Below are positions 1 to 25,240 of a DNA stretch of 25,240 nt, piece by piece. The translations under genes were made by a program, and so were the position numbers. Within the stretch, counting starts at the first letter, position 1. Each line of letters opens with the position of its first letter. The notes below the pieces were generated by a model, which was not told the DNA's origin, did not search any database, and was given only the letters and a program-made list of their open reading frames with translations. Source of the stretch: a virus (lineage: Duplodnaviria; Caudoviricetes); the IMG/VR virus record IMGVR_UViG_3300032216_000801, positions 1-25,240 of that record, one strand, 5' to 3'.

Positions 1-1990
1 AAGGTGCTTGAGCATATCCATGCTCTGATATAGGTAGTAGACTTACTCCTTTTAGCTTTCTGTCAAAACAACTTAATGCTCTAGCTATTTGTGATTCTTC
101 ACTTTTATTGAATGTAATAGTTATAGAAACTTGATTATCTGCAAAATACTCTTGCAAATCGGCAGCATTAGCAAACTGTTCCCACATAGATACATCTTTC
201 TTACTGATAGTTCCTACAGGGTGTGTTACAGGAAAGTATACTACTTTAGTTTTAAGAGGATCGGTAATAGAATCTTCAATACGATAATTAGCAGCACGTA
301 GGATAGGTAGTAGATTAGAAGTGTTAGCTACACGAATTAGTCTATAGTAACTTTCTGATTCTGCATAATGTATACCAGGTAACGCGCCTGCTACTAGGGA
401 AACAGTTCCGCTAGGCTTAACACTAGTTTTCTTTACAGATAGTGGAATACCTAGCCACTCACTATACTTTTTATCTAGGTATGTAATATAGTTATAGGCT
501 TGATCACAGAACTCTTCAAGATACTTCTTACGACCAAACTTAAGCATAGCTTCTTGAATACCGCTCTGTGAGGTACCAATACGACGATTACGTTTAATAA
601 CATCATTAGTCTCAGTCCAGTGAGTAGGAACAAGAGTAACAGTCTTAGCATATAGATAAGCAAACTTTAAAGTACGCTGATAGTCCCAATAATCACTATG
701 CTTTGAAGGGAATGACTCTACTAAACAGCACAGTTCGTATGGTTCTAGAGATTGTTCTAAGCAAGGATTACCACCACGAACACGATAGTCTTTATAATCT
801 GCTGGGTCTTTCATACGGCTAAATGCTTGCATGTTTTCTAACCATGCTAACCCTGGTTCACCGTTTGTAGCTATTTTTCTAGCTACTTCTGTATAGTCCA
901 TACCTACACGAGCAAAAATAGAGTTGTTAGAAGCCCAACGCCACCCACCAAACTTATAAGCCCAGTCTTCTTCAGTATACTTACGAGCTATTGAAGCACG
1001 GGCATCCCAATTAGAATTGTATAGAGCATAGTCTTCTGGATTGACAAGTTCTAGTTCTTGTGGTGCTAGAGAGCCTGTTTCTACTCCAAACTGTTCCCAG
1101 TTCTTCATATTAGCAAACTCTTCATCTTCTGGTTCTCCAAAAGCAATTTCTGCTGTACGACGCACATTACCAGCTACCACTATCTTACCTATAATGTTCA
1201 TAACATCAGTAATATCTACGCTAGTTAATAGTGGATTTTCGCTACGAGCACGTTTATCTAGAATATCTCTGATACCGTAGAAGCCTTGTACTAGGGGTTC
1301 AGGACCTGAAGCTACACCACCAAATCCATGAATAGGTTCTCCATAAGCACGTACTAAACTAACGTCTGGTGCTACAGGTGTAGAGCCTTCTTCTAGATAT
1401 GAATCAATCAAGCAAGAAATTAGTTCTACCCAGCCTTCACGAGAATCTTCTACAGTAATTACTTCTGGAACACCCTCTGGTACATAAGACGCTACTTTAC
1501 CAGCTCCTTTAGTATCGAACCCTATACCAACTCCAACCATGCTCATATCCATAAGGAACGCGAACGGCTTAGACATTTCTGCATCAATATTCTCAGTTGA
1601 TACAAATCCGCAGTTATTTAAGCAAGCGCCGCCTTTTTCATATACAAAAGGAGTACCCATCATCCACAAACCACGACCTGGAGGAGTCCACTTGAAAGCT
1701 AGTAGACGCTCTGCTGCCTCTTCAGCCAGTTTATGAGCGCGTTTTTCATTCCAAGTATGTTCAGAAGTAATAGCGTGTGTTTTTAGTATCGAAAACATAC
1801 CCTCAATAACACGAAGTACACATTCTTGCCAAGTTTCTAAAGTACCATTTGGTTTCTTACGTGAGTATGTACGATAATAGGTAAAAGCAGATAGACCGCC
1901 ATAGCCCCACTCAATTTTAGTGTTTAGTAGTTTTTCACGATAGTCTTTCTTAAATTGAAATTGTATCGGTTTTTTTCCAATAGTTAGCAT
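1..1990 (-). CDS. nrdJ: Class II (adenosylcobalamin-dependent) ribonucleotide reductase, monomeric RTPR type; 3' end truncated by the window edge
   Basis: Absent from the ORF track because there is no stop in the window. Manual translation from ATG 1990 (RBS GGAG) gives, all in one frame: MLTIGKKP...YYRTYSR...ETWQECVLRVIEG, KWTPPGRGLW, LNNCGFVS, IVVAGNVRRTAEIA, RWASNNS, NPCLEQSLEPYELCCLVE (thiyl-radical Cys motif), TSVKPSGTVS and LKGVSLLP..HGYAQAP at the edge. Confidence 0.95.
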   Translation of the reverse strand, partial: MLTIGKKPIQFQFKKDYREKLLNTKIEWGYGGLSAFTYYRTYSRKKPNGTLETWQECVLRVIEGMFSILKTHAITSEHTWNEKRAHKLAEEAAERLLAFKWTPPGRGLWMMGTPFVYEKGGACLNNCGFVSTENIDAEMSKPFAFLMDMSMVGVGIGFDTKGAGKVASYVPEGVPEVITVEDSREGWVELISCLIDSYLEEGSTPVAPDVSLVRAYGEPIHGFGGVASGPEPLVQGFYGIRDILDKRARSENPLLTSVDITDVMNIIGKIVVAGNVRRTAEIAFGEPEDEEFANMKNWEQFGVETGSLAPQELELVNPEDYALYNSNWDARASIARKYTEEDWAYKFGGWRWASNNSIFARVGMDYTEVARKIATNGEPGLAWLENMQAFSRMKDPADYKDYRVRGGNPCLEQSLEPYELCCLVESFPSKHSDYWDYQRTLKFAYLYAKTVTLVPTHWTETNDVIKRNRRIGTSQSGIQEAMLKFGRKKYLEEFCDQAYNYITYLDKKYSEWLGIPLSVKKTSVKPSGTVSLVAGALPGIHYAESESYYRLIRVANTSNLLPILRAANYRIEDSITDPLKTKVVYFPVTHPVGTISKKDVSMWEQFANAADLQEYFADNQVSITITFNKSEESQIARALSCFDRKLKGVSLLPISEHGYAQAP

Positions 1991-2030
1991 TTAGTTCTCC
2001 TTTTACGCATAAAAATCTCTACCCTTGGCC

Positions 2031-3860
2031 TCAGCCTTGGATAGAGCTTACGTTATTTTCTTTTATAATTGACACTTTATCTATCAGCGGATGAGTAAAA
2101 TCATGAGAGATTAGAAACACATTAAGTTCTTCTTCTCTTTGTAACACTTCTATTAGTTTTTCTTTGCCTTCATCATCTAGTACTCCTGTGATCTCATCTA
2201 GGAATAATAAGTTTATACTGCTACCACCAAGTTTGGAGAGCAGATGTCTGATAGCAAGAAGAATTGCTGTTTGAATCCTACTAAATTCCCCACCAGACAT
2301 TGTTTCTATAGGAGCACTAATACCATTATTAATAACATTGATATTAAGTTTTTCCTTGTCTAGTGAAAACTCTATTTGAAACTGACCATCGCTAAGTACC
2401 GATAGGTAATAGTTGATAGTAGTTTCAAGCTCTTTAGTAAGATTTTCTAGTTTAAAAGCTACAATACCTGATGTACTGAATGCTTTTTTAAGAATACTCA
2501 ACGCATTAGATTGTGTCGACTTATCAAGTATATCTGCTTTTATAGCAGTCTGTCTAATTGTAAAATCAGATTTTTGCTCTTTTAGTGCATCTACTTTTGC
2601 ATTATGAGCGCTTACTCGTTTATTGAAATCAGTAATCTCTTTAAGCGTTTGAGTTTGTTCTTCTAGCTTTGTTCGTAGAGTTTTACGCTCATCTACTAGA
2701 GCTTTTTGATCGGGGTAGTTGGTTGGTATAGAGTTATCTATAAGCTGTGTGAGCTGCTCAAAACGATTTACTGCTTCTTGATTTAGTTTATATGCTTTGC
2801 TAGCTGCTTGCACACGTTCTAGCTCTACACTCCACTCACGAGCTTTAGCTAGCCCACCATCGTATATAATAGTATTACTATCTATCTGTTCTTGTAAGTC
2901 AGCTTGAATTTTAACTAGATGCGAGTTGTCAATAGTTTGTCCACAAGTAGCACACTTATCATTTATCTTAACTGCTGATTTCTCACGCGTAAGACGAGCA
3001 ATTTCATTCTTTACCATAACTAAGTCTAACTTCAGTGTTTGGTATTGATCCATAAACTCAAAAGGTTCAGGCTGTGTAATACCTAGATCAAACTTAATAC
3101 CATTACGTTCTTGAATATACATATTGTTTTTATCAATACGTTTGCAAGTATCGTTAACATTATCTAGTTCTTTATCAATTTCAGATATACGAACTGCAAG
3201 TGATGTATCTAGATTATAAACTGGCTTTTCAAAAATATACTCTGGTATGCTAGTAGAGTTTAAAAAGTCTTCAATAGATTTTAGCTCGCCTTGCAGCTTT
3301 ACTATATCTCTGTCTACAGTACTTGCAGTAGCCTTGATCAGCTCACCAATGGTAATATACTTCTCAAGGTTGAACAGGTTTATAAGAAACTTCTTACGAT
3401 TAGTATCTGTAGCTTTGAGAAAATCTAATAGATCTGTAGAAGACTGATAGGTGATTTGAGTAAATATCTCAAAGTCTAATCCTAGAATGTCTTGTATCTT
3501 TTTATAGGTATCTAGAACTTTATGTTCAGAAATATCTACGCTATCTTCTAGTAGTTGTACTTTGGTACTAGCACCAGTCCGATTAACAGATACTCTATAA
3601 GATCTATCGTTAACTAAGAAGTCTAAAGTTCCATTCCAGTTCTTATCATCTATATAGCGATTAAGAATGTCACCCTTTTTAATGCCCTTAATATTCTTAT
3701 TATATAGCAGTTCTTGTAGGATAAGTGCTATAGAGCTTTTACCAGATCCGTTTATAGCAGTAAGCTGTGTTATGCGATTACGATCAAGAGCAATTTCATT
3801 GTTCTTACCATAACTAAACATATTAGACATATGCAGCTTTTGTAATTGAATATGGCTCAT
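2031..3860 (-). CDS. D13: SbcC/Rad50-like recombination ATPase (T5 D13 / T4 gp46-like)
   Basis: Walker A NGSGKS, long coiled coil with central CATC zinc hook, signature MSGGE, Walker B LFLDE, H-loop ISHD; follows an SbcD-like gene with a 4-nt overlap. Confidence 0.95.
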   Translation of the reverse strand: MSHIQLQKLHMSNMFSYGKNNEIALDRNRITQLTAINGSGKSSIALILQELLYNKNIKGIKKGDILNRYIDDKNWNGTLDFLVNDRSYRVSVNRTGASTKVQLLEDSVDISEHKVLDTYKKIQDILGLDFEIFTQITYQSSTDLLDFLKATDTNRKKFLINLFNLEKYITIGELIKATASTVDRDIVKLQGELKSIEDFLNSTSIPEYIFEKPVYNLDTSLAVRISEIDKELDNVNDTCKRIDKNNMYIQERNGIKFDLGITQPEPFEFMDQYQTLKLDLVMVKNEIARLTREKSAVKINDKCATCGQTIDNSHLVKIQADLQEQIDSNTIIYDGGLAKAREWSVELERVQAASKAYKLNQEAVNRFEQLTQLIDNSIPTNYPDQKALVDERKTLRTKLEEQTQTLKEITDFNKRVSAHNAKVDALKEQKSDFTIRQTAIKADILDKSTQSNALSILKKAFSTSGIVAFKLENLTKELETTINYYLSVLSDGQFQIEFSLDKEKLNINVINNGISAPIETMSGGEFSRIQTAILLAIRHLLSKLGGSSINLLFLDEITGVLDDEGKEKLIEVLQREEELNVFLISHDFTHPLIDKVSIIKENNVSSIQG

Positions 3861-4819
3861 CGTACTCCTAGCTTTCTATACTCTGATAACACAACTTCAG
3901 TTTCTGCTACTTTAATATAATTAAGATATATCTCTAGTTCCTCAATCACAGTCTTGTCTTTTAGATCAAGCACTGAATCTCCTTTTGGCTTGTCCACCAT
4001 CTTTTTATCTAGCAGATCAGATCGTTCTACCTTTGCTAGTTCATCAATGGTCCCAGTCACTTCATATACAGTATGATGGTAGCTGTCAGCAATCATTTTT
4101 GTACCCACAGGCACTGTACGACGTATCAGCTTAGGAAGGTTTAGGTTGTAGAAGTCTACGTTATAGTCGTCAATAGAACGAAGTGTTATAATATCTACTC
4201 CATAATTTCTTTTATCATCACGATCAAATGTGGTGTTTAACGGAGAGCCAGGGTAGTAACAGTTATAGTCATTATAACGATGACGAAAGTGTAAATCGCC
4301 AAGTAAGGTAAGCTTCCAAGGACGTATCTTTTCAAAGTCATACTCGGCAGTAATGTGTGGAGGAACCTCACCTCGAATATGAGTAACCAGTATTGCATCT
4401 TCATAATAGTCTGGTAGCTTATTTGTCTGCACGCTGCCATAAGGAAAAAGGCAGAATCGCTGTCCAGCATGGACTGTATTTGCGTTCTCAGTATAGATAT
4501 GCACATTTGGATTATTGATAGTATTTTCGAGCTTAAAATGCTCCCAAAATGTACGGCCTTTGGTAGTAGCTTCATGATTGCCTGGAATAATTAGTGTTGG
4601 AATTTGCACAGTATTAAGATAAGAAAGAACAAGACAGATTTCATCTGCATCTGGTTCTTTATCGAATAAGTCTCCTGCAATAACATGAACATCACACCTT
4701 TGTTCCAGAGCGCAAAACTGTGCAAACATTTGTTGAAAGCGATTTAGTTGCCAGAGATAGGGTATCTTTTTACGATGAAGATTAACGTGCCAGTCTGCAG
4801 AACTTAAAATTCTGATCAT
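3857..4819 (-). CDS. D12: SbcD/Mre11-like metallophosphoesterase nuclease (T5 D12 / T4 gp47-like)
   Basis: Phosphoesterase motifs ADWH, GDLFD, GNHE, GDLH, YPGS; SD AGGAG at 4829-4833; paired with the Rad50-like gene. Confidence 0.95.
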   Translation of the reverse strand: MIRILSSADWHVNLHRKKIPYLWQLNRFQQMFAQFCALEQRCDVHVIAGDLFDKEPDADEICLVLSYLNTVQIPTLIIPGNHEATTKGRTFWEHFKLENTINNPNVHIYTENANTVHAGQRFCLFPYGSVQTNKLPDYYEDAILVTHIRGEVPPHITAEYDFEKIRPWKLTLLGDLHFRHRYNDYNCYYPGSPLNTTFDRDDKRNYGVDIITLRSIDDYNVDFYNLNLPKLIRRTVPVGTKMIADSYHHTVYEVTGTIDELAKVERSDLLDKKMVDKPKGDSVLDLKDKTVIEELEIYLNYIKVAETEVVLSEYRKLGVR

Positions 4820-4840
4820 TTGTTTGGACTCCTATTATTT

Positions 4841-5021
4841 TCCGTGCTATTATTACTGGGTACAGTGAATACCAGCTAGCGAACACGGACGCACAGTAGA
4901 GCACAGCTTTTCGATAACGCTACAACGAAGTTGATCAGTGTGTATTAGCTCAGCAGTGCCGCAACGTAGTTGCTTTTGATTAGTGGGCGTATTTTGCCTA
5001 TTGCATGAAACGGAGTTTCAT
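4841..5021. repeat. Non-coding hairpin-rich region with three AAC-GNA-GTT mini-hairpins and one long imperfect stem-loop
   Basis: CAAC-GAA-GTTG 4923-4933, GCAAC-GTA-GTTGC 4961-4973, ATGAAAC-GGA-GTTTCAT 5005-5021. TCCGTG (4841-4846) pairs with CACGGA (4884-4889), enclosing GCTA/TAGC and CTGG/CCAG pairings. No ORF of useful length. Confidence 0.7.
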
Positions 5022-5054
5022 AAGGGGCGGTAAGGTTAATTCCTTCCGCCCCTT
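5022..5054 (-). terminator. Strong GC-rich hairpin just after the GT-A gene stop; probable terminator or processing stem
   Basis: AAGGGGCGG(T)AAGG-TTAATT-CCTTCCGCCCCTT: 13-bp stem with one bulge, 6 nt past the stop at 5061. The minus-strand U-tract is weak. Confidence 0.6.
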
Positions 5055-5060
5055 GTTATT

Positions 5061-5888
5061 TTATCTAGCGTTGATTAGCTGACTTACGTCACCTTCAAAA
5101 GTATAACTACCCACATGGTTAAGTTTAGTATTAGGATCTAACCAAATCTCTCCACCAAGTTTTTGCCAACGACGGCAGAAAGTATAGTCTTCTGATAAGT
5201 ACCGATTATCATCTGGATCTAAGATAGTATCAAATAGGGCATAACAATGCTTATTAAGTTTAGGATCAATATTAGAATCATTCCTATAGTGAAGCTCAGG
5301 GTGAGCTTTAACCATTTTTTCAATTGTTTCTCGCTTGATTAGGAAGAAACCTGTAGAAGCATCTAGAACCTCTACTGCTCCGTTTTCTACACGAATTTGT
5401 CTAGTCTCAGGATCTACAAACTTAAAGTTAATAGCATACTGAATTGGTAGAGCTTTTTTAGGATAAGCTCCTGCCATAATAGGTTTATCATAAGCTAGAG
5501 CTCGAAGCATATCTTCTGGTTGGAACTCAATATCTGAGTCAATAAACATAAGATGTGTGCAGTCGCTATCTAGAAACATAGCAGTAAGTATATTTCTTGC
5601 TCTAGTAATTAAGCTCTCATTACGAAGAGTAGTAATTCTAAAGTTAATCCCATGTTGCATAAATACTTGCGACATTTTAAACATACTTAAAAAGTACTGA
5701 TCTGTCAGCATACCGCCATAGCATGGCGTAGCAAAGAACACATTATGTTTTCTAAGCATATCTAAGTCAATTATAGCTTTACCTTCGCCTACTGACTTAA
5801 AAGCACCAAAACTTTTACCCTGTACCGGCTCACTATTAGCATTAGTACCTACACCTGATGGTTTAATAGTTGATAGTGGCTTTTTCAT
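5061..5888 (-). CDS. GT-A fold glycosyltransferase-like protein
   Basis: VFFATPCYGG, ESLITRARN, THLMFIDSDI (DxD), AGAYPKK, TGFFLIKR, YLSEDYTFCRRW, NHVG; the start overlaps the D11 stop (ATGA). Confidence 0.85.
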   Translation of the reverse strand: MKKPLSTIKPSGVGTNANSEPVQGKSFGAFKSVGEGKAIIDLDMLRKHNVFFATPCYGGMLTDQYFLSMFKMSQVFMQHGINFRITTLRNESLITRARNILTAMFLDSDCTHLMFIDSDIEFQPEDMLRALAYDKPIMAGAYPKKALPIQYAINFKFVDPETRQIRVENGAVEVLDASTGFFLIKRETIEKMVKAHPELHYRNDSNIDPKLNKHCYALFDTILDPDDNRYLSEDYTFCRRWQKLGGEIWLDPNTKLNHVGSYTFEGDVSQLINAR

Positions 5889-6544
5889 GCTAGATCATCA
5901 ACCCCTTCGCTTGCTTTAAACTCATCACTTACTGCACCAGCAAATAGAGTGGTATTTTCTAATAGCCACTGTTTCTGCTCATCATAAGTTTGACGCTTAA
6001 AGATTTTTGATAGATCATATAGTTCTACAGAACGCTCTTCCTCTGATAGAGCTTTGCTACTACGAGCGGGGATAACTGTATATTTTACGTTTTGTGGGAG
6101 TGGCCCAGTCTTTTCTTTCTTCAAAGTTAGGTCATAACCTGTTTCAGAATCTGCGGGTGAACCATATTCAGGATTAGTTGCGTAATCTACAATCTGTGCA
6201 TAGATAGTAGAGCGTAGGTCTAGTAGTTTTACTTTATTATCTTTTCGATCTAGTACATTACATACATAAGCAAACTGAGGTTTTTCTGCATATACGTCAG
6301 GATCAATTTCTTTGAATGGGTCGCGAACAGAAGAATTAAAGCTTTCTGTTTCACGTTCAAACTGCAGGCACTCTACAGGCATTTTCTTGCCGTCTTTAGT
6401 TACTACCCAGTAGCAATAACGAGGCATAACGTCTCCGACTAGTCGAACTTTTGTATCGCCTAGTCCTAGCGTTACACGCTCAATCTCTCGCTTCTGCTGA
6501 TTACCAGAAGTTTGTTTGCCTTTTGCTTTTTCCCAAGCTACCAT
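5885..6544 (-). CDS. D11: Single-stranded DNA-binding protein (T5 D11-like)
   Basis: VRLVGDVMPRYCYW...PVECLQFERETESF...VLDRKDNKVK resembles recalled T5 D11; acidic C-terminus (EGVDDLA); SD AAGGAG; syntenic position. Confidence 0.85.
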   Translation of the reverse strand: MVAWEKAKGKQTSGNQQKREIERVTLGLGDTKVRLVGDVMPRYCYWVVTKDGKKMPVECLQFERETESFNSSVRDPFKEIDPDVYAEKPQFAYVCNVLDRKDNKVKLLDLRSTIYAQIVDYATNPEYGSPADSETGYDLTLKKEKTGPLPQNVKYTVIPARSSKALSEEERSVELYDLSKIFKRQTYDEQKQWLLENTTLFAGAVSDEFKASEGVDDLA

Positions 6545-6567
6545 GTTTTAGTCTCCTTAATTGAACG

Positions 6568-7023
6568 TTAGTTCTTAGTGGTGTTATTCCTCGATACCGA
6601 GGACTCTAGTGGAAATATTATTTTATCATCAAGTATATTAACAAAATAGCTAGGAGTTATATTGGGAAAGTACTTGAGCGGTATAAAGTTATCTGAGTTA
6701 GATAACCTACGCATCGAAAGCGCCTTTATATAAACTACTTTATCTCTAACTGGTGCGTTCAAAAATAAGAATGACGCATTTTTGAAATAACTTTGAGGTT
6801 CTTTAGTTATGTAGTTGCACACTAGTAAGTTTTTATACTGTGTGAAATATTTTCTATGAAATAAATGAGGAGGAATATGGTGAATTGCTAACCTGTTCAT
6901 CATTGTTTTAGCTGATAATTCATTATATACGTTAGTCTGACCATACGTCAAACATAAAATGGCGGTAAGATCGTTATTGCTTCTAAGACGCAGCTCGTCC
7001 CAATTAAATAAGCTTATAGCCAC
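6568..7023 (-). CDS. Conserved T5-like hypothetical protein between D10 and D11
   Basis: 151-aa ORF; LFNWDELRLRSNND..., YIKALSMRR and KIIFPLE resemble the T5 protein at the same position (recalled similarity). Confidence 0.7.
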   Translation of the reverse strand: MAISLFNWDELRLRSNNDLTAILCLTYGQTNVYNELSAKTMMNRLAIHHIPPHLFHRKYFTQYKNLLVCNYITKEPQSYFKNASFLFLNAPVRDKVVYIKALSMRRLSNSDNFIPLKYFPNITPSYFVNILDDKIIFPLESSVSRNNTTKN

Positions 7024-8290
7024 GTTGTTGGTACCACGCTAATCTACCAGTTTGCTGCCTTGATACAATACCGCCTGATAGCCAAAAGTCTACTATTAGC
7101 GGAAACTGCTTATCTGGGTGTAAACGCTCTATACGACCTATACGTTGTTCCCATTGTACATTATTATTACTTGGGCAGGTAAAGAATAGAGTGTCTAACC
7201 TATGACAACTAATACCCTCATCAAATAACTTAGTAGTTAGAATAGCTTTATACGTTGTGCCTAAGCCTTCTAATGCATCTTCTCTGATTTCTGTAGAAGA
7301 TTCACCTATTACACATATACTATTTGGTATAAGCTTTTGTAGCTTCTTGAGCATATCTACCCTATCACCTATAATAAGAGGACATCTACCCTGCTTAATA
7401 TAACTAATAGCTTTTTCTGCTATAAGATTTATATATAGATCATCTGAACATAGTTTATTCATAGCTCTAGCCCAATCACGTTTAGGATCAATGATTGCAA
7501 ACTTAAAATCTGTTTTAACTACTGTAACAGCTGGTATAGCCATATCTCTAAGATCTTCTGCTGCTATTCTAAATTGTGAAAAGAAATCCATTAAGTATAC
7601 GTGCTTACCGTCTTTACGTCTTGGAGTAGCAGTAATTGCTATTTTAACTTTAGCATTTATATTATTAACTACATGAGAAAACATATCTGCTGGACATTTA
7701 TGAGCTTCATCAACTATTAGAGTACTAAACTCATCTCTCAGCTTATCTAGATTATTATGTGCTGTTTTGTATATAGCAACAGTAACATCTCCTATGGCAA
7801 AGTTACCATCACCTATTTTTCCAATAGTTACGTTTGGTATTTGTATAGCTATCTCTTTAAGCCATTGTTCAAATAATAGCTTAGTATGAACTAGTATAAG
7901 TGTGCGAGTATTATTTCTAGCTATTAAGTTACAAGACGCAAAGGTTTTACCCCATCCAGGCTTAGCCTGAAGAAGTCCACTTCTAGCACGACCTTTAGTA
8001 AAAAATTTATCTACAGCTTCTTGCTGTTCATATCGTAATTTACCTTTAAACTCAAGCTGATAATCAAGAACTTTAAAGTTACGTTGATCATCTATAGTCT
8101 CCCATTCTAGTTTATAATAAGCATTAGAAGGTACTGAGTAGTGAGTATCGTTTTCGTCTATAGTAGATAAGAACTCATCTACATTATCATACGTAAATAG
8201 AGATAGTAGGTGGTCATGGTCTTCCACGTCCTCCTTTTTAAAATATATCTTATCGCTTATACTAATGTGTTTTACTTTTGCTTTTATCAT
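7004..8290 (-). CDS. D10: Superfamily 2 DEAH helicase (T5 D10 / UvsW-like)
   Basis: Q motif LRYEQ, Walker A PGWGKT, DEAH, TAT motif III, QRIGRIER motif VI. Confidence 0.93.
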   Translation of the reverse strand: MIKAKVKHISISDKIYFKKEDVEDHDHLLSLFTYDNVDEFLSTIDENDTHYSVPSNAYYKLEWETIDDQRNFKVLDYQLEFKGKLRYEQQEAVDKFFTKGRARSGLLQAKPGWGKTFASCNLIARNNTRTLILVHTKLLFEQWLKEIAIQIPNVTIGKIGDGNFAIGDVTVAIYKTAHNNLDKLRDEFSTLIVDEAHKCPADMFSHVVNNINAKVKIAITATPRRKDGKHVYLMDFFSQFRIAAEDLRDMAIPAVTVVKTDFKFAIIDPKRDWARAMNKLCSDDLYINLIAEKAISYIKQGRCPLIIGDRVDMLKKLQKLIPNSICVIGESSTEIREDALEGLGTTYKAILTTKLFDEGISCHRLDTLFFTCPSNNNVQWEQRIGRIERLHPDKQFPLIVDFWLSGGIVSRQQTGRLAWYQQRGYKLI

Positions 8291-8796
8291 ACATATATGT
8301 AAGGTCTCTCTAGTTTAGAATCATATGAAAACTCTTTTAGAAACCACTCCTGATTTACAAAAACCATTGTAGCATAGATAGTGTCTTCTAGTCTAATACT
8401 TTCCTGCGTAGGTATTTCAAATGGGTATGAAATATTTCTTAACCAAAATAGGTTTCCATGTATCTTGGTTACTTGTCGCTTCTCTACTATACAAGCTGTT
8501 AGCTTAGAAAAATCATGGGGTATAGCTTTACTATCTATACCCCATGATGCTCCTGTATATATAAGATCTTGTAAATTTCTACAAGTGTAGTCAAAAGTAA
8601 GTCTAGTTTTAAGCTGTATAAGCCTAGCAAAATAGTCTCCTGCTAGACTTTTATCGTCTATAAGCTGTAAATGACCATCTGGTTTCATAATACAACTTAT
8701 TTTAGTTAGATCATAAATAATCTTATAAGGTTTATTTTTAATAGCAAATAGTGGAAAAGCTATATCTTTAAACTTGGCTAAAGTAGTCTTTTTCAT
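8287..8796 (-). CDS. Conserved T5-like hypothetical protein between polymerase and D10
   Basis: 169 aa; FPLFAI, IDDKSLAGDYFARL, GIDS, ISYPF resemble the T5 protein at this position; overlaps both neighbours. Confidence 0.7.
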   Translation of the reverse strand: MKKTTLAKFKDIAFPLFAIKNKPYKIIYDLTKISCIMKPDGHLQLIDDKSLAGDYFARLIQLKTRLTFDYTCRNLQDLIYTGASWGIDSKAIPHDFSKLTACIVEKRQVTKIHGNLFWLRNISYPFEIPTQESIRLEDTIYATMVFVNQEWFLKEFSYDSKLERPYIYV

Positions 8797-11044
8797 CTTC
8801 TAGTTCACCCCAGCTAGGACCAATATCAAAGTCAACTTTGATCGGGCAGCCAGGAATAGATAGTCCACGATCTGTTTGAATACAGCGACGAGCATTTTCA
8901 ATATACAGAGGAACAAGATCTTCACGCACTTCTGATACGATTGAGTCGTGTACAACGGTAAACGGCTTGATAAAGTCATCATATCCACTACCTTCTACCC
9001 AAGCAATTAGGTCAATTAGACCAAGTACGTTAATATCAGAAGCTACTGACTGAACTAAAAAGTTAACACCTGAACGAATAGCGTGTTTAGCTACACCAGC
9101 ATTAGGAGCTTTAGCTTCTGGCAGGCGACGCTTACGACCAAAGAACGCATAGATATACGCATAATCTTCAATCTGACGGTTAGACCCATCAATAAACTTC
9201 TTTAGTGCTTTAGCTTCGTTAAAGTACTTAGAGATAAACTGTTTAGCTTGTGCTACGCTAATCTCATCACCTTCTTTAGCGTCTTTATTAACAGTTTCTG
9301 CAATTTTAGCTGGACCAGCTTGATACATAATACCGAAGGTGATAGCTTTTGCCCACTGACGTTCGTTTTTATATAGTGTTTTAACTTCATGTACTTCACA
9401 TGGTAGATTAAACATCTGTTTTGCGACATATGAGTGGAAGTCTAGTTTATCAATGAACGCCTGCTGTAGAAACTTATCATCACTTAGAACAGCAGCATAA
9501 TAAACCTCAGCAGTACCAAGGTCGCACTGTACAATCTTATACCCAGGACGAGCTTTAAATAGCTTCTTAATATCTTTATTATCACGTGGAATATTTTGAT
9601 AGTTCAGAGTACCACTTGAAGATAGACGACCAGAGGTTGTACCGTGAATGTTGAAACCGCTGCGTAGACGATCGTCATAGTCAATCCCGTTACGGATATT
9701 ACTAATATAAGTACCAGCCATCTTAGACTTCTCACGAAGATCAAGAATAGCTTCTGCTACTGGGTGCTGGATCTCTTTAAGAACTTCTTTGTCAACAGAC
9801 CAAGCACCTGTCTCGGTTTTCTTAGTTGGGCGGATATTTAGGATGTTGAAAAGCAACTCTCTCAACTGTGCAGTTGAGTTAGGATTGAATATCTTACCAT
9901 GAATACGTTCAAAACGCTGAACAGCCTCAGACAGAGTGATCTCTGCAAGGCATTCTTCTACGTCGATCTGGTACTGCTCAGCTAGAAATTCTACCTGCGC
10001 TCGGTCAATAGGACCGCCATTCTTTTCTAGCTTACGCAGCGCATAAGTTGCCGGAATAAGTATACTGCTATATAGTTTGCTGAACTCTGGGCTTTTCTCA
10101 ACAAGCGGTTTAAACTTGCGATAAAGCTGGAAAGTAGCATCACCATCTTTACAAGCGTAAGGAGCTAGAATATCGCTAGGTAACATACCATAATTAAAGT
10201 CCTCAAGCTTTACCTTATTCTGGCGAGCCCATGTCTTTTTATAATCATCTAGATCACGCTCATAGTCACCTAGATCAGTAAAGCGCATAGCAAGAGGTTT
10301 TAGACCGTGTGTACCCACAGATTCTTCTAGGCAGTAGTGAAGAAGCATGGTATCTTCATAGTCAGGAAATTGAAACCCGTAGTGATGAACCATAAACCCA
10401 ATATCAAACTTTGCGTTATGAAATATAATCTTACGCATTTTAAATAGAATATGGAACCACTCTTTATGCTTTTGTACAATAGCATCAGAGATATATATAC
10501 CTTGGTGTGGGCGAGTAGATACAGCTACGCCTAGAATAACACCTGTGAAGGGTGATACACTTGTGGTCTCGATATCTGCTACTAGCTCTGTAGCATCTTC
10601 TAACTGTTGACGATACTTTTGAAACTGTTCTTCAGTCTCTACAAAGCAATAGTCTTTTTCGTTCTGTACACCAGCACTATCACCGCTTAATATTTTTGGT
10701 ATCTGCGAAAACGCACGTTTAATATCATCATCAAGCTGAGGCTTGATAATGGTAATGTTAGGGTGCATAATAGGTAGATACTTATGCTCAACATAAATAC
10801 CGTTATATTTTTGAATACCAGTCATACCAGCTACATACTTTAGAGAGTCTGCGCCAATAGGACATACAATCTTATAACCAGATAGCTCGGCAAGGTCAAG
10901 ATCTACGTCTTTCTTAAGGATTTTTTCTTTTGGAGAAGAAGAAAGAAACTTCACATCATAGCCAATACCTTTTAGGTATTTATCAATAGTTTTATTTGCT
11001 TCACGTTCAATAGTGCTAGCAAATACAAAACATACATCATTCAT
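8768..11044 (-). CDS. polA: Family A DNA polymerase with 3'-5' exonuclease and N-terminal UDG-like domain (T5 Pol-like)
   Basis: ExoI DIET, ExoII HNAKFD, ExoIII YACKD, TSGRLSS, motif A DLGTAE, motif B RQWAKAITFGIMY (Phe at the Pol I 762 position), motif C VHDS. No intein seen. Confidence 0.97.
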   Translation of the reverse strand: MNDVCFVFASTIEREANKTIDKYLKGIGYDVKFLSSSPKEKILKKDVDLDLAELSGYKIVCPIGADSLKYVAGMTGIQKYNGIYVEHKYLPIMHPNITIIKPQLDDDIKRAFSQIPKILSGDSAGVQNEKDYCFVETEEQFQKYRQQLEDATELVADIETTSVSPFTGVILGVAVSTRPHQGIYISDAIVQKHKEWFHILFKMRKIIFHNAKFDIGFMVHHYGFQFPDYEDTMLLHYCLEESVGTHGLKPLAMRFTDLGDYERDLDDYKKTWARQNKVKLEDFNYGMLPSDILAPYACKDGDATFQLYRKFKPLVEKSPEFSKLYSSILIPATYALRKLEKNGGPIDRAQVEFLAEQYQIDVEECLAEITLSEAVQRFERIHGKIFNPNSTAQLRELLFNILNIRPTKKTETGAWSVDKEVLKEIQHPVAEAILDLREKSKMAGTYISNIRNGIDYDDRLRSGFNIHGTTSGRLSSSGTLNYQNIPRDNKDIKKLFKARPGYKIVQCDLGTAEVYYAAVLSDDKFLQQAFIDKLDFHSYVAKQMFNLPCEVHEVKTLYKNERQWAKAITFGIMYQAGPAKIAETVNKDAKEGDEISVAQAKQFISKYFNEAKALKKFIDGSNRQIEDYAYIYAFFGRKRRLPEAKAPNAGVAKHAIRSGVNFLVQSVASDINVLGLIDLIAWVEGSGYDDFIKPFTVVHDSIVSEVREDLVPLYIENARRCIQTDRGLSIPGCPIKVDFDIGPSWGELEDEKDYFSQV

Positions 11045-11898
11045 CGTAATACTCTTTCTGCTTGGTCTTTGGTTAACTCGCCTGGGTCAATTCCTGGTGG
11101 TAGTTTTATTATTCTAGCATAAATATTACGAGAGTCCAACATATCAGCTATTTTATCTGCTGCCTTTTGACCAGGTATATCAGAATCCATCATAATATCA
11201 ACTCTAGTTACTCCAAGATTATCTAGTATATCAAGCTTCTTTTTACTAAAGTTTGTAGTACCAAATATGCACAGAGTATTTGTATATCCAAGTTTCCACA
11301 TATTAATAGCATCAAAGATACCTTCTACAAGAATTACATAGTTAGTACTCTTTAGCTTATCTAATGGAAATAGGCAGTCAGATACCATTGCTTTAGCTGG
11401 CCGTCTATTGTACTTAGGTTGATTCTCTAGATACCTATTCAATCGACCTTCTATAAATTTTAACTTACCATGTTGATATACGGGTATACAAACATAGTCT
11501 GTTAAACCCATTTCATTAGTTGTAAAAGCTTGAAACTCACGAAATACGTTTGCTTCTATACCTCTAAACTCTTCCATAAATAGTCTGCGATCATCTGGTA
11601 GCTTAATATCATCCCGTTCTATTTTAGTTCTAAGCTTTTCTTTCAGCTTCTTAATCTTATAAGGTTGCTTACTATCAACATCTAGTGGTTGAGTTTCTCC
11701 AATTGATTGTAGAAACTTATTGATACCGCCACTATAGCCACAACTCCAGCAGTTAAAAATACCTTTCTCAAGATTAAAAGACAAGCTAGCATTTTTATCA
11801 TCATGTGTACCACTAGTACACGTAATAAGAATTTCATAAGGGTTATTAGTTTTCTTATACGGAACTCCGCGCTTATCTAGTAGTTCTGATAATTCCAT
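11041..11898 (-). CDS. dnaG: DNA primase (DnaG-type Zn-binding domain plus TOPRIM)
   Basis: C-x4-H...CWSC zinc-binding motif; TOPRIM VEGIFD and MDSDIPGQKAA; DPGEL. Confidence 0.92.
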   Translation of the reverse strand: MELSELLDKRGVPYKKTNNPYEILITCTSGTHDDKNASLSFNLEKGIFNCWSCGYSGGINKFLQSIGETQPLDVDSKQPYKIKKLKEKLRTKIERDDIKLPDDRRLFMEEFRGIEANVFREFQAFTTNEMGLTDYVCIPVYQHGKLKFIEGRLNRYLENQPKYNRRPAKAMVSDCLFPLDKLKSTNYVILVEGIFDAINMWKLGYTNTLCIFGTTNFSKKKLDILDNLGVTRVDIMMDSDIPGQKAADKIADMLDSRNIYARIIKLPPGIDPGELTKDQAERVLR

Positions 11899-13290
11899 TT
11901 AAATATCCTTTGGACCTTGCTTTTCGTTATCTGAGCCAAATTTTGCAGCATTGTGTGGTCGTTCATTAAGAACACTAGATACGTTTGGATTTACTCGTAC
12001 ACATTCCCACTCCATCATAACGTCAAAACTCATGTGCTTGCCGTTACGGATTTTTGTAGTATGTACTGTAATCTTGCTTTCTAAACTGCGATCTTCTGAT
12101 TCGGCTGGTGGAAAGAAGTTAAAACTTCTATCAGCACTGTCTAGAATACCCTTAGCAAAACGAGCTTCACCTGAAGCATCAATCTGATAAGGAGATAACA
12201 TAGTTACGTCATACTTACGAGATAGAGATTTAAGTTGATCGGCAATGATAATCTGAGTTTTCCAGTCTTTCTGATCATCATGCTTAATAATATTTACATA
12301 GTCTACTACAGCCATGTTAAATCTAGGATATTTAGAGGAAAACATATTACAGTAGTGATCAATACGATTGAGTGTAAGACCTTCGTCATCAATCATAAAT
12401 AGTCTATGATCTTTGAGTTCGGGTTTATCAATCTTTAGTCGCTTATCAAATAGTTTAAAGTCTTTGGTCTTTCTAAGTTCAGATAGCATATTAGTAGCTT
12501 TATCTGATGGCTTATAAAACACATCAAACTTAGCTTCAGCCATACGAATTTTTTGATCGTTTGTAAGCTGGTTTCTAAAAATATCTAGAAATGGTACTCC
12601 TGATATAATAGAAAGAAGTCGATCATATACTTCTTTATATCTCATTTCAATAGTAAAGAAAGACACCGTATTTCCTTGTAGAAATCGGTTTAGTGCTAAG
12701 TTAAGAGAGATAATAGACTTACCAGAACCACGACGACCGCCTAGCAAAACAAGTTCTTGTGTGGCAAATCCGCCATTCACAGAATCATACTCATGCGAGA
12801 TACCTGACGGAAAAATATGAAAGTCTTCTTCGCTAGGAAAAAACTCAATCTCTGCTACATCGTATAGCTCATCGTCGTGCGGTATAGCTTGGTTTAGCTC
12901 TAGTAGATGATTTTGAAACTTATCAATAATCTCGACTTTTTCTAGATCTTCAAGATTGTCAATAAGTTTATCCATAAACGCAATAGTTTGTTCACGGATA
13001 TAGTAGTCTTGTAATTGCGATACTAGAAACTCGTCTTGTAGAGGTTCACACAGATTATCATCTGAGCAGATTTGATTTTCTAGATATTCTTGTAGTCCAA
13101 CATCCTTACGTAGAGATACGATCTCGTCCATATTTGGTAAACGAGTATTAGCTTTATAGAAAGATTTAATTTTATCAAATAAGATACCATTAATACCTGT
13201 AAAGTATTGATTTAGTAACTTAGAGTATAGGTCATTACTCTGCGTGTCTAGTAGACGACGCAGAGCTAGTTTTTGTAGATCAATTGCCAT
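11899..13290 (-). CDS. dnaB: Replicative DnaB-like (SF4) helicase
   Basis: Walker A GGRRGSGKS, FFTIEM, VVDYVN, SPYQ, KIRNG; its stop directly abuts the primase start. Confidence 0.92.
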   Translation of the reverse strand: MAIDLQKLALRRLLDTQSNDLYSKLLNQYFTGINGILFDKIKSFYKANTRLPNMDEIVSLRKDVGLQEYLENQICSDDNLCEPLQDEFLVSQLQDYYIREQTIAFMDKLIDNLEDLEKVEIIDKFQNHLLELNQAIPHDDELYDVAEIEFFPSEEDFHIFPSGISHEYDSVNGGFATQELVLLGGRRGSGKSIISLNLALNRFLQGNTVSFFTIEMRYKEVYDRLLSIISGVPFLDIFRNQLTNDQKIRMAEAKFDVFYKPSDKATNMLSELRKTKDFKLFDKRLKIDKPELKDHRLFMIDDEGLTLNRIDHYCNMFSSKYPRFNMAVVDYVNIIKHDDQKDWKTQIIIADQLKSLSRKYDVTMLSPYQIDASGEARFAKGILDSADRSFNFFPPAESEDRSLESKITVHTTKIRNGKHMSFDVMMEWECVRVNPNVSSVLNERPHNAAKFGSDNEKQGPKDI

Positions 13291-14066
13291 TATCCCGCCT
13301 TTACTGGGTAAAGTTCATCTCTGAAAGCGTAGTAGAAGCAGTTATCAGTATCTGCTCGCCAAACTGAGTAATATTCTCTTCCCGTTTCTTCGATAGTCTT
13401 CATAATTCGTGCTCGTTGCTGTTTAACAGCAGAGAGCTTCATTTCATCGCCGTTAGCTAGTGTCCAATAGATTTCATAATGTACTCCTTCAGCAGGTTCG
13501 TAGAATTTTCCTGACATACCTGTTTTAGGGTTAGGTTTAAAAGGCCACGTTTCTACATACCTTTGTCTGCCATTTTCTAGTAACTCAATATATTCTTCAT
13601 CAAATACTGTGTGTATAATTGCAAAACAATTATACTTAGCAAGGAATACTTTATCCCCTGCTTTGAATTTAGTTTCTAAATCTTGTACAATATGGTCTAC
13701 TTTTGCTTCTGAGTTCTTACCCCTACCTCTAATAGGAGTATTCATTTCTAGCAAAATGTTTTTAATGCGCTGAGGAGAGATGAAATACTGTTCAGCTAAT
13801 ACTGATTGCGCTTCTCCTGCTAAGTACTGCTTAGCAATAGCTTCTTTTTCTTTTTGGGTAAAGATCTTTGTTTTTGCTGCTTTTTTAAGTTCAGCCTCGC
13901 GTTCAAGACGCTTATGAAAATCTTCAATAATTGTGTCAAGTTTTTTAGTGTTGTAAGCCATATTAAGATGCTCACAGCAGGCTTTCTTTGTTTTACCTGT
14001 TTTAAGCATCCATATTACTTGGCGGATCTTTGCTTCTGGAATTTCTACTGTAGGTGCTTTGGCCAT
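13290..14066 (-). CDS. Conserved T5-like protein with HTH-like segments, putative DNA-binding
   Basis: TKKACCEHL and QYLAGEAQSVLAEQYFISPQRIKNIL (HTH-like) resemble the T5-like gene between D5 and the helicase; TAATG coupling to the helicase. Confidence 0.7.
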   Translation of the reverse strand: MAKAPTVEIPEAKIRQVIWMLKTGKTKKACCEHLNMAYNTKKLDTIIEDFHKRLEREAELKKAAKTKIFTQKEKEAIAKQYLAGEAQSVLAEQYFISPQRIKNILLEMNTPIRGRGKNSEAKVDHIVQDLETKFKAGDKVFLAKYNCFAIIHTVFDEEYIELLENGRQRYVETWPFKPNPKTGMSGKFYEPAEGVHYEIYWTLANGDEMKLSAVKQQRARIMKTIEETGREYYSVWRADTDNCFYYAFRDELYPVKAG

Positions 14067-14089
14067 GATTTATCCATAATTTATATTTA

Positions 14090-14118
14090 AATATAGCAAC
14101 AAAATGACGACCATGCAA
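14090..14118 (-). promoter_or_regulatory. Sigma70-type promoter for the helicase-primase-polymerase unit
   Basis: TTGCAT (14118-14113), 17-nt spacer, TATATT (14095-14090) with extended -10 TG; AT-rich upstream tract. Confidence 0.7.
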
Positions 14119-14126
14119 TTTAAATT

Positions 14127-14435
14127 TTAATGAGTTATGAGGTCATCGTCTGTATAATATATATCAGCTATTATGTTTCGTATTAAGCCAGTTGACGTAT
14201 AAATAGGGGTAAACTTTTCATTAAAGAACCTGTTACTTCTATATATTTTTTCTACGTAAAAGCTACTAGCATATGAAGCTAGTAAATCATCAAACTCTGG
14301 GCTATCTTCTTCTACTTTAGGATAGAAAGATTTAATCATACCAGTAAAATAACTAGCTTTTCTATCTATAGGTAAACTTAGTATTGCATCTAAAGATTCA
14401 TTAGATAAGTTCTCTAAAACAAAAGTTTTATTCAT
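14127..14435 (-). CDS. Hypothetical protein, 102 aa (start corrected to MNKTF...)
   Basis: The track's start (14474) lies inside a terminator hairpin; ATG 14435 has SD GGAAGGA 4 nt upstream. Confidence 0.65.
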   Translation of the reverse strand: MNKTFVLENLSNESLDAILSLPIDRKASYFTGMIKSFYPKVEEDSPEFDDLLASYASSFYVEKIYRSNRFFNEKFTPIYTSTGLIRNIIADIYYTDDDLITH

Positions 14436-14446
14436 GTCGTCCTTCC

Positions 14447-14478
14447 AATAAAAAAGGGATGGTGTTGCCACCATCCCT
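14447..14478 (-). terminator. Rho-independent terminator after D5
   Basis: Minus strand AGGGATGGTG-GCAA-CACCATCCCT-TTTTTATT: perfect 10-bp stem, GNRA tetraloop, U-tract. Confidence 0.92.
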
Positions 14479-14503
14479 AGTATTTGCTTATAGCAGATAC
14501 TGA

Positions 14504-15196
14504 TTACTCAGCAGCAGCTTTTGGAGTGTAGTCAGAACAGCTTAGACCACGACGAGTAAGAACAGTCTTAACTCCACGAACAGTCTTATCAAACGCATTT
14601 GCAATTTCTTCGACTGATTTATCTAGCATATCTTCAATGCCTTCATATGGATCAGACTTGGTAGATTTCTTATCACGCTGAACAGCTTTTAGGCCCATTG
14701 ATAGAAGCTTACCACGAATGGAGTTGACTTCACGACCGATAGCAGCAGCGATATCTTCTAGGAACTTACCTTCGCCTACTAGCTTAGCAATAGTAGCTTC
14801 ATCTGCTTCTGAGTAAGTACGTGGAGTAACTTTCTTTTCAGCAGGCTTAATGTCGCCAGTCTTTTCCATGGAAAGAGCTTTTCCATTGATTTGACGAGCA
14901 GTAACTTCACGACCCCAAGCTTCAGAGAAGTGAGCAGCGATTTCTTCAGCGGTATGTTCGCCAGAGTTATCTTCTAGGAATTCTGCTAGAGCTTCAGTTT
15001 CGTCTGCTGAGAAGATTGGCGCAGCGCCTGGCTTCTTAGGAACGTCAAAACCTAGTTTGCGTAGTTTAGCAGTTACGGAGCGACGTGGAAAGTCGAACTC
15101 TGTCATTAGAGCCTCGATTGATTCCTCGGTGATAGCTACTTTAGCTACTTCCTGTAGACGTGCTACCATTTCTTCTGTATATTCAAATTTTGCCAT
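14504..15196 (-). CDS. D5: T5 D5-like DNA-binding transcriptional regulator (tandem HTH repeats)
   Basis: RSVTAKLRKLGFDV, HTAEEIAAHF...RQINGKALSME, SIRGKLLS and KTVRGVKTVLTRRGL match recalled T5 D5 motifs; position after the ligase. Confidence 0.88.
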   Translation of the reverse strand: MAKFEYTEEMVARLQEVAKVAITEESIEALMTEFDFPRRSVTAKLRKLGFDVPKKPGAAPIFSADETEALAEFLEDNSGEHTAEEIAAHFSEAWGREVTARQINGKALSMEKTGDIKPAEKKVTPRTYSEADEATIAKLVGEGKFLEDIAAAIGREVNSIRGKLLSMGLKAVQRDKKSTKSDPYEGIEDMLDKSVEEIANAFDKTVRGVKTVLTRRGLSCSDYTPKAAAE

Positions 15197-15270
15197 TTGT
15201 TAATGATCCTTTCGATCAGTTGTTAGAGTTTGTTAAATGTTTACAAGAGTTTTCTCTTGTCTGTCTTTAT

Positions 15271-15299
15271 ACAATATATAAAGTTTTAATCATAAGCAA
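15271..15299 (-). promoter_or_regulatory. Sigma70-type promoter for D5
   Basis: TTGCTT (15299-15294), 17-nt spacer, TATTGT (15276-15271); the -35 is one arm of an inverted repeat. Confidence 0.6.
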
Positions 15300-15343
15300 G
15301 CTCAAATTCACGTATCTTGCTTGATTGGTAGCTCTTAAATCTT

Positions 15344-17083
15344 TTAAAAAGTACCAGCTAATACATCTTTTTTGCTTGACCAGTAATCTACGATTGTGAT
15401 ACCAAGTTGTTTTGCTTTTAGATACTTAGAAGAAGTAGTATCTCCTCCAGTAATTAGAGCATAGCAATCTTTTGTGACGGTAGAAGTTATCTTATATCCT
15501 AGTTTTTCTAGAATATCAGCTAAATCATTACGAGTCATATCCATTTTACCGGTAATACAGACTTTACGTATATTAGTAGAAATCAGCTCTGAAACAGAAA
15601 TACTCTGTTCTAGTTGTAAGGGTAGCTGCTGTACCCATTCCTCATTCTCTTCTAACCACGTTAGAATAGAATCAATAGTAGCTGGACCTATACCTTTAAT
15701 ATCCACATATTGAATATCTTTTAGGTTACGGAAAGTAGGAATCTTTTGTACAATAAGTTTAGCGGTAGATTTGCCAACCCCAGGTATTCCTAGAGCAGCT
15801 AGTACAGTTTCGTAAGGTTTAACTTTTGATTTTAGAATCTCTTCTTCAATCTTAGCGCCTACGGCCCCTAGTTTATCCCATTGATCTTCTTCATATATCT
15901 CTGATGGGTGTGTAATATCCATCTTCTCAATATTAGCAGGGCCTAAACCTTTAATTTCCATAGTCTTTACAAAGTGTTCCATCACTTTTGATGTATTAAC
16001 TATAGCCTTATCTGATACCAAGAGTCTAGGACCATCTCGCATAACTTTGGTACCTACCCCAGCTTCAGCGTGTTTTTCTGTAATCTTAATACCATGTGCT
16101 GAGTGCTCAACTACACGAAGAAACTTTGGGATAACACCACCAGCTCGTTCGATCTCAATCGTATCACCTAGCCCTAGATCATGATCTTCAATAATACCAA
16201 TATTGTGCAGTGTAACACGAGAAATAGTAGCATCTTCAATAACTACTGGAGTTACAATACCGGTAGGATTAACCGTACCAGTACGACCAATTACCCATAT
16301 AACATCTTGTAAAGTTGTGCGTACAGTATTTAATTCTCGTGGCTTTAGAGCAACTGCAAATCTAGGATATTTTGAAGTATACCCCATTTGCATAGCTTTT
16401 TTGTAGTCATTAACTCGGAACACCACACCATCACGAGGATAACTATTAGCATTTTTATCTAATACAGTTGTAAAGCCCATATTCTGAGCAATGGTCATAC
16501 GAGTAGTATAGTTCATAGCAATACCTAGCATATCATGGGCAATAAACTTGATATTGCGTTCGCTAAACTCTGTTATAGATTTTAACCCTAGAGCACCGCT
16601 AACATAATTGCGAAAGTTTTCTACAGTATTATCAGTAACACACTCACCGTTAATAACTACCTGATCATAATCAGTCTGAATACGTTGAGGAATATTTGTT
16701 ATACCATTAGCTAGGTGAATGATATTATCACCCATTTCACCGTTACCACGAGTAAGAGCAATAGATAGTTTACCTCGTTTATATACGAGAGTAAGGTTAG
16801 CTCCATCAATTTTAGGAGTTTCTACATCATAGAAATCATCTACTTCAGCAGAATCATATACCTTACGTAGTGAATATAATTTTACAGGGTGAGTAACCTT
16901 ACCTGCTGCACCGCCTACTTTTGCAGTCGGTGAGTCATAAGCTACCCATCCCTGTGTTTTTTCTACAGCTTCTAGATCGTCATATAGTTTATCAAACTCT
17001 ACATCAGATATTTCTGGTGTAGATAGATTATAGTAAAGATGGCAATGTTTGATTACTAAAGCTTTAAGTTCTTCGTATGTCAT
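15344..17083 (-). CDS. ligA: NAD-dependent DNA ligase, single polypeptide with C-terminal BRCT
   Basis: Domain Ia YY...ISDVEFDKL, KIDG adenylation motif, TRGNG, DGVVFR, AVALK, GRTG, RVTLHN, RAGGVIP, HhH repeats (GIPGVG, KGIG), BRCT VCITGK...SSKYLKAKQLGI. Confidence 0.96.
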   Translation of the reverse strand: MTYEELKALVIKHCHLYYNLSTPEISDVEFDKLYDDLEAVEKTQGWVAYDSPTAKVGGAAGKVTHPVKLYSLRKVYDSAEVDDFYDVETPKIDGANLTLVYKRGKLSIALTRGNGEMGDNIIHLANGITNIPQRIQTDYDQVVINGECVTDNTVENFRNYVSGALGLKSITEFSERNIKFIAHDMLGIAMNYTTRMTIAQNMGFTTVLDKNANSYPRDGVVFRVNDYKKAMQMGYTSKYPRFAVALKPRELNTVRTTLQDVIWVIGRTGTVNPTGIVTPVVIEDATISRVTLHNIGIIEDHDLGLGDTIEIERAGGVIPKFLRVVEHSAHGIKITEKHAEAGVGTKVMRDGPRLLVSDKAIVNTSKVMEHFVKTMEIKGLGPANIEKMDITHPSEIYEEDQWDKLGAVGAKIEEEILKSKVKPYETVLAALGIPGVGKSTAKLIVQKIPTFRNLKDIQYVDIKGIGPATIDSILTWLEENEEWVQQLPLQLEQSISVSELISTNIRKVCITGKMDMTRNDLADILEKLGYKITSTVTKDCYALITGGDTTSSKYLKAKQLGITIVDYWSSKKDVLAGTF

Positions 17084-17108
17084 GTCTCATACCTCGTATT
17101 GATAATTC

Positions 17109-17137
17109 ATATTACAGGATAAATAACCGTTATACAA
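17109..17137 (-). promoter_or_regulatory. Sigma70-type promoter for the ligase
   Basis: TTGTAT (17137-17132), 17-nt spacer, TAATAT (17114-17109); SD GAGGT upstream of ATG 17083. Confidence 0.65.
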
Positions 17138-17157
17138 GTATGAAATAACTTCTTGTA

Positions 17158-17475
17158 CTATGATTGTTGTTTCTTATTCTTAATTACGTTTAGCATACGT
17201 TCGGCATAGTAAATAATTTTATTTAAATCATACTCATCATCAATTCCATCTTTTTCGCCTAAACGATAAGCAGCTTTAAAAATGTTACCTCTAGCAAAGT
17301 TCATATCTTTAAATTCTATAATATCATTTAAAGTACTAGCTCCTATAGGAAAATCGTAGTATGCAGTAGCTTTGCCATCAGAAGTTATTTTATTGTTAGC
17401 TTCTTTATCCATACGCTTAATACCATCTTCATAGCTTTCTTGTGTAAACGGTTCAAGATCAAGTGTTATATCCAT
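17158..17475 (-). CDS. DUF3310-family protein (T7 gp1.7-like nucleotide kinase domain)
   Basis: SDG..TAYYDFP, MNFARGNIFKAAYRLGEK, DLNKIIYYAER are typical of DUF3310. Confidence 0.8.
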   Translation of the reverse strand: MDITLDLEPFTQESYEDGIKRMDKEANNKITSDGKATAYYDFPIGASTLNDIIEFKDMNFARGNIFKAAYRLGEKDGIDDEYDLNKIIYYAERMLNVIKNKKQQS

Positions 17476-17779
17476 TTAGTTTTTTCCTAAGTGCTTCTAC
17501 AAGTTTTGTTAAGTTTTCTTTTTTATTAAGATTAGTACCGTCTATATCTATACTAAGCATACTTTCTAACTCTCTAAGCATAGTTTTAACAGTCTGCGCT
17601 TTAACTTCTTCTTCAAGTTGTGGTTTTTCATATACTTTAAGTTGTACTAGCTTACTTATTACACTTCTATATCCTTTTTCAAAATGTTCTGCAAGCTGGT
17701 GCACGTCTTTTATCTGCTCTGTTGTATATAAGGTAACTAATTCTAGTTCTTGCTCACTACTCCATGTTTTTATACTCAT
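17459..17779 (-). CDS. D3: T5 D3-like DNA-binding protein (start corrected to MSIKTW...)
   Basis: WSSEQELELVTLY...LAEHFEKGYRSVISKL resembles recalled T5 D3; ATG 17779 has SD GGAG, whereas the track start lies inside the upstream gene. Confidence 0.7.
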   Translation of the reverse strand: MSIKTWSSEQELELVTLYTTEQIKDVHQLAEHFEKGYRSVISKLVQLKVYEKPQLEEEVKAQTVKTMLRELESMLSIDIDGTNLNKKENLTKLVEALRKKLNGYNT

Positions 17780-17781
17780 TG

Positions 17782-18045
17782 TTACTCCAATTCTAATTCT
17801 AGTTGCGTGCTCCAAACATATCTCTGAGCTACGGCTTCAGCAGCTGATTCTAACAATGGTATTAGTGATGTTACTTCATCAGCTTGAAAAGAAAATCCTG
17901 TTTTAGTGGGGTACCATTGACCGGTATCCCCATCCATTGCATATTCTCTAATATGTAAATAAGTAATATCTCTAAACTCGTTTAGAGTTACTTTAACAGC
18001 ATTTCCATTATATTTATGAAAAGCGGTTCCAAAGTCTATATTCAT
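17782..18045 (-). CDS. PC4/p15-like ssDNA-binding protein
   Basis: VKVTLNEFRDITYLHIREY...WYPTKTGFSF is the PC4-fold signature; also present near the ligase in T5. Confidence 0.88.
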   Translation of the reverse strand: MNIDFGTAFHKYNGNAVKVTLNEFRDITYLHIREYAMDGDTGQWYPTKTGFSFQADEVTSLIPLLESAAEAVAQRYVWSTQLELELE

Positions 18046-19205
18046 TATTTTAATCTATTAGCTGTTCTACTAGCTATAGATGTAAATATATCTAAGTATT
18101 GTTTTGCTACAGCTTCCCACGTATTACGTGTTTCTGTAAATCTAGCTTTTACTAAAATAGTTTCTCTATCATGGCTATGATATATATATTTCATAGCTTT
18201 TAGTAAATATTCTGGGTTTGGTTCTTTTATAAACGTATGCGTACTCATCATAGTAGTAGCATCACCAGGTTTAAGAGCAAATAGGTGATTATCTTCAATG
18301 TTAACTGGTACATTAGCTACAGGAATTCTAAAACCTTTATCTTTAGGTATAAAGTCTTCTGTAGGACCTTCAGCAGATATAATAGGTACACAGCCACAAG
18401 CCATGGCTTCTTGTATATGCATACCAAAACCCTCAGCTCTGTATGGGTGTACTAAAACTTTACTAGCCTTATATATGTCAGACATTTCTGTAGAAGATAA
18501 CTCATCGTCAATATATATAATTTCACCACAATCGGTTTGATACTGTATTTTAATTATTTCAGATAGCAGATTAGACTGACCATAGATTCTGGGATTATCT
18601 TTTATAATTAACTTAGCATTATCTGATCTACTAAATGCTTTTGACCAAGCATTTATAAGTATATCTAAGCCTTTTCTCCACTGAGAGTTACCTACATATA
18701 CAAAGTTTACCTTATCAGGGTTTATACCAAATTTATTTACACTACCGCCTGGCTCTGTATTAAATACTTTATCATCATACCCATTAGGCACAACAAATAA
18801 ATTATCAGGACGTAAACCCCCATTGCTGAATACATTTTTACAATAGTTACTAGGAACTATCAATGCGTCGGCAAATGTTTCAAATTTATACTGCCATTCA
18901 AATAGTGCTTTTGAGTATTCCCATGGTTGAATGTATATTATTTTTGTGTGTTCACTAACAGGCCATGACCAAATAGGTGGATAGCTATGACGTATCTGAA
19001 CATCAGGAATTACATCTTCATTTAATTTTTCTAGACTCTTTAAAACTCTAACTTCGGACTTATCTAAAGCATACAAGGGATCATAAGAATCTAAAGGTAT
19101 AATACGTATATCTATCCCTAGTTTAACTAGTTGTAGTATTATATTCCTATTCACTATACTTAAAGAGTGATTATCGTAAAACTTACCAATAAACTCTATG
19201 AACAT
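18045..19205 (-). CDS. GT-B fold glycosyltransferase, family GT4
   Basis: VVPNGYD, FVYVGNSQWRKGLDIL, HPYRAEGFGMHIQEAMACG (EX7E), TWEAVAKQY. Confidence 0.92.
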   Translation of the reverse strand: MFIEFIGKFYDNHSLSIVNRNIILQLVKLGIDIRIIPLDSYDPLYALDKSEVRVLKSLEKLNEDVIPDVQIRHSYPPIWSWPVSEHTKIIYIQPWEYSKALFEWQYKFETFADALIVPSNYCKNVFSNGGLRPDNLFVVPNGYDDKVFNTEPGGSVNKFGINPDKVNFVYVGNSQWRKGLDILINAWSKAFSRSDNAKLIIKDNPRIYGQSNLLSEIIKIQYQTDCGEIIYIDDELSSTEMSDIYKASKVLVHPYRAEGFGMHIQEAMACGCVPIISAEGPTEDFIPKDKGFRIPVANVPVNIEDNHLFALKPGDATTMMSTHTFIKEPNPEYLLKAMKYIYHSHDRETILVKARFTETRNTWEAVAKQYLDIFTSIASRTANRLK

Positions 19206-20032
19206 TATTTAACTCTTTCTAAATGCTGTAAGTAATAACTTTCTAATTGGTTTTTAGGTACAGCAAATAGCTTAGGCCATTGCGCACTACCCAATCCTGA
19301 AGTTTTAAAATTGCGTAACTCTGTATAGTTGTCTAAAGCAACTTGGTCCCATATTTTATAAAATGGATCACTTTCTACTATATCTGAGTGTCCTATGTTA
19401 TGTATTTTCTCATGTAGATCAGCTTTATCACGGCATAGACTCCAGTGTAATGCTACTAGAGGGCTTTGTACTCTGTTAGCTCCACCAGCACTAAGATTAG
19501 ACCATCTAGCATATGTAAATGTATTATTCTTATGAGTCATGACTCCTTGGTTTTCACCAAAGAATGGTGTGTTATCTTCATTTGCTATAACTAATACAGT
19601 ATCATCAATAATTTTATATGGGGTAGCCCATATCATACATACATCTACTTTACTAGCATACCTGCTAACTACGGGACAAAAAGAGTTAAAAAAATCTTTT
19701 GCGTTAAGTAGCTGTTCGTCAGCATCAATACTTATTATCCAGTCATTGCTACAATGACTCTTTAAAAAATTACGCTCATAGTTATCATTTTCAATGGCTA
19801 TAGTAGATTTGTGAAAATTATCTTCTATAATTGATATTTTACCATCAGTATCTATACTCTGTAATTCTTCCCATAGTTTTGACTCATCAAACTTAAAATT
19901 GTTACCACTCCAAGTAATTCTAGATTCATCTAAACCTAAAACTATTTCATCTACATACTTATAGTATTTACTTATGCTACTAGCTAGATAGTGTGCGTCA
20001 TAGCTTATTAAACTTATAGCACTTATATTCAT
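19205..20032 (-). CDS. GT-A fold glycosyltransferase, GT2-like
   Basis: VDEIVLGLD, ERNFLKSHCSNDWIISIDADE (DxD), ALHWS. Confidence 0.82.
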   Translation of the reverse strand: MNISAISLISYDAHYLASSISKYYKYVDEIVLGLDESRITWSGNNFKFDESKLWEELQSIDTDGKISIIEDNFHKSTIAIENDNYERNFLKSHCSNDWIISIDADEQLLNAKDFFNSFCPVVSRYASKVDVCMIWATPYKIIDDTVLVIANEDNTPFFGENQGVMTHKNNTFTYARWSNLSAGGANRVQSPLVALHWSLCRDKADLHEKIHNIGHSDIVESDPFYKIWDQVALDNYTELRNFKTSGLGSAQWPKLFAVPKNQLESYYLQHLERVK

Positions 20033-20754
20033 TAAGTAGTTGCTTTCTCTATTTTAGCTATTTTCTTTTTTATACTTATAATAAGTAATCCAGATTGGTA
20101 CTGAGTATGATCACTTAATCCGCCAGAAACTCTTTGTTTTTTCCACTCAACCTCAAACTTATTAGCGTTATCTGCTATTACTTCGTCTAGTTCTTTTGCG
20201 TTTTTTACGTTAGAGTAGTTAGAGAATATAATAACAGCTTCTGAGCTCAGTGCTTTATATACAGTACTAAAGAACGCTTCATATGTTTCTTTATTAGCAG
20301 GTGTTATATCAAAGTAGCATACATCAAACTTAGGTTGACTTTTCCAATCTACATCTTGAAAATTGTTTTCAATTATATTAATGTTATTAATATTTACTGC
20401 GCTTGTTGGTTCATTATATCTTTGAATATTAGCAGCTAATTGACTTTTCATATTCTCCCATATAGTACCCTCTGGAGCAGTACGTTTTGGCTCACGTTCG
20501 TCATATGAATAATTCTCTACTCCTACTAGTTTAGTAGTAGGATTACCATACGCAGCGCTTATGATGGTAGATCCTTTATATACTCCTAGCTCTAAGTAAT
20601 TAGTACCTTCCTTAGAGCATATGTTATTAATTAATGCTTTAAGTCTTGGAGAACTTATACCAAATAAGTCTCTTTCACGTTCGCTAATTTTAGACTGCCC
20701 GTTATCAGATAGCTCTAATACAGCAGTAACAAATTCTTGTGTTAGTTTAACCAT
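20032..20754 (-). CDS. Class I SAM-dependent methyltransferase (Methyltransf_24-like, often sugar O-methylation)
   Basis: Motif I YLELGVYKGST, LVGVEN, FDVCYFD; no DPPY/NPPY or PC motif of DNA methylases; SD AAGGA. Confidence 0.82.
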   Translation of the reverse strand: MVKLTQEFVTAVLELSDNGQSKISERERDLFGISSPRLKALINNICSKEGTNYLELGVYKGSTIISAAYGNPTTKLVGVENYSYDEREPKRTAPEGTIWENMKSQLAANIQRYNEPTSAVNINNINIIENNFQDVDWKSQPKFDVCYFDITPANKETYEAFFSTVYKALSSEAVIIFSNYSNVKNAKELDEVIADNANKFEVEWKKQRVSGGLSDHTQYQSGLLIISIKKKIAKIEKATT

Positions 20755-20781
20755 TTTATTATCCTTATTTATATAGATATT

Positions 20782-21525
20782 TTAACTATATTTAATTTCT
20801 TTGTCCAGAGTTTTATAAAATTGTGAATTAGACCATTTGGTCTGTAGAGTAGATAGATTTCTCATTTCAGCAGCAGCTTTGTTGGTATCTCTGGCTTTTA
20901 TTTGTTTATTGTCTCTAGATTCGTGGTGAAATAATCTAACGGGGATCTGGTAGATTGCCTCTCCAGCTTTCCTAGCTGTAAGACAAAAATCTACATCTCT
21001 GTTATATGTCCACTCATACTCTGGTGAAAAGCTTCCAACGGCATTGATGAAACGTCGTCGAAGAAAACAACCTCCAAACGTTGTCCATGCAACTTCTCGG
21101 ACTTTCTGGTACTGATCTTTATCACTTTCCAGTTCTGATTTAAATGTAGCGCCGTTTTCAAGGATGATACCGCTACCGTAATGATCCGGCCTATTATTGG
21201 TAAATTTTCCGCCTGCGGATTGGATGAAAAAGTCACCGTTATCATCCGTTGCGGGGTACAATAGCAAGCAACCAAACATTCCTGCTTCTGGGTATTTTTT
21301 GACATATTCTAAAACTTCCTCAAACCAACCATCGTGGTGTGGTGTCATGTCTGAATGAAGAATAAATATATCTTCTTCAGGAAATTTACGCCACATCTTT
21401 TCAAACATTAGATCAGAGCCAATACCTCCAGTATCTAGTTCATAATAAACATCATATTCCCAAAATAACTGTTTATGCACAGCTATTTCTTGTTCATTTA
21501 TATATGGAGTAATTATTTTGACCAT
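20782..21525 (-). CDS. GT2-family glycosyltransferase
   Basis: KIITPY, FILHSD, GCLLLYP...IQSAGG, VAWTTFGGCFLRR, DVDFCLTARKAG, LFHHES. Confidence 0.88.
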   Translation of the reverse strand: MVKIITPYINEQEIAVHKQLFWEYDVYYELDTGGIGSDLMFEKMWRKFPEEDIFILHSDMTPHHDGWFEEVLEYVKKYPEAGMFGCLLLYPATDDNGDFFIQSAGGKFTNNRPDHYGSGIILENGATFKSELESDKDQYQKVREVAWTTFGGCFLRRRFINAVGSFSPEYEWTYNRDVDFCLTARKAGEAIYQIPVRLFHHESRDNKQIKARDTNKAAAEMRNLSTLQTKWSNSQFYKTLDKEIKYS

Positions 21526-22529
21526 TAAATTAACTGTTGAGTCCAGGTTTTAGGGGTTTTATCTGTAATTAATTCAAGAGGTAAGTGATATTTAAACTCT
21601 CTTACTCGTGGTTTAATCCATTGAACCATGTGATGAATTGTCTGCTCTACTGTTATATCTGCACTATAATTAAACTCTCTACGAATTTTATCACTAGAGC
21701 AATAAGCATTTTTTACTTCTATAGGTCTATCAGGATAGTGTTCAAATCTAGGTTCTACATTAGCTTCTTTACATACTATATTAGCTAACTGTTTAATAGA
21801 TATTTCATTATGATCAGGCCCTATATTATATACTTGACCAGATAAATCTCTATCGCTTAGCATAATTTTTTCAATAGCTTTTATACAGTCAATTGCATTA
21901 GAAAATGATCGTTTTTGCTCACCGTCACCATATACTATTACAGGCTTGCCTTGTAAAGTTCTATTTATCATAATTCCTACTACATTTCTAAAAGGGTCAA
22001 AATAACGTTGACCAATTCCTATAACATTGTGTGGAACTACTGTAACATAGTTTAACCCATGAATTTTTGATAATAAAGCAAGATGTTGTTCTGCTTGTAC
22101 TTTAGCTAATCCGTAGGGGTCTACTGGTTTAGGGTTCATATCTTCTGTAAACGGCGGAGTTTGATCACCATAACGAGCCATAGAGCTACAATTAATTAAT
22201 AATCTTACGTTATTGTGTAGGGCTGCAACAGCTACAGACAGCGTACCAGATACAATACTAGTAGCAGTAATTGTAGGAGAAAATACACTCAAACCCTCAT
22301 AAGGAAGTGCAGCTGCATGAAATACAACATCTGCCTCTTGCATTACTGACTTTAATAACTCTGTATCAGTAATATCTCCTTGATAATAAATAGCGTCTTT
22401 TGGTACGTTATCTTCTACACCACCAATACCGTTATCAATACCTATAACTTCATAACCACCTTTAGCTAATAGATACTTAGCTAAGGTACTACCTAATAAT
22501 CCTGATATACCTGTTATAAAAACTTTCAT
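21525..22529 (-). CDS. NAD-dependent NDP-sugar epimerase/dehydratase (extended SDR)
   Basis: TGISGLLG (GxxGxxG), VFHAAA, SSMARYG, YGLAK (YxxxK), NVIG, YGDGEQKRSF, VYNIG. Confidence 0.93.
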   Translation of the reverse strand: MKVFITGISGLLGSTLAKYLLAKGGYEVIGIDNGIGGVEDNVPKDAIYYQGDITDTELLKSVMQEADVVFHAAALPYEGLSVFSPTITATSIVSGTLSVAVAALHNNVRLLINCSSMARYGDQTPPFTEDMNPKPVDPYGLAKVQAEQHLALLSKIHGLNYVTVVPHNVIGIGQRYFDPFRNVVGIMINRTLQGKPVIVYGDGEQKRSFSNAIDCIKAIEKIMLSDRDLSGQVYNIGPDHNEISIKQLANIVCKEANVEPRFEHYPDRPIEVKNAYCSSDKIRREFNYSADITVEQTIHHMVQWIKPRVREFKYHLPLELITDKTPKTWTQQLI

Positions 22530-23317
22530 CGGTTATTCTCTTCGTTTAAATACTGCTTAGCCAAGTTATACCAGTCTACATAAGGAGCTATACAGTTATT
22601 TTGTAAATGTGTAGACCAGCCTGGAATAGGAGTTAACGCTTTTACCATTTTAAAAGCTCTCCAAGTCCAGCCATCATCAGCAAATACACTAGCTTTTAAA
22701 ATATCATATTTAAAATGTAGCCATACTTTACCCGTAGCTAATAGTGTAGGAGTAGCTGACTGCACAGTACGCATATATCCAAATTTAGTTAAGTATAGCT
22801 CAGTATTTCTAGTGTTATCCATATAGGAGTCGGGATAATCTTGTGGTACAAAGAACCCGTCATAGCCATCTGCATACAGTTCTTTAATCTGAGCTATAGC
22901 ATTAGGCATATGCAGATAGTCATCATTAGCTAAGTAATATAGATCATCAGGATTTTTTTCTATAACTTCCATCATATATACATACTGAGGTATAAAATGA
23001 TTTATGCGTATTTCACAAAACTCTGGATAAGGATGTTTACCATATGGTGGAGTAAATTGATCTATACTAGGAATTTCTTCTACTATTAGCTGAGTTTTAC
23101 AAGTTTTTCTTAACCATGCCATTGTTTCTTCTGTTACAGCAGCAGCTAATAAATGTATTGTATCAGTCTTATCTAATCCTATCTGAAATGATAGCCAACA
23201 GCTTTTTAAAATATCGAGCTTACTTAGGTCCATAAACCTACTAGCTACCGGCGCCATGTCTTTATTTACGCTAATAGGAGAATTATTAGCTTCAGAAACC
23301 ATATAAAATATGTGCAT
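22526..23317 (-). CDS. Putative divergent GT-A fold glycosyltransferase
   Basis: LYYLANDDYLH (DD after a hydrophobic strand), DYPDSY, TPIPGWSTH; embedded in a glycan cluster. Confidence 0.6.
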   Translation of the reverse strand: MHIFYMVSEANNSPISVNKDMAPVASRFMDLSKLDILKSCWLSFQIGLDKTDTIHLLAAAVTEETMAWLRKTCKTQLIVEEIPSIDQFTPPYGKHPYPEFCEIRINHFIPQYVYMMEVIEKNPDDLYYLANDDYLHMPNAIAQIKELYADGYDGFFVPQDYPDSYMDNTRNTELYLTKFGYMRTVQSATPTLLATGKVWLHFKYDILKASVFADDGWTWRAFKMVKALTPIPGWSTHLQNNCIAPYVDWYNLAKQYLNEENNR

Positions 23318-23326
23318 TATATACCT

Positions 23327-23947
23327 TTATCTATTTATTTTTAAAATTATACCAGATTGAAATAGTTCATTGTCATTTATATTATCAAATACGCATTCAC
23401 CAGCACTAATCATATTATCACTACCTATATTTACTTTTTCAGTAATTATACTATTTGGTTGTAATATGTTGTTATTACCAATAATACATTGATTCATAAT
23501 TCCTGCATATGGTTGAATTATATTATGATTACCTATTTTACACCTATTATGTACACTAGAGTAAGAACTAAATGAATTAAAATTGCCTATATTGGCTATA
23601 CCTTGTATAGAGCTAAAAGGTAAGAATAGATTACCTACTCCTAATATACTTGTTGCAGATATGTGTGAACTATCAGAATATATATTTGGAAAATGTGTTT
23701 TTATAGGCTCATACGTTTTTAAAAAATAACTAAGTAATTTATGACGCCATACAGTATTTTGAGTACCTACTATAAAAGCGGCATAAGGATCATGCTTAAA
23801 AGGGTATATACCTTCTTCACTAATGATAAAAGCCTTATCACCATTTAAAGTGATAAAGCCACAAAACTTGTACTTATTATTTTTTAGAAATATATGATCG
23901 AATACTTCGTTGGCAAATCCGCCGTTTCCTAGTATATATAAATTCAT
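23327..23947 (-). CDS. PglD/NeuD-like sugar acetyltransferase (left-handed beta-helix)
   Basis: N-terminal ILGNGGFANEV Rossmann-like segment followed by hexapeptide repeats (LGVGN, IGNFN, IGNHN, IGNNN, IGSDN). Confidence 0.82.
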   Translation of the reverse strand: MNLYILGNGGFANEVFDHIFLKNNKYKFCGFITLNGDKAFIISEEGIYPFKHDPYAAFIVGTQNTVWRHKLLSYFLKTYEPIKTHFPNIYSDSSHISATSILGVGNLFLPFSSIQGIANIGNFNSFSSYSSVHNRCKIGNHNIIQPYAGIMNQCIIGNNNILQPNSIITEKVNIGSDNMISAGECVFDNINDNELFQSGIILKINR

Positions 23948-23961
23948 TACTTGTATTCTGC

Positions 23962-24387
23962 TTAGCCACTACAATTAGTGTAACCACACGTATCACTATA
24001 TCTATCACTGCTAGAAATAAAACCATTAGCACCTATTGATCCAGTGCTACCAATAGAATAACTTATCCCACTTACCGTTGATTCACCGCCACAAGTAATT
24101 CTCATCTGAGTTGGACATTTCATATCATAACAAACATAACCCATAATACCCTCTAAATTTATACCACACTTCGAGCATGACTTGATATTAGGCCAAGTTG
24201 CTTCGTGAGTTCGTTTGAACGGATCATCAGGTCTGGGGTTTGCTGCCGTGGGATATTTTACATATGGCGGTGTTGGGATTGTCGTAATAGTTAAAGGAAC
24301 AGGTTGTTTAGATCCTTCTTGGAAACCCGCATCATATGCAGATTTTAACATATCTCTATTTAATTTAAACCATTCTTCAAATGTCAT
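23962..24387 (-). CDS. Hypothetical protein with a Cys-rich zinc-ribbon-like motif
   Basis: 141 aa; CSKC-x11-C-x4-CP motif; Pro/Thr-rich linker; Gly/Ser-rich tail; SD-like GAG. Confidence 0.7.
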   Translation of the reverse strand: MTFEEWFKLNRDMLKSAYDAGFQEGSKQPVPLTITTIPTPPYVKYPTAANPRPDDPFKRTHEATWPNIKSCSKCGINLEGIMGYVCYDMKCPTQMRITCGGESTVSGISYSIGSTGSIGANGFISSSDRYSDTCGYTNCSG

Positions 24388-24408
24388 ATTATTCTCATTT
24401 ATAAGTTA

Positions 24409-24580
24409 ATGGCCCGTTCTGTTTCAAGGTGGAACCATACCCAACGGCATTAAGCTGCTAGAGCGTAAGCCATAGGTGCTGAATTTTCATTTGCACTTAT
24501 CATTTTTCTTGCGGTTACAGTCGCTTGCTCACTGGCTCCTGGTTTCCTCGTACTCAACATGTCGAACCTATTTCGCCCCC
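24409..24580 (-). ncRNA. ssrA: tmRNA coding piece (5' acceptor strand plus tag ORF) of a circularly permuted two-piece tmRNA
   Basis: Begins GGGGGCGAAATAGGTTCGAC at 24580. ATAAGT precedes the resume codon; tag 24494-24450 is GCA AAT GAA AAT TCA GCA CCT ATG GCT TAC GCT CTA GCA GCT TAA = ANENSAPMAYALAA*. 3' structure ATGGTTC/GGGCCAT encloses CCTTGAAACAGAA. The 3' end is approximate. Confidence 0.95.
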
Positions 24581-24581
24581 A

Positions 24582-24794
24582 TCAAGAAGATTCTTTTGGT
24601 ACGTTGTAAGGTTTACCTTGAAATCTTTTATTCCAAGCTTTTCCTAAACTACCGTCTTCTCTTCCAGAATAAATAATAGTATATACGCCATTATTTGTTT
24701 GTTTATATGCTAAATCTACATTAGATATATTACTATCATGTTTCATATTAGCAGCTAATAAGGCTTTTTTACTAATTTTTATCTTTTTAGACAT
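24582..24794 (-). CDS. 70-aa basic hypothetical protein nested in the tmRNA intervening segment
   Basis: MSKKIKISKK...VPKESS*; SD AAGGA 5 nt upstream of ATG 24794; occupies 213 of the 225-nt segment; stop TGA lies 1 nt before tmRNA G1. Confidence 0.7.
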   Translation of the reverse strand: MSKKIKISKKALLAANMKHDSNISNVDLAYKQTNNGVYTIIYSGREDGSLGKAWNKRFQGKPYNVPKESS

Positions 24795-24805
24795 AAGAAT
24801 CCTTG

Positions 24806-24868
24806 TGGTGGAGGCGTCCGGTATCGCACCGGAGTCCATGCTGCATCTAATTTACGTAATCAGAGCTC
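24806..24868 (-). ncRNA. ssrA: tmRNA acceptor piece (T-arm, 3' acceptor strand, CCA)
   Basis: ...CAGCATG GAC TCCGG-TGCGATA-CCGGA CGCCTCC A CCA ends at 24806. CGCCTCC pairs with GGGGGCG, including the G3.U Ala determinant; discriminator A; CAGCATG pairs with CATGTTG of the coding piece. The 5' end is approximate. Confidence 0.93.
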
Positions 24869-25000
24869 TTCTATAATTTCAATAGTTGGTTCTTCAACTA
24901 CTAGTTCTGGTAAGTTTTCTACAGCTGCTCGTAGAACTGAAAAGTCTATATCATCAGTTTCAACTAGCACATAGTATTCAGTTAAGGTTGTTCTGGTCAA
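24860..25000 (-). CDS. Small acidic hypothetical protein, 46 aa (below the ORF-track cutoff)
   Basis: TTG start with AGGT 5 nt upstream; MTRTTLTEYYVLVETDDIDFSVLRAAVENLPELVVEEPTIEIIEEL*; codon use (CTA, GTA, GAA) like neighbours; fills the gap exactly. Confidence 0.55.
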   Translation of the reverse strand: MTRTTLTEYYVLVETDDIDFSVLRAAVENLPELVVEEPTIEIIEEL

Positions 25001-25226
25001 GACGTACCTGTTCTAGATGGCCTGTATGTGTAGACCAGTTAAAAATACGAAAAGCATTTTCTTCTAGATCCCACACCAGTTCCATACCATCAGGATAACT
25101 CTTTTCAGAGCCAGAGCCTATAATTTTTTCATCTAAGAAAGTATCAGGCAAATCTCGTAGATGTGCAAACAGCATTTCACGAATTTCGCCATTACGTTTT
25201 TTAAAAGTTCCTTTGAACGCTTTCAT
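24978..25226 (-). CDS. DUF2693/WYL-like SH3 beta-barrel small protein
   Basis: FKKRNGEIREM...LVWDLEENAFRIFNW signature; strong SD GGAGG. Confidence 0.75.
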   Translation of the reverse strand: MKAFKGTFKKRNGEIREMLFAHLRDLPDTFLDEKIIGSGSEKSYPDGMELVWDLEENAFRIFNWSTHTGHLEQVRLDQNNLN

Positions 25227-25240
25227 CTAATCCTCCATTA

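Follow-up and report, generated by a model that had tools for sequence, protein, structure and literature searches.

A seven-gene glycosylation cluster on the minus strand of the window (the whole 25,240-nucleotide stretch analysed here) is, judging from its conservation, a lineage-wide and vertically kept trait, in which a core is constant while the upstream GT-A glycosyltransferase and sugar-tailoring genes are swapped. We propose with moderate confidence that this cluster builds a short O-methylated glycan, in which the core is constant and the cap variable, and that the glycan is placed on proteins of the phage, most probably those of the virion, and not on DNA. Candidate virion acceptors are the capsid, tail tube or fibres.

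Gene order and protein likeness place the window in a large family of uncultured, T5-like aquatic siphoviruses, distant from the T5-like phages themselves. Its family A polymerase resembles those of T5-like phages at ~40%, its lineage carries a T5-type replication set (D2-like, D5-like, ligase, D10, and SbcCD), and the capsid protein of one relative (G001) shows 27-28% to T5-like phages; these likenesses, together with the gene order, bear out the T5-like replication module of the initial annotation. At least 144 IMG/VR stretches belong to the family, and the cluster was found on metagenome contigs of 92-175 kb. A search for GenBank phage matches to two of the cluster glycosyltransferases (GTs) returned none, and no cultured family member was found. 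Two matches in cellular genomes (MAG contigs of 2.7 and 6.3 kb) showed phage gene order and are thus likely binned phage DNA. The records of G001 and a further relative (G037), the latter of which stops short of the cluster, jointly span ~119 kb, compared with the ~113 kb implied by CheckV, with no circle-closing overlap seen. Upstream of the cluster, the minus strand carries a permuted tmRNA of alphaproteobacterial type (24408..24867), interrupted by an intervening segment of 225 nt. This tmRNA is a host clue, suggesting that the hosts of this phage family are likely alphaproteobacterial.

The seven open reading frames occupy 18045..23947 of the minus strand. Re-reading their coordinates and junction letters confirmed the tight arrangement initially annotated, with gene-to-gene junctions of exactly 9 nt, ATGA, TAATG, 27 nt, TAATG, and TAATG. 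A further TAATG joins the last gene (GT4) to that of a PC4-like protein (17782..18045, minus strand; PF02229, E 3.6e-11), with which the T5-like replication module begins. The product of 17459-17779, initially labelled D3, matched only a D5-like PHROG, and weakly. As had been claimed, no terminator-like site was found on the minus strand from GT4 to DUF3310; a single hairpin with a T-run lies at 23860-23831, within the acetyltransferase gene, and promoter-like matches were at chance level (55 versus 49.3 in the promoter scan). The 19-residue hydropathy maximum was at most 1.62 in all seven proteins (the top value being in the Rossmann core of the epimerase), indicating no clear transmembrane segment, and neither a flippase nor a GtrA/B-type gene was found among these proteins or the scanned neighbouring families; both results agree with the initial annotation.

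The conserved core consists of four minus-strand genes. The GT2-family glycosyltransferase at 20782..21525 (247 aa) was assigned through ESM Atlas GT2 clusters, and its alignment (A3) had a mean column identity of 72%. The class I SAM methyltransferase (20032..20754, 240 aa) matched Methyltransf_24 weakly (E 3e-4) and has a cyanophage homologue (E 1e-25). PDB sequence searches with the profiles of these two proteins gave nothing useful. A GT-A/GT2-like glycosyltransferase of 275 aa (19205..20032) is the candidate initiating enzyme. A Foldseek search with its AlphaFold2 model (pLDDT 92.5) returned SunS/ThuS as the top six matches, and SunS is a peptide S-glycosyltransferase, which we counted in favour of a protein acceptor. 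The VIA-align comparison with SunS gave a Z of 14.6 and an rmsd of 3.3 over 196 aligned residues, the next non-SunS row scoring 12.4; this is a likeness at the level of fold, with 12% identity and a Z that exceeds those of unrelated GT-A rows by 2 units. The same product matched TIGR04195 at E 0.005, and 542 homologues were found for it. The remaining core gene encodes a GT4 (GT-B) glycosyltransferase (18045..19205, 386 aa; PF00534, E 1.9e-19; phrog_2170) with homologues in Streptomyces phages.

The front end, also on the minus strand, begins with a left-handed beta-helix sugar acetyltransferase homologue with hexapeptide repeats (23327..23947, 206 aa), which matched the NeuD/PglB/VioB family TIGR03570 at E 3.8e-23, below the cut-off. 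The His of the family motif, presumably catalytic as in PglD, is kept in 29/37 relative rows and replaced by Asn in the window, where the enzyme is possibly degenerate. The GT-A-fold glycosyltransferase at 22526..23317 (263 aa; AlphaFold2 pLDDT 85.1) retrieved GT-A enzymes in Foldseek, and its family has an invariant DDY and a later His; it travels with the sugar-tailoring genes and is a candidate cap transferase. The third front-end gene encodes an NDP-sugar epimerase/dehydratase of the extended SDR type (21525..22529, 334 aa; PF01370, E 6.5e-46; NCBIfam). The three GT-A calls of the cluster have little or no Pfam support and are backed by AlphaFold models (two) and ESM Atlas GT2 clusters (one).

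The order GT2-methyltransferase-GT2-GT4 was kept in 70/70 loci. Among 21 dereplicated loci, the median identity of the three core GTs was 0.56-0.68, compared with 0.64 for the ligase, and their identities correlated with that of the ligase (Spearman 0.63-0.72, the GT2 at 20782-21525 giving 0.72), as did that of PC4 (0.69). In contrast, the GT-A at 22526-23317 had a median identity of 0.32 and a Spearman coefficient of -0.05. A core that tracks the ligase, alongside a GT-A that does not, agrees with an acceptor that is phage-encoded and conserved and an outer sugar that diversifies. That the cluster heads the T5-like replication module, as noted initially for the window, proved to be a family-wide trait, whereas the TAATG coupling to PC4, although present in the window, is not: GT4 adjoins PC4 directly in only 12/77 loci, and four genes intervene in most relatives. 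A DegT aminotransferase occurs in 41/47 relative loci and two SDRs in 40/47, so that the front end of most relatives (4,6-dehydratase, DegT, and N-acetyltransferase) resembles a viosamine-type sugar set. The window has one SDR and no DegT, and with both the motif His and the partner aminotransferase missing, acetylation is doubtful in this genome; of the glycan initially suggested, the multi-residue and methylated character and the soluble enzymes are supported. Relatives occasionally add pyruvyl-, sulfo- and methyltransferases (neighbouring-family scan) and embed many metabolic genes in this early region. A PDB sequence search by profile with a 457-aa neighbour protein of relatives gave nothing useful. 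In G001 and G037, glycan-tailoring islands lie in the late region directly after the tail-fibre genes, which we counted for a virion target; in G037, GT4-GT2 and GT-FkbM fusions adjoin a collagen-repeat fibre of 1309 aa that is encoded between the terminase genes.

The initial count of four GTs holds for the cluster, but a fifth GT-A-type candidate of 275 aa (5061..5888, minus strand), between the SSB and SbcD genes, had been overlooked. It matched phrog_1574 (E 2e-45), and Anp1 at E 3e-5, below the cut-off, and contains DxD and EDY motifs; a PDB sequence search with its profile gave nothing useful. This gene is kept between SSB and SbcD in 7/7 relatives covering the site (identity 61-83%), and its homologues in Cr30 and phiN3 lie between gp46/47 and the sliding clamp.

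The initial annotation leaned towards DNA hypermodification, which was not borne out. An oligosaccharide on a subset of phage bases, with a handle derived from neither TET/JBP nor thymidylate-synthase-type enzymes, appears decidedly unlikely; AspH-like oxygenases or the 457-aa protein found in relatives might make the handle, and the GT at 5061-5888 might be the initiating enzyme. The fixed position of the cluster beside replication genes and the placement of the fifth GT in the relatives, Cr30 and phiN3 favour such a glycan, as do a Tet_JBP gene ~6 kb from the fifth-GT homologue of Cr30, the little palindrome avoidance in Cr30 (0.85), and the di- and trisaccharides described on phage DNA in the available text of Pyle et al. 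(bioRxiv 10.1101/2023.12.21.572611). All searched records of the family are partial (3-71% complete, the longest searchable being 71%), which leaves some room for a TET/JBP gene elsewhere in the genome. However, the window has no Tet_JBP match, and matches over the cut-off were found in 0/36 cluster-bearing and 0/21 capsid-linked records, with Cr30 as the positive control; a weak match in G044 was rejected as a 2OG-FeII_Oxy_3 oxygenase of prolyl-hydroxylase type, encoded next to a tail-collar gene. Searches for ThyS-type hydroxymethylases found none (full-length canonical ThyA in 1/28 and 1/21 partial records; control T4 gp42 detected), and C5-methylases were found in 0/28 and 0/21 records (control matched in 9/14 genomes) and the TGT/DpdA family in 0/28. 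Thus, the enzymes that would support DNA modification were missing from 49 partial relatives (C5-methylase, hydroxymethylase) and from 57 (TET/JBP over the cut-off). ThyX, or ThyA, together with dUTPase in relatives suggests ordinary dTTP, AspH genes are absent in the window, G001, G005 and G035, and the fifth-GT family occurs in phiN3 and HTVC027P, where Tet_JBP was searched and absent, one member being FkbM-fused beside the collagen fibre. The observed/expected ratio of GC-rich six-base palindromes was 0.50 in the window and 0.57-0.69 in seven relatives, compared with 0.32-0.58 in T5, RB49, and HTVC008M and 0.90-0.92 in T4 and RB69, and the codon-shuffle ratio was 0.57 for the window, 0.47 for T5 and 0.85 for T4. 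The phage DNA therefore looks restriction-exposed, with palindromes avoided as in unmodified T5 and unlike T4/RB69; together with the missing base-activating enzymes, this was counted for protein over DNA. The available text of PMC7653180 states that 5hmdU DNA remains cleavable by most enzymes, so the palindrome test leaves room for light or partial T modification. In a family-wide version, the SSB-SbcD GT would start a methylated oligosaccharide, capped by an exchangeable amino sugar, on selected DNA sites, with no TET or hydroxymethylase and so sparsely that restriction sites are still avoided; this version seems very improbable. Net charge was uninformative on DNA binding, since all four GT families carry a net negative charge (medians -7 to -17), as does T4 alpha-GT (-5), and GATATC depletion was discounted because T4 also shows it.

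Remodelling of a host surface glycan (O-antigen, LPS core or capsule) is, in our judgement, rather unlikely. At the inner membrane, the enzymes would act upon lipid-linked intermediates with the help of a host flippase or ABC exporter, and superinfection would be blocked through a long latent period. Every component is of O-antigen-cluster type, and the early-region site suits a host-directed role. Soluble GTs are normal in O-antigen-type pathways, so the lack of membrane segments is compatible with this role; the absence of membrane proteins, from which a cytoplasmic acceptor was initially put forward, is compatible with a host lipid-linked acceptor as well. Similar pelagimyophage and cyanophage clusters are read this way in the available texts (PMC7029224, PMC7824862), but PMC7824862 calls those clusters sporadic and polymorphic, whereas the core here is constant. 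A fixed three-GT core tracking replication genes fits poorly with hypervariable host O-antigens, and no initiating membrane GT, flippase or polymerase was found among the neighbouring families scanned. A glycan on a non-virion cell target, such as a host protein (defence or surface-appendage), a phage replication protein, a small molecule or a glycolipid, is unlikely. The early-region position, the action of SunS-type enzymes on small peptides, a weak GT4-conflict match (E 1.4e-4), and the embedded metabolic genes of relatives point in that direction, but the genes conserved next to the cluster in relatives include no candidate substrate, and a multi-sugar glycan with an exchangeable cap would suggest a recognised surface. 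Against virion glycosylation, in turn, the cluster lies in the early region and the separate late-region islands could alone serve the virion, the pairing of constant core and variable cap would fit a DNA glycan too, and the SunS likeness is only at fold level.

For the preferred role, glycosylation of phage proteins, the short O-methylated oligosaccharide would be assembled in the cytoplasm. The SunS-like GT (19205-20032) would transfer the first sugar onto Ser, Thr or Cys of the acceptor, the GT2 at 20782-21525 and the GT4 would extend the constant core, and the methyltransferase would O-methylate it. The exchangeable GT-A (22526-23317) would attach the variable cap, using a sugar donor from the epimerase; in most relatives, the 4,6-dehydratase, DegT, and N-acetyltransferase would provide a viosamine-type 4-acetamido-4,6-dideoxyhexose as the cap donor. 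Early expression from the replication operon would have the enzymes ready ahead of the late proteins. The Ser+Thr richness of tail/capsid proteins (0.14-0.22 versus 0.11) was rejected as an acceptor sign, because T4 gp12 and the T5 fibre share it.

Virion glycosylation of the mycobacteriophages Che8 and Corndog was reportedly described by Freeman et al. in 2023. The available texts report proven glycosylation of phage virions in actinobacteriophages, the mycobacteriophage genes being Che8 gp108-110 and Corndog gp35-38 (PMC11600133, PMC11256854, PMC12619734, PMC10877033). Both phages have three GTs and a Methyltransf_24/TylF domain, and the Che8 genes lie at the far genome end, distant from the structural genes. 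The window cluster likewise has tandem soluble GTs and a Methyltransf_24-type O-methyltransferase domain, an inventory that we counted for virion glycosylation. The methyltransferases are linked only by the Pfam label Methyltransf_24, which the window enzyme, Corndog gp35 and Che8 gp108 all match, and hmmsearch with profiles of four GTs and the methyltransferase against a 19-protein set did not detect the Che8/Corndog enzymes (best E 0.058). The window differs in having a GT4 among its four to five GTs, nucleotide-sugar enzymes of its own and a swappable cap module, and in being a T5-like phage with a likely Gram-negative host. The Mimivirus R132-L143 fibril cluster, as far as described in PMC10117803, combines a 4,6-dehydratase, an aminotransferase and an N-acetyltransferase with a methyltransferase and several GTs, and Megavirinae clusters at times carry a pyruvyl- or sulfotransferase and vary by clade at a fixed genomic site (PMC10117803). 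The relatives of the window share the viosamine-type set, a likeness of gene content that we also counted for a virion target; the window, in contrast, is a bacteriophage without the aminotransferase or a second dehydratase and with no known fibril layer. The cluster may thus work like mycobacteriophage and Mimivirus virion glycosylation by analogy, homology of its GTs to the mycobacteriophage enzymes being undetected. The 'LPS-like' GT islands of T4-like pelagimyophages and cyanophages, whose function is predicted in the available texts (PMC7029224, PMC7824862, PMC12801897), share with the family an aquatic setting, GTs, NDP-sugar epimerases, AspH-type oxygenases and ribosomal protein S21; unlike those islands, the present cluster is an invariant vertical core at a replication-operon head of a T5-like siphovirus, not a hypervariable tail-fibre island. 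As in DNA sugar hypermodification (T4 gp42 with alpha/beta-GT; Pyle et al., bioRxiv 10.1101/2023.12.21.572611, whose available text describes 5mYOX- or ThyS-linked GT clusters), GT-A and GT-B enzymes lie near replication genes and oligosaccharides are possible, but no TET/5mYOX, hydroxymethylase or C5-methylase was found and palindromes are avoided. No homology to T4 alpha/beta-GT was detected in the cluster GTs. Unlike phage serotype conversion (GtrABC/Oac), the cluster has no clear transmembrane segment, and no flippase, undecaprenyl-phosphate GT or polytopic transferase was found among the scanned neighbours.

Aquatic phage glyco-clusters are usually assumed to act on host LPS or DNA. The family described here is a cleaner case: its core is fixed and its cap swappable, the genomic data speak against global protection of the DNA, and the core block is small and soluble enough for reconstitution. 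Were the virion to carry the glycan, this widespread family of aquatic phages would wear a Mimivirus-like variable sugar coat, with a bearing on the grazing, adsorption and decay of virus particles, and would be a source of new peptide-acceptor glycosyltransferases.

In the window, which comprises the whole 25,240-base record of this virus, the seven open reading frames of the cluster (18045..23947, minus strand) agreed in position and length with the initial annotation, as did all their junctions (9 nt, ATGA, TAATG, 27 nt, TAATG, TAATG, and TAATG into the PC4-like gene at 17782..18045). The proposed identities also held: Pfam clearly supported the acetyltransferase (23327..23947), the epimerase (21525..22529), and the GT4 glycosyltransferase (18045..19205), and weakly supported the methyltransferase (MT, 20032..20754). 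The three GT-A assignments drew on further evidence: the AlphaFold models of the 275-aa glycosyltransferase (GT; 19205..20032, pLDDT 92.5) and the GT-A (22526..23317, pLDDT 85.1) matched GT-A enzymes, and the predicted GT2 (20782..21525) fell in GT2-like ESM Atlas clusters. As proposed, a clear membrane segment was found in none of the seven proteins. A T5-type replication module lies downstream, its polymerase sharing ~40% identity with T5-like phage polymerases, and co-transcription of the cluster with these genes is plausible. A strong terminator-like hairpin (14455-14478) follows the D5-like gene and divides this module. At the other end, a 141-aa Cys-rich ORF without a confident family (23962-24387, minus strand) lies 14 nt upstream of the acetyltransferase, and different genes fill this slot in relatives.

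The 275-aa GT had 542 homologues in databases. It also matched 144 stretches from IMG/VR and 302 from metagenomes, the best 80 of each set being retrieved, and had no match among 50,697 GenBank phages. Among the relatives that could be searched, the longest is G001 (80 kb, 71% complete), a siphovirus whose capsid protein is T5-like. Upstream of the cluster, the window encodes a permuted two-piece tmRNA of the alphaproteobacterial type (24408-24867, minus strand; tag ending YALAA), whose 225-nt intervening segment holds a 64-aa basic ORF (24582-24776) also present in the related locus L001. A tmRNA was called in 20 of the 83 loci scanned, with intervening lengths of 16-256 nt, and relatives also encode ribosomal protein S21, TctA, and cytochrome b. 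We infer that the host is an alphaproteobacterium. Directly upstream of the tmRNA is a WYL_2-like small protein (24978-25226, minus strand), kept in 29 loci and accompanied by S21 in many relatives. Genes for cytochrome b, curli CsgF/CsgG, serine hydroxymethyltransferase, and TROVE/Ro60 were seen in the related records G002, G007, G010, and G011 (stretches L172, L282, L291, and L292).

Among the cluster-bearing loci (L001-L083 minus three duplicates), where counts are not independent because some loci are near-identical, the order GT2-MT-GT2-GT4 was found in all 70 loci spanning this core. The reported coupling of GT4 to the PC4-like gene is true of the window but not of the family: the two genes abut in only 12/77 loci, and in the other 65 an IscA-like gene, an AspH-type oxygenase, a 457-aa protein, and a second AspH-like gene lie between them (L035:12296-13669 and neighbours). 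No family or PDB match was obtained for the 457-aa protein, which follows the ligase (0.65). Between GT-A and the core, a DegT aminotransferase was present in 41/47 loci and two SDRs, one RmlB-like, in 40/47; WbqC, pyruvyl-, sulfo-, or extra methyltransferases are added in some loci. By established family function, DegT, the SDRs, and the VioB-type acetyltransferase would form a 4-acetamido-4,6-dideoxyhexose pathway. The window carries a reduced version, with one SDR and without DegT, and its acetyltransferase has Asn at a motif position that is His in 29/37 rows; this His has a catalytic role in PglD. Over 21 dereplicated loci, median identity was 0.68, 0.66, and 0.56 for the core GTs and 0.64 for ligase; the core GTs followed ligase identity with Spearman coefficients of 0.72, 0.67, and 0.63 (PC4, 0.69), whereas GT-A (14 loci) had a median identity of 0.32 and a coefficient of -0.05. 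This contrast indicates that the core is old and vertically inherited and that the front end is exchanged. Overall, the cluster is real and family-wide, with predicted functions.

The initial annotation leaned towards DNA hypermodification, and this preference did not hold up: DNA now appears the least probable target of the cluster. No Tet_JBP domain exceeded the cut-off in 36 cluster-bearing or 21 capsid-linked records, all partial (3-71% complete), with Caulobacter phage Cr30 as positive control; a single weak match among relatives proved to be another kind of oxygenase, encoded next to a tail-collar gene. The thymidylate synthase family was represented in these partial records solely by canonical ThyA (1/28 and 1/21; T4 gp42 was detected as control), and neither C5-methylase (0/28 and 0/21) nor TGT/DpdA (0/28) was found. 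In 21 records, a Pfam scan of the dereplicated ORFs, with minimum lengths of 70-110 aa, revealed ThyX or ThyA, dUTPase, and reductase but no named base-modifying family, many ORFs matching no family. In parts of Pyle et al. (bioRxiv 10.1101/2023.12.21.572611), GT contigs lacking a 5mYOX or ThyS neighbour are judged less likely to act on DNA. Independently of these searches, six-base palindromes with at least two C occurred in the window at 0.50 of expectation (35 observed vs 70) and in seven relatives at 0.57-0.69. Among 49-kb control stretches, the ratios were 0.58 for T5, 0.32 for RB49, 0.44 for HTVC008M, and 0.90-0.92 for T4 and RB69; we take T5 and RB49 DNA to be unmodified and RB69 DNA to be C-modified, and T4 modification is annotated. 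A synonymous-codon shuffle concurred (window 0.57, T5 0.47, T4 0.85). The depletion, close to that of T5 and unlike T4/RB69, argues against global cytosine glycosylation but not against sparse or thymine-linked marks, since 94% of type II enzymes are blocked on T4 DNA but only ~8% on 5hmdU DNA, according to part of PMC7653180. The DNA reading keeps some support from a gene outside the cluster: besides the four cluster GTs already recognized, the initial annotation missed an unannotated GT-A-type gene (phrog_1574; 5061-5888, minus strand) between SSB and SbcD in the replication module. This gene was present in 7/7 relatives whose sequence includes the site (61-83% identity), is conserved like the polymerase, and, of the GTs in the window, would be the likeliest to act on DNA. 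Cr30 and phiN3 have homologues of it among their replication genes, and in Cr30 a Tet_JBP domain (NC_025422.1:59584-60027, E 9e-23) is ~6 kb from the unannotated homologue, with little palindrome avoidance (ratio 0.85); Cr30 may thus carry hypermodified DNA. However, phiN3 and HTVC027P carry the gene but lack Tet_JBP, the ACG-2014f homologue sits among tail-collar genes, and the related record G037 encodes a member of this gene family as a fusion with an FkbM methyltransferase, adjoining a collagen fibre.

A host surface glycan is an unlikely target. Similar pelagimyophage and cyanophage clusters are interpreted as O-antigen modifiers, without a test, in portions of PMC7029224, PMC7824862 (section 3.4.10), and PMC12801897, and this reading keeps its standing because lipid-linked repeats are accessible to soluble GTs; yet host O-antigens vary, and a core that is invariant and vertically inherited is a poor fit to them. 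Some other intracellular molecule is rather improbable. 

The most probable target is a phage (virion) protein, to which we give about an even chance. Among solved structures, the peptide glycosyltransferase SunS matched the 275-aa core GT best (Z 14.6 vs 12.4 for the next unrelated row; 12% identity and rmsd 3.3 across 196 residues), no more than a fold-level hint that the acceptor may be a protein. Corndog and Che8 have an equal core inventory, each with three GTs and a Methyltransf_24 domain, but no detectable GT homology to the window's enzymes; their enzymes are reported, in parts of PMC11600133, PMC11256854, PMC12619734, and PMC10877033, to modify capsid and tail tube. The Che8 genes lie at the far end of the genome, so a cluster remote from the structural genes can still have a virion target. 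The Mimivirus fibril cluster has a parallel amino-sugar front end and is also clade-variable at a fixed site (part of PMC10117803).

Our literature search, covering few subscription journals and main texts only, retrieved no publication describing this cluster from aquatic phages of the T5-like type, and the contig tables of Pyle et al. could include these GTs. Glycan-tailoring islands also occur within the late region of the family. In G037 (24.6-36.2 kb; L410:5669-17160), an insertion between the small and large terminase genes encodes a 1309-aa collagen-repeat fibre, four unassigned genes of ~285 aa, and two fusions, GT4-GT2 and GT-FkbM. In G001, a second island directly follows the tail-fibre genes (47-52 kb; L168:9261-14140), with a capsule-synthesis-type GT, 2OG oxygenase, sulfotransferase, aminotransferase, radical SAM, CMP-sugar synthetase, and methyltransferase; the content differs in G037, where GT8 is present. 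These islands, rather than this cluster, may serve the virion. They show that the family invests in sugar chemistry near its virion genes, and the cluster itself would act like virion glycosylation systems, of which it is at most a candidate member.

Follow-up and report, generated by a model that had tools for sequence, protein, structure and literature searches.

Can the segment that is cut out of a tmRNA precursor also be a gene? The question is raised by the window, the whole stretch of DNA analysed here (25,240 nt of a virus of the Caudoviricetes, IMG/VR record IMGVR_UViG_3300032216_000801), whose minus strand carries a permuted two-piece tmRNA gene. The acceptor piece lies 5' of the coding piece, and the 225-nt intervening segment (IVS) between them contains a frame of 70 codons. 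In permuted tmRNA genes segments of this kind are regarded as throwaway linkers, and annotation leaves their contents invisible; in the record of phage Melnitz, for example, no CDS is listed in the IVS despite an SD-led frame.

The permuted tmRNA that the initial annotation had recognized around a 225-nt segment was confirmed by ARAGORN, which calls a permuted tmRNA at the locus, and by two Rfam models, RF04321 with 96 bits (gathering 47) and RF01849 with 55.7 bits (gathering 50), both of which treat the IVS as an insertion. The gene has a 7-bp acceptor stem with a G3-U70 pair, A73, CCA, a T arm and a tag frame, ANENSAPMAYALAA-stop, with a hydrophobic AA-stop end, and its stems show compensatory changes against those of a related locus, L001. 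It is a permuted phage tmRNA of the alphaproteobacterial type. On the minus strand the acceptor strand CGCCTCC (24816-24810) is followed by the discriminator A (24809) and CCA (24808-24806); the IVS (24805-24581) contains an SD-like AAGGA (24804-24800), ATG (24794) and TGA (24584-24582), after which comes G1 (24580). The features of the locus are as follows.

24978..25226, minus strand: 82-aa ORF, the gene 5' of the tmRNA, with a weak WYL_2/Sm-like match (Pfam PF10902, E 6.5e-4, under the curated cut-off)
24860..25000, minus strand: 46-aa ORF with a TTG start, whose stop lies within the first bases of the modelled acceptor piece
24806..24867, minus strand: tmRNA acceptor piece, consisting of P2 strand, T arm, acceptor 3' strand, A73 and encoded CCA (5' limit from the Rfam model)
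24581..24805, minus strand: IVS (cargo slot), 225 nt
24795..24803, minus strand: 5' arm of the closing stem of the IVS, overlapping the SD-like AAGGA; the 9-bp arm is identical in L001
24582..24794, minus strand: 70-aa basic orphan ORF (P0001), without known family
24587..24595, minus strand: 3' arm of the closing stem as predicted by folding, formed by the last codons of the 70-aa ORF
24581..24584, minus strand: TGAT motif closing the IVS, whose TGA is the stop of the ORF; pairing with ACCA at the end of the acceptor piece is predicted
24408..24580, minus strand: tmRNA coding piece from G1 (GGGGGCG, G3-U70 pair; 3' limit from the RF01849 model)
24450..24494, minus strand: tag reading frame ANENSAPMAYALAA-stop; the same tag is called in L001
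23962..24387, minus strand: 141-aa ORF 3' of the tmRNA; L001 has another gene after its tmRNA

The order of acceptor piece, IVS and coding piece, the G3-U70 pair, A73-CCA and an ALAA-ended tag are shared with known permuted tmRNAs (RF04321, RF01849; phage Melnitz, PMC9004378), from which the window differs in that its IVS, of 225 nt, holds a likely protein-coding frame. A group I intron or homing endonuclease in the tmRNA was considered and rejected, as the T arm is intact and the insert sits between CCA and G1. Only two Rfam matches were found in the window, and the ORF is without a domain match.

The 70-codon ORF is probably a real coding gene. The SD-led frame noticed initially does fill the IVS, and its length exceeds chance: among 20,000 dinucleotide shuffles of the IVS none contained an ORF of at least 70 aa and 102 one of at least 50 aa. 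At the protein level the P0001 family comprises two 90% clusters with 14 members, 12 of which are 70 aa long and two of which are called from an upstream start. There are no indels across the 70 residues and the length is constant in members down to 86% identity, although intact protein records are a biased sample because gene callers report open frames only. Two metagenome scans yielded no further full DNA alleles of the IVS, so that L001 is the only independent one. Sixteen of the 225 bases of the IVS differ between the window and L001, and the frame, start, SD and stop of the ORF are all retained; when the same changes were placed at random, a stop was introduced in 47% of the trials. Within the ORF seven codons differ synonymously and four non-synonymously. 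The dN/dS of this one DNA pair is 0.19, with P 0.01 in a site-count test and P 0.07 in a simulation with the observed base-change spectrum. Conservation of the ORF, proposed earlier as a check, was thus found for frame, SD and stop, while the codon evidence for selection, from one pair with P 0.01-0.07, is supportive and not conclusive.

Logan contigs contributed a few more letters. Contig X18, from an RNA library, has three ORF differences among those listed, all in third positions; two of the three are also present in L001, so they are not independent support. X3 has one listed ORF difference, S70F. X18 includes a 143-nt piece spanning the ORF end and G1, which was not counted as proof of expression because it may be precursor RNA or DNA. 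The RNA-library material consists of contigs, so coverage gaps over the IVS are uninformative. Upstream of the ORF (24795-24839, minus strand) the frame is open via the acceptor strand and T arm to ATG 24839, and the resulting 85-aa form is present in two database records. We consider this form less likely, as the SD is positioned for the 70-aa start and the upstream site reads TTG in L001.

The 70-aa protein contains 11 Lys and has a pI of 9.9. It belongs to no family in Pfam, NCBIfam or PHROGs, and its best match among PDB sequences, an amidase, has an E-value of 0.6. Its AlphaFold model is poor (pLDDT 53.5, pTM 0.22); Foldseek with this model, a check that had been suggested, returned nothing at E ≤0.001, and the ESM Atlas nothing by features and TM ≤0.44 by structure. 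One true relative was found in a search of 50% representatives, the other 10 matches being long proteins aligned over short stretches, which we rejected as compositional. No match was found in cultured phages and, as weak evidence, no fused or longer form of the protein was found. The suggestion that the Lys-rich product could bind RNA or ribosomes therefore has its composition as sole basis, with no family, structure or fold match. The protein is, we assume, similar in size and charge to ArfA, of which the Pfam, NCBIfam and PHROG libraries presumably include a model. An ArfA-like rescue factor was rejected, as there is no sequence or profile similarity (0 Pfam, NCBIfam and PHROG families). 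ArfA, a tmRNA-regulated ribosome rescue factor, is likewise a small protein, functionally tied to tmRNA in the account covered in PMC3985003, and the 70-aa protein has no profile or solved-structure match to it. The 70-aa ORF would also not become non-stop by processing, because its stop (24584-24582) is inside the IVS. Most likely the product is one of the ordinary small accessory proteins of phages and not specially connected with trans-translation.

In order to see what relatives carry at the same site, syntenic loci were collected via the upstream 82-aa gene, which gave 17 loci, eight of them with a permuted tmRNA nearby. One (L002) is on the same contig as L001. The spacers at the others measure 99 nt (L003), 104 nt (L004), 174 nt (L008), 238 nt (L009), 33 nt (L012) and 217 nt (L013 and L018). 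A clade motif scan returned five loci, newly L378, whose spacer, as read from the printed sequence, has 13 nt, and L380, with 99 nt. Same-site spacers are thus 99 nt in L003 and L380, 104 nt in L004 and L379 and 13 nt in L378; those of 99 and 104 nt have no long ORF and are each closed by a stem of their own. Altogether the alternatives at the IVS site of the window span 13-238 nt. In Logan contig X6, where the coding piece differs at 3 of 176 bases, the spacer is about 94 nt, and 89 other letters replace 220 with the junction exactly at CCA; contig X8 has the same junction.

The tRNA-like core varies separately. Between the window and L001, 9 of 62 bases of the acceptor piece differ, as do 8 of the first 40 bases of the coding piece, with compensatory pairs; the following 130 bases have a single difference. 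L001 agrees with L003 in its T arm and acceptor stem, and the window agrees with L004 in its P2 strands; L003 and L004 both carry other spacers. The IVS is shared while the cores differ and match loci with other spacers; spacer and tRNA-like core have therefore been reassorted, and the gene swapping proposed as a check is observed, since relatives carry other spacers at the same site. L378 also has a Cys-rich ORF, HNH-like by eye, just 5' of its tmRNA, and the context of a 16S-like minimal acceptor piece, unlike the window.

Is the window a special case? A viral sample drawn by G1 motif alone (120 of about 1,400 loci) yielded 115 parsed IVSs with a median of 80 nt; 24 are at least 148 nt long, 21 with a filling ORF, defined as a sense ORF over at least 65% of the IVS. 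The same motif in prokaryotic genomes (120 loci, 105 IVSs parsed) gave a median of 30 nt, a maximum of 139 nt, from which a 497-nt parsing error was left out, and a filling ORF in 0 of 105. The initial view that the segment is usually short and non-coding is therefore right for bacteria; it misses that the slot is a general place for cargo in phages. Length-selected scans, the last covering 120 of about 160 loci with a target of ≤271 nt, led to 154 unique viral IVSs of at least 148 nt; in one of these scans 97 of 119 loci, for the most part chance matches to the pattern, did not parse as tmRNA and were left out. Of the 154, 113 have a filling sense ORF; nine have one in antisense, and shuffles lead one to expect 9.5. 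There is redundancy by family in the set, which forms 33 BLAST groups, 17 with more than one member and the largest with 44.

Of 15 cargo groups with usable pairs, 12 have a dN/dS of 0.02-0.58, one has 1.66, probably from the wrong frame, and two are uninformative. When 21 other cargo representatives were scanned, one was over the Pfam cut-off (DUF6356) and one had a PHROG match at 1e-5. Eight cargo groups are found next to tmRNA genes outside the IVS as well, in one case immediately 5' of Melnitz ssrA; outside-IVS matches of groups 0 and 3 were left out, the listed ones being loci whose IVS the parser had missed. That the phage IVS is a general cargo slot for many unrelated small genes under selection is well supported. 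As the slot is closed by a stem and holds many such genes, the precursor of a housekeeping RNA likely doubles as mRNA, and small phage genes are being missed.

Borders are common to coding and non-coding spacers. Every one of the 53 viral IVSs of 40-147 nt has an end stem of at least 7 bp, as do 138 of the 154 long ones, versus 14-16% of shuffles; a TGAT end is present in 38 of 67 viral IVSs below 100 nt and 124 of the 154 long ones. In four alphaproteobacterial phages in culture the spacers, of 93-410 nt, are stem-closed and have no filling ORF. Of the two elements that the initial annotation had tied to the ORF, the stem and the TGA before G1, both are present and neither is special to the ORF. 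When frames were allowed to cross G1, 109 of the 154 long IVSs had a closed frame, 34 a frame that runs through and 11 neither. The crossing frames (L021, L022, L089, L394, L422, L565 and others) mostly stop 13 nt into the coding piece, and some are spurious; for such frames a cut at G1 would yield a non-stop message.

How could a gene within the IVS be expressed? The 82-aa ORF, 46-aa ORF, acceptor piece, 70-aa ORF, coding piece and 141-aa ORF form a same-strand run, and the precursor may well be polycistronic. A promoter scan, with 9-of-12 matches as its best (9 found versus 4.5 expected), revealed no convincing promoter for the tmRNA run. The 46-aa ORF (24860-25000, minus strand), which overlaps the end of the 82-aa gene, is open and 78% identical in L001, with a related ORF in L381; its stop inside the acceptor-piece start suggests a polycistronic precursor.

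ViennaRNA predicts a contiguous 9-bp end stem, AGGAUUCUU (24803-24795) with AAGAAUCUU (24595-24587), and pairing of the CCA end with UGAU before G1. The pairing of the IVS ends and the burial of the SD described initially hold in both registers; the bulged register drawn at the time gives way to the contiguous 9-bp one favoured by ViennaRNA. In three nascent folds that stop short of the 3' arm the SD is predicted to be unpaired with a probability of 0.47-0.66, and the opening energy of the start region is 5.3-6.6 kcal/mol; for the full precursor the two values are 0.20 and 10.3 kcal/mol, and for the excised IVS 0.09 and 6.9 kcal/mol. The opening energy in the precursor is the highest of 15 genes tested, the 14 neighbours having 3.0-9.9 kcal/mol, so expression of the 70-aa ORF may be low. 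Similar burial of the SD is predicted in 57 of 83 SD-led cargoes. RNase P and 3' nuclease processing of permuted tmRNA is called probable in the part of PMC3985003 covered, and precursor, acceptor and coding pieces were detected on Orientia Northern blots (PMC7335160, in part).

We consider it likely that the spacer ORF is a real accessory gene, translated from the nascent transcript before processing and exchanged between phages as a cassette. Ribosomes would load on the SD while the IVS is being transcribed. By folding prediction the SD would remain moderately accessible for about 200 nt of further transcription, up to completion of the stem's 3' arm, and be buried thereafter. The closing stem and the tRNA-like domain would then form and tRNA-type processing would remove the IVS, RNase P presumably cutting at G1 and 3' processing freeing CCA, as known biology leads one to expect. 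Because processing removes the IVS, each transcript would give a limited protein dose and then one tmRNA. Recombination within the conserved CCA and TGAT/G1 borders may be how cassettes move. The stem and TGA belong to the design of the tmRNA precursor and are likely borrowed by the cargo genes. As other small genes or non-coding RNA occupy the same slot in relatives, one transcript is likely a messenger and then a tmRNA precursor.

A regulatory switch, in which ribosomes on the ORF keep the closing and acceptor stems open so that translation competes with tmRNA maturation and each sets the output of the other, is in our judgement unlikely. The layout invites it: the SD lies within the 5' arm, the 3' arm and the CCA-pairing motif consist of the final codons and the stop, and a terminating ribosome would be expected to cover G1. 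The buried SDs of 57 of the 83 cargoes and the 34 of 154 long IVSs with a frame through G1, some of them spurious, fit as well. However, the stem is found in all 53 viral IVSs of 40-147 nt as well as in non-coding spacers of relatives and of cultured phages, and the ORF is dispensable at the site, as relatives drop or replace it; competition may be an unavoidable side effect that was not selected. As stem and TGA are common to non-coding phage IVSs, they do not demonstrate a switch, and the dedicated switch put forward initially is possible but unsupported. It is also improbable that the slot couples cargo translation and tmRNA maturation competitively, with the output of the 70-aa protein tied to ribosome traffic and the protein acting on ribosomes or RNA in host takeover.

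We give a similarly small, slightly lower chance to the ORF being a captured gene that has lost its translation and is kept as filler, as excision of the IVS makes it cost-free. Its opening energy, the highest of the 15 start regions, the borderline selection test (P 0.07) and the narrowness of the P0001 family would agree with this, and there is a precedent in the ORF of the 23S rRNA IVS (PMC4990558, in part). Against it, frame, start, SD and stop are kept in L001 where random placement gives a stop in 47% of trials, the length is fixed across members down to 86% identity, and other cargo families are clearly under selection. Least probable is that the excised 225-nt IVS, which contains ORF, SD and stop, persists as a mini-mRNA and is the main template, as had been suggested: although its opening energy drops from 10.3 to 6.9 kcal/mol on excision and the SD would become accessible (P unpaired 0.81) if the final 16 nt were lost, yet at the cost of the stop, the SD is predicted to be most buried in the intact excised piece (P unpaired 0.09), with one base 5' of it, the Orientia blots showed precursor, acceptor and coding pieces (PMC7335160, in part), and the excised 23S IVS is degraded rapidly (PMC4990558, in part).

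We return to the reading of the ORF as an accessory gene translated before processing. With the slot one can test in which order translation and tRNA-type processing take place on a single transcript. Coding segments flanked by the 3' end of a tRNA and by an RNase P site are familiar from mitochondrial tRNA punctuation and from small ORFs between phage tRNA genes. In contrast to these, the borders of the tmRNA slot belong to one tRNA-like fold, which forms only with the coding segment looped out. The 23S rRNA IVS with its S23p ORF is likewise an ORF in a stem-closed segment that is removed during maturation of a structural RNA. According to the portion of PMC4990558 covered, that segment is excised by RNase III and belongs to a single family of selfish elements, whose protein was not detected in vivo, whereas for the tmRNA slot tRNA-type processing is expected and its occupants are many unrelated genes under selection. 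In the modular shuffling of PeSLs in T4-type phages (PMC2839356, in part) small non-essential genes are also recombined via short conserved borders; those borders are repeated promoter-terminator cassettes, while the borders of the tmRNA slot are functional RNA halves, with no repeats or mini-circles implied. In the literature accessible without subscription we found nothing on protein genes in the IVS of permuted tmRNA. In the parts covered of a 2025 database paper (PMC11915505) the named IVS contents are a tRNA-Ala gene and a repeat only, and the terms ORF and open reading are absent from its main text; the passages covered of the Melnitz paper (PMC9004378) are without mention of the IVS.

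The best cultured relatives of the polymerase of the window, among them Proteus phage PM135 (Demerecviridae), are about 40% identical to it, and the order of replication genes is similar; the window is therefore a candidate distant T5-like phage. Its genes were named by reading of the ORFs, and it contains no virion genes. The window thus shows the slot in a probable group of T5-like phages, whose members have reassorted spacer and tRNA-like core. An alpha-type tmRNA was rejected as a guide to the host, as Melnitz has one yet infects OM43 (PMC9004378, in part).

Several further loci deserve mention. Sinorhizobium phage Phosso (PV764938.1, L593:1233-1642), a cultured phage whose host is a model organism, has an unannotated permuted tmRNA with a 410-nt IVS that folds strongly (-166 kcal/mol with borders) and has no filling ORF or Rfam match. 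Melnitz-1 (MZ577095.1, L383:1063-1204) has a 142-nt IVS with an unannotated, SD-led frame of 54 aa that crosses G1 and continues in the coding piece; the IVS part of this frame resembles the L097 cargo by eye. The permuted tmRNA genes of DSS3P8, RcXuper, RcSimone-Hastad and Cp1R7A-A1 (L594-L597) are absent from the record annotation, and in DSS3P8 a GOLLD RNA lies just 5' of the tmRNA. In L411 the parsed IVS is 193 nt and has another GGGGGCG start, preceded by a segment of 96 nt that is closed by a stem; this suggests a duplicated or nested cassette. L390, L430 and L437 carry an open-frame relative of the group-10 cargo but lack ATG, GTG and TTG starts close to the SD-like motif; the cargo may use an unusual start codon or be decaying. 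In the window itself a block of ORFs that by reading alone are glycosyltransferase-, methyltransferase-, sugar epimerase- and acetyltransferase-like adjoins the replication module (18045-23947, minus strand), and one more such ORF is found inside the module (5061-5888, minus strand).
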